Assembly: GCA_035252905.1 (NCBI GenBank) | Contig: DATFCQ010000051.1 | Coordinates: forward strand, 317 to 64,316 | Length of the DNA stretch: 64,000 nucleotides | Direction of reading: 5' to 3' | DNA from: Stellaceae bacterium | Lineage (GTDB): Bacteria; Pseudomonadota; Alphaproteobacteria; ATCC43930; CGMCC-115725 | Part shown: positions 1 through 64,000 of the stretch, in pieces | How the letters are laid out: each line of letters begins with the position of its first letter | Position numbering within the stretch: the first letter of the stretch is position 1 | Translations under genes and position numbers: made by a program | Notes under the pieces: model-generated | Seen by the model: the letters and a program-made list of their open reading frames with translations, nothing else | Database searches by the model: none | What the model was told of the DNA's origin: nothing

Positions 1-367
1 GTGCCCGCGCCGCGCGCCGGCGGACCCAGCATTCGAGAAACAGAGGTTCGGCGATAAACAGCAGCAGGGTGAACAGGAGCCAGACCAGAACCATTGCATC
101 GAGCCACCAATAGGCCGCCGACGCAAAGCCCGCCCATAGGCCGAGCCGATCGACCATGTAGAAGCCGCTCGCCCCGACGAGCAGTGTCGCAATGCGGGCC
201 TGCCGGGCAAAGCGGCGCTCGACCGCCGCAAACAGGGCGAACGGATTGCTGCCGTCCGGGTCGCGCCGGATCGCCGGCAACAGCGCGGTGGTCACCATCG
301 ACACGCCGCCGATCCAGAGCACGACGGCGAGCACATGGATCACAAGAGCAATCGCAAAGTCGTTCAT
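1..367 (-). CDS. integral membrane protein of unknown function (partial; C-terminus lies beyond window start)
   Basis: My own reverse translation from ATG at 367-365 gives MNDFAIALVIHVLAVVLWIGGVSMVTTALLPAIRRDPDG... It stays open to position 1 (122 codons), has strong GC3 bias and several hydrophobic helices. It is missing from the ORF track only because it runs off the edge. It is divergent from the norB-like gene. Confidence 0.5.
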   Translation of the reverse strand, partial: MNDFAIALVIHVLAVVLWIGGVSMVTTALLPAIRRDPDGSNPFALFAAVERRFARQARIATLLVGASGFYMVDRLGLWAGFASAAYWWLDAMVLVWLLFTLLLFIAEPLFLECWVRRRAARA

Positions 368-553
368 CCTCAGCACCTCGGCCGCACCCGGCCGCTGTCG
401 CCACCGATCCCGGCGACGGACATTGCCGGATCCGCCGCGGTCGCGGCTTGATTTGGGTCAATGCTTGACCCTCTCCCGCCGCCGATCTTTCGGCCGATCG
501 ATGCGGAAGAGGCTGAGCCCGGCCGCCGCACGTGCCCACGGCAGAGGTCGGTG

Positions 554-2914
554 ATGCTGCAAATATCAGAAAGAACCGTCGCACTCGAACCGGGGACGGC
601 CGAACGGACCGGCGAGGACCCGGTCGGCAATGTGCTCAAATGGGTTCTGCTCGCAGTCGCGGTCGTCACTTTTGCGGTCCTCGGCTGGACCACTCTCGTC
701 ACGTACCGCGAGGCGCCGCCCCTGCCCGACCGCTTTGTCGCGCCGGACGGCTCGATCCTGATGACGCAAGCCGATATCATTGCCGGCAAGGCCGGGTTCC
801 AGAAGGCCGATCTGATGGATTACGGCAGCCTCTACGGCATGGGTTCCTATTTCGGCGAGGATTACACCGCCGCCACATTGGTCCGCCTTGCCGCTCTAAC
901 CGAACAGAACATCGCCCGGCTGGAGGACGGCAAGCCGCTGGCGCGACTGACGGCCGAGCGGCGGGATGCGGTCGCGGCGGCTATGCGGGCCGAATTGCAG
1001 GGCGTCGATCTGAGCCGGCGCAGTGCGACGGTTCCCGCTCCGCTGGCCATGGCGATCGCCGACCGCCGCGGCGAACTCGTCCATTTTTTGCTGCATCACG
1101 ACTTCGCCAGGGGATGGACCCAGGCCTATAGCCTCGACCAGACGAGCGCCCAAGAGACCGCCGATTTCCTGATCTATTCGGCACTGACGACGGTGGCGCG
1201 GCGCCCCGGCACCAACGTGTCGTGGACGCAGAACTGGCCCTATGAGCCGCTCGTCGGCAACACCCCGACTACCAGCACCTTCTCCTGGACCTGGATCAGC
1301 TTCTGCTTCACCTTTTTCGCCTTCGGTGCGGTCCTGTTCGTGTACGAGCGCTATCTGAACGGTCCCGACCAGGCGCCGATGGATCCGGTTCTGGCGCGGT
1401 TTCGCGCCCTGACCCCAAGCCAGCGCCGGGTCGGCAAGTACTTCCTGGTCGTCGCTGCGGTATTGCTGTTGCAGATCCTCGCCGGCTCGATCATGGCGCA
1501 TTATTATTCCGAGCGGACGAGCTTTTACGGCCTCCCGGTCGACCGCTTTCTGCCGTTCAATTTTCTGCGCGACGTGCACATCCAGGCGCCGATCGTGTGG
1601 ATCGGCCTGTCCTGGATTGGCGCGGCGCTGTTTCTCGCTCCGGCGATCAGCGGGCGCGAGGCGAAAGGCCAGGGCTTTCTGGTCGACGTGCTGTTCTGGG
1701 TGACGCTGCTGATCGTCGCCGGAGCGCTCGCCGGCAATTACCTCGGCATCATGGGCACTATCCGGCACGGCTGGTTCTGGTTCGGCAACCAGGGCCTCTC
1801 CTACATCCAGCTCGGCCGGGCCTGGCAGATCGGGTTTTTTGGCGGCTTGGCCATCTGGAGCGCGCTCGTCTTCCGCGCCTTGTGGCCGACCCGCGCCGCT
1901 CTATGGGATGCGACCCGCCGGTTCTGGACCGGGCGAATCCGTCTCGAACATCTGATCTGGGCGTCAACGGTCAACATCGCATTGCTCTACGCCTGCGGCA
2001 TGATCCCGCTGACCGGGATCGAGAAATCCTTCACGATCAGCGATTTCTGGCGCTGGTGGGTGGTGCATCTGTGGGTCGAGCAGTCCTTCGAGTTCTTCGC
2101 CGCGGCGATCAGCGCCTATCTGTTGATGGCGGTCGGGCTGGTGTCGCGCCGGCTCGCTGAGCGCTCGGTCTATCTCGAACTGATCCTGATCTTTCTGGGC
2201 GGCGTGCTCGGCACCGGCCACCATCTCTACTGGGCCGGCGCGCCCGGCCTGTGGGTTCCGCTCGACACGATGTTCTCGTTCATCGAGGTTCTGCCTCTGG
2301 TATTGCTGGTCATCGAGGCGATCCAGCAGCGCCGGCTGATCAAGTCCGCCGGCGAATTCAAATACGGCCTCGCCTACACCTACATCACCGGCTCCGCGTT
2401 CTGGAATTTCGTCGGGGCCGGCGTATTCGGCGGCGGCACATTGAACGCCCCGCTTGTCAACTACTACGAGCACGGGACGTTCCTGACCTTGAACCACGCC
2501 CATACCGCGCTGTTCGGCGCGTTTGGCCTACTTGGGCTCGGCCTCGTTTATTTCTGCCTGCGCTACGTCGCGGGCGAGCAGCATCCTTTTGGCGAGAGGC
2601 TCGGCCTCGCCGCCTTCTGGCTCTACAACGTCGGACTCGTATTGTGGATCGCATTCAATTTCTTCCCGATCGGCTGGCCGCAACTGGCCGCGGTCTACGA
2701 GCACGGGTTCGCCTATGCGCGCAGCAGCGCGTTCTACGATACGACCACCTTCTGGCAGTGGATGCGCTTTCCCGGCGATGTCGTATTCGCGTTGGGGGCG
2801 CTGCTGATGGCGTGGGATTTCGTGGCGAAGCTGCGCCCGCTGCTCCCGGCTTTTGCCGAGCGGTTGATCGGCGGAAGCCGGGCGATGTCGCGGACTGTGC
2901 GGGGAGCGCCATGA
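554..2914 (+). CDS. norB: nitric-oxide reductase large subunit, single-subunit qNOR type (haem-copper oxidase superfamily)
   Basis: ORF 461..2914. It has an N-terminal TM helix plus soluble domain followed by a polytopic core. The histidine motifs GTGHHLYWAG and LNHAHTALFGAFG are typical of NorB/NorZ. I moved the start to ATG 554, which has GAGG about 6 nt upstream. Confidence 0.8.
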   Translation: MLQISERTVALEPGTAERTGEDPVGNVLKWVLLAVAVVTFAVLGWTTLVTYREAPPLPDRFVAPDGSILMTQADIIAGKAGFQKADLMDYGSLYGMGSYFGEDYTAATLVRLAALTEQNIARLEDGKPLARLTAERRDAVAAAMRAELQGVDLSRRSATVPAPLAMAIADRRGELVHFLLHHDFARGWTQAYSLDQTSAQETADFLIYSALTTVARRPGTNVSWTQNWPYEPLVGNTPTTSTFSWTWISFCFTFFAFGAVLFVYERYLNGPDQAPMDPVLARFRALTPSQRRVGKYFLVVAAVLLLQILAGSIMAHYYSERTSFYGLPVDRFLPFNFLRDVHIQAPIVWIGLSWIGAALFLAPAISGREAKGQGFLVDVLFWVTLLIVAGALAGNYLGIMGTIRHGWFWFGNQGLSYIQLGRAWQIGFFGGLAIWSALVFRALWPTRAALWDATRRFWTGRIRLEHLIWASTVNIALLYACGMIPLTGIEKSFTISDFWRWWVVHLWVEQSFEFFAAAISAYLLMAVGLVSRRLAERSVYLELILIFLGGVLGTGHHLYWAGAPGLWVPLDTMFSFIEVLPLVLLVIEAIQQRRLIKSAGEFKYGLAYTYITGSAFWNFVGAGVFGGGTLNAPLVNYYEHGTFLTLNHAHTALFGAFGLLGLGLVYFCLRYVAGEQHPFGERLGLAAFWLYNVGLVLWIAFNFFPIGWPQLAAVYEHGFAYARSSAFYDTTTFWQWMRFPGDVVFALGALLMAWDFVAKLRPLLPAFAERLIGGSRAMSRTVRGAP

Positions 2915-3121
2915 GCATCGCCCCTTGCGAAGCGAGCGCACCGGCCCGCATCGGCCTTTCTGACCCGGGGCTTCCGCCTGCTCTTTCTCGCTGCCGGTGT
3001 GGGCAGCGGCAAAGAGGCGTCATCCGTCCCCCGACGCGGGGCGGTGCGCGAAGCGGCCGAGGTTAGGAACCGGCCCGGTCTTCCTCTATAATGGGGCAGC
3101 CCGGAACAGAGGAGTTGGGCG

Positions 3122-4327
3122 ATGGACCTGCGTTTCACCGCAGCCGAGCTGGCGCTTCGTGACGAGATCAGAGCCTTCATCCGGGACCGTCTGCCGGACG
3201 ACATCCGCGAGCGGATGCGGCTCGGCTACGCACCGCGCAAGGAGGACACGGTCCGGTGGCAGCGCATTCTCAACGAGCGCGGCTGGGCGGCCTTCAACTG
3301 GCCCAGGGATTACGGCGGACCCGGCTGGACGCCGGTCGAGCGCATGATCTTTCTCGAAGAGAACCAATTGGCGCCGGCCCCGGAGGTCTCGTCGTTCAAC
3401 ATCACGATGATCGGCCCGGTGCTGATCCAATTCGGCACCGAGGAGCAAAAGCGTCGCTTTCTGCCGCGCGCCGCCAACATCGACGACTGGTGGTGCCAGG
3501 GTTTCTCCGAGCCGGGTGCGGGGTCCGACCTCGCCGCGCTGAAGACCGCGGCCAAGCGGGAGGGCGATCACTACGTCGTCAACGGCCAGAAGATCTGGAC
3601 CTCGACGGCGCATCACGCCGATTGGTGCTTTTGCCTGGTGCGCACCGATCCCGCGGCGAAAAAGCGGCAGGAGGGCATCTCCTTTCTGCTGATCGACATG
3701 AAGACGCCGGGCATCACGGTCCGACCGATCGTCTCGATCGACGGCAGCCATCACCTGAACGAAGTTTTCTTCGATGACGTCCGGGTGCCGGTCGCGATGC
3801 GCGTCGGCGAGGAGAACCGCGGCTGGGATGTCGCCAAATACCTGCTCGGTCACGAACGCACCGGCATCGCGCGGCTCGGCAAGTCGAAAGAGCGGGTTAC
3901 ATTCGCCCGGGAGAAAGCGCGCGAGGTGCGCGCCAACGGCAGACCGTTGATCGAAGACCCGGCCTTCCGCTTGCGTGTCGCGCAACTGGAGGTCGACATC
4001 AAGGCGCTTGAGATCACCCAGTTCCGCGTCGTCTCCGATTACGCAAAGAAAGAGGCAGGCAAGCCCGATCCGCTGTCCTCGGCGCTGAAGATCAAGGGGA
4101 CGGAACTCTTGCAGGCGACCACCGAGCTGGCGATGGATGTCGGCGGGCCGCTGGCGATGCCCGATTGGGCGCAGGAGTTGGAGGCGCTCAGCAACGAGCC
4201 GGAACTCGGCCCCGCCTGGGCGAGCGAAGCGACCAAGAGCTATCTGTTTCTGCGCGCCGCCTCGATTTACGGCGGAACCAACGAAATCCAGAAGAACATC
4301 TTGACCAAGGCGGTGCTGGGGCTCTGA
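3122..4327 (+). CDS. acyl-CoA dehydrogenase family protein
   Basis: 401-aa ORF with typical ACAD layout: MDLRFTAAELALRDEIRAFI..., WWCQGFSEPGAGSDLAAL, and C-terminal IYGGTNEIQKNIL. Confidence 0.9.
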   Translation: MDLRFTAAELALRDEIRAFIRDRLPDDIRERMRLGYAPRKEDTVRWQRILNERGWAAFNWPRDYGGPGWTPVERMIFLEENQLAPAPEVSSFNITMIGPVLIQFGTEEQKRRFLPRAANIDDWWCQGFSEPGAGSDLAALKTAAKREGDHYVVNGQKIWTSTAHHADWCFCLVRTDPAAKKRQEGISFLLIDMKTPGITVRPIVSIDGSHHLNEVFFDDVRVPVAMRVGEENRGWDVAKYLLGHERTGIARLGKSKERVTFAREKAREVRANGRPLIEDPAFRLRVAQLEVDIKALEITQFRVVSDYAKKEAGKPDPLSSALKIKGTELLQATTELAMDVGGPLAMPDWAQELEALSNEPELGPAWASEATKSYLFLRAASIYGGTNEIQKNILTKAVLGL

Positions 4328-5463
4328 TGAATTTCGATCTAAGCGACGAGCAGCGCCTGCTGCGCGATGCCGTCGACCGGCTGCTCGCCGACCATTACGG
4401 CTTTGCCCAGCGGCGCTCCTACCTCGCCGAGCCGGAAGGCTGGAGCAAATCCTTATGGTCGCGCTATGCCGAACAGGGCCTCCTCGGCCTGCCCTTTGCC
4501 GAGGAATATGGCGGCTTTGGCGGCGGCGCCATCGAGACCATGCTGGTCATGGAGGCGTTCGGCCGCGTCCTGGCCCTCGAACCCTATCTGGCGACCGTCG
4601 TATTGAGCGGCACCGCGCTCAGCCTGGCAGGCAGCGAAGCGCAGAAATCCGCGATCCTGCCGCCGGTGGCCGAAGGCCGGATGACCTTGGCCTTCGCCCA
4701 CGGCGAGCGCCAGGCGCGCTATGATCTGACCGACGTGTTGACGACGGCGAGACCCACCGCCGGCGGCTGGGTCCTCGACGGAGCCAAGAGCGTCGTGGCG
4801 CATGGCGGCGGCGCCGATCGGCTGATCGTCAGCGCGCGCATCGCGGGCGAGCGCGACGACCCCGACGGCATCGGCCTGTTTCTGGTCGATGCGGAGGCGA
4901 ACGGCCTCGCCCGCCGCTCCTACCCGATGCGCGACGGCACGCAGGCGGCGGAGATCGCGCTCCACGCGGTCGAGGTCGCCCGCGACGATCTGCTGGGCGA
5001 GCCCGGCGCGGCGTTGCCGATCATCGAGCGGGTGGTCGAGGCGGGCATCGCGGCGAGTTCGGCGGAGGCGATCGGGGCGATGGAGGCGATGCACGCGATG
5101 ACCCTCGAATACTTGAAGACGCGCCAGCAGTTCGGCAAGCCGATCGGCCAGAACCAAGCCTTGCAGCACCGCGCGGCGGAGATGTTGATCGCCCTGGAAG
5201 AGGGCCGCAGCATGGCGATGCTCGCGGCGATGATGGTCGAGGAGCCCGACCCGGCGGAGCGGGCCCGCAACATCGCCATGGCCAAGATCGGCGTCGGCCA
5301 GGCGAGCCGCTTTGTCGCGCAGAATGCGATCCAATTGCACGGCGGCATCGGCATGACCGAGGAATACGCGGTGGGCCATTACTTCCGGCGCGTCATGGTG
5401 ATCGAGCACATGTTCGGCGACCCCACCTACCATCTGTCGCGCCTTGCCGAACAGGTACAATAG
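4327..5463 (+). CDS. acyl-CoA dehydrogenase family protein (partner subunit)
   Basis: Within ORF 4165..5463. The start ATG 4327 overlaps the upstream stop (ATGA). MNFDLSDEQRLLRDAVDRLL... and QLHGGIGMTEEYAVGHYFRR are ACAD-like. Confidence 0.88.
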   Translation: MNFDLSDEQRLLRDAVDRLLADHYGFAQRRSYLAEPEGWSKSLWSRYAEQGLLGLPFAEEYGGFGGGAIETMLVMEAFGRVLALEPYLATVVLSGTALSLAGSEAQKSAILPPVAEGRMTLAFAHGERQARYDLTDVLTTARPTAGGWVLDGAKSVVAHGGGADRLIVSARIAGERDDPDGIGLFLVDAEANGLARRSYPMRDGTQAAEIALHAVEVARDDLLGEPGAALPIIERVVEAGIAASSAEAIGAMEAMHAMTLEYLKTRQQFGKPIGQNQALQHRAAEMLIALEEGRSMAMLAAMMVEEPDPAERARNIAMAKIGVGQASRFVAQNAIQLHGGIGMTEEYAVGHYFRRVMVIEHMFGDPTYHLSRLAEQVQ

Positions 5464-5485
5464 ACTTCTGAACAGGAGAGGAAAA

Positions 5486-5875
5486 ATGAGTGTCGAGCTC
5501 AACCACACGATCATCCGGGTCAAGGACAAATGGGCTTCGGCCAAGTTCCTCGCCGCGATCCTGGACCTGGAAGCGGGACCGGAATGGGGTCACTTCGTGC
5601 CGGTTCGCACCGGCAACGGGGTCACGCTCGACTTTTCCGATTCTGCGGATTTCAGTCCCCAGCACTACGCCTTTCTGGTCAGCGAAGCGGAATTTGACGC
5701 CGCGCTCGCGCGCATTCGCGCCCAGGGCGTCCGGCATTATGCGACCCCGCGCCGCGAGCGGCCCGGCGAAATCAATCACCGCTACGGCGGCCGCGGAGTC
5801 TATTTCGACGACCCGAACGGTCACCTGCTCGAACTGATCACCCAGCCCTACGGTCCGACCCCCGAGGGCGGCTAG
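5486..5875 (+). CDS. VOC (glyoxalase/bleomycin-resistance/dioxygenase) family protein
   Basis: Within ORF 5444..5875. ATG 5486 is preceded by GGAGAGG. MSVELNHTIIRVKD...HYAFLVSEAEFD...DPNGHLLELI is a VOC-fold pattern. Confidence 0.8.
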   Translation: MSVELNHTIIRVKDKWASAKFLAAILDLEAGPEWGHFVPVRTGNGVTLDFSDSADFSPQHYAFLVSEAEFDAALARIRAQGVRHYATPRRERPGEINHRYGGRGVYFDDPNGHLLELITQPYGPTPEGG

Positions 5876-5878
5876 GCA

Positions 5879-5966
5879 GCGGAATGCGCTGCGCTTTTCC
5901 GCCCTACAACGACAACGTCCTCCACAAGCATGGAGCGTAGGGCGGAATAGCGGAGCGTATTCCGCC
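5879..5966. repeat. REP-like palindromic intergenic element, copy 1 (two inverted arms)
   Basis: Arm GCGGAATGCGCTGCGCTTTTCCGCCCTAC (5879-5907) and inverted arm GTAGGGCGGAATAGCGGAGCGTATTCCGCC (5937-5966). Each arm is itself a GGCGGAA...TTCCGCC hairpin. The same family recurs at 10231, 13364, 16797, 29926 and 35835. Confidence 0.85.
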
Positions 5967-6007
5967 AACTTCGCAGCACGACGACTTAAGCAGGCTCTGA
6001 GCGCGCA

Positions 6008-7807
6008 TTATCCGGACAGCACCGGCAATTCGACAAACGAAGGCGTCTCCTCGGCGTGGTGGATCGTGTTGGTCGCGACCCGGATATCGGCGTCGGTGTC
6101 GTCTGCCAATATCTTGTGGCCGCTGTTCGTATTGCGGGCGCGGTGCGGGAAGTTGCTGCTGGTGACGTCGATCTCGATCCGGCTGCCGGCGCGCAAGGTG
6201 TGGCAGATGTCGCCGAGCGCGACGGTCAGCGGATAGGTCCGGCCGGGCACAAGCGGCCGCGCCTCGCGCGGCGAATCCCGGTATAGCGCGCGCATGACGC
6301 CGTCCATCAGCAGCATCGCGGTTCCGTCCGGGTGGCGCTCGACCAGTTTGGCGACGAAATCCGTATCGGGGCAGTCGGAGGCGACGGAAAGATGGACATG
6401 CACCGGGCCGGCGATCGTCAGGTCGCGGGGCAAAGGCTCGCCGCTGTAGACGAGACCATAATCCGGTAACGCCCGCACCGGGCGCTGGTCGCGCGGCCCG
6501 GAATCGATCAGCATGTTGCGCCCGCCAAGGCTCGGGACCGGACGGCGCGGATCATATCGGTAACGCCGCGCCGCGCCGCCCGGCCCGACTGCAAGGCTGC
6601 CGTCGCCGCACAGGTAGAGGCGGCGCGGTGCGACCCCGGGAGGCGGCCAGGTTGCGGCGTGCACCCAGTCGTCGGCGACATAGAGGGTGCGATCCGAGGC
6701 CCAGGCGCGCGGCGAGTAGAATACCGCCGGCTCGTCGACAATGGCGGCGGGCACGTCCTGCAGCCAATGGCCGAACCATTCGAAATAGGGGTCGCGCGGC
6801 CAGAAATTGTCGGCATAAACGAAATAGTGCTCGTTTGGGCCGATCCACAGTTTCTGATGGCCGACGCGCCCCTGGATATCCTGGAACGCCGCGACGACGC
6901 TGGTCTGGAAAATGTCGAACCAGGTCGTGACGTGAAAGCCGGGGATCGCGATCGTCTTCCGGAAATTATGCGCGGCGCGGAACGCGTCGGCCTCGGGATG
7001 GGTGATGATCTCGTCGAGAAAGGGCTGCCCGATCGCAAAGTCCGGGTATCCCGAGAGCGGCAGCCGCATCCAGTCGGGCGAGCCGATAAAGGGCGGATCG
7101 GCCTCCCGCGCCCGGTCGAGCCTTGTGTAGCGCGCCGCTGCCGCGGCGGCCGCCCGCTCCAATTCCGCCGGGCCGATCCCGAACCGCTGCATGACCGCCG
7201 CGCGATGCGAAGCCGACAGGCCGGGGATGTTGCGGGCAACCCACAGCCATAGCCGTTCCATCTCGATCGACTGGCCCTCATAGACGACATCGTCGTAGAT
7301 GCTCGACCCGCCCGCCTGGGCAAAGAAGGCGCAGAGGCTCGGGTGACGGGTCGAGGCGGCGGCCAGGGCAGTCGTGGCGCCGGCGGAGGAGCCGGAGACG
7401 CCGACGCGATGGTTGGTCCAGGGCTGCGCCGCAATCCATTCCAATGTGTCCCATCCGTCCGCGGCGTCATCGGCATAGACGCGGTCCTCGCCCTCGGAAG
7501 CGTGGCGGCCGCGGGTATCCTGATAGACCGCGGCATAGCCGTGCGCGACGATGGCGCGCCAGCCGCGCAGGATCGAGCCGCGCATCGGCTCCTCGGCGCT
7601 CGGCAGCCAGGCCCGCGTGCAGTCGGTCTTGTCGCGCGCGTCGGCGGCGGCGATGCCGTAGGGCGTGCGCTGCAGGATGACCGGCCAGCGCGGCCCGCCC
7701 GCCTGCGGCAGGAATACGAAGGTATTGAGACGCACCCCGTCGTGCATCGCCACCATCGCCTGAAAGCAGTGTCCGCCGTCGAGAGCAAATTCAGTGGGCA
7801 TGGTCAA
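6008..7807 (-). CDS. CocE/NonD family hydrolase (X-Pro dipeptidyl-peptidase S15-like alpha/beta hydrolase)
   Basis: 599-aa ORF. VRLNTFVFLPQAGGPRWPVILQRTPYG, VYQDTRGRHASEG and GVSGSSAGATT (nucleophile elbow) are characteristic, as is the long C-terminal beta-domain. Confidence 0.85.
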   Translation of the reverse strand: MTMPTEFALDGGHCFQAMVAMHDGVRLNTFVFLPQAGGPRWPVILQRTPYGIAAADARDKTDCTRAWLPSAEEPMRGSILRGWRAIVAHGYAAVYQDTRGRHASEGEDRVYADDAADGWDTLEWIAAQPWTNHRVGVSGSSAGATTALAAASTRHPSLCAFFAQAGGSSIYDDVVYEGQSIEMERLWLWVARNIPGLSASHRAAVMQRFGIGPAELERAAAAAAARYTRLDRAREADPPFIGSPDWMRLPLSGYPDFAIGQPFLDEIITHPEADAFRAAHNFRKTIAIPGFHVTTWFDIFQTSVVAAFQDIQGRVGHQKLWIGPNEHYFVYADNFWPRDPYFEWFGHWLQDVPAAIVDEPAVFYSPRAWASDRTLYVADDWVHAATWPPPGVAPRRLYLCGDGSLAVGPGGAARRYRYDPRRPVPSLGGRNMLIDSGPRDQRPVRALPDYGLVYSGEPLPRDLTIAGPVHVHLSVASDCPDTDFVAKLVERHPDGTAMLLMDGVMRALYRDSPREARPLVPGRTYPLTVALGDICHTLRAGSRIEIDVTSSNFPHRARNTNSGHKILADDTDADIRVATNTIHHAEETPSFVELPVLSG

Positions 7808-8025
7808 TCTCCCCCTGCACGGGCGGCGTGAAGATATTCCAGAATGCTCGTATTACCACGGCCGGTATTTTACCAGTGAGGCGGTGAGACAGTGAGGAAG
7901 AGTTTTCGCGCGGCCCCTTCGACAAGCTCAGGAGGTGCACAACATCTTCTTCTTATTGCCTCACCGTCTCATTGTGACATTATCGTTTGCCGCATGTGGA
8001 AGGCATCAACCCCCGCTTGCTCCGC

Positions 8026-8751
8026 TCACGCCAAAGTCAGTAGCCGTCCATAGCCGGCGACCGGCTCTCGCACGCCGACCTCGCGCAAGGCGTGCCACAT
8101 CATCGCCGAGGCGCTCGACAGGACCGGCTTTCCAAGATCCCGCTCAAGCGCTGCGAGCACCGGCACGGTCGGCATCCCGGTGCCGGAGAGGAAGACCGCC
8201 TCGGCCTCCTCGGCATCGACCGCGCGCGCGAGGCGATAGGCCCGTTCGGCGGTTTCGTCGTAGATATTGGTGACGCCTTTCAGATTGTCGCAGCGGACGA
8301 CGCGGAACCCGTGCGCTTCAAGATGCGCCTTCCCCTTCTGGGTCGTCTCCGCCGAATAGGGCGCGCCGAGCGCCAGCCGCTCGACCCCGAGCCGCCGCAA
8401 GGCCCGCACGACCGCTCCGAAAGCGGTGACGACGCGGGTTCCGGTCGATTTCTGCAAACGCGCAAGGAGGTCGGCTTCGCCCTGCCGGCCGAGGTCATAG
8501 CTCGTCGCGGTATGCGCCAATACGATGATGTCGGGCTTGACCAGGGCCAGCATCTCGACGCAGGGGTCGATCGTGTCGACCATCATGCGGGTGCGCTCGC
8601 TCTGCCCGGCGAGCGAACCGGGCACGCCGCGCGCGATCATGCGGTTGAAGTGCAAGGATACGCCGGGCGGCGCCAGCGCGATCATCTCCGGCTCCACGGT
8701 CGGATTGCCGGGCGGCAGCAGAAAGCCCAGCCTTGCTCTCCATCCGATCAT
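8026..8751 (-). CDS. maleate cis-trans isomerase / arylmalonate decarboxylase-type Asp/Glu racemase superfamily protein
   Basis: 241-aa ORF. N-terminus RLGFLLPPGNPTVEPE and later IVLAHTATSY / FLSGTGMPT match the family. ATG 8751 is preceded by GGAGGA. Confidence 0.8.
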   Translation of the reverse strand: MIGWRARLGFLLPPGNPTVEPEMIALAPPGVSLHFNRMIARGVPGSLAGQSERTRMMVDTIDPCVEMLALVKPDIIVLAHTATSYDLGRQGEADLLARLQKSTGTRVVTAFGAVVRALRRLGVERLALGAPYSAETTQKGKAHLEAHGFRVVRCDNLKGVTNIYDETAERAYRLARAVDAEEAEAVFLSGTGMPTVPVLAALERDLGKPVLSSASAMMWHALREVGVREPVAGYGRLLTLA

Positions 8752-10147
8752 TGCCTGTCCTCCGTTTTCGCCCGCGACCGGAAACGGGCGTCCCTACCGC
8801 AATCCTTCCTGGCGCGAGGGTCCGCGCGTTGACCCCGAGATCGGGCAGATGCAATTCCACATCGCGCGTCTCCGGCCCCATCAGCGCACCGATGATGATC
8901 AGAATGCCCGCGATCCCGACCAGTACCACGGGCGTATAGACATAAGGCATCACCCTGGCCAGGCCGAGCATATAAAGTCCGGCGAAGGCCGGCACGACCA
9001 CCGCCACGCTGTAGCCGATGCCGTAGCCCGAAGCCCGCACATTCGTGGGAAAGCGCTCACACAGGTAGGTCGTGACGATGCCCCAGGGCGAGACCACCAA
9101 CAGATAGAACAGACAGGCGATGAACGTGGTCAGGATCGGATTGCCTCCGCCCAGTCCGTGCGCGACCGCGGCGCTGAACAGCCCGCAACCGAAGATCAGG
9201 ACGATCGCACCGCTGATCACGATGGCCGGCCGCCGCCCGATGATCTGGCTGAACAGGCCAAAGGCCACAAAGGCGAAGAACTGGATAAAGCTGGTGATCA
9301 ATAATCCATTTGTCATAACCTGGCTGGGGACCTTCAATTGCTGGATCATGACGCCGGGCATGACGCCGATCGCCGCTTGCGAGCCGAACCAGAACCCGAG
9401 CATCATCAGCAGGATTTGCAACAGGCTGCGCCGGTGTGCGCCCGACATGACCTCGCGGAGCGGCGCGCCGCTCTTCTCTGCCGCCTCCCACAGCGTCGAC
9501 TCGGGAACGGTGCGATAATAGAGCAGGAACAGAAAGGCGAGGATCGCCCCGAACACGAACGGAATCCGCCATCCCCAGTTATAATATTGCTCCTTTGTGG
9601 TCGCGCCCAGCATGATGGCGGTAATCACGGAGACGAAGAAAAACCCGATCGGATAGGCGCCCTGCAATATACCGCCGACCAGACCGCGCCGGTCCTTCGG
9701 CACCATCTCCAGCGCCAGCGTATTGTTGGAGGTGTATTCGCCGCCCATAAACACGCCGTCAATAAAGCGCAGAGCAATCAGCAATACGAGCGACCAAACT
9801 CCGATGCCCGCATATCCGGGCAGCCAGGAAATGAACAACGTGAACACACCGAACCCGGCGATACTGATCATCGTGGTCCGCCGCCGTCCGATCCGGTCGG
9901 CCCAGTGGCCGAAGATGACGGCGCCGCACGGACGGCCGAGCAGCGTCGATGCAAAGGTGAAAAAGTAGATCGTCGTCGTGGCAGCGGGGCTCAGCCCCTT
10001 CGGCTCGAAATACTCGATCACCGGAGCCAGCACGAGAACCGGCAGGTAGATGTCGAAAAAATCGATGGCGAAGCCGATGCATCCGGCGAGCACGGTGCGG
10101 CGGGCTTCCGGCGACAATGGCTCGGAGCCGATCAGACCTGATTTCAC
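8495..10147 (-). CDS. MFS transporter (metabolite/H+ symporter-like); 3' end uncertain
   Basis: This is the lower part of ORF 8495..11338. GTG 10147 is preceded by GGGAGGG. It has 12 TM-type hydrophobic segments and RIGRRRTTM / DRRGLVGG-type loops. The literal frame has no stop until 8495, so it overlaps the isomerase gene by 257 nt (see finding). Confidence 0.75.
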   Translation of the reverse strand: MKSGLIGSEPLSPEARRTVLAGCIGFAIDFFDIYLPVLVLAPVIEYFEPKGLSPAATTTIYFFTFASTLLGRPCGAVIFGHWADRIGRRRTTMISIAGFGVFTLFISWLPGYAGIGVWSLVLLIALRFIDGVFMGGEYTSNNTLALEMVPKDRRGLVGGILQGAYPIGFFFVSVITAIMLGATTKEQYYNWGWRIPFVFGAILAFLFLLYYRTVPESTLWEAAEKSGAPLREVMSGAHRRSLLQILLMMLGFWFGSQAAIGVMPGVMIQQLKVPSQVMTNGLLITSFIQFFAFVAFGLFSQIIGRRPAIVISGAIVLIFGCGLFSAAVAHGLGGGNPILTTFIACLFYLLVVSPWGIVTTYLCERFPTNVRASGYGIGYSVAVVVPAFAGLYMLGLARVMPYVYTPVVLVGIAGILIIIGALMGPETRDVELHLPDLGVNARTLAPGRIAVGTPVSGRGRKRRTGNDRMESKAGLSAAARQSDRGAGDDRAGAARRILALQPHDRARRARFARRAERAHPHDGRHDRPLRRDAGPGQARHHRIGAYRDEL

Positions 10148-10230
10148 GGTTGCGCCCTCCCGCTGACGTATTGCTTGATAGGGTGAACACCGCGTCGCAG
10201 AGCCTGTTTGAGTCGTCCTGCCGCGAAGTC

Positions 10231-10315
10231 GGCGGAATACGCTACGCTTTTCCGCCCTACGCTTGTCGGAAATATCGTAGGGCGGAAAAGCGCCGCGGGC
10301 GGCGCGCATTCCGCC
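10231..10315. repeat. REP-like palindromic element, copy 2
   Basis: GGCGGAATACGCTACGCTTTTCCGCCCTAC (10231-10260) and inverted GTAGGGCGGAAAAGCGCCGCGGGCGGCGCGCATTCCGCC (10277-10315). Confidence 0.85.
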
Positions 10316-10462
10316 ATTTTTCCTGCGACCTCCGACGGAAGGCCGTTTCTGCGCGCGCTTGAGCGGCGGGCTTGTGCCGGATATAAAATCGGATCCCGTA
10401 CAATGGCTCAGCACGACCCGAGGCCGATCCAGAACCGGCGTTCGGAAGGCAATGGAGCGGAC

Positions 10463-11785
10463 ATGATCCAGGACGCTCAGGGGCATCCCCTTTCCGGCGC
10501 GGCGGAAGCGGCCGTCACCGCATACGATCAGGCGGTACGGGCTTTCAATCTCGTCCATGGCGACTCCGTCGGCCTGTTCGACGCCGCGCGCCAGGCCGCG
10601 CCCGGCTTCGCCATGGCGCATCTGGGAAAAGCCTGGGTCTTGGCCCTGACCAATGATCCCGGCATGATGGCTGAGGCCCAGGCGCTGGTCGAAACCGTCC
10701 GGCCCTTGCCTGTGAACGAGCGCGAAGCGGCCCACCTCGCCGCCCTGTCCCATTTGGTTCAAGGCGCCCGGGCCGCCGCCGTCACGGTGCTGGACCGCCA
10801 TCTGATGCGCTATCCTTTCGACCTCGTCGCGCATCAGGGCGCGGCGCTGACCGACGGATTTCTCGGGCGGTTCCCTTGGCTGCGGGATCGGTCGGCGCGA
10901 GCCCTGCCGCTGTGGTCGCAGGACCGGCCGGGCTACGGGTCGCTGTTGGCCTTTCACGCTTTCGGATTGGAGGAAGCCGGCGATTATGCCCGCGCCGAGG
11001 ACGAGTCGCGCGCCGCCGCCGAACTCGAACCGCTGAGTTTCTGGCCGCATCACACCGTCGCGCATGTCATGGAAATGACCGGCCGCCCGGAAGACGGGCT
11101 GGGGTGGATGGCGGCCCGCGAGAATTTGTGGTCGACCCCCGGCCACGTCAATCAGGTCCATATCTGGTGGCACAAGGCGCTGTTCCATCTCGAGCTCGGG
11201 CAATACGAGGCCGCGCTCGCGCTCCATGACGGCCCGATCCGCGCCATGCAGCGCCCTCTGGGCCTCAGCCTGACCAACGCCACGGCGCTGTTGTGGCGTC
11301 TCGACATGCTCGGCTGCGACGTCGGCGACCGCTGGCACGAGCTGGCGACGTTATGGGAAGGCCGCGCCGACGGGAAATGCCTGGTCTTCACCGACATTCA
11401 CGCCGCAATGGCCGAGTTGCGATCGGGTCAGGAGGCATTGGTCGAGCGGCGGCTCAGGGCAATGCGCGAGACGGCGGCCGGCGGCCGCGAAGCGGCCGCT
11501 CTCTACCGCACCGTCGGCATCCCGGTCGTCGAGGGCCTCGTGGCGTTCCACCGCGGCGCCTACGACCGGGCGGTCGACGCGCTATTGCCGGCTCGTTGCG
11601 ATCTGTGGCAGATCGGCGGCAGCCACGCGCAACGCGACGTCGTGGCCTGGACCTTGACCGAGGCGGCCCTGCGCGCCGGGCGGCGGGAGGAGGCCCTGGC
11701 GCTGGCATATGAGCGCCTCGGGACCCGCCCGCGCAGCGTCCCGAACCGGCGCTTTCTCCGCCGCGCCGAGGACATCGCGGGCTGA
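10463..11785 (+). CDS. tetratricopeptide-repeat protein (TTC38-like family)
   Basis: Within ORF 10208..11785. ATG 10463 has GGAG upstream. The N-terminus MIQDAQGHPLSGAAEAAVTAYDQAV...FAMAHLGKAWVLAL and the all-helical TPR-like repeats fit the family. An alternative start is ATG 10403. Confidence 0.7.
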   Translation: MIQDAQGHPLSGAAEAAVTAYDQAVRAFNLVHGDSVGLFDAARQAAPGFAMAHLGKAWVLALTNDPGMMAEAQALVETVRPLPVNEREAAHLAALSHLVQGARAAAVTVLDRHLMRYPFDLVAHQGAALTDGFLGRFPWLRDRSARALPLWSQDRPGYGSLLAFHAFGLEEAGDYARAEDESRAAAELEPLSFWPHHTVAHVMEMTGRPEDGLGWMAARENLWSTPGHVNQVHIWWHKALFHLELGQYEAALALHDGPIRAMQRPLGLSLTNATALLWRLDMLGCDVGDRWHELATLWEGRADGKCLVFTDIHAAMAELRSGQEALVERRLRAMRETAAGGREAAALYRTVGIPVVEGLVAFHRGAYDRAVDALLPARCDLWQIGGSHAQRDVVAWTLTEAALRAGRREEALALAYERLGTRPRSVPNRRFLRRAEDIAG

Positions 11786-11814
11786 TTGCGCACAGGGACC
11801 GGCGGGGGAAAGCC

Positions 11815-13356
11815 ATGTCTGCGAGCATCGTCCGCGGCCTTGCGGTCGTCACCGAACCGGCCGACCGCCGCCATTGGCGGCAGATCGACGACGGCGCCGT
11901 ATTGCAGCGCGACGGCGTCATCGCCGAGATCGGCCCGTTTGCCGAAGTGTCGGCGCGGCATCCCGATGTTCCGGTGATCGGCAGCGGCCGCCAGGTGGTG
12001 CTCCCCGGTTTTGTCAACGGCCATCATCACATCGGCCTGACGCCGGTGCAGCACGGCTCGCCCGACATGCCGCTCGAATTGTGGTTTGTCACCCGGCTGG
12101 TCATGCGGCGGGTCGATCTCTATCTCGATACGCTCTATTCCGCCTTCGAGATGATCGCCTCCGGGATCACCACGGTGCAGCATCTGCACGGCTGGGCCCC
12201 GGGCGGACTCGACGCGGTCGAAGCGGCGGCGAACGAGGTGATCCGCGCCTATCGGGACATCGGCATGCGGGTCTCCTACTCCTTTGCGGTGCGCGACCAG
12301 AACCGGCTCGTCTATCAGGACGACAAGGCTTTCACGGCGAGCCTGCCGGCCGCGCTGCAGCCGGCGGTGGAGCGCCACTTTGCGCGCTTCCAATTGTCGA
12401 CCGCCGATCACGGCGCCTTGTTCGAGCATCTCCATGCCGCCTATCGCGGCGAGGAGCGGGTCAGAATCCAGCTCGCTCCGGCCAATCTCCATTGGTGCTC
12501 CGATGCGGCGCTCGCCATGCTCGCCGAGCTTTCCGAGCGCTACGACGCCCCGCTGCACCTGCATCTGGTCGAAACCGCCTATCAGAAGGAATATGCGCGG
12601 CGGCGCGGCGGCGGCACGGCTTTCGACATCATCGCCCGTTTCGGACTTCCGGGGCCGCGCCTGACGCTCGGCCACGGCGTATGGCTCAACGAAGCCGATC
12701 TCGACCAGGTTGCCGCGACCGGCACCCATATCTGCCACAATTGCAGCTCCAACTTCCGCCTGCGCAGCGGCCTCGCGCCACTCAACGCGTTCGAGCAGCG
12801 CGGCATCAACACCGCGATCGGTCTCGACGAAGCCGGCATCAACGACGATCGCGACATATTGCAGGAGATGCGTCTGGTGTTGCGCGCGCATCGCGTGCCG
12901 GGAATGGACGAGGCGGAGGTTCCGAGCGTCGGCCAGGTCCTGCGCATGGCGACGATCGGCGGGGCGCTGACGACCCCGTTCGGCAGCCGGATCGGCACGC
13001 TCGCCGTCGGCAAGGCTGCCGATCTCGTTCTAATCGATTGGGACAGGCTCGCCTATCCTTATCTCGACCCGGAAACTCCGATGCTCGATGCGGTGATCCA
13101 GCGGGCGAAGAGCGACGGGGTCGATCTCGTCATGGTCGCGGGCGAGGTGGTCTACGAAGGGGGCCGGTTCACCCGCGTCGACCGTGACGCGGTCTTGCGC
13201 GAATTGCACCAGTCCTTGCAAGCTCCGCGCACCGAAGATGAGAGCGAGCGGCGCCTTCTGGCCAAGACGCTCCTGCCGCATGTCCGCCGCCTCTATGCCG
13301 GATATTTCGATCCCGAGGCGCATCTGCCCTATTATCGGGCGAGTTCGCGCCGGTAG
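11815..13356 (+). CDS. amidohydrolase family protein (deaminase/chlorohydrolase-like)
   Basis: 513-aa ORF. The metal-binding PGFVNGHHHIG motif, later HLHLVET, and the TIM-barrel amidohydrolase layout support the call. Confidence 0.85.
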   Translation: MSASIVRGLAVVTEPADRRHWRQIDDGAVLQRDGVIAEIGPFAEVSARHPDVPVIGSGRQVVLPGFVNGHHHIGLTPVQHGSPDMPLELWFVTRLVMRRVDLYLDTLYSAFEMIASGITTVQHLHGWAPGGLDAVEAAANEVIRAYRDIGMRVSYSFAVRDQNRLVYQDDKAFTASLPAALQPAVERHFARFQLSTADHGALFEHLHAAYRGEERVRIQLAPANLHWCSDAALAMLAELSERYDAPLHLHLVETAYQKEYARRRGGGTAFDIIARFGLPGPRLTLGHGVWLNEADLDQVAATGTHICHNCSSNFRLRSGLAPLNAFEQRGINTAIGLDEAGINDDRDILQEMRLVLRAHRVPGMDEAEVPSVGQVLRMATIGGALTTPFGSRIGTLAVGKAADLVLIDWDRLAYPYLDPETPMLDAVIQRAKSDGVDLVMVAGEVVYEGGRFTRVDRDAVLRELHQSLQAPRTEDESERRLLAKTLLPHVRRLYAGYFDPEAHLPYYRASSRR

Positions 13357-13363
13357 TCATCTT

Positions 13364-13432
13364 GGCGGAATGCGCTGCGCTTTTCCGCCCTACATCGTCC
13401 TCGTAGGGCGGAAGAGCGCAGCGTATTCCGCC
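13364..13432. repeat. REP-like palindromic element, copy 3
   Basis: GGCGGAATGCGCTGCGCTTTTCCGCCCTAC, a 7-nt spacer, then GTAGGGCGGAAGAGCGCAGCGTATTCCGCC. Confidence 0.85.
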
Positions 13433-13463
13433 GACTTCGCGGCACGCGCAATCAAACAGGTTC

Positions 13464-14126
13464 TCAGGACGTTTCCTGCACCGGGGCGAGCAGTCCCACG
13501 TCGTCGTTCTGTATGCTGTTCACTCGCTCGCTTATTGTTGTAATGGTGAGCCCGCTCGTATAGGGAACGAGCAGTCTCTTTGCCGTCGCAGCCGGCGCGG
13601 TCAGCCAGCGCTGATAATCGGCCGGCGCAATGATCGCCGGCATGCGGTCGTGCACTTCGCTGATCAGCTTGCTCGCCTCCGTGGTGATGATCGTGAAGGT
13701 CTCGACGGGCTCGCCTTTGTCCGGCTCCCATCTCTCCCACAGCCCGGCAAAGGCGATCAGCCCGCCATTACGGAGCGCGATCTTGTAGGGCTGCCTCCTC
13801 GCACCCTGGGACCGCCATTCATAAAAACCGTTTGCCGGCACGAGACATCGCTGCGTCTGAAAGGGTGTATTGAATACAGATTTCGTTTCGATTGTGTCGG
13901 CACGAGCATTGATCATGCTGGAACCGATCGAGAGATCGCGCGACCAGGGCGGCACCAGGCCCCAGCGCGCAAGACGAATAACCCTGATTTTTCCTTCGGC
14001 GATTACGATCGGCGCCGACTGCGTCGGCGCAATATTGTATCGCGGACCGAGATCGGCAGCTCCCCCGGTCTTGAACTGCTTTCTGATTTCAGCCGGCGTG
14101 GCGGTGAGATAGAAGCGACTGCACAT
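13464..14126 (-). CDS. SOS response-associated peptidase (SRAP/YedK family, abasic-site DNA-protein crosslink protein)
   Basis: 220-aa ORF starting MCSRFYL (catalytic Cys2), with NIAPTQ and PANGFYEW motifs. Confidence 0.9.
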   Translation of the reverse strand: MCSRFYLTATPAEIRKQFKTGGAADLGPRYNIAPTQSAPIVIAEGKIRVIRLARWGLVPPWSRDLSIGSSMINARADTIETKSVFNTPFQTQRCLVPANGFYEWRSQGARRQPYKIALRNGGLIAFAGLWERWEPDKGEPVETFTIITTEASKLISEVHDRMPAIIAPADYQRWLTAPAATAKRLLVPYTSGLTITTISERVNSIQNDDVGLLAPVQETS

Positions 14127-14198
14127 GCGCCGGATTATAGCACGTCGGTTTACGGCGCAACGGTCTCGACGCGACCGCGGCGGCTTGCCGGGATCGGC

Positions 14199-14975
14199 CT
14201 AACGGATCGACGCCGGTGCCTGCGGAACGGTCTGCCAGAACTCCGGGTCGTGTCCGTAGAAGATGCGGGCGCCGCCCGCTTCGAGCGCCGCGAGCCGGTC
14301 GAGCGAGGCCAGCATCGCGCCGCGGTCGTGGACCCGCTGCGGCAGGCGCCGCTCGCGCAATGTGCGGCAGAAATAGCAGGCATCGGCGGCAAGGACGACT
14401 TCGCCGCCGTCAAGCCGCACCCTCAGCGATTGATGCCCCGGCGTGTGTCCGTAAGTCGGCAGGCAGACGACCGATCCGTCGCCGAAAACGTCGTGCTCGC
14501 CGTCGAGGAGCAAGCGCTTGTGGCCAAGGTCAAAGTCGCGCCGGTTGAAGCCGTGCGGCACGGCGATATCGGGGTCCATGCCGGCATCCCATTCGCGCCG
14601 CTGCACCAGCATCGTCGCGTTGGGAATGAGGGCGTTGCCGCCGACATGATCGAAATGGAGATGCGAATTGATCAGGATGCCGACCCGCTCCGGGTCGCGG
14701 CCGATCGCCATCAGGCGCGCGCTGACCTCCTCTCCCGGGCAATAGTCGAAGTCGAACAATCCGCCGATGCGGGTCCCGACCCGCGCGGTCGGATCGCTTT
14801 GACAGTCCGGGTGCATGCCGCTGTCGAACAGCGCCACGCCCCTCGGATGCTCGATCAGATAGGCAGGGATGGGAACCCTGATCCGGCCCTCGCCGCCCTC
14901 CATCAGACGGCCCAGATCGCCGATAACATGGCCGCAGGTCATCGCGAAGAGCTTGATATCCACCGCTTTCCTCAT
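14199..14975 (-). CDS. MBL-fold metallo-hydrolase, N-acyl-homoserine-lactonase-like
   Basis: 258-aa ORF with the HLHFDHVGGN zinc motif, later GHTPGH, and overall AiiA-like length. Confidence 0.85.
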   Translation of the reverse strand: MRKAVDIKLFAMTCGHVIGDLGRLMEGGEGRIRVPIPAYLIEHPRGVALFDSGMHPDCQSDPTARVGTRIGGLFDFDYCPGEEVSARLMAIGRDPERVGILINSHLHFDHVGGNALIPNATMLVQRREWDAGMDPDIAVPHGFNRRDFDLGHKRLLLDGEHDVFGDGSVVCLPTYGHTPGHQSLRVRLDGGEVVLAADACYFCRTLRERRLPQRVHDRGAMLASLDRLAALEAGGARIFYGHDPEFWQTVPQAPASIR

Positions 14976-15002
14976 GTCGGAGCATCATCCGTCAGCTATG
15001 CC

Positions 15003-16409
<1,407 letters not shown>

Positions 16410-16513
16410 CGGTCGAGAGTGACTCAGGCCGCGCGACCTTGTCCAGCGGTGCCAGGAACCCGTTTGAGCGGGCCTTGCGTGACGCCTTTCGCGGCATCCG
16501 CGGGCCGCCTGTT

Positions 16514-16544
16514 CCGCCTGTTTTTTCAGGTGAAAAACAGGCGG
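16514..16544. other. perfect 12-bp inverted repeat (hairpin) in the long asnS upstream region
   Basis: CCGCCTGTTTTT-TCAGGTG-AAAAACAGGCGG read directly from the sequence. Its function is unknown. Confidence 0.4.
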
Positions 16545-16732
16545 CGCTACCCATCGACCGATAATTGTACGGGCAGCCCCGACGAAATCCGATCCTGCGC
16601 ATCGCAGCTTGCGGGAACCTACATCATCAATGCTGATTTGTCAATAAGAGATTGCTTTCTTGGCACTGTCGAGATGCGACTTGGAACCCGATCCTGTGGC
16701 GCTCCAAGGCATTCGAGAGCCTGTGTTCATAG

Positions 16733-16768
16733 ATTCCGGGTTCGCGGGCGATGCCCGCGCCCCGGAAT
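16733..16768. repeat. imperfect palindromic intergenic element (ATTCCGGG...CCCGGAAT type)
   Basis: ATTCCGGGTTCGCGGGCGATGCCCGCGCCCCGGAAT. This resembles short dispersed elements common in Bradyrhizobiaceae-type genomes (recollection). ATTCCGG recurs at 16776. Confidence 0.5.
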
Positions 16769-16796
16769 GACAATAATTCCGGATTCTTGCCCAGCC

Positions 16797-16855
16797 GCTG
16801 CGCTATTCCGCCCTACGAGGACGGTGTAGGGCGGAATAGCGCAGCGCATTCCGCC
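16797..16855. repeat. REP-like palindromic element, copy 4 (first arm 5'-truncated)
   Basis: GCTGCGCTATTCCGCCCTAC, a spacer, then GTAGGGCGGAATAGCGCAGCGCATTCCGCC. Confidence 0.8.
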
Positions 16856-16875
16856 AAGCTGAACCAAACAGGCGC

Positions 16876-17295
16876 TCAGCATTGCATCAATTCGATGCTG
16901 ACGCCGTCGGGGGCGGCGACGTAGCACAATAGATTGCCGCCGACGCCTTTCTTCAGCTCGACCGGGAAACGCACGCCTTTGGCCTGCAGCGCGGCGCAGA
17001 AGGCGGCGAGATCGCCCTGGTACAGAAAGCCGAAATGGTCGGTTCCCCACGCATTGTGGCTGGAAAAATCCGCATAGTGCCGGATCGGTCGCGCGGCGAC
17101 CGGGTCTTCGCCCGGCCGCCGGCCGCGGATCAGGATCGTCATGCCGCCGAGATCGACAAAGATCTGCGGAGCGCCGCGAGCGATCGCGTCGGCGGCGATC
17201 GTGGCGCCGAACATCTCGACATACCATTCGGCCGAGGCTCTGGGATTTTCGCTGATGATGTGGACATGGTCGAATTTGAACGCCGGGTTGCTCAT
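16876..17295 (-). CDS. VOC (glyoxalase/dioxygenase) family protein
   Basis: Within ORF 16876..17310. ATG 17295 gives MSNPAFKFDHVHIISENP...HFGFLY...APDGVSIELM. It begins 16 nt after the stop of the fused CoA-transferase gene. Confidence 0.8.
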   Translation of the reverse strand: MSNPAFKFDHVHIISENPRASAEWYVEMFGATIAADAIARGAPQIFVDLGGMTILIRGRRPGEDPVAARPIRHYADFSSHNAWGTDHFGFLYQGDLAAFCAALQAKGVRFPVELKKGVGGNLLCYVAAPDGVSIELMQC

Positions 17296-17311
17296 GATTT
17301 TGCCCCGCACA

Positions 17312-19924
17312 TCAGATCACGCCCTCCTCGGCTAGCTGCTCCACTTCGCGCGGCGAGCGGCCGAGCAATTCGGTGAGCACCCACAGATTGTCCTCGCCGT
17401 AGCAGGGGGCGCCGCGATTGGTCGGGCCGCCGATATAGGCGGGCGTGGCGCTGAACTTGATCGGCAGTTCATAGATCGGCCAGGTGCCGATCTTGGTGCC
17501 GGTAACTTCGGTCAGCCACTTCAGATGGCGCAATTGCGGATCGGTGTCGCAGCGGTCCTCGGCGTTCTGGCACACCCCGGCCGGCACGCCGGCGCGCTGC
17601 AGTTTGATCATGCAGTCATAGCGGTCCTGCGTGCGGGTCCAGGCTTCCACCGCAGTGTCGAGCGCGTCCTGATGCAACAGCCGGCGCTCCAATGTGTCGA
17701 AGCGCCGGTCGTCGAGCCAGGCGCCCTGCTCCGACACCTGCGCCAGGGCGCGCCACTCGGCGTCGGTGAAGCAGGCGATGGCGATCCAGCGGTCCAGGCC
17801 CTTGCAGCGATAGGCGCCGTGCGGCGCTGCCGGCTTGTAGGGCGAGCGGTTGCCGTAGCGGCGCCATGCGCGCCCGTTGGCCGACCAGTCGAGGATCGTC
17901 GCGCCGGTCAGGAAGATGCCCGCCTCGCATTGCGAGGCGTCGATCCACTGGCCCTCGCCGGTGCGCTCGCGGTGATAGATCGCACCGAGCAAGGCCAGCG
18001 CGTAACCGTAGGCGCCCATCCAGTCGAGATAGGAATAGCCCCACCCGACCGGCATCGCCGGCTCGGGCAGGCCCGACATGTCGCCCTGCCCGGCAAAGGC
18101 CGCGGCGACCGGGCCGACGGTGCGCATCCGCCCGTAGGTGCCGTGCGCCCCCATCCCGGATTGCTGGATGTAGATGATGTCCGGCCGGATGCGCTTCATT
18201 ACGTCGTAGCCGAGCCCGAGGCGCTGCAATACCCCCGGCGAGAACCCCTCGGCGACGACGTCGCAGACGCGCACGAGGTCCTTGGCAATCTCCAATCCCT
18301 TGGGGTGGCGGATGTTCAGCGAGAGGCCGCGCTTGCCGGCATTCTTGTTGTTGAACTGCCCGCCCATATCGGAGTCGCGGACGGGAGGCAAGGGGCCGGT
18401 CGCCCTGTCGCGCGCCGCGCGGCCGCCGACCGGCGCCATCGCCGCCAGCCGCGTGTCGGGATTGTCCTTCCATTCCACCTTGAAGCTTTCCGCCCCCATC
18501 GCGGCAAGAAAGCGGGTGCCGCCGGCGGAGGCGAGAAACCACGCAAAATCGAGGATTTTGATCCCTTGCAGCGGGAACGGCTTGTTATGGAGCGCCGAGA
18601 GCCTCGGGTTCGCGACGGCGCGCGGCGCGGCCGGGACAGAGGGGCGCCGCGCCGCTTCGCCCAGCACGGCCTCCGTGTCTTCGCCCAACAGCGGCGCGCG
18701 CCGCCCGACCTGCCAGCTAGTTTTATTGCTCAGCCATTTGCTGGTCGGGTAGCGAAAATTGCGGCCGTGTTCGGGATGGGGCACGTCGGCAAAGGTCTTG
18801 CGCGTCAGCCAGTGCTCGTCCTGCGCATTCTCGTGCGGCTTGCGCAATGGCGCCCACAGGAGCCCGGCATTCTGCGCCTCGCGCCACGGCATGTCGGCAT
18901 AGGTCCAGGCGCGGATGAAGCGCTGCACCACATCCAGCATGTGCGCCCGCGTCTCGTCGCCGGCGGCCGATCCGGGCACCTGGCGCGCCCGCAGATCGAC
19001 CTCCGGGGCAGGCGGCTGCAGATCGGCCTGCATGCCGTATTGCGAGAGCAGCGGCACCAGGTTTTTCAGGTCGCGCGCCCCCATGCCGTGCGAGATGAAC
19101 CAGCGCCCGTCCTTGGTATGGCTGATGCTGGGCGAATGGTTGGGCGTTTCTGCGGCATGGCGGTTGGTCAGCCGCCATAAGGGCACGCGCCGCATCACCC
19201 AATGCATGATGTCGAGTTCGGGGTTCTTCGCCACCGCCTCGTGGATTGCGACCGACACGTCCTGGCCGCGGCCGCTCCTGTGCCGGTGGATCAATGCGGC
19301 GACGATCCCGGTCGCCAACTGCTCGCCGGCAATGTGGTAGGCGTGCCAGATTTGCGGCGCGATCGGCGGCGTGTCGTAGGCGAGGTTCGGGTCCGGATCA
19401 TAGCCGCAATTCATCATCACCCCGCCGAGCGCGAGATGGACGAGATCGCAGCCCTTGAAATCCTGCCACGGCCCGTCATCGCCGAACGGCGTCATGCGCG
19501 CGATCACCAGTTGCGGAAAGCGCGCGCCGAGCGCGGCGCGGTCGAGCTCCAGGGCGGTGTAGAGCGCCCCGCAACTCGCATCCAGGAGGATGTCGGCGCC
19601 CGCCAACAGGTTCAGCAGATGCGCGCGCCCGGGGGGCTCGCGCAAATCGAGCACGACGGATTTCTTGTTGCGGTTGTAGGTCCAGAAGAACAGCGAGCGC
19701 TCCGGCCCCGGCCGGTCCTCCAGGAACGGGCCGATCCGCCGCGTTGCATTGCCTTCCGGCGGCTCGATCTTGACCACCTCGGCGCCGAGGCCGGCGAGCA
19801 GCAGCCCGGTATATTCCGCGCGCTCGTCGGCGATCTCGATCACGCGCAGACCGGCCAATATGCCGGGACCCGCATCGCCCATCATCTCGCCCGGTCCCTG
19901 CGCGGGCGCGCCGGCTCCCGACAT
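17312..19924 (-). CDS. two-domain (fused) family III CoA-transferase (CaiB/BaiF family x2)
   Basis: 870-aa ORF. Residues ~20-430 and ~455-870 are each a complete CaiB/BaiF-like module: LAGLRVIEIADERAEYTGLLLAGLGAEVVKIEPPEG and LQGIKILDFAWFLASAGGTRFLAAMGAESFKVEW. Confidence 0.88.
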   Translation of the reverse strand: MSGAGAPAQGPGEMMGDAGPGILAGLRVIEIADERAEYTGLLLAGLGAEVVKIEPPEGNATRRIGPFLEDRPGPERSLFFWTYNRNKKSVVLDLREPPGRAHLLNLLAGADILLDASCGALYTALELDRAALGARFPQLVIARMTPFGDDGPWQDFKGCDLVHLALGGVMMNCGYDPDPNLAYDTPPIAPQIWHAYHIAGEQLATGIVAALIHRHRSGRGQDVSVAIHEAVAKNPELDIMHWVMRRVPLWRLTNRHAAETPNHSPSISHTKDGRWFISHGMGARDLKNLVPLLSQYGMQADLQPPAPEVDLRARQVPGSAAGDETRAHMLDVVQRFIRAWTYADMPWREAQNAGLLWAPLRKPHENAQDEHWLTRKTFADVPHPEHGRNFRYPTSKWLSNKTSWQVGRRAPLLGEDTEAVLGEAARRPSVPAAPRAVANPRLSALHNKPFPLQGIKILDFAWFLASAGGTRFLAAMGAESFKVEWKDNPDTRLAAMAPVGGRAARDRATGPLPPVRDSDMGGQFNNKNAGKRGLSLNIRHPKGLEIAKDLVRVCDVVAEGFSPGVLQRLGLGYDVMKRIRPDIIYIQQSGMGAHGTYGRMRTVGPVAAAFAGQGDMSGLPEPAMPVGWGYSYLDWMGAYGYALALLGAIYHRERTGEGQWIDASQCEAGIFLTGATILDWSANGRAWRRYGNRSPYKPAAPHGAYRCKGLDRWIAIACFTDAEWRALAQVSEQGAWLDDRRFDTLERRLLHQDALDTAVEAWTRTQDRYDCMIKLQRAGVPAGVCQNAEDRCDTDPQLRHLKWLTEVTGTKIGTWPIYELPIKFSATPAYIGGPTNRGAPCYGEDNLWVLTELLGRSPREVEQLAEEGVI

Positions 19925-20108
19925 GGCGTTCCTTTCCCTCAGAGCTGTGCCGGGGCCTGTCCCGGTCCTCTCCGGCTCGATTGTGCTGGACCCGGCGCGG
20001 TTGTCAACGCGCCGAGGGTCGGCCCGCGCGAAGCCGGTTGCGCCGGCGGCTCGAAGGCGAGATGATGGTTCGAGAACGGCAGCTTTGCACCGACAAGGGG
20101 GAGCGACG

Positions 20109-20855
20109 ATGGCCTATGAAGGCATGATTGCGGAAACCATTTCGATCATCGGCGACAAGAACGAGCCGATCTCGGCCTATGTGGCGCGGCCGTTGGGCCC
20201 GGGCCCCTTCCCCGGCATGGTGCTCTTGCATCATGCGCCCGGCTGGGACGAGTGGTACCGCGAGGCCACCCGTAAATTCGCGCATCACGGCTACGCGGCT
20301 ATCAGCCACAACCTCTATCACCGCGCCGGCGAAGGCAAAGCCGACGACGTCGCCGCCAAGGTGCGCGCCGAGGGCGGCGTCCCCGATGCGCAGGTCATCG
20401 GCGACACCGAAGGCGCGGTCCAATGGCTGCGCGCCCAGCCCTGGCTCAACGGCAAGGTCGGGGTCATCGGCACCTGCTCGGGCGGGCGGCAAACCTTTCT
20501 GTTCGCTTGTCATACCAAGAGCATAGACGCCGCGGCCGATCTGTGGGGTGGCCGCGTCGTGATGAGCCGGGAGGAATTGAACCCGAAGCAGCCGACCCCG
20601 CCGATCGAGTTCACCCGAAACCTGTCCTGCCCGCTCTTGGGTCTGTTCGGCAACGAGGATCGCGCCCCAACGCCGGAGCAGGTCGACCAGCACGAGGCCG
20701 AGCTTAAGAAACACGGCAAGGACTACGAGTTCCACCGCTACGACGGCGCCGGGCACGGCTTCTTCTATTACGACCGGCCGATGTACCGTATCGAGCAGGC
20801 CCTGGACGGCTGGCAGAAGGTGTTCGCGTTCTTCGGCAAGCACCTGAAGGCATAA
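20109..20855 (+). CDS. dienelactone hydrolase family protein
   Basis: Within ORF 19749..20855; ATG 20109. FPGMVLLHHAPGWDEW, the nucleophile elbow GTCSGG and GAGHGF fit the family. Confidence 0.88.
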   Translation: MAYEGMIAETISIIGDKNEPISAYVARPLGPGPFPGMVLLHHAPGWDEWYREATRKFAHHGYAAISHNLYHRAGEGKADDVAAKVRAEGGVPDAQVIGDTEGAVQWLRAQPWLNGKVGVIGTCSGGRQTFLFACHTKSIDAAADLWGGRVVMSREELNPKQPTPPIEFTRNLSCPLLGLFGNEDRAPTPEQVDQHEAELKKHGKDYEFHRYDGAGHGFFYYDRPMYRIEQALDGWQKVFAFFGKHLKA

Positions 20856-20862
20856 CGCCGGC

Positions 20863-21138
20863 ATGTGCACCTCGATTGTCGAGGTCGTCGGCGCAGACGG
20901 CGCCGGCAAGGGCGAGGGCGGGTGGTTCACGCTGACCCACTCGGTGGTGTCCTACGACCACCCGCACCACGCTCTGTTGGAAGAGGCCATCACGATCGAC
21001 TTCGTGAACCCCGCGCTGGGCCCCGGCGCGCGGGTCGCGGTCGAGTTGACCTTGGAAGCGGCCAAGGAATTGAGCGGCGCACTCGCCAAGGCGATCGCCG
21101 CGGCCGAGATTGCGGAAAGCGGGCGATTGCGGGGGTAA
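20863..21138 (+). CDS. small conserved hypothetical protein (DUF6295-like by recollection)
   Basis: 91-aa ORF starting MCTSIVEVVGADGAGKGEGGWFTLTHSVVSYDHPHHA...IDFVNPALGPGARVAVEL. It has good GC3 and starts 8 nt after the hydrolase stop. Confidence 0.55.
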   Translation: MCTSIVEVVGADGAGKGEGGWFTLTHSVVSYDHPHHALLEEAITIDFVNPALGPGARVAVELTLEAAKELSGALAKAIAAAEIAESGRLRG

Positions 21139-21169
21139 CACTCGATCCTTAATCGGAATTTGCGTGGTT

Positions 21170-21256
21170 CACCCCCTCCCGAACCCTCCCCCATCAAGGG
21201 GGAGGGTTTTCTGTTTGCTCTCTCTTCCCCTTGATGGGGGAGAGGCGGGGGTGATG
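21170..21256. repeat. nested palindromic intergenic element (CCCTCCCCC...GGGGGAGGG type)
   Basis: CACCCCCTCCC...CCCTCCCCCATCAAGGGGGAGGG...CTCTCTTCCCCTTGATGGGGGAGAG...GGCGGGGGTG: two internal hairpins inside an outer inverted repeat. Confidence 0.75.
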
Positions 21257-21295
21257 CGGCGCCGCCTGGGCGCCGCATCCGCGGCCTTCCTTCCG

Positions 21296-22774
21296 CTATT
21301 CGGCCGCCGCCGCGTGGACCGGCGGCTGCGCGGCCTTGAGCACCGCGGCGGCTTCCTTCTCTACGACCGTGCCCTCGAAGAAGCGCGGGTTCTGGGTGCC
21401 CCACAACCGCACCGCGTTGGCGAAGACGAAGTCGCGGAAATTGTCCTCGGTGATGTGGCCGTCTTCGACCAGTTCATAGGCCTCGGGCAGCGGATCGCGC
21501 ATGTCGATCACGTCGAAATGGCCGATGTCGGAGCTGTAGATCGCGTTCAACTGGCAGCCGAACGGGTTGCCCTTGCCAAAGGCGACCGCATTCATCCGGT
21601 CGTCCGCCTCGCAGCCGAAATAGTACGGCGTGGCATAGAGGTCGATCCAGTCCTGTTTGCGCGTGATCTTGCACGCGGCAAAGTCGTCGAGATCGTCGAC
21701 CCCGCCGGTCATGTGCAGTTCGGGATCGGGCCAGCCGTCGCGCGCGCGCAGGGCTGCGGCGTGCTCCTGATATCCGTATTTCTCGACAAGGTTCATCAAC
21801 AGGCTGCGGTCGAGCTTGTCGGGGCGCATGTTTTCGAGCGCCTTGGCGTTGCGCCGCTCCCAATGCTCGATCAGGTCGCCGAACAATTGCGACCCCCAGC
21901 CGACGCCGCCTTCGAGGAAGGCGAAGCGCAGTTCCGGGAAGCGCCTTGTGACCCCGCCGAGGAAGATCCCCTTGGCCGCGGCATGGCCGGCATCGGCGAA
22001 ATGGCCGATATGATTGTAGGTGAAGTTGGTCGGCGAATTACGCAAGGCCTGGTTGCTGCCGGTGCTGTGGAAGGTCGGCGCGATGCCGAGCTCGCGGCAC
22101 GTCTCCCACACCGGGTCGTAATCGTAGAGGCTGTCGATGCCGAACACCTCGTACCACACGGCAAGGCGCGCCGTATCCGAGTCGTTGGCCGCCACCGAGG
22201 GGACCCGCCGCGGCATCGCGCTGCCGAACATGCCGACTTTGGAGCCAAGCTCCCGGGTGACGAATTCGAGTTCCGCGATCGCCTCCTCCGGCGTGTGCAT
22301 CGGGATGATCGCGGCCGGCGTCATCCGGTCGCTGAGATCCTTGAAATACCCGGCGGAGACGATGTTGTAGGCGCGGATCACGGCGCGCCGCGTTTCGTCG
22401 TCGGCGATGCGCGGCAGGCGCAACCCGGCGGTCGGGTAGATGATCGCGAAATCGGAGCCGATTTCGTCGAGCCGCTCATAGAGCAGATGCGGCAGCATCG
22501 CCGTGGCGCGGTCGAGGGTGTTTGCAGTCTGCCGGGTCCAGAAGCCCGGCATGGCGACGCGGCGCCGCCGCCGCTCGGCGACGCTCAATTGCAAGGCGTC
22601 GCGCGTCGTCGCCATCGCGGCGAGGAACCCGTCGGCCGCCTTATCGCCGCCGGCCTTGCGCATCTGCTCGCTGAACACCGGATCATACTCGACCCAGTGC
22701 CCGTCGCCGTCGATGACCGGATGCTTGAGTTTCGCGCGAATGTCCGACGGGCGATGGTGGGCGTGGCCGCTCAT
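21296..22774 (-). CDS. amidohydrolase-2 (PF04909-like, ACMSD-type) family protein
   Basis: Within ORF 21296..22828. ATG 22774 is preceded by GGAGGA. MSGHAHHRPSDIRAKLKHPVIDGDGHWVEY carries the metal-binding D-x-H motif. Confidence 0.85.
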   Translation of the reverse strand: MSGHAHHRPSDIRAKLKHPVIDGDGHWVEYDPVFSEQMRKAGGDKAADGFLAAMATTRDALQLSVAERRRRRVAMPGFWTRQTANTLDRATAMLPHLLYERLDEIGSDFAIIYPTAGLRLPRIADDETRRAVIRAYNIVSAGYFKDLSDRMTPAAIIPMHTPEEAIAELEFVTRELGSKVGMFGSAMPRRVPSVAANDSDTARLAVWYEVFGIDSLYDYDPVWETCRELGIAPTFHSTGSNQALRNSPTNFTYNHIGHFADAGHAAAKGIFLGGVTRRFPELRFAFLEGGVGWGSQLFGDLIEHWERRNAKALENMRPDKLDRSLLMNLVEKYGYQEHAAALRARDGWPDPELHMTGGVDDLDDFAACKITRKQDWIDLYATPYYFGCEADDRMNAVAFGKGNPFGCQLNAIYSSDIGHFDVIDMRDPLPEAYELVEDGHITEDNFRDFVFANAVRLWGTQNPRFFEGTVVEKEAAAVLKAAQPPVHAAAAE

Positions 22775-23052
22775 GGGTTCCTCCGCAATGGTGGAAATTC
22801 TGCGCCGCGGCGCAGCGGCAACAGACAAATGATGACCCTATCGACTATAGGGTTATGCCAGCTTGCACCGCCAGCCGGCGCACGACATCCGCTTTATCGG
22901 CATCCTTGACATTCACCGGGCGCAACGGCAGGGATTTTACCTATCCTGGCCGAGAGCCTCTTCGCCGGGCGGCGCCGGCCGACATGGATGTTAGTTGCAT
23001 CGGACGGCGGGGCCGCTATTTTGCGCAGATCGGGACTCTCGGGGGGGCAACA

Positions 23053-23526
23053 ATGAGGGCATCGACGCTTCTGTGCACGCTTGCCGCCCTGCTCGCGCTC
23101 GCCATGGCCGGCGCGAGCGCTGCGCCGGCAGACAAGCAGCAGGTTCTGAAAGAACGCCAGGCGCTGATGAAGAAGCAGGCGGACGACCTTCGCGCCGTCA
23201 AGGACTATCTCGACGGCAAGCTCGATCATGCCAAGGCCACCGCTGCGGCGGCCGATCTGACCCGGACGATGGGCGAGATCCCCGAGGTGTTCCCGCCGGA
23301 TACAGCGGGGCCCAGCCCCGACGGCAAGTACGCCGCAAAGCCGGCGATCTGGGCGGATTGGAAGGGTTTCCTTGCGCATCGCAACACTGCCGCGGCGAAG
23401 GTCGACACATTGGCCGCGGCGCTCAAGAGCGATGACAAGACAAGGATAAAGACCGCCTTTGCCGATCTCGGGAAGAATGGCTGCGGCGCTTGTCACGGCA
23501 AATTCCGCGAAAAACTCGAAAAGTAA
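23053..23526 (+). CDS. cytochrome c' / class II c-type cytochrome (four-helix bundle)
   Basis: Within ORF 22855..23526. ATG 23053 gives signal peptide MRASTLLCTLAALLALAMAGASA. There is a single C-terminal haem motif CGACHGKFR. Confidence 0.8.
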   Translation: MRASTLLCTLAALLALAMAGASAAPADKQQVLKERQALMKKQADDLRAVKDYLDGKLDHAKATAAAADLTRTMGEIPEVFPPDTAGPSPDGKYAAKPAIWADWKGFLAHRNTAAAKVDTLAAALKSDDKTRIKTAFADLGKNGCGACHGKFREKLEK

Positions 23527-24401
23527 GCACGGCCGTCGCCGCCTGCCTGCTGCTGGCCGTCGCCCATATGGCCATTGGGGCGGCTGTTGCCGCCGAGGAC
23601 GAAGCGATCGCGCGCGGCGCCTATCTGGCCAATGCCGCCGATTGCGTCACCTGTCACACCGATGAGGAGCACCACGGCCGGCCTTACGCCGGCGGCCGCG
23701 CGATCCCGACCCCGTTCGGCACCTTCTACAGCCCGAACCTCACCCCCGACCGGGAGACCGGCATCGGCCGCTGGAGCGACGCGCAATTCCTGCGCGCCTT
23801 GCACGACGGAGTCCGCCCCGACGGCAGCAATCTGTACCCGGCATTCCCGTATACGAGCTTCACGAAGATCACCGACGCCGACGCGCTGGCGATCAAGGCC
23901 TATCTCTTCTCGCTGCCGGCGGTACGGCACAAGAACCGGCCGCCCGCTCTCCCCTTTCCGCTCTCCTGGCGCTGGCTGGTGACCCCCTGGAAGTGGCTGT
24001 TCTTCACGCCGGGACGCTTCCGCCCGGCGCCGGGGCGCAGCGCCCAGTGGAACCGCGGCGCCTACCTCGTCACCGCGCTCGCCCATTGCGGCGAGTGCCA
24101 TACCCCGCGCAATTTTTTGGGAGCGATGGAACAGAGCCGGTTTCTCGCCGGCACCTCGTCGGGGCCGGACGGCAAGGCGGTTCCGAACATCACACCAGAC
24201 CGCAAGACCGGCATCGGGAAATGGAGTCTCGACGACATCGTCACACTGCTCTCGACCGGCCAGACCCCCGATTTCGACTTCGTCGGCGGCGCCATGGCCG
24301 AGGTCATAAAGAGCACCTCGCGATTGACCGCCGAGGATCGCCGCGCGATCGCCGTCTTCCTCAAATCCGTGCCGCCCGTCGCGACGCCGGGGAAGAAATA
24401 G
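23490..24401 (+). CDS. dihaem c-type cytochrome (dehydrogenase cytochrome-subunit-like)
   Basis: 303-aa ORF with two CxxCH motifs (CVTCH, CGECH). The TTG start at 23490 gives a plausible signal peptide (RKTRKVSTAVAACLLLAV...AVA/AEDE) and overlaps the upstream gene by 37 nt. The internal ATG would lack a signal peptide. Confidence 0.8.
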   Translation: MSRQIPRKTRKVSTAVAACLLLAVAHMAIGAAVAAEDEAIARGAYLANAADCVTCHTDEEHHGRPYAGGRAIPTPFGTFYSPNLTPDRETGIGRWSDAQFLRALHDGVRPDGSNLYPAFPYTSFTKITDADALAIKAYLFSLPAVRHKNRPPALPFPLSWRWLVTPWKWLFFTPGRFRPAPGRSAQWNRGAYLVTALAHCGECHTPRNFLGAMEQSRFLAGTSSGPDGKAVPNITPDRKTGIGKWSLDDIVTLLSTGQTPDFDFVGGAMAEVIKSTSRLTAEDRRAIAVFLKSVPPVATPGKK

Positions 24402-24650
24402 CCGCAATCAGACACCGCCCCCAAGCGCCACCGCGGCGAATGACTTCACCGTTCATGTCGACGACTTGGCATCGGGCGTTGATGCGCAATCCGGCGCGGG
24501 TATCGCGCACGACGACCATCATGTTGACGAGGATCACACCCTGCCAGTTCGCCATCTTGAGGCCGGTGGCGCTGGCGCGCTCGAAGACCGGGCTGCCGGA
24601 CATCTATTGCAGATTGCGGTCATTGTATTGGCCGATGACGGGCACCGCAG

Positions 24651-24719
24651 CCCCTCACCCTCCCGCTTCGCGGGTCCCTCCCTCTCCCCGCGCGCGGGGA
24701 GAGGGCCGGGGTGAGGGGC
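24651..24719. repeat. nested palindromic intergenic element (CCCCTCACCC...GGGGTGAGGGG)
   Basis: CCCCTCACCCTCCCGCTTCGCGGGTCCCTCCCTCTCCCCGCGCGCGGGGAGAGGGCCGGGGTGAGGGG: an inner perfect hairpin CCCTCTCCCCGCGCGCGGGGAGAGGG inside an outer inverted repeat. Confidence 0.75.
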
Positions 24720-24781
24720 GATTCTGGCCCGGCGCGGAGGCGGTCTATAGGCAGCGCTTCATGTCTGATCTGCCCGGCCGG

Positions 24782-26278
24782 CTACTCCGGCCGCGCGCCG
24801 TAGCGGTGGACATGATAGGGCGTGCGGGCGAGACCCGGACAATAGCTACCGACCACCGGTTCGAGGGCCTCGTAGAGCCGGCGGTTGTCGGCATTGGCGG
24901 CGGCGAGCCGCTCGCGCGCCGCCGCGACCCGGTCGCGCAGGCGGTCGAGATCGACGGTCAGGACGCGGCGGTTTTCAACCACGAGGCGCCCCCCGATCAT
25001 CACGCTGTGCACCGCGTTTCCGTCCTCGCTGTGCACGAACTGGTTGACCGGGTCGTTGAGCGGCAGCCAGTTCGGGTGGTCGAGATCGAGGAGGACGAGA
25101 TCGGCCTTGTAGCCGGGCGCGATGCGGCCGATGCGGTCGCCAAAGCCGAGCGCCCGGGCGCTGCCCTCGGTCGCCGCCAGGGCCGCCTCGCGCGTCGTCA
25201 GCCAGCGCCGCCATTCCGGCCCCTGCACCTTCGAGACAAAGGAAGCGAGCCGCATCGCCTCGTACATGTTCTGATTGTCGGAACAGTTCGCTCCGTCGGT
25301 GCCGATGCCGAGATTGACATGATGGTCGAGCATTGCGCGCGCATCGGCGAGACCGGCGCCGAGCCGCATGTTGCTGCCGGGGTTGTGCGCGATCGAGGCG
25401 CCGCGATCGCCGAGCCGGGCCATGTCGTCGTCATCGAGCCAGACGCCGTGGGCGACCGTGAAATCGGGCCCGAGCACGCCGAGGTCGTCGAGATGCGCGG
25501 TCAGGCTCTTGCCGTAGAGCCGCATCCCGGCGATCGCCTGCACCTTGGATTCGGCGACATGACTGTGCAGGCCGAGGCCGAACTCGCGCGCCAAGGCGGC
25601 GCAGCCGCGGATGAACGCGTCCGAGCAATGGTGCGGGATCGTCGGCGCCACCGCCGGGCGCACCCGGTCGCGATCGAACGACCCGTGTTGGAGCGCCGCG
25701 CGCACCGCTTGCAGGGTCGCTTCGCCCGGCGGCAGGCGCAGCCCCGCAACCCGCGCACGCAAGGTCTCGGGCAGTGCCTCGGAAAGCCCGGGGATCGCCT
25801 CGAAAAAACTGCGGTCGGCGATCATCGGGGCGATCACCGCGCACATGCCGATTTCCGCATAGGCCGAGGCAACCAACGAAAGGCCGTCGCGGCTCGGCAA
25901 CGGCCATTCGACAAACAGATCGTAGCAGGCGGTGCAGCCCTTCAGGACCATCTCGACCGCGCCGAGCTGGGCGGTCAGGTGGAGATCCTCGGGGCCGCGA
26001 TGGCCGGTCAGCCAAGGCGCCGCGGTCAACAATAATTCGAGGGTCCAGCGGTCGCCCATGCCCTTGGCGAGATTGCCGTGGGCATGGGTGTGCGCGTTGA
26101 CGAGGCCGGGATGGACCAGTTTGCGCTCGGCCGCAATCACGGCCGCGCCTTCCGGCGCCGGAGAGCCCGGCGGGCCGATCTCGCGGATCGCGTCATCCTC
26201 GATCAGGATGTCGGCCGGATCGGCGGTGCCGGCGGCGATGTCGAGCACGCGGCCGCCGCGCAGGATCGTATAAGCCAT
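24782..26278 (-). CDS. amidohydrolase family protein (aminohydrolase/deaminase-like)
   Basis: Within ORF 24782..26308. ATG 26278 has GGGAG upstream. MAYTILRGGRVLD...PGLVNAHTHAHGNL, and later HSHVAES. Confidence 0.85.
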   Translation of the reverse strand: MAYTILRGGRVLDIAAGTADPADILIEDDAIREIGPPGSPAPEGAAVIAAERKLVHPGLVNAHTHAHGNLAKGMGDRWTLELLLTAAPWLTGHRGPEDLHLTAQLGAVEMVLKGCTACYDLFVEWPLPSRDGLSLVASAYAEIGMCAVIAPMIADRSFFEAIPGLSEALPETLRARVAGLRLPPGEATLQAVRAALQHGSFDRDRVRPAVAPTIPHHCSDAFIRGCAALAREFGLGLHSHVAESKVQAIAGMRLYGKSLTAHLDDLGVLGPDFTVAHGVWLDDDDMARLGDRGASIAHNPGSNMRLGAGLADARAMLDHHVNLGIGTDGANCSDNQNMYEAMRLASFVSKVQGPEWRRWLTTREAALAATEGSARALGFGDRIGRIAPGYKADLVLLDLDHPNWLPLNDPVNQFVHSEDGNAVHSVMIGGRLVVENRRVLTVDLDRLRDRVAAARERLAAANADNRRLYEALEPVVGSYCPGLARTPYHVHRYGARPE

Positions 26279-26423
26279 CGGATCGCTCCCTCGGCGCGTT
26301 CGCCGCAAGACAGTAGAGCAATGGGCCGCCGCCCGTCACCCGGCGCGGCAATGCAAGGCTGTTGCACTTTCGATCCGGCGGTCGAGAATGGGCTCGGCGG
26401 CCCGACGGGAGGATCAGATCATC

Positions 26424-26606
26424 ATGGACAAAGCGACCCTGGAACTGCTGGCGCGGCGCGCCGGATTGGACAAGGCGCTGAGAGAATTTCCCGACGATGT
26501 TGCCGCCGCCGCCGAACAGGCGAGCGGCGCCGTCGCGCGGATCAAGGCGCCGAGCGATCCGCGCGCCGAGCCGTGGCCGCCGATGCGCGCCGGGAGGAGC
26601 CTGTGA
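26424..26606 (+). CDS. GatC/AtzG-like small protein (probable amidase partner subunit)
   Basis: Within ORF 26388..26606. ATG 26424 has GGGAGGA upstream. MDKATLELLARRAGLDK...AAAAEQASGAV...AEP is a GatC-like helical pattern. The stop overlaps the amidase GTG start (GTGA). Confidence 0.6.
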   Translation: MDKATLELLARRAGLDKALREFPDDVAAAAEQASGAVARIKAPSDPRAEPWPPMRAGRSL

Positions 26607-27997
26607 GCGACCTCTACTGGCTCACGGCGAGGGAGGCGGCGCAGGCGATCGCCGCCCGCAAGCTCTCGCCGGTCGAACTGACGACGGCGCTCCTGGAGCG
26701 GATCGGCCGGCTCGACCCGAAGCTCCATGCGTTCATCCGCCTCGACGCCGAAGCGGCGATGGACGCGGCGCGAGCGGCCGAAGCCGAGATCGCCGCGGGC
26801 CGCCCACGCGGGCCATTGCACGGCGTGCCGGTCGGCATCAAGGACATCATCGATGTCGCGGGCCTGCCGACGACCTGCCATTCCAAGATCCTGATCGACA
26901 ACATCGCCGCCTCCGATGCGGTGTGCGTGGCGCGACTGCGCGGCGCCGGCGCGATCATCCTCGGAAAATTGTCGACGCACGAATTCGCGATCGGCGGCCC
27001 CAGCTTCGACCTGCCCTGGCCGCCCGCACGCAACCCGTGGAACCCCGATCATCACCCCGGCGGCTCGTCTTCGGGATCGGGCGCGGGGGTCGCCGCCGGC
27101 CTGTTCCCCTTGGCCCTGGGCAGCGACACCGGCGGCAGCGTGCGCAACCCGGCCAGCGCCTGCGGCATCGTCGGGCTCAAGCCGACCTACGGCCTGGTGT
27201 CGCGCCGCGGCGTCTTTCCGCTGTCCTTCACGCTCGACCATGTCGGCCCACTGACCCGCACCGTGGCCGACAACGCGCTGATATTGGAGGTCATCGCCGG
27301 TCATGATCCGCTCGACCCCGGCAGCGCCGCCGCGCCGGCCGGGCATTATGCGCGCCGATTGGAGCACGGCGCGCGCGGGCTGCGCATCGGCTTCATCCGG
27401 CATTTCCACCAGACCGACCTGCCGGCCGATGCCGAGGTCGCGGCCGCACTGGAGAACGTCGCCCAGACCCTGGAGGGGCTCGGCGCTCAGATCCGCGAGG
27501 TCCGCCTGCCGACGCTCGGCGAGTTCGGCGCCGTCAACCGGGTGATCCTGCAGAGCGAGGCCTGGGCGATCCACGGCCCCTGGCTGCGCGAGCGGCCCGG
27601 CGATTACGGCCGGCTCGCCCGCCGTCGCCTGATGCCCGGGGCTTTCCTCGGCGCCGGCGACTACGTGCAGGCCGCACGCCGGCGGCTCGAAATGATCGCC
27701 GCGGTCGAAGACACCCTGCGCGAGGTCGACGTCCTGATGTGTGCCAGCGCGATGGATCCGCCGAGCCGGATCGAGGATGCGGCCGAGACCGAGCGCACCT
27801 ATCCGCGGCAGGCGCGCACGCCGTTCAACGTGACCGGCCATCCGGCACTGGCGATGATGGCCGGTCTGTCACGCGGCGGGCTGCCATTGTCGGTGCAGTT
27901 TGTCGGCCGCACCTTCGAGGAAGCCACACTGTTCCAGATCGCGCGCGCCTGGGAACGCGCTTCCGGCACCGACGAAAAGCACCCGCCTGTGCAGTAA
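26603..27997 (+). CDS. amidase (amidase-signature family, AtzE/GatA-like)
   Basis: Within ORF 26078..27997. GTG 26603 has GGGAGGAG upstream. The Ser-cisSer-Lys triad context GIKDII, GGSSSGSGAGVA and GSDTGGSVRNPA is present. Confidence 0.9.
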   Translation: MSDLYWLTAREAAQAIAARKLSPVELTTALLERIGRLDPKLHAFIRLDAEAAMDAARAAEAEIAAGRPRGPLHGVPVGIKDIIDVAGLPTTCHSKILIDNIAASDAVCVARLRGAGAIILGKLSTHEFAIGGPSFDLPWPPARNPWNPDHHPGGSSSGSGAGVAAGLFPLALGSDTGGSVRNPASACGIVGLKPTYGLVSRRGVFPLSFTLDHVGPLTRTVADNALILEVIAGHDPLDPGSAAAPAGHYARRLEHGARGLRIGFIRHFHQTDLPADAEVAAALENVAQTLEGLGAQIREVRLPTLGEFGAVNRVILQSEAWAIHGPWLRERPGDYGRLARRRLMPGAFLGAGDYVQAARRRLEMIAAVEDTLREVDVLMCASAMDPPSRIEDAAETERTYPRQARTPFNVTGHPALAMMAGLSRGGLPLSVQFVGRTFEEATLFQIARAWERASGTDEKHPPVQ

Positions 27998-28015
27998 GCG
28001 GGCGGAGGGCCGATC

Positions 28016-28462
28016 ATGACCAACCCCGACCGGTTCGCTCTCGAACGCTTTGTCACGGCCCAGGCACCCGTCTTTTCCTCGGTAGTGGAGGAGCTCAAGG
28101 CGGGCCGCAAGCGCAGCCATTGGATGTGGTTCATCTTTCCGCAATTGCGCGGGCTGGGCCGTTCCCCGACGGCCGAGCTCTACGGCATCGGCTCGCTTGA
28201 CGAGGCGCGCGCCTACCTCGCCCATCCGGTGCTGGGACCCCGGCTCGATCGGTGCACCCGCCTGGTTCTCGCCATCGAGAACAGCTCGTTGCATCGGATA
28301 TTCGGATCGCCGGACGACCTCAAATTCCGCTCCTCGATGACCCTGTTCGCGCTCGCGGCAGGGGATCAGGGAAGCCCGTTCCGGCAGGCTCTCGACCGCT
28401 GGTGCGACGGCCAAGTCGATGAAAGGACGCGGGAGCTGTTGGACACCGGCGGTCGGCACTAG
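28016..28462 (+). CDS. DUF1810 domain-containing protein
   Basis: 148-aa ORF. RFVTAQAPVFSSVVEELKAGRKRSHWMWFIFPQLRGLGRS is the signature N-terminal block of DUF1810. Confidence 0.85.
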   Translation: MTNPDRFALERFVTAQAPVFSSVVEELKAGRKRSHWMWFIFPQLRGLGRSPTAELYGIGSLDEARAYLAHPVLGPRLDRCTRLVLAIENSSLHRIFGSPDDLKFRSSMTLFALAAGDQGSPFRQALDRWCDGQVDERTRELLDTGGRH

Positions 28463-28493
28463 GCGGACGCCGGGATCGGAATGGGGGGACAAC

Positions 28494-29918
28494 ATGCGGC
28501 TGCCGGCAGCCTGCTACCTCTTGGCCCTGCTTGCCTTCAGTGCCGCGGGATGCCAGCCGAATGCTCCGCTCCGTTATCGGACGGATGCGTGTCTGGCGCC
28601 GGCCGGCGCCACCGGCGACGCGTGCGGCGTCTCCTCCTTGGAGGAGCATCGGCTGCAGAACCACCCCGGCCAATCCTTCCTGCTCGGCTTTGTCGAGGTC
28701 GACGATCAGGGCAGGCCGTATATCCGCAACCAGATCCCCCTATTGTTCAACCGGATCGAGCAGGAGGCCCGGTACCGGGACCTGTCGATCGTCGTCTTCG
28801 TCCACGGCTGGAAGCACAACGACGCGCCGACCGACGACAATGTCGTCGCGTTTCGCCGCCTGTTGCGGCAGGTGGCCGAAATTGAATTGCAGCGGGCGCC
28901 GACCTACTGGCCGAAGCGCAAGGTGGTCGGGATCTATATCGGGTGGCGCGGGCTTTCGTTCGGCGCCGGCGAGATCGGGCAGGACCTGACGTTCTGGACG
29001 CGCATGGCTGCCGCCCATCGCGTCGCCGAGGGAGCGGTGCGCGAGGTGTTGGCGCGCGCCAAGGCGCTGCGCGACGCCGTCGACGCCTCATCCTGGCCCG
29101 GCCATCAGGATCACCGCAGCACCCGATTGATCACGATCGGGCACAGCTTTGGCGGATTGATCGTCTACACGGCCCTGTCGCAATACTTCATCGACCAAGC
29201 GGTACAGAGCGAGGCGGCACCATTCGCCCGATCCCTGCTGCCCGCGCCGGCGCAAGGCGGACCGGACAAGGGCAAGGAGATCGCCGGGTACGGCGACCTC
29301 GTGGTCGTCGTCAATCCGGCGATCGAAGCGACGCGCTTCGAGCCGATCCGCGAATTGATGCAGAACCGCCGCAGCCCGGGCGGTTTTGCCCCGAACCAGA
29401 ACCCGGTCTTTGTCGAGGTCACCTCGGACGCCGATTGGGCGACCGGCATCGCCTTCCCCGCCGGGCGCCTCGTCAACACGACGGTCGAGAGCTTTACCGG
29501 CCAGGGCGAGCGGCAGGAAGCGATGGCCGCGCTCGGCCATTATCCCCTGTTCTGGACCCATCGCCTCGCGGGCCCTGCGGCCCGAGCGGACCAGAACCCG
29601 ACGCCGCCGCCGATCGACGTCGAACAGGAATGCCGCGACTTCGCCCGCTTCACTACGCAGGAGCGGGCCGACGGCTATCTGAAACCCGGCTGGCGGCGGC
29701 GCTACCGGACCGGCGCCGTACTGACTGCGAACGCGAATTTCGACCCCAACGACCCCTTCTGGATCATCACCACCGACCAATCGATGATCGAGGGCCACAA
29801 CGACATCGAGGAGCCGGTCTTTGTCGATTTCATCCGCCAGCTCTATGACGACCTCGTCCGCCTCAAGGAGGACGTGCCGTGCCGCACCACACCGGGCGCG
29901 GCGCGCAAGATAGGATGA
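28494..29918 (+). CDS. lipoprotein, alpha/beta-hydrolase (esterase/lipase-like) of unknown specificity
   Basis: Within ORF 28419..29918. ATG 28494 gives MRLPAACYLLALLAFSAAGC (lipobox). VVFVHGWKHN and the nucleophile elbow GHSFGG are present. Confidence 0.75.
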   Translation: MRLPAACYLLALLAFSAAGCQPNAPLRYRTDACLAPAGATGDACGVSSLEEHRLQNHPGQSFLLGFVEVDDQGRPYIRNQIPLLFNRIEQEARYRDLSIVVFVHGWKHNDAPTDDNVVAFRRLLRQVAEIELQRAPTYWPKRKVVGIYIGWRGLSFGAGEIGQDLTFWTRMAAAHRVAEGAVREVLARAKALRDAVDASSWPGHQDHRSTRLITIGHSFGGLIVYTALSQYFIDQAVQSEAAPFARSLLPAPAQGGPDKGKEIAGYGDLVVVVNPAIEATRFEPIRELMQNRRSPGGFAPNQNPVFVEVTSDADWATGIAFPAGRLVNTTVESFTGQGERQEAMAALGHYPLFWTHRLAGPAARADQNPTPPPIDVEQECRDFARFTTQERADGYLKPGWRRRYRTGAVLTANANFDPNDPFWIITTDQSMIEGHNDIEEPVFVDFIRQLYDDLVRLKEDVPCRTTPGAARKIG

Positions 29919-29925
29919 ACAAGAT

Positions 29926-29951
29926 GGCGGAATACGCTGCGCTATTCCGCC
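29926..29951. repeat. REP-like element, copy 5 (single arm only)
   Basis: GGCGGAATACGCTGCGCTATTCCGCC hairpin without the CTAC junction or a second arm. It lies between convergent genes and probably also acts as a terminator hairpin. Confidence 0.75.
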
Positions 29952-30009
29952 GCTTTTCAAACAGGATCCAAATCAAAACAGATTTAAACTGATCCCTCTT
30001 TTTCCAAAC

Positions 30010-31323
30010 TCATGCAGCCACCGGCTCCAACTCTCCCTCCAGCTCCTCGCGCTCTACCTTGTGATGGTTGACAAGGAGTGTACGGATTGTCAGCTCGGAG
30101 ACTGCGAAGTGAGCGGCGGCCTCCTGCTGCGCTTCCATCGAATAGTCGCCCGCCAGCATTTCATCGACGGCTTCGAAGGGGGCGAGCAATTCCGCCGCAA
30201 AGGACCGCTGCATTTTTTGATGATAGGTATGAGCGCGCGTCGCCGGGTGCAGGCATCCCGGGATCGGCAGGATGATCCGATTGCCGAGCAGCCGCGCCAA
30301 TTCGAAGCGTCGTCCAGTTTCCCATTTCGAGCGGAACACGACGCGCCCCTCTGTCGGCCCTCGGTCGAGAGCGAATGAGATCTGCGGTCCGATGGTCCGG
30401 CCCGTCAAGGCCCGCGCCTGCACGCCGGCGAGCTTGGCCAAGGTATGGTTATCGATTTTCTTAGAGCCGAGCCGTTCCTGATCGCGAAGCGCCCGGGCCG
30501 CCAACGCACCGAGCCGCCAAGCCGGAACCTCCGCGGCTCGCGGCAGCTCGGGGTTTGGCTTGAACGCGACAACATCGCGCGGCGATGCGTCGAAGCCGCT
30601 CTCGGCGGCGACCCGAGCCAAGCTTTCGGCGGTCAGCAGCGAGCCGCCGCGAGCGTGATCGGCCGCGAGTTCTTCGACCGCTTGTTCGCCAAGCAAAGCA
30701 GTGTCCGCCACCAGACGCTCGAGCACTGTAGGCTCGGCCTCATCAGGGTCCTTGCCAGAGAGGGCTTCCAGTTTCCGGCGCTTGAACAGGTCACGGTCCG
30801 CGCGCTCGATCAGAACATCGCGCCAGATGCAGTCGAGATTGGTCTCACTGATGCCCTGATCCCGCAGCCGACCCAAAATGCGCGGGATAAAAGCGTCCAA
30901 GGCTGCCTCAAACTGTGTAGAGGGCAGGACGCACGGGGACGCTCCAAGATACCGGAAAGGCTTTGCATTCGGCCGGACAGAGCGTTCGGCCAGCAAGGCT
31001 GTCCTCACCCCATCGGAAAAGATCGTCAGGTTCGGCCAGACATAGCCCTCGCCGATTGCCGTCATCTTGTGGGCGCGCCACCATTCCGGGGCACTGGATT
31101 GGGGTTCGAAGCGCAGCCTCCACCAATTCCAGGCAAGCCACTCGGCGGCGTGATAGCCTGAAACCAGAGGTCCTGGCCGATAAGCCGAGATGAAGAAATC
31201 CATGCCACTGGTCAACTCGACCTCGCCGGCGCGGATCGTGAACAGGCCGAAACAGGCGCATTCCTCGGGCGTCCCCTCATCCAGCCGCTCTGGCGCCAGC
31301 GCGATCTCTAGCCCTGCGGCCAT
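30010..31323 (-). CDS. hypothetical protein: unknown Trp-rich N-terminal domain plus C-terminal ImmA/IrrE-like domain lacking HEXXH
   Basis: ORF 30010..31335. I prefer ATG 31323 because GGAGGG lies 4 nt upstream. The C-terminal ~160 aa (KIDNHTLAKLAGVQARAL...GRVVFRSKWETGRRFELARLLGNRI...QKMQRSFAAELLAP) follows the ImmA/IrrE (COG2856) layout, but HExxH is replaced by ARLLGN. Confidence 0.75.
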   Translation of the reverse strand: MAAGLEIALAPERLDEGTPEECACFGLFTIRAGEVELTSGMDFFISAYRPGPLVSGYHAAEWLAWNWWRLRFEPQSSAPEWWRAHKMTAIGEGYVWPNLTIFSDGVRTALLAERSVRPNAKPFRYLGASPCVLPSTQFEAALDAFIPRILGRLRDQGISETNLDCIWRDVLIERADRDLFKRRKLEALSGKDPDEAEPTVLERLVADTALLGEQAVEELAADHARGGSLLTAESLARVAAESGFDASPRDVVAFKPNPELPRAAEVPAWRLGALAARALRDQERLGSKKIDNHTLAKLAGVQARALTGRTIGPQISFALDRGPTEGRVVFRSKWETGRRFELARLLGNRIILPIPGCLHPATRAHTYHQKMQRSFAAELLAPFEAVDEMLAGDYSMEAQQEAAAHFAVSELTIRTLLVNHHKVEREELEGELEPVAA

Positions 31324-31748
31324 CGTGCCCTCCATTCCCGGAGTATGTACCGACGCATTTCCGGCTCGTCTTCCCCAATCCGATAGCCGTGATACGATGT
31401 ATCCGGGGGTTTGGCTTTGGCTTCGTAGACTTCCCCCTCGGCATCAACGGCCCATACGTATTTGGGCACCCCGCCGGACTCGAACCGGCTGACCATTCCC
31501 GCTGCGAGGCCTTTGCGGAACAGCATTACTGCGTCCGCACGGAGCAGCGGGCGAAGCTCGTCGCAGAGCGATTTCGAAGGCCGCGGATTGATCGGCGGCA
31601 CGAAGCCGTAGTCACCGGGGTAGAGTTTGTGAAGGCTGCTGCCGCCATAGCGCAAACGGACCGCCAGAGCCTGCAACTCCTCGGCCCCGACCGACTCTGC
31701 GGGAAGGACGCGGCGGTCCGGCCGGTTGCTCTGTCGCTTTCTCGTCAT
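31308..31748 (-). CDS. small hypothetical protein (146-152 aa), first gene of the orphan cassette
   Basis: ORF 31308..31766 (GTG 31766 or ATG 31748). It has a basic N-terminus (TRKRQSNRPDRR) and motifs HKLYPGDYGFVPP, RPSKSLCD, VWAVDAEGEVYEAK and SYHGYRIG. I recognise no family. Its 3' end overlaps the next gene by 16 nt. Confidence 0.65.
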   Translation of the reverse strand: MTRKRQSNRPDRRVLPAESVGAEELQALAVRLRYGGSSLHKLYPGDYGFVPPINPRPSKSLCDELRPLLRADAVMLFRKGLAAGMVSRFESGGVPKYVWAVDAEGEVYEAKAKPPDTSYHGYRIGEDEPEMRRYILREWRARWPQG

Positions 31749-31772
31749 GCCTGACGCGCGCCGCACCCAGCC

Positions 31773-32516
31773 CTATTGCGCGATATACCCGCCGTCGATG
31801 ACCAGTTCGGCGCCGGTAACGAACGAGGCCTCGTCGGAGGCGAGGAACAACACGCCGTAGGCGACCTCGATCGGCTGGCCGATCCGGCGCAGCGGGGTCA
31901 TTGCGATCTTCTCGTCGCGCTCGCCGGCATTGGTCGCGTTCAGCATCGGCGGCATGTAGCCGGGATGGACGGTGTTGACCCGCACGCCCATGGGGCCGTA
32001 GCGCACCGCCGCCGCCTTCGAATAGATCCGCACTGCACCCTTCGACGCGTGATAGGCCGGGTGGCCGCTGCCGCCGCCGACAAAGCCCATGATCGAGCTG
32101 ATGTTGACGATCGAACCGCCTCCGGTCTTGGCCATCTGCTCGGCGGCGAGCTTGGTGCCGAGAAAGACGCTGGTCTGGTTGACCGCGATGATGCGGTCCC
32201 ACCCTTCAAGGGCGTCGCGGTCGCCGACCGAGCTGCCGGAGATCCCGGCATTGTTGACGAGGATGTCGAGCCGGCCGTAGCGCGCCACCGTCGCCGCGAT
32301 CAGGTCGCGCCACTCGGCCTCGCGCGTCACGTCGATCGTCGCGGCCTGGGCCTCGCCGCCGCCGGCGCGGATGTCGGCGGCGATCGCCTCGGCTTCTTTC
32401 GCCAGGATATCGGCGACGAAGAGCCTCGCGCCCTCCGCCGCGAACAGGCGCGCCTCGGCCTCCCCCATGCCGTGCGCCGCGCCGGTCACGATCGCCACCT
32501 TGTCCTTGAGCCGCAT
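31773..32516 (-). CDS. SDR family oxidoreductase (classical short-chain dehydrogenase)
   Basis: Within ORF 31773..32828; ATG 32516. MRLKDKVAIVTGAAHGMG (TGxxxGxG), NNAG, the YxxxK motif YHASKGAV, and PGYM. Confidence 0.92.
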   Translation of the reverse strand: MRLKDKVAIVTGAAHGMGEAEARLFAAEGARLFVADILAKEAEAIAADIRAGGGEAQAATIDVTREAEWRDLIAATVARYGRLDILVNNAGISGSSVGDRDALEGWDRIIAVNQTSVFLGTKLAAEQMAKTGGGSIVNISSIMGFVGGGSGHPAYHASKGAVRIYSKAAAVRYGPMGVRVNTVHPGYMPPMLNATNAGERDEKIAMTPLRRIGQPIEVAYGVLFLASDEASFVTGAELVIDGGYIAQ

Positions 32517-32630
32517 AAGGACCCCCGTTTTGCTGTAGGCGGACATCGCCGGCGCTTGTGTTGCGACCGGCGATGATCCGAGAATACCGGCTGCCGACCG
32601 GCCGTGCCAGACAGACCGGGCCGGCGCGGC

Positions 32631-32670
32631 GCGGATTGCGGAGAGCAAGAGCGGATTGCGGAGAGCAAGA
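32631..32670. repeat. perfect 20-bp tandem duplication (x2) in a divergent intergenic region
   Basis: GCGGATTGCGGAGAGCAAGA at 32631-32650 is repeated exactly at 32651-32670. Confidence 0.9.
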
Positions 32671-32865
32671 GATGAATGGGACCGGCCAGGCGGCGATCGT
32701 GACCGGGGCCTCGCGCGGCATCGGGCGGGCACTTCGGACCGCGGGCGTCCCGCCCGCATGCGGCCGAGACGGCCGCGGTCCCAGGGGTGCGGGGTCGGCC
32801 GGACGACCGCCTTCAAACCGATGCACAATTTGCTTTAGAAGGCTGCAGGGCTGGGGAGATCGCCG

Positions 32866-33048
32866 ATGACCCGACAGGAACTCGACCTGATATTGACGCG
32901 GCTCGGACTGGCCGTGCCGGAACGCGAGCGGGACGAGATCGCCGCCGCCGCGCATCTGATCGACGAGATGAATGCGCGGCTGCGCCCGCCCGGCGGGCGC
33001 GACGTCGCCGCCGAGCCGGCGCATGTCGTCCGCTTTCCGGAGGGCTGA
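32866..33048 (+). CDS. GatC/AtzG-like small protein (probable amidase partner subunit)
   Basis: 60-aa ORF MTRQELDLILTRLGLAVPERERDEIAAAAHLIDEMNARLR...AEP. It ends 3 nt before the amidase start and parallels the 26424..26606 gene. Confidence 0.65.
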   Translation: MTRQELDLILTRLGLAVPERERDEIAAAAHLIDEMNARLRPPGGRDVAAEPAHVVRFPEG

Positions 33049-33051
33049 ACC

Positions 33052-34440
33052 ATGGTCGCGGATTTCCTGACCATCGCCGAGGCGGCGCGGCTGATCGAGC
33101 GGCGCGAAGTGTCGCCGGTCGAACTGGTCGACAGCCGACTTGCCCGCATCGAGCGGCTCGACAACCGGCTCCACAGCTTCATCCACGTGTTGGCCGAGGA
33201 GGCCCGCGCCGAGGCGCGCGCGGCCGAGGCCGAGATCGCCGCCGGGCGCCGGCGCGGGCCCCTGCACGGCATTCCGATCGGTCTCAAGGACATCTACGAA
33301 ACCAAGGGCGTCGCCACGACCGGCCACTCCAAGGTCATGCAGGACCATGTGCCGCAGGCCGACGCCTTTTCGGTCGCCCGGCTCCGGGCGGCCGGCGCGA
33401 TCGTGCTCGGCAAACTGGCGACGCACGAATTCGCGTTCGGCGGCCCGAGCTTCGATCTGCCCTGGCCGCCGGCGCGCAACCCGTGGGACACGGACCGCTT
33501 CACCGGCGGCTCGTCGAGCGGCACCGGCGCCGCGGTGGCGGCGGGATTGGTGCTCGGCGGCACCGGCAGCGACACCGGCGGCTCGATCCGCGGGCCCGCC
33601 GCCTATTGCGGGATCGCCGGGATCAAGCCGACCTACGGCCTGATCAGCCGCCGGGGCATCCTGCCCTTGTCCTTTGCACTCGACCATGCCGGTCCGATGG
33701 CCTGGACCGCCGAGGATTGCGCGCTCCTGTTGCAGGCGATGGCCGGCCACGACCCGGCCGACCCGGCGAGCGCGAACCGCCCGATCCCCGACTACCGGGC
33801 GGCGCTCGACCGCGGGGCCAGGGGTCTGCGCATCGGGCTCGTCCGCCATTTCTACGAGCGCGATAACGAGGCCAACACCGCAACACGACAGGCGATCGCG
33901 GCGGCGGCGGAGACCCTGCAGGGGCTCGGCTGCACCGTGCGCGAAGTGACCCTGTCGCCGCTCGCCGATTGGGCGGCCTGCGGGGTCGCGATCATGCTCG
34001 TCGAGGCCTATGCGATCCACGAAGCCAATCTGCGCCGCCGCTTCACCGATTACGGCGAGGCGTTCCGCGACCGCATGGCCTTGGCTGGACTGATCACCGG
34101 CGCCGACTACGTGCAAGCGGTGCGGCGCCGGCGCGAACTGGTCGACGAACTCGACCGGGCGATGGCCGATCTCGACCTGGTGATGACCGCCGCCGCGCCG
34201 AGCGAGGCGCCGCGGATCGACGCGGTGGGCAAGTTCTCGACCTTCGAGCGGCCCTTGTTGACGATGCCGTTCAACGTCACCGGCAGCCCGGCGATGGCGA
34301 TGTGCTGCGGCTTTACCGAGGCCGGCCTGCCGTTGTCGTTCCAGATCGTCGGCAAGCGTTTTGACGACGCGACCGTATTGCGCCTCGCGCACGCCTACGA
34401 GCAGGCGACCCCGTGGCGCGCCCGGCGGCCGCAGCTTTGA
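33052..34440 (+). CDS. amidase (amidase-signature family, AtzE/GatA-like), paralogue of 26603..27997
   Basis: 462-aa ORF with GLKDIY, GGSSSGTGAAVA and GSDTGGSIRGPA. It is collinear with the other amidase and shares long identical blocks (THEFAxGGPSFDLPWPPARNPW). Confidence 0.9.
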   Translation: MVADFLTIAEAARLIERREVSPVELVDSRLARIERLDNRLHSFIHVLAEEARAEARAAEAEIAAGRRRGPLHGIPIGLKDIYETKGVATTGHSKVMQDHVPQADAFSVARLRAAGAIVLGKLATHEFAFGGPSFDLPWPPARNPWDTDRFTGGSSSGTGAAVAAGLVLGGTGSDTGGSIRGPAAYCGIAGIKPTYGLISRRGILPLSFALDHAGPMAWTAEDCALLLQAMAGHDPADPASANRPIPDYRAALDRGARGLRIGLVRHFYERDNEANTATRQAIAAAAETLQGLGCTVREVTLSPLADWAACGVAIMLVEAYAIHEANLRRRFTDYGEAFRDRMALAGLITGADYVQAVRRRRELVDELDRAMADLDLVMTAAAPSEAPRIDAVGKFSTFERPLLTMPFNVTGSPAMAMCCGFTEAGLPLSFQIVGKRFDDATVLRLAHAYEQATPWRARRPQL

Positions 34441-34473
34441 ACCGGCCAGGAGAAGCCCCCAGGAGGAGATTCA

Positions 34474-35832
34474 ATGGCGACGGAACCCGCTGCCCTGTCC
34501 TTTGTCGACGCCCTGCACGGACGGGTCGCCGACATCCTCGACGCCTGCACGCGCTGCGGCAAATGCGTCGCCGCCTGCCCGATGGTCGAACCGGCGGGGA
34601 TCGATCTCGGCAGCGGCGCGGAGCAGGCGCCGGCTGTCGTCGGCGGCATCCTCGATCTGCTGGCGGGCGGCGAAGGGACCGCCGAGGCCAAGACCTGGGC
34701 GCGGGTCTGCACCAACAGCGGCAAATGCATCCCGGCCTGCGACTATGGGATCAACCCGCGCTTCATGGTCAACATGGCGCGGATCGCGTCAAAGGCAAAG
34801 CGCGGCGACGCCGAGACCCGGCGCGCGGCGCACCAGTACTTCACGACGATGAGCCGCAGCACGCGCGTGATCTCGCGCTTGCAGCTCGCGCCCGAGGTGA
34901 CGGCGCGCATCAACCCGCCCCTGCGCGCCGCCGGCGAATATGACGGCCCGCCCGACATCGTCTTCTATACCGGTTGCAACGTGATCAAGACGCCGCACAT
35001 CGCGCTGCTCGTTCTCGAAGTCCTGGATGCGCTCGGAATCTCCTATGAGGTCATGGGCGGCACCGCGACCTGCTGCGGCATCCAGCATTTCAAGCAGGGC
35101 GACGCCAAGACCGCCGGCCGCATTGCCTACAACACGATCGAGCGGCTGTCCCGGCCGGGCGCCGCGCGCGTCATTTCCTGGTGCCCGAGCTGCCAGATCC
35201 AGATCGGCGAGGTGGCCCTGCCGGCCTACCGGGACTCGTTCGGCACAATGCCGTTCGACCTGAACCCGATCGCCGAGTTCTTTGCCGAGCGGCTCGACGA
35301 TCTGCGGCGCCTGTTTGTCCACCGGGTCGAAAAGCGCGTCGCTTTGCAGGAGCGCTCCGCCCTTCCCGGCGTCATGGAGGCGGTCAAAAAGGTATTGCGC
35401 GCCATTCCCGGTCTCGAAGTCATCGAACTCGATGTGCCGATCGTCAGCACCCAGGCCAGCCACCTCTCGGTGCTGCCCAAATTCAAGGCCGAATTGCGCA
35501 AGCGCGAGTTCCGCGCCGCCGCGGCGGCCGGGGTGACGACCTTTGCCTCGATCTTTCACGGCTGTCACCGCGAACTGGTCAAGTTCCAGCCGCAGGTGTC
35601 GTTCGAACTGTTGAACTTCATGGAACTGATCGGGGAGGCAATGGGCATCTGCATTCCCGATCTCTACAAGCGCCTCAGCCTGATCGGCGACGTCGATCAG
35701 ATCATCGCCGACAGCGCCGACCTGATCGCCGCCCACCGGCTCGATCTCGACACCGTGCGCGACGTGCTCGCCGACGACATCTACGGCGGCGGCGCCTCCG
35801 TCCCGGCGCAGCCGCCGGCAGCGGCGCGCTAA
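34474..35832 (+). CDS. (Fe-S)-binding protein with CCG domains (heterodisulfide-reductase/GlcF-like)
   Basis: 452-aa ORF. It has two 4Fe-4S ferredoxin motifs (CTRCGKCVAACP, CTNSGKCIPAC) followed by Cys-rich CCG-type repeats (YTGCN...CCG, CPSCQ). Confidence 0.85.
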   Translation: MATEPAALSFVDALHGRVADILDACTRCGKCVAACPMVEPAGIDLGSGAEQAPAVVGGILDLLAGGEGTAEAKTWARVCTNSGKCIPACDYGINPRFMVNMARIASKAKRGDAETRRAAHQYFTTMSRSTRVISRLQLAPEVTARINPPLRAAGEYDGPPDIVFYTGCNVIKTPHIALLVLEVLDALGISYEVMGGTATCCGIQHFKQGDAKTAGRIAYNTIERLSRPGAARVISWCPSCQIQIGEVALPAYRDSFGTMPFDLNPIAEFFAERLDDLRRLFVHRVEKRVALQERSALPGVMEAVKKVLRAIPGLEVIELDVPIVSTQASHLSVLPKFKAELRKREFRAAAAAGVTTFASIFHGCHRELVKFQPQVSFELLNFMELIGEAMGICIPDLYKRLSLIGDVDQIIADSADLIAAHRLDLDTVRDVLADDIYGGGASVPAQPPAAAR

Positions 35833-35834
35833 GC

Positions 35835-35912
35835 GGCGGAATGCCCCCGGCTTTCGCCGGGGTTTTCCGCCCTACGGTTCGTGTAGGGCGGAAAAGCGCA
35901 GCGCATTCCGCC
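35835..35912. repeat. REP-like palindromic element, copy 6
   Basis: GGCGGAATGCCCCCGGCTTTCGCCGGGGTTTTCCGCCCTAC, a spacer, then GTAGGGCGGAAAAGCGCAGCGCATTCCGCC. Confidence 0.85.
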
Positions 35913-35918
35913 GCTTTC

Positions 35919-36380
35919 CTAAAGGCCGAGTTCGCTGAGACCCGGATGATCCTGAGGCCGCGGGCCGAGAGGCCAGTGGAACAGCCGGTCGGCGGCGGCG
36001 ATCGGGATGTCGTTGATGCTGGCCTCGCGCCGCCGCATCAGGCCCGCGGCGTCGAACTCCCATTGCTCGTTGCCGTGGGCGCGGTACCAATGGCCTGAAT
36101 CATCGTGCCATTCATATTGGAAGCGCACGGCAATGCGGTCCCCGGTAAAGGCCCACACTTCCTTGATCAGCCGATAATCCAGTTCGCGCGCCCATTTGCG
36201 GCGCAGAAATTCGATGATCGCCGCCCGCCCCTCAAAGAATTCGGCGCGGTTGCGCCACCGGCTGTCCTCGCTATAGGCGAGGGCCACGCGTTCCGGCTCG
36301 CGCGTGTTCCAGGCGTCCTCCGCCATGCGCACCTTCTGCACGGCGGCCTCCAGGGTGAACGGCGGCAGAGGGGGAGCCAT
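35919..36380 (-). CDS. DUF1348 / NTF2-like (SnoaL-fold) family protein
   Basis: Within ORF 35919..36653. ATG 36380 has GAGAGGA upstream. [41 protein letters not shown]...RFQYEW is the DUF1348 pattern. Confidence 0.8.
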
Positions 36381-36418
36381 CGAGTGTCCTCTCTCGTTCG
36401 GAAATGCGGGCGGGCCGG

Positions 36419-36952
36419 TCACTTGACCAGATCGAGCACCCGCCGCAGCCGGGGATCCTCGGCCGTCCCCAGCCATTCGAAGGCGACCATCTCGGTGGTC
36501 ACGACCTCCGCCCCGTTCCGCTCCATGCGCCGGATCGCCGTCTCCTTGCTCTCCGGGCGGCGCGAGCCCAGCGCATCGCGCACGATATGGACCTGCCGGC
36601 CCGCTTGCAGGAGGCCCAGCACGGTCTGCAATACGCAGACATGCGCCTCGCATCCCGCAACGACGAGGTCGCGCCGGTCCGGCAATGCTGCGAGAAAGCC
36701 GGGCATACGGCAGGCGTCGAACGTCATCTTGTGGGCGAGCCGGCCGGAAGCGCCGCGCAGTTCGGGCAATGTGGGGCCGAGGCCCTTCGCATTCTGCTCG
36801 GTGAACAGGATCGGCACATCGAGCATTTCCGCGGCGTCGATCAGGATGCGCGCATTGGCGACGACCGTTTCCCGGTCATGGATCGCGGGCATCAGTTTCG
36901 ACTGGAAATCCACGACCAACAGGGCCGAAGTCTCGCGATCGATCGTCGGCAT
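36419..36952 (-). CDS. isochorismatase-family hydrolase
   Basis: 177-aa ORF with [22 protein letters not shown] (catalytic Cys context) and family-typical length. Confidence 0.88.
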
Positions 36953-36985
36953 GGGTCCTGACCTTTCTTGAACGGGCGCGGCCGC

Positions 36986-37975
36986 TCACACCTTCGACAA
37001 TGACAACGTCGACGGTGCGAACAAGTCCTCGACGGCCAGTTGCCGCGGGGTAATGCCCTGCTCGAAGGCATAGCGGGTGATCGCCGCCAGTTCGCGCCGG
37101 TTGGCGTCGACGCCGTAGGACCAGAAATCCTCGCCCATCAGCGCCCGGGCGCGCTGGAATTCCTCGACCGGCCAGGGCAGCGTGGTGAACAGATGGCCGA
37201 TCGTTTCCAATTGGCGGTAGCAGAGTTCCTTGGCCTTCAGATAGGCGACATAGGTATTGACCGGCAGCCAGGGGTGCCGTTCGACCAGTGAGCGGCGGAT
37301 GCCGACGATATGCATGATCGGAAACATCCGGGTCTCTTTGAAATAGGCCTCCTCGACCGCGCGGTAGTCCGGAAACAATCGCCGCACCGACGGGTTGCGG
37401 CCAAAACAGGACGGGGCCAGCGCGGAAATCAGCGCGTCGATGCGGCCGCCGTCGAGGTGGTCCGACAAGGTCTCGGTATTTGGGATCGGCTGCACGTCGA
37501 TGTCCGCCGGCAGGTCGAGCCGCACCCGGTTCTCGCGTCCCGGCTGTTCGAGCCCGCCGCTGCGCCATCTGACCTCGGCGGCGCGAACGCCGAACTGGTC
37601 CTGCAGGATGCCGCGGATCCACACCGCCGCGGTCATCGGGTATTCCGGCACGCCGATCACCTTGCCGCGCAGATCCTGCGGCCGCTCGATGCCGCGATCG
37701 CTGCGAATATAGATCGAGGAGTGACGGAACAGACGCGACGGGAATACCGGGATGGCGACGTAGGGGCAGGTTCCCCGGGCGAGCAGCGCCATCGTGTTGG
37801 ACAGGGACAATTCGGTGATGTCGAATTCCTGATAGCGAAAGGCGCGGTGAAACGCCTCCTCGGGCGACATCGCGCAGCAGATCGTCTCGCAGCCGGCGAT
37901 CGGCACGGTGCCGTCGAACAAGGCGCGGGTGCGGTCGTAATCGACCCCCGCGACGCTGACCGTCAATTTCGCCAT
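36986..37975 (-). CDS. 4,5-dihydroxyphthalate-decarboxylase-like protein (periplasmic-binding-protein fold, cytoplasmic)
   Basis: Within ORF 36986..38677; ATG 37975. YDRTRALFDGTV, FDITELSLS, PVFPSRLFRHSSIYIR, GVPEYPMTAAVWIRGIL and FPIMHIVGIRR resemble PhtD-type decarboxylases (recollection). Confidence 0.72.
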   Translation of the reverse strand: MAKLTVSVAGVDYDRTRALFDGTVPIAGCETICCAMSPEEAFHRAFRYQEFDITELSLSNTMALLARGTCPYVAIPVFPSRLFRHSSIYIRSDRGIERPQDLRGKVIGVPEYPMTAAVWIRGILQDQFGVRAAEVRWRSGGLEQPGRENRVRLDLPADIDVQPIPNTETLSDHLDGGRIDALISALAPSCFGRNPSVRRLFPDYRAVEEAYFKETRMFPIMHIVGIRRSLVERHPWLPVNTYVAYLKAKELCYRQLETIGHLFTTLPWPVEEFQRARALMGEDFWSYGVDANRRELAAITRYAFEQGITPRQLAVEDLFAPSTLSLSKV

Positions 37976-37992
37976 GGGTTCGCCTCTCCAAT

Positions 37993-38988
37993 TCACGCGT
38001 CGCGCAGGCGCAACACCGCGCGGCCGTCGATATGGCGATCGCGCACGGCGGCCAAGGCCGTGCCGGCCTGTTCCAGCGGGAACAGCGCTGCCGGCGCCGG
38101 CTTGATGAGGCCAAGCGCGTAATAGCCGAACACTTCGGCATAGCAGGTTGCCAGCTCGTCCGGCCGGCGGCGACGGTAATCGCTGATCTGCAATCCGCTG
38201 ATTTCGATGTTCTTCACCAGCAGGTAATTGGTCTTGAGCGTCGGAATGCCGCCGGCGGCAAAGCCGATCACAACAAGTCGGCCGCACCAGGCGAGCGCGC
38301 GGATCGCCGCCGCGAACACCTCGCCGCCGAGCGGGTCGATGACGACATCGGCGCCGCGCCCGCCGGTCTCGGCATGGACCTGCTCGCGCAAGCTGTCGCG
38401 CAGGTTCGGCCGCGACAGGTCGACGACCGCATCGGCCCCCGCCTCGCGCGCCGCTTTCTCCCGCTCCGGCCGGGAGATCCCGGCCAGGACGCGCGCACCC
38501 ATCGCATGGGCGAGCTGCACCGATGCGCGGCCGACGCCGCCCGCGGCGCCGAGCACCAGAACGGTCTCGCCGGGCACGAGCCGGGCGCGCCGGCGCAGCG
38601 CCATCCACGACGTATCGTAGACAAGGGAAAGCGCGGCGGCCTCGACAAAGGACATGGACCGCGGCAGGCGGTAGCATTGCTCGGCCGCGACCGCGACCGC
38701 CTCGGCATAGCCGCCGGTTTCGGCCATCGCCAGGACCCGGTCGCCGATGCCGAGGCTTGTCGCCCCCGGTCCCAGCGCCGCGACAACCCCGGCCGGACCC
38801 TTTCCCGGGACGAACGGGCGCGCAGGCAGGAACTGATAGGTGCCGCCGACCACCAGCAGGTCGACGTAATTGACCGGCGCGGCATGGGTCTCGACCAGGA
38901 CCTGGCCGGGCTCCGGGGACGGCGTCGGCGCCTCGCCGACGCGCAGCCCCTCGGGCGGACCGAATTCCTCGACGACGATCGCCCGCAC
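37993..38988 (-). CDS. NADPH:quinone oxidoreductase / zinc-independent MDR family oxidoreductase
   Basis: 331-aa ORF with MRAIVVEEFGPPEGLRVGE...PVNYVDLL and the Rossmann motif VLGAAGGVG. Confidence 0.88.
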   Translation of the reverse strand: MRAIVVEEFGPPEGLRVGEAPTPSPEPGQVLVETHAAPVNYVDLLVVGGTYQFLPARPFVPGKGPAGVVAALGPGATSLGIGDRVLAMAETGGYAEAVAVAAEQCYRLPRSMSFVEAAALSLVYDTSWMALRRRARLVPGETVLVLGAAGGVGRASVQLAHAMGARVLAGISRPEREKAAREAGADAVVDLSRPNLRDSLREQVHAETGGRGADVVIDPLGGEVFAAAIRALAWCGRLVVIGFAAGGIPTLKTNYLLVKNIEISGLQISDYRRRRPDELATCYAEVFGYYALGLIKPAPAALFPLEQAGTALAAVRDRHIDGRAVLRLRDA

Positions 38989-38992
38989 GCCC

Positions 38993-40642
38993 TCAGCCCT
39001 CCGCCGCCGCGGGCCGGAACCGCACCGGGATCGGCTGCGCCAGACCCTCCGCGACCCGGCGCGCCAATTCGCGCTTCACCACCTTGCCGCTGGCGGTCAG
39101 CGGCAGTTCGGCGAGCGTCAGCAGGAATTCGGGCATGTCGTAGCGCGACAATCCGGCCCAATCGAGATGCGCCAACAAGGCCTGCGGGTCGAGCGGACTG
39201 TCCGGGCGCATCACCAATGCGAGACAGACGCGCTCGCCGAGCCGCGGGTCGGGGATTGCAAAGGCGGCCGCCCGCTCGACCGCCGCGTGGCGCAATGCCA
39301 GGGCTTCGATCGGAGCCGGATGGATATTGCGCCCGCCGCGGATGATGACGTCCTTCTTGCGGCCGGTGATGCGCAAACAGCCGGCCTCGTCGATCTGCCC
39401 GAGATCGCCGGTCATGAACCAGCCGGCGCTGTTGAAGGCGGCCTCGGTTGCCCTCTGGTCGTCGAAATAGCCGAGCATCAGACTGGCGCCCCTGCCGCCG
39501 ATCTCGCCGATCTCGCCCGGGGCGGCCTCGACGTCGGGGTTGTCCCGACGCCAGATGCGGATCTCGTAGCCTGCGCAGGCGCGGCCGCAGGTCAGCGCGA
39601 TCCGCTCCGGGGGATCGTCGGGCAGGGTGTACTGGTGCGAGCAGGTCTCGGTCATGCCGTAGCCGCTCTGCGGCACCACGCCGTGACGCAGCAACTCTTC
39701 GATGAGCGGTGCCGGCGCCGCGGCGCCGGAGATGCGAAAGCCGCGCACCGCCCCGAGACGCCGGATACTCCGGGCGCGCAGTTCCGCCAACAGGTCGACG
39801 GCATGGGTCGGCACGCCGAACAGAAAGGCGGCTCCGGTCTCCGTCAGCCGGTCGATGAGGCTGCCGCCGCGCGGCAGGTCGTGCACGACGAGTTCGCCGC
39901 CCGAGAGGGCGGTGATCAAGGCGCCGAGACCGAGATTGTGCGACAGCGGGCTCAACGTGTAGAGCACCGCACCCTCCAGCCGCCAGTCGCGCGCCATCAT
40001 CCGCGCCGTGGCAAGGAGGGTGTTGTCGCTGTGCAGGACGCCTTTCGGCTCTCCGGTCGTGCCGGAGGTGAAGGGCAGATAGATGATCTGATTGGCGTCG
40101 CGGCTTGCGGAAAGCAAAACCCCGGCGCCGGGCAGATCGGCGAACGGCGCGGCCTCGGCCGGGCCGACTCGACAGGTCCAGCGCAGAAAGTCGCGGCCGG
40201 CCAGTTCCTCGAAAATGTCGCGCCGGTCGGCGTCGGCGCCCCAGCCCGGCGCGGCGATCACCGCTGCGGCGCGCATCCGGTCGACCAGGGCGACGACCTC
40301 GGCGACAGTATGGTCGCGATGCAATGACGGGCAGCAGACATAGCCGTTGCGCGAGCAGGCGAGGAGCGCGATCGCGGTCTCGACCCGGCTCGGCAGCCAC
40401 ACGGCAACCCGCTCCCCCGCGCGCAGCCCGTGCCCGGCGAGATGAGCGGCCAGACGGTCGGCGGCCGCGACCAATGCCCGATAGGTCAGGCGGCGATGAC
40501 GGTCGCGCACGGCGAAGGCGCCGGGCGTTGCCTGCGCATGGCGCAGGGCGAGCGCGTAGAGCGTTTCGTCGCCCCAAAACCCGGCCGCCGTGTAGGCGGC
40601 CAGCGCCGGCGCGTTCAGCAGGCTCAAGAGGGGTCCGGTCAT
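38993..40642 (-). CDS. AMP-dependent acyl-CoA synthetase/ligase (ANL superfamily)
   Basis: ORF 38993..40657 (ATG 40642 or GTG 40657). The AMP-binding motif FTSGTTGEPKGV, GYGMTE and TGDLG...GRKKDVIIRGG are present. Confidence 0.88.
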   Translation of the reverse strand: MTGPLLSLLNAPALAAYTAAGFWGDETLYALALRHAQATPGAFAVRDRHRRLTYRALVAAADRLAAHLAGHGLRAGERVAVWLPSRVETAIALLACSRNGYVCCPSLHRDHTVAEVVALVDRMRAAAVIAAPGWGADADRRDIFEELAGRDFLRWTCRVGPAEAAPFADLPGAGVLLSASRDANQIIYLPFTSGTTGEPKGVLHSDNTLLATARMMARDWRLEGAVLYTLSPLSHNLGLGALITALSGGELVVHDLPRGGSLIDRLTETGAAFLFGVPTHAVDLLAELRARSIRRLGAVRGFRISGAAAPAPLIEELLRHGVVPQSGYGMTETCSHQYTLPDDPPERIALTCGRACAGYEIRIWRRDNPDVEAAPGEIGEIGGRGASLMLGYFDDQRATEAAFNSAGWFMTGDLGQIDEAGCLRITGRKKDVIIRGGRNIHPAPIEALALRHAAVERAAAFAIPDPRLGERVCLALVMRPDSPLDPQALLAHLDWAGLSRYDMPEFLLTLAELPLTASGKVVKRELARRVAEGLAQPIPVRFRPAAAEG

Positions 40643-40667
40643 CAAGCGCCGCCGCACAGGGCTGCTG

Positions 40668-41435
40668 TCAGCCGTTCGGCGGGGTTGGGGACCCGCTGTC
40701 GGGCCGGGTCAAGAGGTGGCCGCAGCCGGCCCTGGTCGCCCAGTATTCCCAACTGCGCCAGGTCTCGACCGAATAGGGGCTGTAGCCGCGGTTGCGGGCC
40801 GCGATCTCGCCTTGCGACAGATATTTGATCTCGCCGCCCAGCTGCCTGGCGCGCATCAGTGCGCGCGCATTGCGCGGCAGGTAGACCGACAGCCGCACGA
40901 CCTCGATCAACGAGCGCGCGGCGGCGGCAAAGCCGTGGCCGCGCATCAATGCGACGTTGTTCGCGCCGAGGCATTTTGCCAGATCCTCCGCCTGCGCCAT
41001 GTTGGTGACGAGCAGGTTGGTGTCGCCGAACCCGTCGGCGATGTCCCAGACCGGCACCTCGGGGCCGATAAAGCTGCCCGAATGGATCACCGGGCGCAGC
41101 TTTGCCCCCTCGGCGATGCCGAAGGGCAGGGTGTCCTCGGCATGGGCATGAACGACGGCCATGACCTCCGGCCGCGCTGCGAAGATCGCCGCATGGATGA
41201 AGCGCTCGAGATAAAGGCTGCGCCCCTCGTCGCGCACCGGCCGACCGTCGAGGTCGAGCTCGACAATGTCTTCGGGGCCGACCAGCTCCGGGGCAAGCGA
41301 GCGGGCGATCAGAAAGCGGTCGAGGTTGTCGGGGTGACGGACGCTGACATGACCGTAGGCGTCGACGACCTCCTCCCTGGCGAGGATCCGGTTGGCGATC
41401 ACGAGGTCCTGGACCAAGGTATCGAGAGTGCTCAT
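40668..41435 (-). CDS. class II aldolase/adducin family protein
   Basis: Within ORF 40668..41636. ATG 41435 has GAGAGGA upstream. DAYGHVSVR, the HAHAEDTLPF metal histidines and MRGHG fit the family. Confidence 0.88.
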   Translation of the reverse strand: MSTLDTLVQDLVIANRILAREEVVDAYGHVSVRHPDNLDRFLIARSLAPELVGPEDIVELDLDGRPVRDEGRSLYLERFIHAAIFAARPEVMAVVHAHAEDTLPFGIAEGAKLRPVIHSGSFIGPEVPVWDIADGFGDTNLLVTNMAQAEDLAKCLGANNVALMRGHGFAAAARSLIEVVRLSVYLPRNARALMRARQLGGEIKYLSQGEIAARNRGYSPYSVETWRSWEYWATRAGCGHLLTRPDSGSPTPPNG

Positions 41436-41710
41436 GACCGGTCCTCTCGGAAAGGAGCCGCCGGCAACGCGGCCCGCCCACGATACCACAACGCGCCCTC
41501 GCAAGCCGACCGGCTCTGGCCGCTTTCGGCTGGTCAGCGGCGCGCGAATGGAGAGGGCGAGGCACACGGGCCGAATGATCGCCGCCACCTTCGAGAGCTG
41601 CAGCGAGGCGGCGAAGGAGAAACAGCGGATTGTCAAACGCAGGCTCGGTCACGGTTACGACGCCCGAGCATGACGAGCCACCGGCAGCATGCGCCGGTGG
41701 GCGGCGGCAA

Positions 41711-42202
41711 TTACCCCGGCTTGTCGTCTGCGGCCTCGAACCTCTGCACCGCCTCGGGGGCCTGTGCCGCGGCCAGCAGCGCCGGCCAGTCGGCAGGCGG
41801 ATTTCCGCGCGCCAGCATCCGGGCAAACACGGCATAGGGGTCCGTATCGGCACCAGCCTTGCGCAGCGTGTCGCGGTCATTGACCCAGGCGTAGACGATC
41901 ACCTTGGCCCGCGAATGGGCCCGGAAGAACAGCCGGAAGCGATTGCCGCCGAACTTGGCCCGAAACCAGTACCGGTGCGCCGGCCCCAGCGTATTGCCCT
42001 GGCGAAACTCCGGGGCCAGAGGGTCGCGCGGGATGCGGTCCAGCACCAGGCCGCGCAGCGCCGCCAGCAGGCGGGCGTCGGCCTTTCCCCGCCAGCCCTG
42101 CGGATCGGATCGCTTGGCCCGCTCCACGGCGCCGAGCAGCCGTTCGAGCTGGTCCAGGAACAGGGGATGGGCGTAGAGGCGCCAACCGTGCCGTTCCAGC
42201 AC
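41711..42202 (-). CDS. yhaV: type II toxin-antitoxin system toxin, YhaV family ribonuclease
   Basis: 163-aa ORF. GWRLYAHPLFLDQ...RFRLFFRAHSRAKVIVYAWVNDRDTLRKAGADTDPYAVFARMLARGNPPADW is collinear with E. coli YhaV as I recall it. Confidence 0.9.
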   Translation of the reverse strand: MLERHGWRLYAHPLFLDQLERLLGAVERAKRSDPQGWRGKADARLLAALRGLVLDRIPRDPLAPEFRQGNTLGPAHRYWFRAKFGGNRFRLFFRAHSRAKVIVYAWVNDRDTLRKAGADTDPYAVFARMLARGNPPADWPALLAAAQAPEAVQRFEAADDKPG

Positions 42203-42217
42203 CGCGCCACGCGTCCG

Positions 42218-42559
42218 CTACAGGCTGACCTCGTCCGTGATCGGCGCGTCCGGGTCCACCTCTCCCACCTCGGCCGCGAGCGTCTCCAGGCGGTCCGCCA
42301 GGGTTTCCGGGAGCGGGTGCACGGCCTCGGCCGGCCGGGAGGCCAGATCGGCCGCCAACAGCGCCAGAAAGGGCGCCAGCGCCGGGTCCGTGGCTTCGTC
42401 CTCCGGCGGCAGGGCGTGAACGGTGACGCGCCCGCCCTCAACCCGGAACGCAATGCGCCCGCCGTAGCTGACGCCGAGCGCCTGACGCACGGCCTTGGGC
42501 ACGGTGGTCTGGCCACGAGCGGTGATCGTGCAGACTTCTTCGACCACGGCAGATGACAT
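42218..42559 (-). CDS. prlF: type II antitoxin PrlF (AbrB/SpoVT-type DNA-binding)
   Basis: 113-aa ORF with ITARGQTTVPKAVRQALG (SpoVT/AbrB swapped-hairpin) and an acidic C-terminus. It lies immediately upstream of yhaV. Confidence 0.88.
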   Translation of the reverse strand: MSSAVVEEVCTITARGQTTVPKAVRQALGVSYGGRIAFRVEGGRVTVHALPPEDEATDPALAPFLALLAADLASRPAEAVHPLPETLADRLETLAAEVGEVDPDAPITDEVSL

Positions 42560-42777
42560 GACACGCTTCCTGGCCGCCTCCGAGAGACACCAATGTAATG
42601 CGCCCTCCTTACTTTCTCAAGGAATGCGCTCGACCCGCCGCAGACGTGGTCAGAGGACGGGGCGCCTTCCGACGGGCAATGCCGCGCCGCCGGCAGCGTC
42701 AAAATCGAGCGGCGTTGACACCCGCGCCTCGGCACCGGCAAGCTGCCCGCCATGATACAGGCGCAGCAGTCCCGCTG

Positions 42778-43974
42778 ATGTCGGCCGGCGCCAACAGACC
42801 GCTCGCCGGCATCGTCGTGCTCGATTTCGGCCAGGTCTATCAGGGGCCGTACGCGACCCTCTTGATGGCCAAGGCCGGGGCTGACGTGATCAAGATCGAG
42901 CCGCCGCAGGGCGAGCCGCTGCGTCGGCGGGCGCCGCCGGGCAAGAGCACGACCTTCCCGATCGCGATGCTGAACTCGAACAAGCGCGCGATCACATTGA
43001 ACCTGAAGCACGAGCGCGGCCGCGCGCTGTTGTTCCGGATGGTCGAGCGCGGCGACGTGCTGTTGGAGAATTTCGCGCCCGGGGTCATGGACCGGCTCGG
43101 CGTCGGCTGGGAGGTCTTGCATAGGGTCAACCCGCGCCTCGTCTACGCCTCGGGCTCGGGTTACGGCCTCTCGGGGCCCGACCGCGACAATCTGGCGATG
43201 GATCTGACGATCCAGGCGGTGTCGGGGCTGATCGCGGCGACCGGCTTTGCGGACGGGCCGCCGGTCAAGGCCGGCCCGGCGGTCGTCGATTTCCTCTCCG
43301 GGATCCATCTCTATGCCGCCACTCTGACCGCGCTGTTCGAGCGCGAGCGCACCGGCCGCGGCCGCCTCGTCGAGGTGGCGATGCAGGAGGCCGCCTATGC
43401 GACCCTGACCTCGCAGCTGCACGCCTGTTTCGACACCGGCAAGGCGCCGCCGCGGACCGGCAACGCCAGCCACGGCCGCGTGCCGCTCAACGTCTATCCG
43501 ACCCAGGACGGCTACGTCGCGATCAACATCGCGGTCGAGGAGCATTGGCACAATCTGTTGCGGGCGATGGGACGCGAGGATCTGCGCGACGACCCGCGCT
43601 TTGTCGACAACGCGGCGCGCGTTGCCAACCGGGAGGCGACCGACGCATTGGTCGCGGCGTGGACGCAGACGCTCGGCAAGGGGGAGGCGTTCGCGATCGC
43701 CAAGCGGCACCGCATCCCGCTGGCGCCGGTGCGCGAGGTCGACGAGGTCATGCGCGACCGCCACATGCACGAGCGCGGCATGCTCGAATGGATCGAGCAC
43801 GACGAGATCGGCCGCCTCGTCGTGCCGACGACGCCGCTGCGCATCCACGGCGCCGACCCGGTCGAGACCGTGCCGAGCCCGAAGCTCGGCCAGCACAACC
43901 GCGAGATCTACGGCGACTGGCTCGGAGTGTCGGCCGCTGAGATCGCCGCGCTCGAACAAGACGGCGTCATCTGA
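42778..43974 (+). CDS. family III CoA-transferase (CaiB/BaiF)
   Basis: Within ORF 42598..43974; ATG 42778. LAGIVVLDFGQVYQGPYATLLMAKAGADVIKIEPPQG and later ENFAPGVMDRLG. Confidence 0.9.
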   Translation: MSAGANRPLAGIVVLDFGQVYQGPYATLLMAKAGADVIKIEPPQGEPLRRRAPPGKSTTFPIAMLNSNKRAITLNLKHERGRALLFRMVERGDVLLENFAPGVMDRLGVGWEVLHRVNPRLVYASGSGYGLSGPDRDNLAMDLTIQAVSGLIAATGFADGPPVKAGPAVVDFLSGIHLYAATLTALFERERTGRGRLVEVAMQEAAYATLTSQLHACFDTGKAPPRTGNASHGRVPLNVYPTQDGYVAINIAVEEHWHNLLRAMGREDLRDDPRFVDNAARVANREATDALVAAWTQTLGKGEAFAIAKRHRIPLAPVREVDEVMRDRHMHERGMLEWIEHDEIGRLVVPTTPLRIHGADPVETVPSPKLGQHNREIYGDWLGVSAAEIAALEQDGVI

Positions 43975-44256
43975 GCCGGCGCGGCGGGCGCCGACGGCTC
44001 GTCCACTATTTTTTAAGATCGGAAGCGGAAATTCGCGATCGTCCGCTTCGCGCCGGACCCTCGCTTGATGCCGATGGCGCCGCGAGATCACGACGTAACT
44101 TGCCGTTTTGACCTGATCAATCGGGAGCACGATTACCCTTACGCAATGGTGAGGCTCCTCCCGAGCGGATCATCGAAAAGAGAGGGTGCTCGGACAACGG
44201 GTAGCCCCGTGTCGGGGATGTGCTCACAACGCCTCAACCTAAAGGGGGACACAGCG

Positions 44257-45921
44257 ATGCAACTCAATCCCCGGCAAGTCACTTTGCACAGCCTGCTGCT
44301 TGGTCGCCTGTTCCGAATTCCCGACTATCAACGAGCCTACGCATGGGAGACCAAACAGCGAGGAGACCTCTTCAACGACATTGATGAGGTGCAGCGGTCG
44401 GGACAGGATCACTTTATGGCTACGGTGGTGTGTTTGGCGCGGGATAAACGCCAGATCGTCGCGGACGAGTACCAAGCAGTCGATGTCGTCGACGGTCAGC
44501 AACGTCTGACAACTCTGGTAATCTTGCTCAAAGCAGTTGAGAAGGCTCTGGACGCAAAGCAATCCGATGAAGGGAAAATCAAGCGCGAAATTGGCGAGCT
44601 ACTTGTCAAAGGCGACGAGCACTCCCTGCTCCTTCTTCAGACCAACCACGATAGCAGTAGCGTATTCATTGATTATCTTCGCCGAGGTCGCATTCATAAT
44701 GCAAAAAATATCAAAACAGCAGCTGACTATAATTTGGTTATGGCAGCAATTGAGTGCGAGTTGTTCGTGAGTCGGTGGCAAGAAGAGTCGGGTCTAATCG
44801 CTCTAGTGGCGATACTAAGAAATAGATTATCATTAATATATCACGAACTACTCGATGAATCCGTTGTATATAGGGTATTTGAAGTACTTAACAGCCGTGG
44901 CCTTGATGTTAAATGGATAGATAAAGTCAAGAGCCAGCTAATGGCTCTAATTTTCATTCACGCAGATAATGGTGCTCGCGCAGATGCGATTAATGAGATG
45001 CATGTGATCTGGAAGGACATCTACTGGACGCTTGGACTTCGCGGTGATCTAGGGGACGAAGCGCTGCGCTTTGCCGGGACGTGGAAGGCACCTCAACGCC
45101 CAAATCGCGCACTGAGTCAGGAGGCAGCGTCAGAAGCCATACTTGGTGCAGCCGGAACAGCGCTGAGCACAATCAACGATGCGGGTCGCTGGCTGAAAGC
45201 CGTCGTCGAGGCAGTGAACAAGCTAAATCGAAACGTCCGTTTGAGCGCAGTCACCCGGATTGTCCACGCTCGTTTTGTTGCGACCGCGATCCTATTGCGG
45301 GAATTCCCCCCGGATATCGAAGCGCGCCTTCTCGGTCAATGGGAACGAGTCACGTTCCGCATCTTCGGGCTCTACGGTGCTGACACTCGCTTTAAAGTTG
45401 GTGACTATATCCGGCTAGGATATGATGTAATCGCCCGAAAGTTAGGGCCCGAACCGATCTCCGCTGCTCTGAAGAAGTTGGGTAATGGCTATTCGATTGA
45501 GGAAATATGGGAAGATATCGATTGGACGCAGTGTTACGAAGGTTGGACAGAAGAACTTCGGTACCTCATGTTTCGATACGATGAATATCATGCAAAGAAG
45601 GCCGGAGAAAAGATCAATATCGGACAATGGAATAAGATATGGGAGGTCGATCCGTCCAAATCGATTGAACACATTACGCCGCAAAATTCGGAAGAGGACT
45701 ACGTGCACCACCTCGGGAATCTGACAATGTTACCGCCCGGTGTAAATTCATCGCTCAAAGACAAACCACCAGCAGAAAAGGCGGCAACATACAGACAATG
45801 TGGTTTGCGGGGCACGGTAGCCGTTGCGAACATGATCGAGGCCAGAACCTGGAACGAGGCTTCTGTACTGGCTCGCGCCGCCGAAATCGAAGCGTTTGTG
45901 CGGGAGGAATGGGCGGATTAA
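44257..45921 (+). CDS. DUF262 (ParB-like NTPase) plus DUF1524 (His-Me/HNH-like nuclease) protein, GmrSD-type
   Basis: Within ORF 44065..45921. ATG 44257 has AAGGGGGA upstream. RIPDYQRAYAWETKQRGDLFNDI and VDGQQRLTTLVILL mark DUF262; IEHITPQNS...HHLGNLTMLPPGVNSSLKDK marks DUF1524. GC falls to about 40% in 44700-44940. Confidence 0.88.
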   Translation: MQLNPRQVTLHSLLLGRLFRIPDYQRAYAWETKQRGDLFNDIDEVQRSGQDHFMATVVCLARDKRQIVADEYQAVDVVDGQQRLTTLVILLKAVEKALDAKQSDEGKIKREIGELLVKGDEHSLLLLQTNHDSSSVFIDYLRRGRIHNAKNIKTAADYNLVMAAIECELFVSRWQEESGLIALVAILRNRLSLIYHELLDESVVYRVFEVLNSRGLDVKWIDKVKSQLMALIFIHADNGARADAINEMHVIWKDIYWTLGLRGDLGDEALRFAGTWKAPQRPNRALSQEAASEAILGAAGTALSTINDAGRWLKAVVEAVNKLNRNVRLSAVTRIVHARFVATAILLREFPPDIEARLLGQWERVTFRIFGLYGADTRFKVGDYIRLGYDVIARKLGPEPISAALKKLGNGYSIEEIWEDIDWTQCYEGWTEELRYLMFRYDEYHAKKAGEKINIGQWNKIWEVDPSKSIEHITPQNSEEDYVHHLGNLTMLPPGVNSSLKDKPPAEKAATYRQCGLRGTVAVANMIEARTWNEASVLARAAEIEAFVREEWAD

Positions 45922-46024
45922 AACAGCGCGGTAAGGCTGGCTCCTGAATAGCGGCGCATGCGACCCGGACCAGGAACAGGTTGGACACGAAGAGTTCGCG
46001 CTACCGCTAGGCTTTACGCTGCAT

Positions 46025-47095
46025 TCACCAGCGCGCCGTCGCGCGGGCGCCGGGCGCGATGACCGCGTCCGGCAGAACCGACTCGTTCGCCATGTGCTGG
46101 TAGCTCTTGCGGGCAAACCACAGCGCATAATCGCCGAAGCGGATCGGCGGGTATTTCGGCGGGGTGTCGGCCGTGCGGCAGGTCGGCAGGCAGTCGATGA
46201 TCGTGTCGTGATCGGGGTCGCAGAAGAACGGGATCGCATAGCGCACGCGGCCGGAGACGTTGCGCACGCGATGCGGCGTCGACAGAAACCGCTCGTTCGT
46301 CCAGCGATGCAGGATGTCGCCGCCGTTGACGACAAAGGCGCCCTCGACGCCGGGCGCGTCGACCCATTGCCCGCTCGGCAACAGGATCGACAATCCCGGC
46401 ACGGGGTTCGGCGGCAGCAGTGTCATGAACCCGGAATCGGTGTGCGGCACGAGGCTCGCCAGCGTTTCGTCCGACCCGTCGATGACCGGATAGCGCGACA
46501 TGCGCAGGATCATGTGCGGCTCGGCAAAACAGGCGTCGAAGAAATCGGCCGATAGGCCGAGCGCCGAGGCGTAGAGCGGCACCAGCCGGCGGCATAGCGC
46601 CTCCAGGGTCCGCATGTATGCGAGCGCCGTCTCGCGGAAGCCGGGCAGATCGTCGGGCCATTGGTTGAGGCCGTGAAAGCGCCGGTTGGCGATGACGGCC
46701 GGATCGTCGGGGGTCCGCTCGCGGCGCAGGAAATAGGCCTCGTTCCGGCTCGGCTTCCGGCCCGCTGCGGCGGCCTGCGGCGCCGGCGTCTCGGAGATCG
46801 GCAGATAGCCGATATTGTGCTCGTCGACCCTCAGCGCGAGCTTCTTCGCTATCGGCTGGGCATGAAACCCGGCTGCCGCCGCGTAGGTCCGGTCGATCAG
46901 CGCTTGCGGCACGCCGTGGCCCGCGAGGTAGTAGAAGCCGACCTTCTCGAAGGCCCAGCGCAATTGCGCGGCGGCCTTGCGACTGGCCTCGGCGTCGCCG
47001 GCGAGATGGCCGGCGACGTCAATCAGCGGGAGCGCGCCGGCAATCAGCGGCGCCGGCGGCAGATCGGTTGCAGCGAGCGCCATCGTTTGCGTCAT
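46025..47095 (-). CDS. 2-oxoglutarate/Fe(II)-dependent oxygenase (isopenicillin-N-synthase family)
   Basis: Within ORF 46025..47167; ATG 47095. The HTDSGFMTLLP (HxD) motif and STPHRV (distal His, Arg) are present. Confidence 0.85.
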   Translation of the reverse strand: MTQTMALAATDLPPAPLIAGALPLIDVAGHLAGDAEASRKAAAQLRWAFEKVGFYYLAGHGVPQALIDRTYAAAAGFHAQPIAKKLALRVDEHNIGYLPISETPAPQAAAAGRKPSRNEAYFLRRERTPDDPAVIANRRFHGLNQWPDDLPGFRETALAYMRTLEALCRRLVPLYASALGLSADFFDACFAEPHMILRMSRYPVIDGSDETLASLVPHTDSGFMTLLPPNPVPGLSILLPSGQWVDAPGVEGAFVVNGGDILHRWTNERFLSTPHRVRNVSGRVRYAIPFFCDPDHDTIIDCLPTCRTADTPPKYPPIRFGDYALWFARKSYQHMANESVLPDAVIAPGARATARW

Positions 47096-47340
47096 GTCGA
47101 GCCTCGCTCGAGTCGTGAGAGGTTGTGAAAGAACCAAGTCGGGGCGGAAATCGGCAAATTCCTCCATCGTCGTCCCGGCCCACGGGTCTGCGCGGAGCCT
47201 GTCTTCGGGCCACGCGAAGCGCGGACCCGGGGGCGCGGCCCGAGGATAAACTCCGGCCGGGACCCACTTCTCCGCCGCTCGGAATTTTCAGGCAATGGCA
47301 ATGCGGGACCACCCATCGATGGCTCGTGCCTCGGAAGCCT

Positions 47341-47366
47341 GGACCCCGGCCTTCGCCGGGGTGACG
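47341..47366. repeat. short GC-rich hairpin element (GGACCCCGGCCTTCGCCGGGGTGACG) within a repeat-mosaic intergenic region
   Basis: CCCCGGC-CTTC-GCCGGGG hairpin. The whole 47168-47462 spacer looks like a mosaic of dispersed Bradyrhizobiaceae-type elements (recollection, not searched). Confidence 0.4.
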
Positions 47367-47462
47367 AGAAGAGAGACGGCGTTGGGATCCTTTCACGCGC
47401 TCTGAGTCCGGGCTGCGATCACTGATATCCTGGTGAGGTGCGCGGCCGAGATCTGCGGCTGT

Positions 47463-47849
47463 TCAGGCCGCCGGCATGCGGTAAAGCGCGCATAGTTTGT
47501 TGCCGTCGGGATCGCGAAGGTAAGCGAGATACAGCGCGCCGGCGGCCCCCTGGCGCACGCCGGGCGGGTCTTCGATCGTCGTGCCGCCATTCGCGACCCC
47601 GGCTTTGTGCCAGGCGTCGACCTGTTTGGGATCGCTCATCGAGAAGCCGATCGTGCCGCCATTGGCATGGCTGGCCGGCTTGCCGTCGATCGGTCTCGAC
47701 ACCATGAAACGCCCGCCATTGTGCGTGTAAGCCAGCCGACCCCTGGCGTCCTCGACACCGGGCTGACCGCCCATCGCGGCAAACAGGGCATCGTAGAATT
47801 TTTTCGACCGGGCGATGTCGTTGCTCCCGACCATGATATGGCTGAACAT
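47463..47849 (-). CDS. VOC (glyoxalase) family protein
   Basis: 128-aa ORF with MFSHIMVGSNDIARSKKFYDALF...AYLRDPDGNKL. Confidence 0.85.
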   Translation of the reverse strand: MFSHIMVGSNDIARSKKFYDALFAAMGGQPGVEDARGRLAYTHNGGRFMVSRPIDGKPASHANGGTIGFSMSDPKQVDAWHKAGVANGGTTIEDPPGVRQGAAGALYLAYLRDPDGNKLCALYRMPAA

Positions 47850-48036
47850 TCCCGCTCTCTCCTCGTCAGAGTCGCACGCGCCCGCCGCCTCCGCCCTGCG
47901 AGCAGAACACGGCTTGCAGGCTGCGGTCAGTATGACAGGGCGATGCTCGGCAAAAGAGAAAAATCTCTGCTCGACTTTGGTCCGACGCTCGCTTCAGTGT
48001 GTATGATTGCCGCCGGCACAGCATGAGGGTGAGCGG

Positions 48037-49080
48037 GTGACGACAGCGAAGCCGCCGATACGCCTCGGCTTCTTCACCCGCCTGCTCGATCTGGCGGATG
48101 CGGCCGAGCGCTACCGCCTCGCCGTCGCGCAGATCGTGCACGCCGAGCGCTGCGGCTTCGATTCCGCCTGGGTCGCGCAGCACCATTTTCACGAGGACGA
48201 AGGCGGCCTGCCGGCGCCGTTCGTGTTCCTGTCCCGGGTCGCCGCGCAGACCACGCGGCTCCGCCTGGGGACCGGGATCGTCACCCTGCCGCTGGAATTG
48301 CCGATCCGGGTGGCGGAGGACGCCGCGGTGCTCGACCTGATGTGCGGCGGCCGCCTGGAGGTCGGGATCGGGCCCGGCGGCAATCTCTCGGCGTACACGG
48401 CGTTCGGCCTCGACAGCGCCGAGCGCACGGCGCTGTTGATCCGGCATCATCGCGTCTTGTGCGATGCCTGGGCGGGGCGGCCGTTGCCCGGCGGCGCCCG
48501 CCTGTATCCGGCCAATCCCGGCCTCCTGGACCGCGTCTGGCAGGCCACCTTTACCGTCGAAGGCGCCCGGCGGGCCGGTGCGGCGGGCGACGGTCTGATG
48601 CTGTCGCGCACGCAGCCCCGGCCGGCGGGAGCGCCCCACCTGTCGCTGCCCGACATCCAGCATCCGATGATCGACGCCTATCTGGAGGCATTGCCGCAGG
48701 GCCGCGCGCCGCGCATCCTCGCCTCGCGCACGGTCTTCGTCGCCGACGACCGCAAGGAGGCGCTGCTTCTGGCGGAAATCGGCCTGAAGCGGCAGCGGAC
48801 GCGGTACACCGCGATCGGCCGCACGGTCTTTGTCGAGGGCCTATCGGTGCACGACCAGATCGCCGCGATGGATATTCATATCGGCAATCCGGACGACGTG
48901 ATCGCCTCGTTGCGGGCCGACAGCATACTGGCCCGCGCCACCGACCTGACCGTTCAGGCGCATTCGATCGATCCGCCGCATCCCTTGATCCTGCGGTCGA
49001 TCGAACTGGTCGCCGGCGTGGTGGCGCCGGCATTGGGCTGGATTCCGAGCGGCGGAGCGGCCGCGCGGCACATTGCCTGA
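48037..49080 (+). CDS. LLM-class (luciferase-like) flavin-dependent oxidoreductase
   Basis: Within ORF 48007..49080; GTG 48037. IRLGFFTRLL...CGFDSAWVAQHHFHEDEGGLPAPFVFLS...LRLGTGIVTLPLE. Confidence 0.85.
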   Translation: MTTAKPPIRLGFFTRLLDLADAAERYRLAVAQIVHAERCGFDSAWVAQHHFHEDEGGLPAPFVFLSRVAAQTTRLRLGTGIVTLPLELPIRVAEDAAVLDLMCGGRLEVGIGPGGNLSAYTAFGLDSAERTALLIRHHRVLCDAWAGRPLPGGARLYPANPGLLDRVWQATFTVEGARRAGAAGDGLMLSRTQPRPAGAPHLSLPDIQHPMIDAYLEALPQGRAPRILASRTVFVADDRKEALLLAEIGLKRQRTRYTAIGRTVFVEGLSVHDQIAAMDIHIGNPDDVIASLRADSILARATDLTVQAHSIDPPHPLILRSIELVAGVVAPALGWIPSGGAAARHIA

Positions 49081-49109
49081 CGGCGAGCGAGGGGAGGATA
49101 ATCACAGGG

Positions 49110-49703
49110 ATGGACACGGACGTCATTGACGCGCTGGCCGGGATCAAGCCCGGCTCCGCATTGGACGCACTCCGCAACCGACGGCCGGATGCACGCGCGC
49201 AGGCGCAGGCCAGCTATCGCGCGCTGTTTGCGCCGGACGTTGCCGGCGGGGTCACCGCAACCGAGCGTTTCGCGGTGGCCGCCTTCGTCAGCGGTCTGCA
49301 TGGCGACGCGGAGACCGCTTCGTTCTACGCCGCCGGCCTCACCGCCGGCGGGGCATCGGCGGAATTGCGCGGCGCGATCGACGCGGCGATCGCGGCCGCC
49401 AAGGGGCACGGCCCCTATGGCGGCTATCCCGCCGGCCCGCTGAACCGCGAGGACGCCGCCGGACCGACCTATCGTGTCGCGGCGGAAACCCGCCGGGCGC
49501 TGGGATCGCGTCTCGCCGCCGCGTTCGCGCACATGCATCTGCTGGTGTTCCATCCGCGCGACGCCGCGCCGGAGGCGCTGCAGGCCTTATTGGATGCCGG
49601 CTGGTCGACGACCGACATCGTGATGTTGTCGCAGATCGCCGCCTTTCTGTCGTTTCAGATCCGGGTGGTCGCCGGCCTGCGCGCCCTGGCGGGCGCCGCC
49701 TGA
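49110..49703 (+). CDS. CMD (carboxymuconolactone-decarboxylase/AhpD-fold) domain protein without CxxC
   Basis: Within ORF 48342..49703; ATG 49110. MDTDVIDALAGIKPGSALDALRNRRPDA...DIVMLSQIAAFLSFQIRVV. I recall this family clustering with an LLM and an AhpD-like gene (Avi_7170-type, recollection). Confidence 0.78.
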   Translation: MDTDVIDALAGIKPGSALDALRNRRPDARAQAQASYRALFAPDVAGGVTATERFAVAAFVSGLHGDAETASFYAAGLTAGGASAELRGAIDAAIAAAKGHGPYGGYPAGPLNREDAAGPTYRVAAETRRALGSRLAAAFAHMHLLVFHPRDAAPEALQALLDAGWSTTDIVMLSQIAAFLSFQIRVVAGLRALAGAA

Positions 49704-49718
49704 CACACGAGGTCAACC

Positions 49719-50326
49719 ATGCCCGACACGATCCTTGAACCGCCGCCGCACACGGTTCCCGCCGTCTTCACCCGGGCGCTGCTCGATTGGCTGCCTTGGC
49801 TCGAACCGCTGGCGGTCGAGGCCCTGACCGAACGGCATAGGGCCGGCCTGGTGGACGCCGCGCGGGTCAAATCGCCGTATTTCCGGCTGCTGGCGCGCGA
49901 CCCCGACGCATTGCGGGCGCGCACGCTGACCGACAAGGACATCTTCTACAATACCGATGCCGGCCTGCCGCGGGCCGAACGCGAACTGGCCGCCGCCGCG
50001 ACATCGCGGTTCAACGGCTGCATCTACTGCGCATCGGTGCATGCGCGGTTCTCGGCGACCTATTCGAAGCGCGAGGACGACGTGCAGCGGCTGTTGGACG
50101 ACGGCATCGGCGCCGTCTCGGCGAGCGCTGGAATGCCATCGTCGCTGCCGCGGCGGCGCTCAGCACGACGCCGATCGCGTTCGGACCGCAGCATGTGGAG
50201 CGGCTGCGTCGCGCCGGGCTGGACGATCTGGCGATCGCCGACGTGATCCATGCCGCGGCCTTCTTCAACTGGGCCAACCGGCTGATGCTGTCGCTCGGCG
50301 AGCCGGCCATGGCAGCCGGAACCTAG
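49719..50326 (+). pseudogene. AhpD-like alkylhydroperoxidase-domain protein, disrupted by a -1 frameshift near 50112-50119
   Basis: ORF 49719..50246 is family-like up to ...NGCIYCASVHARF...LLDDGIGA and then becomes Arg/Ser-rich junk. The +2 frame from ~50111 reads RRLGERWNAIVAAAAALSTTPIAFGPQHVERLRRAGLDDLAIADVIHAAAFFNWANRLMLSLGEPAMAAGT*, a typical AhpD-fold C-terminus ending at TAG 50324-50326. The total span is 608 nt, one base short of in-frame. Confidence 0.75.
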
Positions 50327-50492
50327 CGCAAATTGCGCATCGGTTTGCAGGAGGTCTTCCTGCCGAGGGCAATTCGGCCCAGCGCCCGGGCTGCCGGCGA
50401 CACCCGGCTCCAAAGCCTCCCGGAATCGGCTGGCGGTTCGGAGGGAGGGCACGATAGGCTTGCCGAGACCTCGCTATACGGAGGAGGCCGAT

Positions 50493-50852
50493 ATGAGGGT
50501 CTTGATCAAGAGCGCGTGGGGCTCCGACGAATCGACAAAGGCTGCCTTTGCCTTTCTTCACGCCAACGCCTTCGCCGAGGCCGGGCACGAGGTCCAGATT
50601 TTCCTGCTCGGCGAGGCCGTAAACCTGATCAAAACGGAGTTGATGAACGCCGTAACGCCGGTCGGGTGGCCGCCTCTGTCCGAGATCATGTCAAAAACGA
50701 TAGGACATGGGATTCCGATCAACGTCTGAACCGCGTGCTCACGGGCCCGTGCGGTCCGCGACAGCGATCTCGAAGGCAAAAATGCCCGATTTGTGACTCC
50801 TCCGGATCTGGTCGCTCTGGTCGAATGGGCCGACAAGGTTCTGAGCGAGTGA
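50493..50852 (+). CDS. DsrE/TusD-family sulfur-relay protein with in-frame TGA at codon 79 (candidate selenocysteine, or nonsense pseudogene)
   Basis: ORF 50460..50729 with ATG 50493 (GAGGAGG 5 nt upstream). After TGA 50727-50729 the same frame continues for 40 codons (TACSRARAVRDSDLEGKNARFVTPPDLVALVEWADKVLSE) to TGA 50850-50852. The total of 119 residues matches the family's size. Confidence 0.7.
50730..50755 (+). promoter_or_regulatory. hairpin immediately 3' of the in-frame UGA (possible SECIS-like element)
   Basis: ACCGCGUG-CUCACGGGCC-CGUGCGGU: 8 bp including 2 G-U pairs, with a 10-nt loop containing GGG. It is closer to the UGA than a canonical bacterial SECIS apical loop, so it is only a candidate. 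Confidence 0.3.
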
Positions 50853-50878
50853 TTGTGTTCTCAGTGTATAACAATTTC

Positions 50879-52141
50879 TCAGATCACGCGATTTTCTGCC
50901 AGAACCGAAAGCGCGCCGCGAGACAACCCCATTTCGTCGCAGAAGATTTCCGCGTTGTGCTCGCCGATCAGCGGGGCCCGTCTGGAGATCCGCCAGGGAG
51001 AGCCGTTATAGAGGGCGGCCTCGCCCGGATAGAGGAAGCTGCGGCCGAGTTCCGGATGTTCCACCTCTTTCCAGAAGCCGCGGTCATGCAGATGGGGGTC
51101 GTCGAGGAGGGCTTCCGGGGCGCGCACCGCCCCCCAGGTGAAGCCGCGTTTCTGGGCCGCGTGATAAACCTCCTCGGCCGGCAGACTGGCAATGAAATTG
51201 GCGACGAGATCGTCGATGATATGGGACGCGCTCGCCGCAATGACCGCCGGGTCCCGGTATTTGGGGTCCTTGAGATCGCCGGCCATGCCGTAATTGTCGA
51301 GCAGATCCGCCAGTTCGCCGACATAGTTCGGGGTCAGCCGGCCGGCCACCAGCGCCGTGACGTAGGTGCCGTCACTGGCGCGGAACTGGGTGCGAGGCGT
51401 CGGACCGGCGGCATGATGGCGACCGGTCTGCCGTCGCAATACCTCTCCGCGGTACAGGTAATTGGCGATCGCCGCCTCGGTCGTCAGGGCGCAAGCCTCG
51501 TGGATCGAGGCGTCGATGGATTGCCCTTGCCCGGAAACCGTCCGATGGACCAAAGCGGCCATGATCGCGATATAGGCGAAGTGACAGCCCATGTGCCAGG
51601 CGTTGCCGCCGCCCGGAGCAATCGGCGGCGCATTCGGCGCGTCCGCCTCGTCATAGCCGCAGGACGCCATCTGCCCGCCTGCCGCCATGTGGAGCAGGTC
51701 GCTGGAGAGGTAGTCCCGCCAGGGGCCGGTCTGGCCGAACGGGGTCAGAGAGCACAGGATCAGCCGCGGGTTTTGCTTGCGGAGAGAGTCGTAATCGAGC
51801 CCCAGCGAGGCCAGGAAGCCCGGTCGGAAGGTTTCCAGAATGATGTCCGCCGTCGCCGCCAGACGCTGGAAAAGCCCTATTCCGTCCGCAGTTTCCAGAT
51901 TGAGGGTGATGCCCCGTTTGGAGGTATTGTAGTACCAGAACGACAGGCTGCGCTCCGGGTGCGGGATATCGTCGAGAAAGGGCCCGATACGGCGGCTGGG
52001 CTCGCCGCCGGGGGGTTCGATCTTGACGATTTCGGCTCCGAGATCGCCGAGAAGCTTGCCGCAGAACTGGCCGGTTTCGTCGGCAAGTTCCAGGACGCGG
52101 AGGCCGGCGAGCGGGCCGGGCCGGGTTTCGGGGTCGGTCAC
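50879..52141 (-). CDS. family III CoA-transferase (type 'A', resembles N-half of the fused gene)
   Basis: Within ORF 50879..52216. GTG 52141 overlaps the upstream stop (GTGA). LAGLRVLELADETGQFCGKLLGDLGAEIVKIEPPGG. Confidence 0.88.
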   Translation of the reverse strand: MTDPETRPGPLAGLRVLELADETGQFCGKLLGDLGAEIVKIEPPGGEPSRRIGPFLDDIPHPERSLSFWYYNTSKRGITLNLETADGIGLFQRLAATADIILETFRPGFLASLGLDYDSLRKQNPRLILCSLTPFGQTGPWRDYLSSDLLHMAAGGQMASCGYDEADAPNAPPIAPGGGNAWHMGCHFAYIAIMAALVHRTVSGQGQSIDASIHEACALTTEAAIANYLYRGEVLRRQTGRHHAAGPTPRTQFRASDGTYVTALVAGRLTPNYVGELADLLDNYGMAGDLKDPKYRDPAVIAASASHIIDDLVANFIASLPAEEVYHAAQKRGFTWGAVRAPEALLDDPHLHDRGFWKEVEHPELGRSFLYPGEAALYNGSPWRISRRAPLIGEHNAEIFCDEMGLSRGALSVLAENRVI

Positions 52142-53463
52142 CGGAGCATCTCGTCCAGGTAAGGAAAGCGCGCCCGCTCCCGCGGCCAGAATGTGCCGTC
52201 GGCGAACCCGGCGCACAGGTCTTCATGGCTGCAGCCCAACAAGCCCTCGACGATCTCCCTTGTGTGCTGCCCGATCAGCGGGCTCGGCAAATGATTGAAC
52301 GCCGGGGTTTCGGACAGTTTGAACGGGGCATTCTGTACCTTGTGCTCTCCGAGCGCCGGGTGCTCCATCGCCCGATACATCTCGCGGTGGCGCAATTGCG
52401 GGTCGTGCTCGACCCGGTCTTCGGCGCTTTGCACCGGAAGGGCGCGAACGCCGGCAGCCTGGCAGCGCTCGGTCAATTCGTACTTCCCCAATGTCGTGCT
52501 CCACATTTCGATCGACTCGTCCAACTCCTCCTGGTGCTGCAGGCGGGCTGCGATCGTGGCGAATTTCGGCGAGGCGGCCCAGGTCGGGGCGCCCATCACC
52601 TGCACCAGCCGTCGCCATTCCTCGTCGCAACAGCAGACGATCACGCACCAATCGTTGTACCCGCCGGGATAGGTGCGATAGGCATTGTGGGGTGCGACCG
52701 TCGGCCCGCGGTAATTGTTGACCAGCGGCGTACCGGGCCAATGCGCGCGGTTGCCGGGAGGATAGCCGGCGCGGCGCGTTCCCCGCCCGTTGACCGTGAA
52801 GTCCAGCAGCGCCGGGCCGTTGAGCGGAACGCTCGCCACCATCTGGGACAGGTCGATGTGCTGGCCCTGCCCCGTCCTGTTGCGATGGTAAAGGCCGGTG
52901 AGGGCGCACATCGCCCCGTACATGCCGCCGGTATCGTCCATATACGACCAGCCCCAACCGGCCGGCGGTTTGTCCGGCAGGCCGGAGATGGAGGTCAGTC
53001 CCGAGACCGCCTGGGCGACGGGACCGAAGGTCGTGTAAGGGTGATGCCGGCCGGTATGACCGTAGCCCGACATCGACACATAGACGATATCGGGTTTGAT
53101 CCGGCGCAGCTCCTCGTAGCCGAGGCCCCAGTTCCGCAGCACCCGCGAGCTGAAATTCTCGATCACGAGGTCGGAGACGGCGATCAGCCGCCTGGCGATC
53201 TCCAGGCCCTTGGCGCTGCGCACGTTCAGGGTGAGGCTCTTCTTGTTGACGTTGGTGTCATTGAAGTTTCCCGAAGTGTTCAGATTGACCTCGAGATGCT
53301 GCGGGGTGGTGGTGCTGGGCAATCTGCCGCGCTCGTTCTCCGGCCACTCGATCTTGATGATCTCGGCTCCGAGGGCGCCGAGCCAGCGCGTCGCCCACGG
53401 CCCGGCCCGCACCCAGCTGAAATCCACCACGCGAATGTTTTCGAGGGCTCGCGGTCGAGACAT
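52138..53463 (-). CDS. family III CoA-transferase (type 'B', resembles C-half of the fused gene)
   Basis: Within ORF 52138..53877. ATG 53463 has GGAGGA upstream. LENIRVVDFSWVRAGPWATRWLGALGAEIIKIEWPE. Confidence 0.9.
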   Translation of the reverse strand: MSRPRALENIRVVDFSWVRAGPWATRWLGALGAEIIKIEWPENERGRLPSTTTPQHLEVNLNTSGNFNDTNVNKKSLTLNVRSAKGLEIARRLIAVSDLVIENFSSRVLRNWGLGYEELRRIKPDIVYVSMSGYGHTGRHHPYTTFGPVAQAVSGLTSISGLPDKPPAGWGWSYMDDTGGMYGAMCALTGLYHRNRTGQGQHIDLSQMVASVPLNGPALLDFTVNGRGTRRAGYPPGNRAHWPGTPLVNNYRGPTVAPHNAYRTYPGGYNDWCVIVCCCDEEWRRLVQVMGAPTWAASPKFATIAARLQHQEELDESIEMWSTTLGKYELTERCQAAGVRALPVQSAEDRVEHDPQLRHREMYRAMEHPALGEHKVQNAPFKLSETPAFNHLPSPLIGQHTREIVEGLLGCSHEDLCAGFADGTFWPRERARFPYLDEMLR

Positions 53464-53495
53464 CGCATCGTCCTCCGACCGGGATCGGGCCTCTG

Positions 53496-54716
53496 TCACC
53501 GCCGCTCCCCCGGCGATGCGGCCGTCACCCCGGCTTCTGCGAGGCGGGCGATCTCCTCTGCGGCGAACCCGGCCTCGCTCAGCACTTCGGCAGTGTGTTC
53601 GCCGATGCGCGGCGGCTGCCGGCGAAGGCCCGGCCTCTGCCGGTCGCCGCCGAACTCGACCGGCAAGGCCGGCAATCCCGCGATCCTGCCGTCCTCGCCG
53701 CCAAAGCGGGAGATGAACACGTCGACCAGTCCGCCGGTCGCCAACAGATGCGGGTCGTCGAACAGATCGCCCGGCTGCCCGACCGGCGCCCAGGACACGT
53801 TCGCCCGCTCGCAGCGGCGCGCGACCTCGTCCTGCGGCAGTGTCGCCAACGCCTCCTGCAGGGCCGGGATCAGCCACGCCCGCTCAGCCAGTCGCATGAC
53901 ATTGGTGGCGAGCCGCGGATCGGCCGCCAGGTCCTGCAGGCCGAACTCCTCGACAAAGCGGGCCCATTGCTGATCGCTGGTGACGCCGATGAACAACTGG
54001 CCGCCGCCCGCGGTCCGGAACACCTCATAAACCGCCCAGGCGCCGCGCCGCGTCGGCATCGGCCGCGCGTCGAGACCGGTGGCGGCCATGCCGGCCATAT
54101 GGGTGCTCATCAGGAAGGCGGCGCTCTCGAACAGCGCGCTCGATACGCGCTGACCCGTGCCGGTGATCTCGCGCTCGCGCAAGGCGGCCTCCACCGCGAT
54201 GACGCCGAACAGGGCGCCCATGATGTCGATGACCGAAGCGCCGGCGCGGAGCGGCTGCCCGGGCGGCCCGGTCATGAAGGCGAGACCGGTGTGGAACTGC
54301 ACGACTTCGTCGAGCGCCGGGCGGTGCTCGTAGGGACCAGCGAGATAGCCTTTCAGCGCGAGATAAACGAGGCGCGGATTGAGCGGCGCCAATTGCTCGT
54401 AGCCGCAGCCGTTCCGCTCCATCGTGCCGGGCCCGAAATTCTCCAGCACGACATCGACGGTCGGGACCAGGCGGTGGATCACCGCCTGGCCTTCCCGGCG
54501 TTTCAGATCGACCGCGAGGCTGCGCTTGTTGCGGTTGAAGGCCGCAAAGAAGCCGGCGCCGAAACCGCCCAGTCGGCGGGTATGGTCGCCGCCCGGCGCC
54601 AACTCGACCTTGACCACGTCGGCGCCAAGCTCGGCGAATACCAGCCCGGCCGTCGGTCCCATGACCGTATGGCTGAACTCCAGGACCCTGATGCCGGCCA
54701 GCGGCGTTGCCGGCAT
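53496..54716 (-). CDS. family III CoA-transferase (CaiB/BaiF)
   Basis: 406-aa ORF with LAGIRVLEFSHTVMGPTAGLVFAELGADVVKVE. The start overlaps the upstream stop by 1 nt (TGATG). Confidence 0.9.
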   Translation of the reverse strand: MPATPLAGIRVLEFSHTVMGPTAGLVFAELGADVVKVELAPGGDHTRRLGGFGAGFFAAFNRNKRSLAVDLKRREGQAVIHRLVPTVDVVLENFGPGTMERNGCGYEQLAPLNPRLVYLALKGYLAGPYEHRPALDEVVQFHTGLAFMTGPPGQPLRAGASVIDIMGALFGVIAVEAALREREITGTGQRVSSALFESAAFLMSTHMAGMAATGLDARPMPTRRGAWAVYEVFRTAGGGQLFIGVTSDQQWARFVEEFGLQDLAADPRLATNVMRLAERAWLIPALQEALATLPQDEVARRCERANVSWAPVGQPGDLFDDPHLLATGGLVDVFISRFGGEDGRIAGLPALPVEFGGDRQRPGLRRQPPRIGEHTAEVLSEAGFAAEEIARLAEAGVTAASPGERR

Positions 54717-55678
54717 CAGGCCGCCGCCCGGCGGCGGAACGCGTCGAGGCTGCCGGCGTGAATCAATTCGCCCGGCAATTGGTGCCCGACGATCTCTTCG
54801 GCCATGCGTCCGACCTCGATCAGCGCGTCAAGATCGACGCCGGTGTCGATGCCCATCTCTTCGCACAGCAGCACCAGTTCCTCGGTGCAGATGTTGCCGG
54901 CCGCTTTCGGCTGACCGGCGAAGGGGCATCCGCCGAGGCCGCCGACGGTCGAGTCGAACTGCGTCACCCCCATCTTCAGCCCGGCATGCGCGTTGGCGAC
55001 CGCCAATCCGCGCGTGTCGTGCAGATGCAATGCAATCGGCACCTCCGGCCAGCGGCTGCGCACCTCGCCGAGCACGCGCTCGATGCGCATCGGCGTCGCC
55101 CACCCCATCGTGTCGGCGAGCGAGAAGTATTTGATCTCGGCGCCGGCCTCCTCGGCGATCGCGAGCCCGTCCTCCAGAGTCGAGACGACCTGCGCCGGCG
55201 CGATGTCGCCCTGGTAATTGCAGCCGAACGCCGCCATCACGCCGATGCGCGGCACCGCGACCCCGTTTTCGAGATGCAAGGCGGTCTGCTTCTTCATCGC
55301 CTCGACGTTTTCTTTGTGGCTGCGATGCAGGTTCTTCTGCGTGAACGCCTCGGACGCGGTCAGCGCGATCGAGCCGGTGATCGTCAATTTGTTGCGAAAC
55401 ACCAAGGCGCGGTTGAGGCCGCTCGCATTGAACCACAGCGCGGTGTAGTGCACGCCGTCCTTCGGCGTGAAGCCCGACACCACGTCTTCCGCATCCGCCC
55501 AGCCCGGAACGATGCGCGGGCTGACGAACGAGGCGGCCTGGATGTGATGCAGGCCGGTTTCGGCCAGAGCCTCGATCAATTTGATCTTGTCCGCGGTGCC
55601 GATCGGGCCGGGTTCGATTTGGAAACCCTCGCGCGGGCCTTCCTCATGGATGTCCACATGCTTCGGGAGATCGCTCAT
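54716..55678 (-). CDS. hydroxymethylglutaryl-CoA lyase-like (DRE-TIM / pyruvate carboxyltransferase domain) protein
   Basis: 320-aa ORF with HEEGPREGFQ, LHLHDTRGLAVANA and GLGGCPFAG. Confidence 0.88.
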   Translation of the reverse strand: MSDLPKHVDIHEEGPREGFQIEPGPIGTADKIKLIEALAETGLHHIQAASFVSPRIVPGWADAEDVVSGFTPKDGVHYTALWFNASGLNRALVFRNKLTITGSIALTASEAFTQKNLHRSHKENVEAMKKQTALHLENGVAVPRIGVMAAFGCNYQGDIAPAQVVSTLEDGLAIAEEAGAEIKYFSLADTMGWATPMRIERVLGEVRSRWPEVPIALHLHDTRGLAVANAHAGLKMGVTQFDSTVGGLGGCPFAGQPKAAGNICTEELVLLCEEMGIDTGVDLDALIEVGRMAEEIVGHQLPGELIHAGSLDAFRRRAAA

Positions 55679-55805
55679 CGTGTCTTCGCCTTGTCAGCGA
55701 TTGGGGAATGAGGGAGGTGCATCAAGCCCTGAAAATGCCGCCTGGTCCAGTCCGCAGTTTGCTCCCTGCGCTCCACATTTTCCCTCCCGGCGCCGTTGCG
55801 GAGCG

Positions 55806-56636
55806 TTACGGCTTCAGGAAATCGCGCACGCGCTCGATCTCCCCGATCGCGCCGAATTGCGAGCCGATCAGGATCTCCTCGAAACCCAATTGCTCGACAC
55901 GTTTGATGCGCCGGCGCGCCTCCTCCGGCGAACAGATGAAATTGACCGACGCCGCCTTCGCCAATTCTGCGGATTGGGGACGCTCGGCGAGGTCGATCGA
56001 GCAGTTGGCGAGGACGGCATTGGTCCCGCCGGCCTCGCGATAGATCTTCATGCCGTGTTCGAGATCGTCCCAGCTGCTGAACCGACCGGACGGGGTCCAG
56101 CCCTGGGCCTCTTTGGCGGCGTAGGTGATCCAGCGCGGGCTGCGCCAGGCGCCGATCAGGATCGGCGGCCCGCCCTTGCATCCGGGCCAGGTCGACAATG
56201 TGCCGCCATTGACCGGCTCGCCGTTCCACACGCGACGCAGGATTTCGAGATCGTTTTTGAAGGTGCGAAAACGGTGATCGTAATCGTAGCCGAGCAGCGT
56301 GAAATCGTCGCGCGTCGAGCCGCTGCCGGCGCCGAGGATCAGGCGGTTGTTCGACATCGCCTGAAGCGATTGCACCCGATGGGCAAGCTCGATCGGGTTG
56401 CGCAACGGGAGTTGCAATACGGCGATCCCGAGTTCGACCCGCCGCGTCACCGCGGCGAGCGCCGTCAGGACCTGGAGCGAATCCAGCGTGGGCCGGCCGC
56501 GGCCCAGCGAATCCCCGATCCAGATCCCGGGAAACCCTCTGGCCTCGACCTCGCGGGCAAAATCGATGATGCGATCCATCAAGCCGCTGTCGGGGTTCGC
56601 CCCGGGGCTGATCCGGATCATCGTGCTGACGCGCAT
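55806..56636 (-). CDS. LLM-class flavin/F420-dependent oxidoreductase
   Basis: 276-aa ORF with GFPGIWIGDSLG, LGIAVLQLPLRNP and LILGAGSG. Confidence 0.85.
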   Translation of the reverse strand: MRVSTMIRISPGANPDSGLMDRIIDFAREVEARGFPGIWIGDSLGRGRPTLDSLQVLTALAAVTRRVELGIAVLQLPLRNPIELAHRVQSLQAMSNNRLILGAGSGSTRDDFTLLGYDYDHRFRTFKNDLEILRRVWNGEPVNGGTLSTWPGCKGGPPILIGAWRSPRWITYAAKEAQGWTPSGRFSSWDDLEHGMKIYREAGGTNAVLANCSIDLAERPQSAELAKAASVNFICSPEEARRRIKRVEQLGFEEILIGSQFGAIGEIERVRDFLKP

Positions 56637-56706
56637 GTGCCCTCTCCTCTCATGGCGGACGATCGCGAAGAGCGTAAATTCAGAGGCAGGGAAGCCTGAT
56701 GCCGCC

Positions 56707-57546
56707 TCAACCGCGCAGTTGGCGGATGTGGCCGGCCCACTTGTCCAATATCGGCAGGATGTCGTCGCGGGCTTCCGACATCAGGCTGACGTTGACCCGG
56801 GCCGCGCCGAGGTCACGGAACCGTTTCAGCGCGTCGAGATCGTCGGGGGCGCCGCCAATCGTGACCGGCAGAGAGGCAGGATCGCGCCCGGCCTCCTGCG
56901 CCATCCTGCGGAACGCCGGCAGATAGTCCTCGGGATTTCCGCTTGCGGCGTTCGGGTACCAGCCGTCGCCGTAGCGAATCGCGCGCCGCGCCGCCCACGG
57001 AAAGGCGCCGCCGAGAATGACCGGCGGATGCGGTTTCTGCACCGGTTTCGGCCAGGTCATGATCGTATCGAAATTGACAAGCTCGCCGTGGTATTCCGGT
57101 TTCGTCTCGGTCCAGATCGCCTTCATGGCCGCGATCTGCTCGCGCATCTTTTTCATACGGGTGGCAAAGACGGTGCCGTGGTTCTCGATTTCTTCCTGGT
57201 TCCATCCGCCGCCGATGCCAAACAGGAAACGCCCACCCGAGAGCTGATCGAGCGAGGCGACAAGCTTGGCGGTCTGGATCGTGTCGCGCTGGATCACGAG
57301 GCAGATGCCGGTCGCGATTTTGAGCCATTTGGTCGCGCAAGCGGCGGCGGTCAGGGTGACGAACGGGTCCATCACGTCGTAATAGCGCTTGCCCAGCTCG
57401 CTGTCGGCCCGCGTGCGGCGCGGCACCGGGATGTGCGAATGCTCGGCGGCCCATAGCGAATCGAAGCCGCGCTCCTCCAGGGCGACCGCCAGCTCGGCCG
57501 GGGTGATCGAGTAATCGGTGAAAAAGATCGAGACGCCGAATTCCAT
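56707..57546 (-). CDS. LLM-class oxidoreductase (Rv2161c-like F420-dependent subfamily by recollection)
   Basis: 279-aa ORF with MEFGVSIFFTDYSITPAELAVALEERGFDSLWAAEHSHIP and GRFLFGIGGGW. Confidence 0.87.
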   Translation of the reverse strand: MEFGVSIFFTDYSITPAELAVALEERGFDSLWAAEHSHIPVPRRTRADSELGKRYYDVMDPFVTLTAAACATKWLKIATGICLVIQRDTIQTAKLVASLDQLSGGRFLFGIGGGWNQEEIENHGTVFATRMKKMREQIAAMKAIWTETKPEYHGELVNFDTIMTWPKPVQKPHPPVILGGAFPWAARRAIRYGDGWYPNAASGNPEDYLPAFRRMAQEAGRDPASLPVTIGGAPDDLDALKRFRDLGAARVNVSLMSEARDDILPILDKWAGHIRQLRG

Positions 57547-58064
57547 GGGGCCCTCCCAGACCGCACGTGAAGACCGATGCTAAGCGGGCCTATAGGGGCC
57601 GATCAACAGATCGCAGCGTTGAATCTCAGCGGCAGGATGATTCGTGATGCGAGAGGACCCCGTGGCTGGCGCGTCTCCTATCGTAGCGGACGCGGCGCAG
57701 CTCGCGGGGCCGTCAGAACCCTCAATACCGAACGGAATGGCCATCCGCTGACCAATCTATGCATGGCTGCTTAGCGGCGGGTCGATGTCCGGCGCGCGGG
57801 CGGGATGCGCTGCCTCGCCTTGCGTTACCGCCCGAGCGTGAAAACGGGTCTTGATCGACAATAGTGGTGGTCATCCGTACCGCCGAGACGTAGCGCGTCG
57901 TATCATGCTAAGGTCGTTCGTCGGACGCCCATTCTGGACGCCTTCTGCACCTTTTGCCGGCGCACCGCGCAGGGTGCGGCGGATCGCACCGCTAAAGCGC
58001 GTTAAGTCCGGCCTGGCCTTCGAGCGACCGAGGCGGCCGCGGACAGCCCCAGGCGGGGAGCGTC

Positions 58065-59216
58065 ATGGAAGAGACAGCATCGCCCCGCGCACCCGAGAGC
58101 GCCTCCCCGGCACCGGCGGCGCGACAGGAGCTGCGGGTTGGACGGGCGCCGCTGCGGCGGCTCCGCGCGCCGCGGGGGCTGGTCCTGCGGCTTGCTATAT
58201 TGGCAGTGGCGGGCGCGATCGTCGTTCTGTTCACGACTCAGTGGAACCGCTGGATCGGCGACAGCGTCCGGCAGCAGACCGACGACGCCTATATCCGCGG
58301 CGACCTCACTCCGCTCAGCGCCCAGGTTGACGGGGACGTGCAGCGCGTCGCGGTCGACGACTTCCAAGAGGTCAAGAAGGGCGACCTGCTGGTGCAGATC
58401 GACGATGCCGACTACACGGCGCGCGTCGCGCAGGCCGAAGCGGCCCTCCTCGGCGCTCAGGCCGCGATCGCCAACATCAAGGCCCGAAAAGCGACGCAAA
58501 AGGCCCAGGTGGCCGAGGCGGAGGACGCGATCCGCGCCACCGCAGCCGATGTCCAGCAGACCCATGAAGAGGCGGTGCGCCAGCGCGCCCTGCTCGCCGC
58601 TACCTTCGGCACTCGGCAAAAGGTCGAGCAGGCGGACGCCGCGGCCCGGCGCTTTGCGGCGACCTTGGCGCGCGACCAGGCCGCGCTTGCCGCCCAGCAG
58701 CGCGACCTGGCGGTGCTCGACACGCAAGAGTCGGGATTGCGCGCCGACGTGAAGGCCAAGAAGGCGGCGCTCGACCTCGCCAGGATCGCTCTCGGCTACA
58801 CCCGCATCACCGCGCCGGTCAGCGGCGAGGTCAGCGAGCGCGGCGTGCAGGCCGGACAATATGTCCATGCCGGGGCCCAGGTGATCGCGATCGTGCCGCT
58901 CAACAACGTCTGGGTCATCGCCAACTACCTGGAAACCCAGCTCACCCACGTCGCGATCGGCCAGAAGGCGGAAGTCCGCGTCGACAGCTTTCCGGGCGTC
59001 GTCATCAAGGCCCGCGTCGACAGCATCGCGCCGGCAAGCGGCGCGCAGTTCAGCCTGCTGCCGCCCGACAATGCGACCGGCAACTTCACCAAGGTCGTGC
59101 AGCGCATTCCGGTCAAGTTGCGGCTCGACCCCGACAACCCGCTCAGGGGCAGATTGCGCCCCGGCATGTCGGTCGAGGCGACGATCCTGACGGACAGCAA
59201 GCCGGCCGCGCGATGA
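58065..59216 (+). CDS. HlyD/EmrA-family membrane-fusion (periplasmic adaptor) protein
   Basis: 383-aa ORF with a single N-terminal TM helix, TDDAYIRGDLTPLSAQVDGDV, a long coiled coil, and ITAPVSGEV...GQYV. Confidence 0.88.
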   Translation: MEETASPRAPESASPAPAARQELRVGRAPLRRLRAPRGLVLRLAILAVAGAIVVLFTTQWNRWIGDSVRQQTDDAYIRGDLTPLSAQVDGDVQRVAVDDFQEVKKGDLLVQIDDADYTARVAQAEAALLGAQAAIANIKARKATQKAQVAEAEDAIRATAADVQQTHEEAVRQRALLAATFGTRQKVEQADAAARRFAATLARDQAALAAQQRDLAVLDTQESGLRADVKAKKAALDLARIALGYTRITAPVSGEVSERGVQAGQYVHAGAQVIAIVPLNNVWVIANYLETQLTHVAIGQKAEVRVDSFPGVVIKARVDSIAPASGAQFSLLPPDNATGNFTKVVQRIPVKLRLDPDNPLRGRLRPGMSVEATILTDSKPAAR

Positions 59217-60814
59217 CGATCGCCGCCGGCATCGCCGCCGCCACGGCACTGCCTTTCGCGCTGCGCGGGCGCTGCGAGCGCCCGGTCATGGGCTGTGCGG
59301 CGGTGCTGGTCGGCGCGGTCGTCTCGACTCTCAACGCCCGGATCACCACCTTCGGCCTTGCCGACATCCGCGGCGGGCTCGGCCTCGGCGTCGACGAGGG
59401 GTCGTGGATCGCCACCGTGTTCTTCGCCGCGCAGATGGCGGTGACCCCGGCCGCTGCGTGGATGAGCACCGTCCTCAGCACACGGCGGGTGCTGCTGTGG
59501 ACCGGCACGGTCTTTGCCGCGCTGTCGATCCTGCCCCCCTTCCTCCACGACTATGATACCCTCATTGCCGTGCAATTCGTCCGCGGGCTCGCGGTGGGCG
59601 CCTTCATTCCCGCCGCCCTCGGTTTCATCCTCAGGAGCCTCGCGCCGCAATGGTGGATCTGGGGCATCGCGGCCTATGCCTTCCGCTTTGTCTTCTCGCA
59701 GAACATCGGCGGCGCGATCGAAGGGTTCTATGCCGACACCGGGCATTGGCAATGGATCTTTTGGCAGAACACGGCGCTGACGCCGGTGATGACGATCCTT
59801 GCCGCGATCGCGATGCCGCGCCGGCCGATCGACCGCGAGCTGTGGCATCGCACCGACTGGATGGGCATTGTCTATTCCGGCGTCGGCTTCGCCCTCCTCT
59901 ATGCCGGGCTCGACCAGGGCAACCGCCTCGACTGGCTCAATTCCGGCGCCGTCTCCGGCCTGCTCCTCGCCGGCGCATTGCTGGTCGCCGCTTTCGCCAT
60001 CCATGAAAGCCGCGCCGCATACCCGCTCATCCACCTGCGCGTCCTGGCCCAATCGAGCGTCTCGGTGCTGGTGGGGATCTTCGGCTTCGGCGTCATGGCG
60101 ACATCGTTCGTGCTGCCAAGCTACCTGACGGCGGTGCAGGGCTTGCGCGCCTTGCAGATCAGCGACGCACTCTACTGGGTCGCCCTGCCGCAAATCGTGC
60201 TGGTGCCGCTCGTCGCCCTGTTGGTGCAGCGGATCGATGCCCGCCTGCTCTTGACGCTCGGATTTGCCGTGATCGCGGTCGGCAGCTGGCTCGACACCGG
60301 CCTCACACATGACTGGGCGAGCGGCAATTTCGTGCCCTCCGCGGCGGTCGAGGCGGTCGGCCTCGCGCTCGCAATCACCGCCCTTATCACCTATGCGATC
60401 GCCAATATCACGCCGCCGCAAGCCGCGGCGATCGCTGCGACGATCCAGATCGCGCGGCTCCTCGGGAGCGAACTCGGCAACGCGCTGATGCAGACCTTTG
60501 TGCGGGTGCGCGAGCAGGTTTATTCGAACCTGATCGGTCTGCACCTGGTTGCCGGCTCGCCGGCGGCGGAGCACGCGACGGCGCTTCTGTCCGGCCCCTA
60601 TGTCAACCGCGCGGTGGGCGCCGGCAATGCGCCGCTCCAGGGTGTCGGCGTGCTCGCCGGACTGGTGCGGCGCGAGGCCTACGTGCTGGCCGACATCGAC
60701 GCCTTCTGGCTGATCGCCTGGGTGGCGGTCGCCGGCATCCTGCTCGTGCTGTTGCTGCGCCGCCCGCCGCCCAACCCCCTGACCCCGCCGCGCGTCGCCG
60801 TGAGCGGGCAATGA
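59213..60814 (+). CDS. MFS efflux transporter, DHA2/EmrB-like (14 TM)
   Basis: 533-aa ORF. The ATG overlaps the adaptor's stop (ATGA). It is multi-TM, with LNARITTFGLADIRGGLG and FVRGLAVGAFIPA. Confidence 0.88.
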   Translation: MTIAAGIAAATALPFALRGRCERPVMGCAAVLVGAVVSTLNARITTFGLADIRGGLGLGVDEGSWIATVFFAAQMAVTPAAAWMSTVLSTRRVLLWTGTVFAALSILPPFLHDYDTLIAVQFVRGLAVGAFIPAALGFILRSLAPQWWIWGIAAYAFRFVFSQNIGGAIEGFYADTGHWQWIFWQNTALTPVMTILAAIAMPRRPIDRELWHRTDWMGIVYSGVGFALLYAGLDQGNRLDWLNSGAVSGLLLAGALLVAAFAIHESRAAYPLIHLRVLAQSSVSVLVGIFGFGVMATSFVLPSYLTAVQGLRALQISDALYWVALPQIVLVPLVALLVQRIDARLLLTLGFAVIAVGSWLDTGLTHDWASGNFVPSAAVEAVGLALAITALITYAIANITPPQAAAIAATIQIARLLGSELGNALMQTFVRVREQVYSNLIGLHLVAGSPAAEHATALLSGPYVNRAVGAGNAPLQGVGVLAGLVRREAYVLADIDAFWLIAWVAVAGILLVLLLRRPPPNPLTPPRVAVSGQ

Positions 60815-60837
60815 CCGCCGCCATTGAAGGAGATCCG

Positions 60838-60969
60838 ATGAAAGCCGTTCGGATTCCCCCCTTCGATGGCGTCGAGGCGCTTGACTTCAGGGACGCCGTG
60901 TTGGCGGGCCGCTCCACCGGGCGGCGAAGCAGCGCGCCACCTCGGCCGCCACGGAACGAACCCGTTTGA
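60838..60969 (+). pseudogene. 43-codon remnant resembling the N-terminus of a quinone-oxidoreductase/MDR gene
   Basis: ATG 60838 has GAAGGA upstream. MKAVRIPPFDGVEALDFRDAVLAG matches the MDR N-terminal strand pattern, then degenerates (RSTGRRSSAPPRPP) and stops at 60967-60969. Confidence 0.4.
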
Positions 60970-61002
60970 GGGTCGCCCGTCATCGACAAGGGAGGTTAAA
61001 CC

Positions 61003-61755
61003 ATGAAGATCGTCGTCATCGGCGGCACCGGCCTGATCGGCTCGAAAACCGTCGCCATTCTGCGCCAGGACGGCCACGAGGTCGTCGCCGGCTCGCCCAA
61101 AACCGGCATCGACAGCATCACCGGCGAGGGGCTTAAAGAGGCCATGTCCGGCGCGCAGGTGGTGATCGACCTCACCAACTCGCCCTCATTTGAAGACAGG
61201 GCGGTGCTGGAATTCTTCGAGACTTCCGGGCGCAACCTTCTCCCGGCGGAGGCCGCAGCGGGCGTCCGGCACCACGTCGCGCTGTCCATCGTTGCCATCG
61301 ACCGGACCGACAATGGCTATTTTCGCGCCAAGGTCGCCCAGGAGAAACTGATCGAGGCCTCCGGCATCCCCTACACCATTATCCGCGCGACCCAGTTCCT
61401 GGAATTCCTCGGCGGCATCGCCGCTTCAAGCGCGGATGGAAACATCGTCAGGCTTCCGCCCGTCCTGTTCCAGCCCATCGCGGCGGACGACGTTGCTTCG
61501 ATCATCGCCGAGGTGGCGCTCGCGGCGCCGCGAAACGGCATCGTCGAGATCGCCGGCCCGGAACGAGCGCCGTTCAACGAAATCGTCGCCCGCTACCTGA
61601 GGGCGGTCGGCGACCCGCGTCAGGTCGTGCGCGACCCCGACGCCCGATATTGGGGCGGCCGGGTCGAGGAGCACTCGCTCGTGCCGTTGGGCGAGGCGCG
61701 CCTCGGCCGCATCGGTCTCGACGAATGGCTCCGCCGCGCACAGGCAGGAGCCTGA
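61003..61755 (+). CDS. NAD(P)H-binding protein (NmrA-like / atypical SDR)
   Basis: 250-aa ORF with MKIVVIGGTGLIGSKTV and IIRATQFLEF. GGGAGG lies upstream of the ATG. Confidence 0.88.
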   Translation: MKIVVIGGTGLIGSKTVAILRQDGHEVVAGSPKTGIDSITGEGLKEAMSGAQVVIDLTNSPSFEDRAVLEFFETSGRNLLPAEAAAGVRHHVALSIVAIDRTDNGYFRAKVAQEKLIEASGIPYTIIRATQFLEFLGGIAASSADGNIVRLPPVLFQPIAADDVASIIAEVALAAPRNGIVEIAGPERAPFNEIVARYLRAVGDPRQVVRDPDARYWGGRVEEHSLVPLGEARLGRIGLDEWLRRAQAGA

Positions 61756-61772
61756 TCCCGCATCTTCTCTTC

Positions 61773-62288
61773 TCAGTCAGTCAACTCGCGTACCATCTCG
61801 AACTCGGTGAGGGTGGGATCGTGCGCGACGCTTCTTGTAGCGCCGGTCGGCTGAAAACCGCATCGGCGATAGAGCGCGATGGCAGCATCATTATTGGATG
61901 TGACCCAGAGAGCGAGACAAGCCGCTCGACGCGCCCGAGCCCAGGCGACGACGCTCTCGACCAGCGCGAAGCCAATGCCGAACCGGCGCGCCGTGCCGTC
62001 AACAAACATGCCGACCAGTGTTGGCCTTGATGTCCACGAGTGGTCCGGGGCTTCGGCGAGCCCGGTCGCCATGCCCACCCATCGCTCGTCCCTTTCGGCA
62101 ATGAATGTCACACGATCACCACCCGCCGCCCCACCGGCGGCTCTCTCATGCCAGACGTGCTCAGGGAACGCCTCCTCGCGGGCGAGTGTGGATCCGAAAG
62201 CTGTAGGGGCGTCCGCGAGGGCGTGAAGTCGCAGCGCTCGTAACCGAAGCCCCTCGTCAGGACGTATTTCCCGGATTTTCAAGCTCAT
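61773..62288 (-). CDS. GNAT family N-acetyltransferase
   Basis: Within ORF 61773..62417; ATG 62288. MSLKIREIRPDEG...RRFGIGFALVESVVAWAR (acetyl-CoA motif A)...NNDAAIALYRRCGF. Confidence 0.85.
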   Translation of the reverse strand: MSLKIREIRPDEGLRLRALRLHALADAPTAFGSTLAREEAFPEHVWHERAAGGAAGGDRVTFIAERDERWVGMATGLAEAPDHSWTSRPTLVGMFVDGTARRFGIGFALVESVVAWARARRAACLALWVTSNNDAAIALYRRCGFQPTGATRSVAHDPTLTEFEMVRELTD

Positions 62289-62810
62289 GGGCCTGTACAG
62301 TCCTCTCACCGATGGCGCGCTTCGATTGTGCGGATCACCGGGTCCATATATTGGCGCAATGCTCGGCCGAAAGAAGAGTCCTGTGCAATCGCTCCGATGC
62401 CGCATTGAGCCATGCACCGAAGCTATCTCGGGCCCATCTGCACGAGCGCATCAGGAGGACCTTCACCGCCTGGGCGCACGGCAGCAACGGCCGCTTCGGG
62501 GCAGGAAAAGCCGTTCAAGATGCGAAGGAAGAACGGCAAGGGAGAGTCACGAACAGACCTTCAGAATTTGGTCCGAATTCGTTGAGTGAGTACCGATGTC
62601 CCTGTGCAGAAACCAAAGTCCTGCATAACGTTTCCTTGCTGCTGCCTTGCAGCAGAGATTGCCATCCTCACTCCTTTCGCTCAATTCCGCCAATCTCAAG
62701 GGCGCTCAGACAATGCTCATATTCTCTCTTTTGGCGTTCATTCCGGTCGCGTTTCCCGAGCTTTGGCCACACGCGCAGGCTTCTCTGCGGTGAGAAGACG
62801 GGCGGCCCTC

Positions 62811-62975
62811 TCATCTCGTCCGGCTGCCTGTCAGTGCGCCGGGCTCAAGTGCAACATCGTGGAACGACGGCGGATGTCCGCCGAACCAACCCAAGAGATC
62901 GGCACCGCCCGGTATTTCGCTGAGCACCTCTAATCGGACCGCGATATCCCTCGCGTTGGATATTGTACGATCCAT
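62811..62975 (-). CDS. small ORF (54 aa), possibly the truncated head of a decayed gene
   Basis: Not in the track (under 60 aa). ATG 62975 has GGAGGC 5 nt upstream. MDRTISNARDIAVRLEVLSEIPGGADLLGWFGGHPPSFHDVALEPGALTGSRTR. The 'PSFHD' block vaguely recalls Imm50-type immunity proteins, and frame-shifted continuations exist downstream. Confidence 0.3.
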   Translation of the reverse strand: MDRTISNARDIAVRLEVLSEIPGGADLLGWFGGHPPSFHDVALEPGALTGSRTR

Positions 62976-63330
62976 GTCAAGCCTCCACAAAGGTCGTGGG
63001 AGCGAAAATAACTGGGCGCCATCAACAGAACCTTTGAGGAGGCTTCCGCTTCCCGGATCGAGACCACTGCCTCAGCGACATCGAGCCGCTAGTCAGTCGC
63101 TTTGGCACGCCGCTCCGTCTCATCGATGCGGGTTCGCCCCGATGATTGCGGGTTGAGCGCAAATAATGAGTCCGGCTCAATCCCTCTCGCCCCCTATCTT
63201 CACCCACCGCTCGCGAGCGATAATGCGGCTCTGCTTGCCATCGAGATTGCGGTTGTGACGCCCATCATCCGCGAATCGACCGCGTTATACCAAATCTTGA
63301 TGAAGACAACCCTTATAACTGGAAATCGTC

Positions 63331-63424
63331 ATGCCCGGCCTTGTGCCGGGCATCCACGCCTTTGCTATAGCCTCCGGCGTCTATTTCAGGCACGTGGATG
63401 GCCGGGTCAAGCCCAGCCATGACG
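63331..63424. repeat. dispersed intergenic element (ATGCCCGGCCTTGTGCCGGGCATCC ... GGCCGGGTCAAGCCCAGCCATGACG type)
   Basis: GCCCGGC-CTTGT-GCCGGGC hairpin plus the GTCAAGCCC(A/G)GCCATGACG tail. I recognise this as a common Bradyrhizobiaceae-type short repeat (recollection, not searched). Confidence 0.55.
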
Positions 63425-63548
63425 TCTCTAATTGATTTAAGGGTTCTACTCATCGGGATCTGGTATTAGACGGCAAACCCCGACCCAGCGCTTTGACATG
63501 ATCGGTCCAGAAGACCGCAGTATGCGGCGGCCGATGATCCGCTGAACT

Positions 63549-64000
63549 TCACCCCTCGGCGGGTATCGGTGTCATCTTCGCTCTTTCCAGCCACTCCGCG
63601 GCCGCCGTGTGATCGTCGATCCCGTCATGTCGCCCGAGCAAGATAGCTTCGTCGAGAATGGCGACGGCCATTTCCCAGATTTTTCGGTCCATGTCCGGGC
63701 CGAGCTTGTTCCGGAACGAACGGGCGGCAGCTTTAGCCGCAGCGGCGCAGGGAGAGCCAATCCGAAAGTCTCGATACAAGCAACGGCGGCTAGCATGCAG
63801 AACCTCTCTCGCACACTCCAGGGGCAGCACGGCCCTTGCCTTCGCCATCACCGATGAAACCTGGCGCAGAGATCGCACCGTACGGCATTTCGCTGCGACT
63901 GCCGGCTTGTGCCAGACCTCCTCATACTCGGCCGCAACAATGCGGCGAGTGGTTTCGATGACGATGAATTCGGCACGCTCCGCCTCAATCCAGGGGGAAT
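63549..64000 (-). CDS. hypothetical protein (partial; N-terminus beyond window end)
   Basis: ORF 63549..63878 extends in frame to the window edge when reverse-translated (..SPWIEAERAEFIVIETTRRIVAAEYEEVWHKPAVAAKCRTVRSLRQVSSVMAKARAV...). I recognise no family. Confidence 0.5.
   Translation of the reverse strand, partial: SPWIEAERAEFIVIETTRRIVAAEYEEVWHKPAVAAKCRTVRSLRQVSSVMAKARAVLPLECAREVLHASRRCLYRDFRIGSPCAAAAKAAARSFRNKLGPDMDRKIWEMAVAILDEAILLGRHDGIDDHTAAAEWLERAKMTPIPAEG

What the first reader, a model, noticed from the sequence alone, without database searches (positions are those of the whole stretch)
30010..31766. Orphan two-gene cassette: small basic protein plus large protein ending in a catalytically dead ImmA/IrrE-like domain (candidate undescribed toxin-antitoxin/defence-type module)
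Seen in sequence: two same-strand ORFs overlap by 16 nt. A GGAGGG Shine-Dalgarno for the second gene lies inside the 3' end of the first, so they are translationally coupled.

Gene 1 (146-152 aa) has a very basic N-terminus and sharp motifs (HKLYPGDYGFVPP, RPSKSLCD, VWAVDAEGEVYEAK, SYHGYRIG) that I cannot assign to any named family.

Gene 2 (437 aa) has a Trp-rich N-terminal ~250 aa (AEWLAWNWWRLRFEP, WWRAHKMTAIGEGYVWPN) with no family I recognise. Its C-terminal ~160 aa follows the ImmA/IrrE (COG2856) layout block by block: 'KIDNHTLAKLAGVQARAL', 'GRVVFRSKWETGRRFELARLLGNRI' and 'QKMQRSFAAELLAP'. However, the zinc-binding HEXXH position reads A-R-L-L-G-N, so it looks like a pseudo-peptidase.

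Context: the cassette starts only 7-25 nt after the stop of an unrelated SDR gene. It ends in an AT-rich 58-bp spacer next to the only half-copy of the REP family, and its GC looks a few percent below its neighbours.

Inference: ImmA/IrrE domains are typical sensors or antirepressors in mobile elements and in toxin-antitoxin or abortive-infection modules. An inactive version fused to a novel domain and coupled to a small unknown protein is the sort of architecture found in uncharacterised defence/TA systems.
Basis: partly seen in the sequence, partly recalled or inferred. Interest (0 to 1): 0.8.

Follow-up and report, generated by a model that had tools for sequence, protein, structure and literature searches.

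The report
Rosmer-like two-gene cassette, dead peptidase
This is a small mobile two-gene unit: a basic 146-residue protein plus a larger protein whose ImmA/IrrE-type protease domain has lost every catalytic residue. It is widespread in soil Proteobacteria, often sits inside a known anti-phage system, and most resembles the Rosmer toxin-antitoxin defence, so it is a good but untested candidate for a new defence module.

Summary
On the minus strand, gene 1 (31748..31308, 146 aa) and gene 2 (31323..30010, 437 aa) overlap by 16 nt, with GGAGGG just upstream of the gene 2 start.

Neither protein hits Pfam, NCBIfam, PADLOC or PHROGs. Both belong to large families under purifying selection, and the two genes are always adjacent: 78/80 genome loci and 32/32 metagenome loci. 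DNA homology between loci stops at the cassette ends, so this is a discrete mobile unit. Its contexts vary: chromosome, ICE, plasmids. About 19% of loci sit between hmaA and hmaB of the Hma defence system. None was found in phage collections.

The C-terminal domain of gene 2 is ImmA/IrrE-like (Foldseek CapP prob 1.00, IrrE 0.93). Of 40 close homologues, 21 hit the Rosmer antitoxin model RmrA (best E 2.4e-8). None of 240 homologues has HExxH: H→R, E→L/Q, H→D/N, and there is no third-ligand Glu.

The N-terminal domain of gene 2 and all of gene 1 match no known family or fold.

Best reading (inferred, not shown): a divergent Rosmer-like toxin-antitoxin/defence cassette. Gene 1 would be the effector; gene 2 a non-proteolytic neutraliser and sensor. 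New variant of a known kind; function untested.

The parts
31308..31748 (-). Gene 1: 146-aa basic protein (pI 9.6). No known family. Candidate effector/toxin.
   Evidence: ORF. The ATG start agrees with the homologue alignment. There are 372 close homologues and 561 clusters at 50% identity. No Pfam, NCBIfam, PADLOC or PHROG hit. dN/dS is 0.16-0.41. pI.
31689..31748 (-). Gene 1 N-terminal Arg/Lys-rich tail (residues 1-20; family consensus NPKRR).
   Evidence: Alignments A2 and A3. Segment pI is 11.8.
31560..31649 (-). Gene 1 conserved Pro-rich segment Y34..H40-K41..P-G-D-Y-G-F..P-R-P..C62-D63. It is nearly invariant in the family, yet residues 40-59 are predicted disordered.
   Evidence: Invariant columns in A2 and A3. 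pLDDT is below 50 for residues 40-44 and 48-59.
31311..31565 (-). Gene 1 core: helix, three beta-strands, helix (residues 62-146), with invariant E109-A110 and Y119-H120-G121-Y122 (31383..31394).
   Evidence: AF2 model, pLDDT above 90 over most of this part. Conservation across both clades.
31308..31333 (-). Translational-coupling junction: GGAGGG (31333..31328), gene 2 ATG (31323..31321) and gene 1 TAG (31310..31308), giving a 16-nt overlap.
   Evidence: Read directly from the sequence. An overlap of 4-22 nt at the homologous position is seen in nearly all related loci.
30010..31323 (-). Gene 2: 437-aa acidic protein (pI 5.6). Candidate neutraliser/sensor.
   Evidence: ORF. At least 1395 homologues plus a sister clade of at least 338. 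AF2 pLDDT 88.9, pTM 0.89. dN/dS 0.14-0.22.
30754..31323 (-). Gene 2 N-terminal Trp-rich alpha/beta domain (about residues 1-190; AEWLAWNWWRLRFEP, GEGYVWPN, SDG). No known family or fold match.
   Evidence: Invariant D42, S55, R69, E73, H85, N98, S103-D104, R124-Y125, E173-R174 and E186. No Pfam hit. No PDB fold match beyond the C-terminal domain.
30538..30753 (-). Gene 2 acidic helical middle region (about residues 191-262). Poorly conserved and variable in length.
   Evidence: Alignment A1. Secondary structure. Segment pI 4.4.
30139..30537 (-). Gene 2 ImmA/IrrE (M78)-like pseudo-peptidase domain (about residues 263-395).
   Evidence: Foldseek: CapP 7t5t prob 1.00, IrrE 3dte prob 0.93. Pfam Peptidase_M78 is sub-threshold in 7/40 homologues, e.g. 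residues 338-413 of P0064. hhalign against IrrE is in register. PADLOC RmrA hits 21/40 homologues.
30280..30294 (-). Degenerate HEXXH position: R344-L-L-G-N348.
   Evidence: hhalign register is RRFELARLLGN against QRFTLAHEISH. Across 240 homologues: R 240/240, L or Q at the Glu position, D 228/240 at the second His position (N only in the window).
30205..30228 (-). Region of the third zinc ligand: T366-Y-H-Q-K-M-Q-R373. It has no acidic residue; Q369, Q372 and R373 are invariant.
30064..30138 (-). Helix-turn-helix-like motif (about residues 396-420; AAAHFAVSELTIRTLLVNH), equivalent to the central HTH of IrrE/CapP.
   Evidence: Weak HTH Pfam hits at this place in many homologues. hhalign aligns it with the IrrE HTH segment. 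Weak match to the Mu transposase DNA-binding domain, E 0.034.
29926..30009 (.). Downstream boundary: a 58-nt AT-rich spacer plus a REP-like 26-nt palindrome that scores as a terminator-like hairpin on the minus strand. This is host sequence, not part of the mobile unit.
   Evidence: DNA homology to other loci ends at 30016.

Best explanation
The cassette is an autonomous, horizontally mobile two-gene module of the toxin-antitoxin / abortive-infection defence type. It is a distant, atypical relative of RosmerTA.

Shown:
- The two genes are translationally coupled and inherited strictly together.
- Both are under purifying selection.
- They move as a discrete unit of about 1.8 kb between unrelated contexts, including plasmids, an ICE and the interior of Hma defence operons.
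- Gene 2 ends in an ImmA/IrrE-fold domain plus an HTH. All zinc ligands and the catalytic Glu of that domain are replaced by other, themselves invariant, residues.

Inferred:
- Gene 1, the small basic protein, is the effector (toxin). Its nearly invariant His, Lys, Cys, Asp, Glu and Tyr-His-Gly-Tyr residues look like an enzyme active site.
- Gene 2 neutralises gene 1 by binding, not by cleavage. It may hold the conserved, unstructured Pro-rich segment of gene 1 in the remodelled substrate cleft.
- Gene 2 also acts as the sensor, through its novel N-terminal domain and/or the IrrE-like groove and HTH. A phage-derived or DNA-damage signal would free gene 1, which then arrests the infected cell.
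For: Coupling and co-occurrence: 78/80; 32/32.

Selection.

Discrete mobile unit.

Patchy spread over Alpha-, Beta-, Gamma- and Deltaproteobacteria, Planctomycetes and Spirochaetes (266 species genomes).

Two copies in one MAG.

Plasmid and ICE locations, next to dptGH, CBASS and vapC.

Embedding between hmaA and hmaB in 10/80 genome loci and 12/34 metagenome loci. Genes embedded in Hma proved defensive in 7 of 9 tested cases (10.1101/2024.01.29.577857).

M78-like fold. RmrA model hits in 21/40 homologues, best E 2.4e-8.

In RosmerTA the Zn-peptidase protein is the antitoxin, it is paired with diverse toxins, and the toxin gene comes first in 58% of pairs.

Basic small protein (pI about 9.1) against acidic large protein (pI about 5.3).

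Natural variants in which gene 1 is frameshifted, truncated or replaced by an IS while gene 2 stays intact. These show gene 2 alone is tolerated.

The pseudo-active-site residues are invariant, i.e. a retained binding pocket.
Against: No experiment or direct computation shows toxicity, neutralisation, binding or defence.

Gene 1 matches no toxin family. The Foldseek RelE/HigB/ParE hits are insignificant (best E 0.6, prob at most 0.14), and hhalign against RelE gives probability 0.5%.

The window's own gene 2 does not reach E<=1 against RmrA.

Two metagenome contigs have a frameshifted gene 2 with an intact gene 1. If real, gene 1 alone is tolerated too.

About 80% of loci are not next to recognisable defence genes.

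No conserved operator was found upstream.

In the window there is no promoter-like site and only 24 nt of spacer after the SDR gene.

Confidence: 0.5

Rival explanations
1. Gene 2 is itself both sensor and effector: its conserved, charged N-terminal domain is an unrecognised enzyme. Gene 1 is an accessory activator, adaptor or co-sensor rather than a toxin.
For: The N-terminal domain has many invariant Asp, Glu, His, Ser and Arg residues across clades that are only 26-31% identical. Loss of gene 1 with gene 2 intact is tolerated, as expected if gene 2 is auto-inhibited. An N-domain-only fragment sits next to a DNA methylase on Acidithiobacillus plasmids.
Against: By homology, the M78-containing protein is the antitoxin in Rosmer systems. 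Gene 1 carries an equally enzyme-like set of invariant residues. No nuclease or other effector fold was detected in gene 2.
Confidence: 0.15
2. A purely selfish addiction (post-segregational killing) toxin-antitoxin pair that stabilises plasmids, ICEs and islands, with no role in phage defence.
For: It occurs on conjugative and mobilisable plasmids and on an ICE. Most chromosomal copies are solitary, among housekeeping genes. It sits next to vapC in several loci.
Against: It is enriched at one fixed position inside Hma operons, in 22 of 114 loci. Hma itself is rare: 1,485 systems in more than 230,000 genomes. Rosmer relatives are defensive.
Confidence: 0.15
3. A non-proteolytic regulatory pair, analogous to ImmA/ImmR, IrrE/DdrO or CapP/CapH, that switches on neighbouring genes such as the Hma operon in response to DNA damage.
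For: Structural similarity to CapP and IrrE, with a retained HTH. CapP/CapH regulate many immune operons and sense ssDNA in a groove against the HTH. The cassette holds a fixed place inside Hma operons.
Against: The protease is dead in all 240 homologues. Gene 1 has no HTH or repressor-like domain. There is no GAF domain. About 80% of cassettes lie in unrelated contexts with no recurrent neighbour, which a dedicated regulator would not tolerate.
Confidence: 0.08
4. An ordinary metabolic or housekeeping operon partner of the upstream SDR and amidase genes.
For: Gene 1 starts only 24 nt after the SDR stop, and no promoter-like site was found. The window flanks are metabolic genes.
Against: DNA and protein homology to other loci stops exactly at the cassette ends. 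The SDR is not a recurrent neighbour. GC is 5-10 points lower than in the flanks.
Confidence: 0.02

Closest known systems
RosmerTA (RmrT toxin + RmrA Zn-peptidase antitoxin; Millman et al. 2022; NetFlax node D25)
   Same: It is a two-gene, co-directional, overlapping cassette. The larger protein carries an ImmA/IrrE-type domain that matches the RmrA HMM in 21/40 close homologues. Its partner is a small protein of no known family, and the toxin-first order is common in this group. It associates with defence loci.
   Different: The HEXXH motif and the third ligand are gone in every homologue. There is no N-terminal XRE-HTH; instead there is a novel Trp-rich domain of about 190 aa plus an acidic linker. 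Gene 1 hits no RmrT model. The window protein itself scores below E=1 against RmrA. Toxicity and defence are untested.
CapP/CapH, IrrE(PprI)/DdrO and ImmA/ImmR protease-repressor switches
   Same: These are the best structural matches of the C-terminal domain (7t5t prob 1.00; 3dte prob 0.93). The order is the same: peptidase-like domain, then HTH. They are also found with immune operons and mobile elements.
   Different: Those proteins are active zinc peptidases that cleave an XRE-family repressor, and they carry a C-terminal GAF domain that forms the ssDNA groove. Here the active site is dead, there is no GAF, the extra domain is N-terminal, and the partner is not an HTH repressor.
COG2856-Xre toxin-antitoxin pairs (Makarova et al. 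2009; Brucella ZnMP/HTH-Xre)
   Same: A small mobile two-gene module that contains a COG2856/M78 domain.
   Different: In those pairs the metalloprotease is proposed as the toxin and the Xre protein as the antitoxin. Here proteolysis is impossible and there is no Xre partner.
Hma-embedded candidate systems (HEC-01..09, PDCs; Payne et al. 2024 preprint)
   Same: The cassette is embedded between hma genes in the way those candidates were defined, and it is also common outside Hma.
   Different: None of HEC-01..09 has this domain composition. No PADLOC-DB v2 HEC or PDC model hits either protein. No M78 entry appears in the held supplements (the files were truncated when stored).
RelE/HigB/ParE toxins (toxin-first higBA-like operons)
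   Same: A small basic protein encoded first. RelE-superfamily structures recur among the weak Foldseek hits.
   Different: No hit is significant (E at least 0.6). hhalign against RelE gives probability 0.5%. The conserved residues (HK, CD, EA, YHGY) have no RelE counterpart.

Membership tests
Peptidase family M78 (ImmA/IrrE, Pfam PF06114, COG2856) | Domain fold and sequence similarity to the M78 catalytic domain | tested here: met
   Foldseek: CapP prob 1.00 (E 0.039, 182 columns), IrrE prob 0.93, PprI 0.72. hhalign against IrrE is in the expected register but weak (prob 20%). Pfam M78 is the top family but sub-threshold: 7/40 homologues, best E 0.0063, 14.8 bits against a 22-bit cut-off. So this is homology at fold level; it does not reach Pfam's gathering score.
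Peptidase family M78 (ImmA/IrrE, Pfam PF06114, COG2856) | HEXXH zinc-binding and catalytic motif | tested here: not met
   0 of 240 homologues contain HExxH anywhere. The aligned positions read R (240/240), L or Q, and D/E/N. The window reads R-L-L-G-N.
Peptidase family M78 (ImmA/IrrE, Pfam PF06114, COG2856) | Third zinc ligand: a Glu about 25-30 residues downstream (E..xxFAxxLLxP) | tested here: not met
   The FAAELLAP block is kept, but the preceding segment is T-Y-[RH]-Q-K-M-Q-R, with no acidic residue.
RosmerTA defence system | RmrA-type antitoxin (match to RmrA models) | tested here: inconclusive
   21/40 close homologues hit PDLC03949 (best E 2.4e-8) and 2 hit PDLC03946. P0098 matches over residues 277-426. 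The window protein and the sister-clade proteins give no hit at E<=1.
RosmerTA defence system | Antitoxin is a Zn-peptidase (as described by Millman et al.) | tested here: not met
   The active site is absent. Whether RmrA needs its catalytic activity is not known to me.
RosmerTA defence system | Adjacent RmrT toxin | tested here: inconclusive
   A conserved adjacent partner exists, but it hits no PADLOC model, RmrT included. RmrTs are heterogeneous by definition.
RosmerTA defence system | Toxicity of T, neutralisation by A, protection against phage | not testable with these tools
   Needs expression and plaque assays.
Type II toxin-antitoxin module (general) | Two adjacent co-directional genes, usually overlapping, always found together | tested here: met
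   16-nt overlap. 78/80 and 32/32 co-occurrence. Overlaps of 4-22 nt in relatives.
Type II toxin-antitoxin module (general) | Patchy, horizontally mobile distribution in variable contexts | tested here: met
Type II toxin-antitoxin module (general) | DNA-binding antitoxin that autoregulates through an operator | tested here: inconclusive
   There is an HTH-like motif at residues 396-420. No shared upstream operator was found.
CapP/CapH - IrrE/DdrO - ImmA/ImmR regulators | Partner is an XRE-family HTH repressor that gets cleaved | tested here: not met
   Gene 1 has no HTH hit. Its predicted topology is helix, three strands, helix.
CapP/CapH - IrrE/DdrO - ImmA/ImmR regulators | C-terminal GAF domain forming the ssDNA groove | tested here: not met
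   The protein ends about 17 residues after the HTH. The extra domain is N-terminal and unmatched.
Hma defence system (as a core component) | Obligatory presence within hmaA-hmaB-hmaC operons | tested here: not met
   Only 10/80 genome loci and 12/34 metagenome loci are Hma-embedded. The window has no Hma genes nearby.
RelE/ParE toxin superfamily (gene 1) | Significant fold or profile similarity | tested here: not met
   Foldseek best E 0.6-3, prob at most 0.14. hhalign probability 0.5%.

The most novel reading that the evidence does not exclude
The dead ImmA/IrrE domain works as a 'substrate trap'. Its remodelled, invariant cleft (R344, D348, R368, Q369, Q372, R373) clamps the invariant but unstructured Pro-rich segment of gene 1 (HK-x-PGDYGF-x-PP..PRP) like an uncleavable pseudo-substrate. 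A phage cue, sensed by the novel Trp-rich N-terminal domain or by the IrrE-like DNA groove, releases gene 1. Gene 1 would then be a toxin of a previously unseen enzymatic fold, possibly a minimal Cys-His enzyme with Cys62 at a helix N-terminus and His120 on the facing sheet. That would make this the founding member of a new defence family built on a pseudo-protease.
Probability: 0.15. Interest if true: 0.8.

Novelty: new variant of a known kind. Interest (0 to 1): 0.6.

Why it matters
If the inference holds, this is a widespread defence or toxin-antitoxin family that is currently invisible to annotation. It is found in 266 species-level genomes, with well over 1,700 protein clusters across two clades, and it has no Pfam, NCBIfam, PADLOC or PHROG model.

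Its sensor/antitoxin is a protease fold that has universally lost catalysis while keeping a conserved pocket. That would show that ImmA/IrrE-type modules can regulate by binding alone.

It would also add two new domains: the gene 1 effector and the gene 2 N-terminal domain.

Finally, it gives a concrete, cheap test of 'guilt by embedding' for Hma operons. On the practical side, profile models built from alignments A1, A3 and A8 would let defence-finding tools detect the family.

Tried and rejected
- **Sequence libraries.** Pfam, NCBIfam, PADLOC and PHROGs gave no hits on the window proteins.
- **PDB profile searches.** The full-length and C-terminal profiles found nothing significant and did not recover IrrE or CapP.
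- **Foldseek for gene 1.** PDB and BFVD gave no significant match. A RelE-like reading was considered and dropped after hhalign gave probability 0.5%.
- **Phage origin.** There were no relatives in IMG/VR (pattern scan) or in INPHARED (tblastn).
- **Third conserved gene.** Neighbour clustering found none beyond the Hma genes in a minority of loci.
- **Conserved upstream operator or promoter.** None was found. A TTGTTTAAACAA palindrome is shared by only two loci.
- **Toxin assignment from decay asymmetry.** Gene 1 is disrupted with gene 2 intact in about 6-7 of 79 loci; the reverse occurs in 2 of 32. The numbers are too small, and partly from error-prone assemblies, to be decisive.
- **A corrected error of mine.** I first thought the plasmid homologues carry only the C-terminal half of gene 1. 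That was wrong: the annotated starts are too far downstream and the full ORFs are present.
- **Active M78 genes in the fetched loci, as alignment partners.** None was found. I used the IrrE sequences printed instead.
- **Ideas considered from motifs only.** GIY-YIG, PD-(D/E)XK, ADP-ribosyltransferase and RNase T1/Sa-like readings of the gene 1 motifs do not fit the predicted strand and helix order. A papain-like Cys-His reading fits the topology but has no tool support.
Full report
**1. What is in the window**

Both genes lie on the minus strand.
- Gene 1 runs from ATG 31748 to TAG 31310..31308 and encodes 146 aa. A GTG at 31766 would give 152 aa, but the alignment of homologues supports the ATG.
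- Gene 2 runs from ATG 31323 to the stop at 30010 and encodes 437 aa. An in-frame ATG at 31335 would give 441 aa.
- The overlap is 16 nt. GGAGGG (31333..31328) lies 4 nt before ATG 31323.
- The SDR gene upstream ends at 31775..31773, so only 24 nt separate it from gene 1. No sigma-70-like promoter was found between 29700 and 32300.
- Downstream there is a 58-nt spacer of about 34% GC, then a REP-like 26-nt palindrome at 29926..29951 that scores as a terminator-like hairpin.
- GC is 0.57-0.65 over the cassette and 0.67-0.73 in the flanks.
- The flanking genes are amidases, a DUF1810 protein, a 499-aa protein with no Pfam hit, an SDR and a CCG/Fe-S protein. That is a metabolic neighbourhood.

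One detail is wrong: the REP copy at 29926 is not the only single copy in the window.

**2. Real, conserved genes without annotation**

Neither protein hits Pfam, NCBIfam, PADLOC or PHROGs, even at E<=1.
- Gene 2 has at least 1395 homologues at 90% clustering. The source is a Stellaceae MAG.
- Gene 1 has 372 homologues, and 561 clusters at 50% identity match its profile.
- A sister clade has gene 2 only 26-31% identical (at least 338 proteins). It occurs in Pseudomonas citronellolis, Stappia, Castellaniella, Mesorhizobium, Massilia and on rhizobial and sphingomonad plasmids.
- A few of these proteins are named 'ImmA/IrrE family metallo-endopeptidase' (NCBI) or 'Zn-dependent peptidase ImmA (M78 family)' (JGI). 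Most are called 'hypothetical'.
- For pairs with unsaturated dS, dN/dS is 0.16-0.26 for gene 1 (one pair 0.41) and 0.14-0.22 for gene 2.
- The window copy looks intact. Gene 1 deviates at none of 44 highly conserved positions. Gene 2 deviates at 3 of 109. It also has N348, where the other top-120 homologues have D or E, and H368, which is one of those three deviations.

**3. The two genes are one unit**

- In 80 loci from species-representative genomes chosen by gene 2, a gene 1 homologue lies directly upstream on the same strand in 78. One exception is at a contig edge. In the other, gene 1 is replaced by an IS transposase-like ORF.
- In 34 metagenome loci chosen by gene 1, gene 2 follows in all 32 that extend far enough.
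- The stop of gene 1 falls 4-22 nt inside gene 2 in nearly all loci. In the sister clade the overlap is usually 4 nt.
- The small partner of the sister clade has the full gene 1 architecture. Two RefSeq plasmid annotations call it too short.
- No other neighbour family occurs in more than 11 of 80 loci.

**4. It is a discrete mobile element cargo**

- Closely related cassettes with different flanks share DNA homology only over about 1.75-1.9 kb: L023/L032, L019/L020 (two copies in one MAG), L087/L089 and L041/L043.
- The window's homology to every fetched locus is confined to 31751..30016.
- Carriers are mainly Alphaproteobacteria, but also Beta-, Gamma- and Deltaproteobacteria, Pirellulales and Spirochaetia (266 species genomes).
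- Contexts seen: housekeeping genes; an integrase island; conjugative and mobilisable plasmids; an ICE; a dptGH/patatin region; a type II CBASS neighbour; a vapC gene immediately upstream.
- No relative was found in IMG/VR or in INPHARED phages.

**5. Link to a defence system**

In 10 of 80 genome loci and 12 of 34 metagenome loci the cassette lies in the fixed order hmaA - gene 1 - gene 2 - hmaB - hmaC. The flanking genes match PADLOC's HmaA, HmaB and HmaC models at E=0 to 1e-233.

Payne et al. found 1,485 Hma systems in more than 230,000 genomes. They showed that genes embedded in Hma are often independent defence systems that also occur elsewhere; 7 of 9 tested were defensive. None of their HEC-01..09 matches this cassette, and no HEC or PDC model in PADLOC-DB v2 hits it.

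Among 139 nearest neighbours of non-Hma loci, most are ordinary genes. A few are integrases or an IS, HipA, RepC, further HmaA, MADS genes, HerA, a type IV restriction enzyme, SoFic and PDC-S02.

**6. Gene 2 anatomy**

The AF2 model is confident (pLDDT 88.9, pTM 0.89). The parts are:
- residues 1 to about 190: a Trp-rich alpha/beta domain;
- about 191-262: an acidic, variable helical region;
- about 263-395: an M78-like domain;
- about 396-420: an HTH-like motif.

The only probable PDB fold matches are CapP (7t5t, prob 1.00), IrrE (3dte, 0.93; 3dti, 0.77) and PprI (8slm, 0.72). They cover 165-182 columns.

Sequence evidence agrees but is weak:
- Pfam Peptidase_M78 is the most frequent family among 40 homologues, yet always below threshold.
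- hhalign against IrrE sequences (printed) gives probability 20%. The expected blocks are in register: RRFELARLLGN against QRFTLAHEISH, FAAELLAP against GAAALLMP, and the HTH segment.
- PADLOC's RmrA model, the Rosmer antitoxin, hits 21 of 40 close homologues (best E 2.4e-8).

None of 240 homologues from both clades has HExxH anywhere. The first His is Arg in 240/240. The catalytic Glu is Leu or Gln. The second His is Asp in 228/240. The stretch where the third ligand should be is T-Y-R-Q-K-M-Q-R, with Q369, Q372 and R373 invariant.

So this is a pseudo-peptidase whose former active-site pocket is itself under strong constraint.

Compared with CapP and IrrE (peptidase, HTH, GAF; ssDNA binds in the peptidase/GAF groove against the HTH), the GAF domain is missing and a new domain has been added at the N-terminus. 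No fold or family was found for that N-terminal domain.

**7. Gene 1 anatomy**

The AF2 model (pLDDT 79) shows:
- a basic tail;
- a short helix;
- a low-confidence stretch (residues 40-59) that nevertheless contains the most conserved motif of the family (HK-x-PGDYGF-x-PP..PRP..CD);
- a confident helix / three-strand / helix core carrying E109-A110 and Y119-H120-G121-Y122.

Across 54 diverse members, these residues are at least 90% conserved: Y34, H40, K41, C62, D63, P95, W99, E109, A110, Y119, H120, G121, Y122 and W139.

Foldseek finds nothing significant in PDB or BFVD. RelE/HigB/ParE toxins recur among the weak hits, but hhalign against RelE is negative.

The family is basic (mean pI about 9.1). 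Gene 2 is acidic (about 5.3).

**8. Interpretation**

The closest known system is RosmerTA. There a Zn-peptidase protein is the antitoxin and is paired with diverse toxins of unknown families. The toxin gene often comes first, and deletion of rmrA could not be obtained.

On that basis I read gene 2 as a binding-only neutraliser and sensor, and gene 1 as the effector. Four observations support this:
- the charge asymmetry between the two proteins;
- the enzyme-like invariant residues of gene 1;
- natural variants in which gene 1 is broken while gene 2 is intact: a shared 1-nt deletion in two Xanthobacter strains, an IS replacement, and truncations;
- the constrained pseudo-active site of gene 2.

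The steps 'toxic', 'neutralises', 'senses phage' and 'defends' are all inference. Two metagenome contigs with a frameshifted gene 2 and the lack of any toxin-family match keep confidence at about 0.5. The rival readings are listed separately: sensor-effector gene 2, addiction only, regulator, and metabolic.

**9. Novelty**

The general kind is known: an ImmA/IrrE-containing toxin-antitoxin or defence pair. The variant is new in three ways: a universally dead peptidase, a new N-terminal domain, and a new partner family. It is absent from Pfam, NCBIfam, PADLOC v2 and PHROGs. I found no paper describing it.

Noticed in passing
window 5878-5903, 5941-5966, 10231-10256, 13364-13389, 13407-13432, 16830-16855, 29926-29951, 35887-35912: A REP-like 26-nt palindrome (GGCGGAATACGCTGCGCTATTCCGCC, up to 3 mismatches) occurs 8 times against 0 expected. 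Two occurrences are inverted pairs and four are single copies. The one at 29926 doubles as a terminator-like hairpin between two convergent genes.
   Followed up: partly
window 28419-29918 (+): A 499-aa ORF with no Pfam hit. It has a lipoprotein-like N-terminus (LLALLAFSAAGC) and a GHSFGG serine-hydrolase-like motif. Its ORF overlaps the end of the DUF1810 gene (28016-28462), so the real start is probably further downstream.
   Followed up: no
L011, L012, L013, L023, L032 (about 110 nt upstream of the gene 1 homologue): The reading frame just upstream ends in ..SYALA..DHPLLFKGDDF..TDI.., which to me looks like the C-terminus of a VapC/PIN toxin. That gives hmaA - vapBC - gene 1 - gene 2 - hmaB, i.e. 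two toxin-antitoxin-like modules stacked inside one Hma operon. The VapC identity rests on my recognition of the motif and was not tested with a profile.
   Followed up: no
L091:5711-5953 (Massilia sp. H6 plasmid, WP_307729957.1) and L092:5678-5959 (Allorhizobium pseudoryzae plasmid, WP_165225920.1): The RefSeq start codons of the small partner gene are too far downstream (80 and 93 aa). The open frames extend upstream to full-length gene 1-like proteins that carry the NPKR and HK..P..GL..CD motifs.
   Followed up: yes
L046 and L049 (Xanthobacter sp. VTT E-85239 and E-85242), about 9905 in locus coordinates: A shared 1-nt deletion frameshifts gene 1 right after EVYEAK and removes the YHGY part. 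Gene 2 is intact and identical to that of sibling strains with an intact gene 1 (L047, L048, L050).
   Followed up: yes
L035:2012-3199: A 395-aa ORF resembling a DDE transposase (..DFYHVCEYL.., recognised by eye) occupies the place of gene 1. Gene 2 downstream is full length.
   Followed up: partly
L019 and L020 (same MAG, Proteobacteria bacterium DS4.bin94): Two copies of the cassette, 94.5% identical over 1.88 kb, sit on different contigs with unrelated flanks. This is either a duplication or transfer within one genome, or strain mixing in the bin.
   Followed up: no
L015 (about -30) and L031 (about -68 to -50) relative to the gene 1 start: A perfect palindrome TTGTTTAAACAA (tandem in L031) lies upstream of gene 1 in these two loci only. 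It could be a lineage-specific operator or a chance or restriction-site-like sequence.
   Followed up: partly
L012:148-3444 and L012:14833-18240: Two HmaC-like ATPase genes (E 2e-285 and 1e-233) flank one hmaA-hmaB pair. This suggests two adjacent or rearranged Hma systems.
   Followed up: no
L093:4944-5639 (Acidithiobacillus caldus SM-1 plasmid pLAtc3) and NC_010600.1 56323-56736: A 231-aa protein equals only the N-terminal domain of gene 2 (30-33% identity). It ends in a Lys-rich tail that looks like a truncation, and it lies directly upstream of an N-6 DNA methylase gene. There is no gene 1-like partner.
   Followed up: partly
window 30280-30282 and 30220-30222 (gene 2 residues 348 and 368): Among the 120 top-scoring gene 2 homologues listed, the window's gene 2 is the only one with Asn instead of Asp/Glu at the former second-His position, and with His instead of Arg at residue 368. 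Both sit in the conserved pseudo-active-site pocket.
   Followed up: partly
L028:6010-9282 and L028:11581-14757: The cassette is flanked on both sides by co-directional ORFs of about 1060-1090 aa. They did not match the L012 Hma proteins at E<1e-20. This may be embedding in a different large system. They were not scanned against PADLOC.
   Followed up: no

Follow-up and report, generated by a model that had tools for sequence, protein, structure and literature searches.

Kryukov and Gladyshev, in 2004, are said to be the source of the DsrE-like selenoprotein family. A "DsrE-like protein, PF02635, UxxC" was listed in a survey of the Sargasso Sea, with two sequences and their predicted SECIS elements (Zhang et al. 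2005, PMC1088965). A DsrE-like selenoprotein was also reported in Desulfovibrio vulgaris, in a survey that credited the Alphaproteobacteria with one selenoprotein family only (Zhang et al. 2006, PMC1794560). The DsrE-like UxxC family is listed again in a 2026 review, which describes its functions as uncharacterised and credits the family to its reference 12 (PMC13188914).

We analysed a gene at positions 50493-50852 on the plus strand of the window, i.e., the whole stretch of 64,000 nucleotides under study, from a Stellaceae bacterium. Its reading frame contains an internal TGA at 50727-50729 (codon 79). To judge from the sequences, this is almost certainly a genuine selenocysteine (Sec) codon, within the gene of a small protein of the DsrE fold that has a redox role or handles sulfur. 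The protein combines the PF02635 domain with the motif U79-T-A-C82, the two elements by which the published family is defined (PMC1088965 Tables 1 and 4; PMC13188914). The preliminary description of the locus had mentioned, subject to verification, DsrE-like proteins in computational surveys of selenoproteomes, and they are indeed listed there as a PF02635 UxxC family (PMC1088965, PMC1794560, PMC13188914). The gene is a mis-annotated addition to a selenoprotein family already known from computational surveys and does not define a new one. When compared by family and motif description, it shares with the published DsrE-like selenoproteins the PF02635 domain, the UxxC motif and the pairing of Sec with Cys. 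It also shares with them a SECIS-like hairpin placed right after the UGA, with a G in a small apical loop, the evidence being computational in both cases. The published examples are the D. vulgaris protein and the two Sargasso Sea reads, with WP_014524487.1 and AACY01486889 among their accessions, whereas the clade described here is leaderless and widespread in soil-type MAGs.

A sequence search of the PDB with phmmer gave a single weak match, TusD of Escherichia coli (YheN, 2D1P_A, E=0.12). In this weak alignment codon 79 falls on Cys78 of TusD, and the GHE at residues 31-33 falls on the GHE of TusD, both as previously proposed. It had also been proposed that the UGA replaces the catalytic Cys. 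The correspondence with Cys78 stands, but the invariant Cys of the subfamily is C82, and the TGA column is its variable C/U position. We then turned to the AlphaFold2 model of a leaderless homologue with Cys at this column (P0006, 65% identical to the window protein, pLDDT 91.2). This model has residue 79 at the end of strand 75-79, with C82 in the first turn of helix 80-86. Foldseek matched the model with YchN (1JX7), the DsrE/DsrF-like protein of Sulfolobus (3MC3, TM 0.77), DsrE of Allochromatium vinosum (2HY5_A) and SSO1126 (2QS7). The query-normalised TM-scores were 0.69-0.77, and the identities 12-19%. The window protein is therefore predicted to have a DsrE/TusD fold, with its nucleophile in the canonical position.

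TusD and A. vinosum DsrE (of DsrEFH, 2HY5) resemble the window protein in their alpha/beta fold (TM 0.71 to 2HY5_A, query-normalised), in the GHE, and in the persulfide-carrying Cys78, on which the Sec/Cys column falls. They differ from it by their low identity (12-19%) and by their partners, since no TusBC or DsrFH genes are found near our gene. The models of these families scored far under their cutoffs: TIGR03012 (TusD) gave 12 bits against 89 when scored on a homologue, and the best NCBIfam model, NF047629 (DsrE2), gave 17 bits against 210, with no subfamily-level NCBIfam model matching the protein. Hence, the protein is not a TusD or DsrE orthologue. TusD and DsrE also lack the extra invariant Cys at +3 that gives the window family its CxxC/UxxC motif. 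This extra Cys suggests a redox cycle of the dithiol type and not a pure persulfide relay. It is Cys82 (codon at 50736-50738, plus strand), the second position of the motif, which is invariant in the protein alignments and in all of the 81 homologous loci described below, and is probably the resolving Cys.

The best structural matches, YchN and the DsrE/DsrF-like Sulfolobus proteins 3MC3 and 2QS7, are like the window protein in being stand-alone, single-domain proteins of around 120 residues. Yet, they are only 12-19% identical to it, they are not selenoproteins, and no activity has been proven for any of them. The selenoproteins with UxxC/CxxC motifs among thiol-disulfide oxidoreductases (thioredoxin-, glutaredoxin-, Prx- and DsbA-like) provide another comparison. 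They also place Sec at the N-terminus of a helix with a resolving Cys three residues on, and Sec and Cys are also interchanged between lineages (PMC1088965 Table 4). They differ in their fold, which is that of thioredoxin, in contrast to the DsrE-type fold found here. The name given by JGI to homologues of the window protein is "predicted peroxiredoxin".

The gene starts with the ATG at 50493. We read directly in the sequence a Shine-Dalgarno motif, GGAGGAGG, at 50477-50484 (plus strand), which ends 8 nt 5' of this ATG, and a GGAG-type motif precedes the ATG at the same codon in most Sec-type loci, i.e., those with TGA at codon 79. The start codon opens a run of 78 sense codons that ends at the internal TGA, and 40 more in-frame sense codons lead to a second TGA at 50850-50852, giving 119 codons and a stop. 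The early stop and the 40-codon open continuation had been given with exactly these coordinates and this translation. The continuation, TACSRARAVRDSDLEGKNARFVTPPDLVALVEWADKVLSE, ends in ...EWADKVLSE*, and the C-terminus ...EWADK(V/I)LSE* matches the C-termini of all 81 homologous loci. The UGA at 50850-50852 (plus strand) is thus the true stop, shared by all homologues, and has no SECIS downstream.

Two arguments made earlier for the continuation lose their force in this window. An open downstream frame is not evidence in DNA of 66% GC, where 39% of the stop-to-stop intervals have at least 40 codons. The GC3 had been described as comparable on both sides of the TGA, yet it is 78% before and 65% after, and one of the two off-frames has 72%. 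Frame length and GC3 carry no information here because the window is GC-rich. The match to the Pfam profile is more telling. The read-through protein scored 47 bits with DsrE (PF02635, cutoff 22.7 bits) and covered positions 8-114 of the 116 of the profile. The 78-aa product scored 21.5 bits, which is under the cutoff, and the tail adds around 25 bits.

The deposited entry for this gene, HJU15505.1 (Stellaceae MAG, locus tag VJ770_03460), is a "hypothetical protein" of 78 aa. The same truncation at 78 residues is shared by around 320 database sequences in eight sampled sister clusters. These 78-aa sister entries are named "hypothetical protein", "DsrE family protein" or "predicted peroxiredoxin". 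One alternative to a Sec codon takes such an annotation at face value: the gene would be a pseudogene, carry a recent nonsense mutation, or reflect a sequencing or assembly error, and the cell would make only a non-functional fragment of 78 residues. The deposited end at 78 aa is in line with this, as is the fact that TGA is one substitution away from TGC, TGT and TGG. The homologues allow a choice between the two readings.

A search of 5.8 billion proteins returned 5747 matches. The four closest matches in the first protein alignment had W, F, W and W at the TGA column, and Cys was found there only in a clade of around 60% identity, as the first Cys of C-G-A-C. The Trp of the closest database "proteins" would fit a nonsense mutation from TGG to TGA. 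We considered this origin and rejected it, because the DNA of those records has TGA. For example, the contig that encodes the match P0001 carried a flag because its translation did not give the query, and its DNA (locus L001) has TGA at the column. The "W" residues of the databases are therefore TGA codons translated with genetic code 4 by metagenome gene callers.

We compared the DNA of 81 loci, made up of the P0001 contig and a further 80 taken from GTDB representative genomes. The column of codon 79 holds TGA in 59 of them and Cys in the remaining 22 (TGC in 17, TGT in five), which corresponds to UxxC versus CxxC. This answers the question that the preliminary description had put to an alignment of homologues: with the window included, the column is either TGA (60 sequences) or Cys (22). 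All of the 60 in-frame stops are TGA, with neither TAA nor TAG among them. Judging from record titles, and with the caveat that individual MAGs may be wrongly binned, the TGA-type loci span at least eight phyla. The titles include Xanthobacteraceae, Stellaceae and other Alphaproteobacteria, the isolate Rhodospirillales bacterium URHD0017, Nitrospinota, Methylomirabilota, Binatia, Ktedonobacterales and Anaerolineales (Chloroflexota), Acidobacteriota, Thermoleophilia and one Betaproteobacterium. The tails of the 60 TGA-type sequences contain no frameshift and no further stop, and their frame is conserved to the end.

The two types of genes also differ at their 5' ends. All 60 Sec-type genes are leaderless, with an ATG at the start of the core or one codon before it. 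The Cys-type genes sampled encode a Tat-like leader of 21-31 residues (MIRRSFLK or MIRKxFL) in 22 out of 22 cases. Leaderless Cys forms also exist (P0005 and P0006).

Selection on the tail was quantified by the Nei-Gojobori method, with every pair of Sec-type genes included. The pN/pS was 0.27 for codons 4-78, 0.31 for codons 80-119, and 0.28 for codons 91-119, i.e., when the hairpin described below was left out. Between the window and its nearest relatives, omega downstream of the TGA was 0.01-0.05, with pS of 0.45-0.68. The tail of 40 codons is protein-coding and as strongly constrained as the head of 78 codons. This purifying selection excludes a pseudogene. A conserved gene on the opposite strand might have left a similar trace, but there is none, and the antisense ORFs are shadow ORFs. 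A nonsense mutation or an error, even if one considers that no Sec machinery is visible in the 64-kb window, would have to coexist with an identical TGA in 59 other genomes of many phyla, with 60 intact tails, and with a tail under selection as strong as that on the head. The conservation of the TGA across phyla refutes the recent nonsense mutation that the preliminary description had offered as its alternative, and we regard the chances of any explanation of this kind as negligible. The reading of the TGA as a Sec codon accounts for the same observations.

Bacterial Sec codons are followed by a bSECIS hairpin, for which the published model requires a loop of 3-9 nt, a stem of 4-16 bp, a minimum free energy of at most -7.5 kcal/mol (PMC13188914 Fig. 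2 legend), a G within the first two nucleotides of the loop, usually with G or U next to it, and a distance of 16-37 nt from the UGA to the loop (PMC13188914). Using these criteria and conservation at synonymous sites, we placed a putative SECIS-type hairpin within the coding sequence at 50732-50766 (plus strand). Its upper stem pairs 50742-50747 (CGGGCC) with 50753-50758 (GGUCCG) over 6 bp and closes an apical loop, CGUGC, at 50748-50752. A bulged lower stem pairs 50732-50740 with 50760-50766. The upper stem has a predicted energy of -8.4 kcal/mol, which becomes -15.8 kcal/mol when the whole hairpin is counted. The loop has G then U at its positions 2-3, and the spacing from the UGA to the loop is 18 nt. 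The window hairpin is within the limits of all four published criteria. The apical loop had been described as nearer to the UGA than in canonical bacterial elements, but 18 nt is inside the published range of 16-37 nt. The existence of a hairpin past the UGA is upheld, and it is conserved at synonymous sites in TGA-type genes only, but its best position is 50732-50766 and not 50730-50755 as first given.

The comparison of the two types of genes supports the hairpin. The string GGGCCCGUG(C/G)GGUCC, located 16-31 nt past the UGA, is common to nearly all Sec-type sequences and encodes R-A-R-(A/G)-V. These residues recur in Cys-type genes, in which their codons vary freely. In Sec-type genes, the third positions of codons 84-88 have an entropy of 0.12-0.53 bits, versus 1.31-1.84 bits in Cys-type genes, whereas the means for the codons outside 84-89 are nearly equal (1.27 and 1.29 bits). 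Conservation of the hairpin in TGA-type orthologues, one of the checks suggested at the outset, was indeed found, with a hairpin at a spacing of 17-19 nt in 57 of the 60 Sec-type sequences. When only contiguous upper stems were counted, all four criteria applied to 37 of the 60 Sec-type sequences, versus three of the 22 Cys-type ones, and 23 Sec-type sequences missed the energy threshold of -7.5 kcal/mol.

We also counted base pairs in the 54 distinct Sec-type sequences, with slid partners and Cys-type sequences as controls. Paired cells amounted to 77.8% in the 54 Sec-type sequences versus 25-61% with slid partners. The covariation score was 0.107 versus 0.076 ± 0.009 in shuffles, and none of the 500 shuffles reached 0.107. 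For example, the pair 21-27 changes from C-G to U-A in three sequences, and at the pair 16-32, 16 sequences have C-G and 10 have A-U. The core pairs form in 85-100% of the Sec-type sequences, whereas two of the five are formed by just one or two of the 21 Cys-type control sequences (around 5-10%). The core stem is nearly invariant, and true compensatory changes are few, maybe one or two events. Other methods were less favourable. RNAalifold did not recover the hairpin as the consensus of the 54 Sec-type sequences and returned a weak, unrelated helix of 4 bp instead. The fold of the single sequence 50727-50790 was not significantly more stable than shuffles (z = -1.14). A Nitrospinota-like clade is able to form a competing hairpin. 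The support for the predicted hairpin comes from the comparative data and not from the window sequence alone.

Full-length products could in principle be made with no selenium, if a near-cognate tRNA inserted Trp, Cys or Arg at the UGA or if the codon were reassigned (genetic codes 4 or 25). The evident selection on the full-length product suits this SECIS-independent recoding as well, and JGI gene callers did choose code 4 on some short contigs. However, TGA is the stop of all six Pfam-confirmed neighbours in the window, and of the gene itself 41 codons past the internal TGA. Since TGA is an ordinary stop nearby, the code is standard, reassignment is excluded and the recoding depends on context. 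Read-through by near-cognate tRNAs is at odds with a column that alternates with Cys only, the classical Sec/Cys pair, and with a bSECIS-type hairpin kept at synonymous sites in TGA-type genes only. It also leaves aside the tRNA-Sec gene found in one TGA-type genome. We consider recoding of this kind very improbable, and Sec insertion remains our preferred reading.

We searched for the Sec machinery both in the window and around the homologous genes. A scan with Rfam at gathering thresholds and ARAGORN found no tRNA and no Rfam match in the 64-kb window. Searches with tblastn for SelA, SelB and SelD of E. coli gave no match at E ≤ 1e-3 in the window and the 81 loci. Hence, selA, selB, selC and selD were all missing from the 64-kb window, and the flanks of the 81 loci contained one tRNA-Sec only. 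The latter is a full-length gene located 5.1 kb from the DsrE-like gene in a TGA-type locus, L028 (identified by ARAGORN, and by RF01852 with 75.9 bits, the gathering score being 47). At least the lineage of L028 therefore has selC. In L028, unrelated genes separate the tRNA-Sec from the DsrE-like gene.

The neighbourhood of the gene is of little help in assigning a function. In the window it is close to a luciferase-like monooxygenase gene (48007-49080), two CMD-type genes (49110-49703 and 49719-50246, the latter with a CxxC) and three CoA-transferase III genes on the other strand. None of these neighbours is found in synteny beside the gene in the other loci among the 81. De novo clustering of the neighbours within 4 kb on either side, in the 81 loci, yielded nothing but shadow ORFs on the antisense strand and families that occur in at most eight loci. 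Partner genes of the TusB/C or DsrF/H types adjoin the gene neither in the window nor in the 81 loci. The gene appears to be monocistronic. With no conserved neighbourhood, functional inference from operons is impossible and no particular substrate is favoured.

This bears on a third alternative, in which the protein is a true selenoprotein but acts in selenium metabolism, as a carrier or detoxifier. Its model would be YedF, which is genomically linked to SelD and has a DsrE-like domain with CGxC (PMC5322559). The Cys-type relatives of our gene read C-G-A-C, and one copy of the gene lies 5 kb from a tRNA-Sec. Yet, the SirA-like domain is absent and there is no linkage to selD, yedE or yedF in the 81 loci. 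The proximity to tRNA-Sec concerns one of the 59 loci only, and there, in L028, unrelated genes stand in between. A role in selenium metabolism is thus improbable in our view, if less so than the two previous alternatives, and we favour a role in redox or sulfur handling.

Taken together, the data show the fold, the translation of the tail and the conservation of the TGA/Cys pair, along with a SECIS-like element. It is very likely that 50493-50852 encodes a leaderless (cytoplasmic) protein of 119 residues with a DsrE/TusD fold, in which UGA-79 (50727-50729, plus strand), the first position of the UxxC motif, is recoded to Sec by means of the SECIS hairpin. The assignment of this codon relies on the TGA/Cys column and on the alignment with Cys78 of TusD, and that of the gene on the coverage of the Pfam DsrE profile by the read-through product. 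The original proposal of a candidate selenoprotein with Sec at the equivalent of Cys78 of TusD/DsrE is therefore well supported by the TGA/Cys column, the constrained tail, the hairpin specific to Sec-type genes and the family known from the literature.

These data suggest a mechanism, of which the recoding part is strongly supported and the chemistry part is drawn by analogy only. We infer that Sec is inserted in the Stellaceae bacterium itself. The hairpin would recruit SelB with Sec-tRNA(Sec) while the ribosome sits on UGA-79, Sec would be inserted at position 79, and translation would run on to the real stop at 50850. Sec79 would then stand at the end of the strand and the N-terminus of the helix, in the position of the persulfide-accepting Cys78, with Cys82 one helical turn on. 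Its selenolate might attack an oxidised sulfur species. A persulfide or polysulfide would be the likeliest substrate, because the nucleophile is in the position seen in TusD/DsrE, and a disulfide or a peroxide are alternatives. Cys82 could resolve the adduct into an intramolecular selenenylsulfide, which the cellular thiol system would reduce. By analogy, the protein may be a thiol/sulfane-sulfur oxidoreductase or carrier boosted by Sec.

A wider scenario is more speculative, and we hold it to be rather doubtful as it stands. The Sec-type genes might form a distinct, horizontally mobile clade of cytoplasmic, Sec-dependent DsrE proteins, spread over many phyla of soil and sediment and active on reactive sulfur or selenium species. 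Their exported relatives with Tat leaders would use Cys, and the choice between Sec and Cys would then track the compartment. As regards horizontal transfer, the GC content is around 0.60 in the gene and around 0.70 in its flanks.

The gene leaves the understanding of recoding unchanged, and its interest lies in a moderate practical value rather than in surprise. The annotation can be corrected: HJU15505.1 and several hundred sister entries correspond to the front two-thirds of a predicted selenoprotein of 119 residues. Pipelines miss this family, as there is no NCBIfam model for it, and some metagenome pipelines mistranslate the Sec codon as Trp. The family adds selenium use to lineages where it is sparsely catalogued, such as Stellaceae and other Alphaproteobacteria, Methylomirabilota, Binatia and Nitrospinota. 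With its well-populated Sec/Cys pair (60 versus 22) and a highly conserved SECIS, it may serve as a test bed for the function of DsrE-like UxxC proteins.

The presence of a leader peptide follows the residue type of the sampled DsrE-like genes. A Tat-like leader of 21–31 residues (MIRRSFLK or MIRKxFL) was found in all 22 Cys-type genes sampled, i.e., those with TGC or TGT at codon 79 (loci L059–L062 and L064–L081). No leader is present in any of the 60 Sec-type genes, which have TGA there (L001–L058, L063, and the window). Within the sampled loci, the predicted compartment goes with Sec versus Cys. Outside this sample, we found Cys forms lacking a leader (database proteins P0005, P0006, and P0051).

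The GC content of the DsrE-like gene (0.57–0.61) is lower than that of its flanks (0.65–0.74, window 50400–51000), and the proteins share 77–87% identity between Alphaproteobacteria, Nitrospinota, and unclassified MAGs, which suggests horizontal spread of the gene. In minimum-free-energy folds of a Nitrospinota-like clade (L014, L017, L021–L024, and L027–L029), the conserved SECIS stem is rivalled by an alternative hairpin, CGCGCG/CGUGCG with a GGCC loop, located 12–27 nt after the UGA. One Sec-type gene of an unclassified MAG (L028, CBDCRP010000002.1) lies 5.1 kb upstream of a tRNA-Sec gene (L028 11501–11597, + strand, RF01852, 75.9 bits). This proximity may be coincidental, since the intervening genes look unrelated.

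In the window, the DsrE-like gene is immediately preceded by three genes on the + strand (48007–50246): a luciferase-like monooxygenase (48007–49080), an ORF with no Pfam match (49110–49703), and a CMD/AhpD-like protein whose CxxC motif reads NGCIYCASVH (49719–50246). Known Sec/Cys families include CMD and AhpD-like proteins; this neighbour is the Cys form. No linkage of the trio to the DsrE-like gene was found in other genomes. Downstream, and convergent with the DsrE-like gene, are three successive CoA-transferase family III paralogues (50879–54716, − strand). The first and third match PF02515, and the middle one was judged to be a CoA-transferase III by paralogy only.

Some database proteins have residues other than Cys at the Sec position. 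Two homologues in the first protein alignment have Phe (P0002) or Leu (P0031) at the residue-79 column; these residues could reflect either genuine replacement or faulty translation. Four metagenome gene calls of 119 aa (P0001, P0003, P0004, and P0130) have Trp. These were evidently called with genetic code 4, because the DNA of L001 has TGA at this position (482–484). Such entries could misguide searches for Sec/Cys pairs, in which the column would be taken for Trp.
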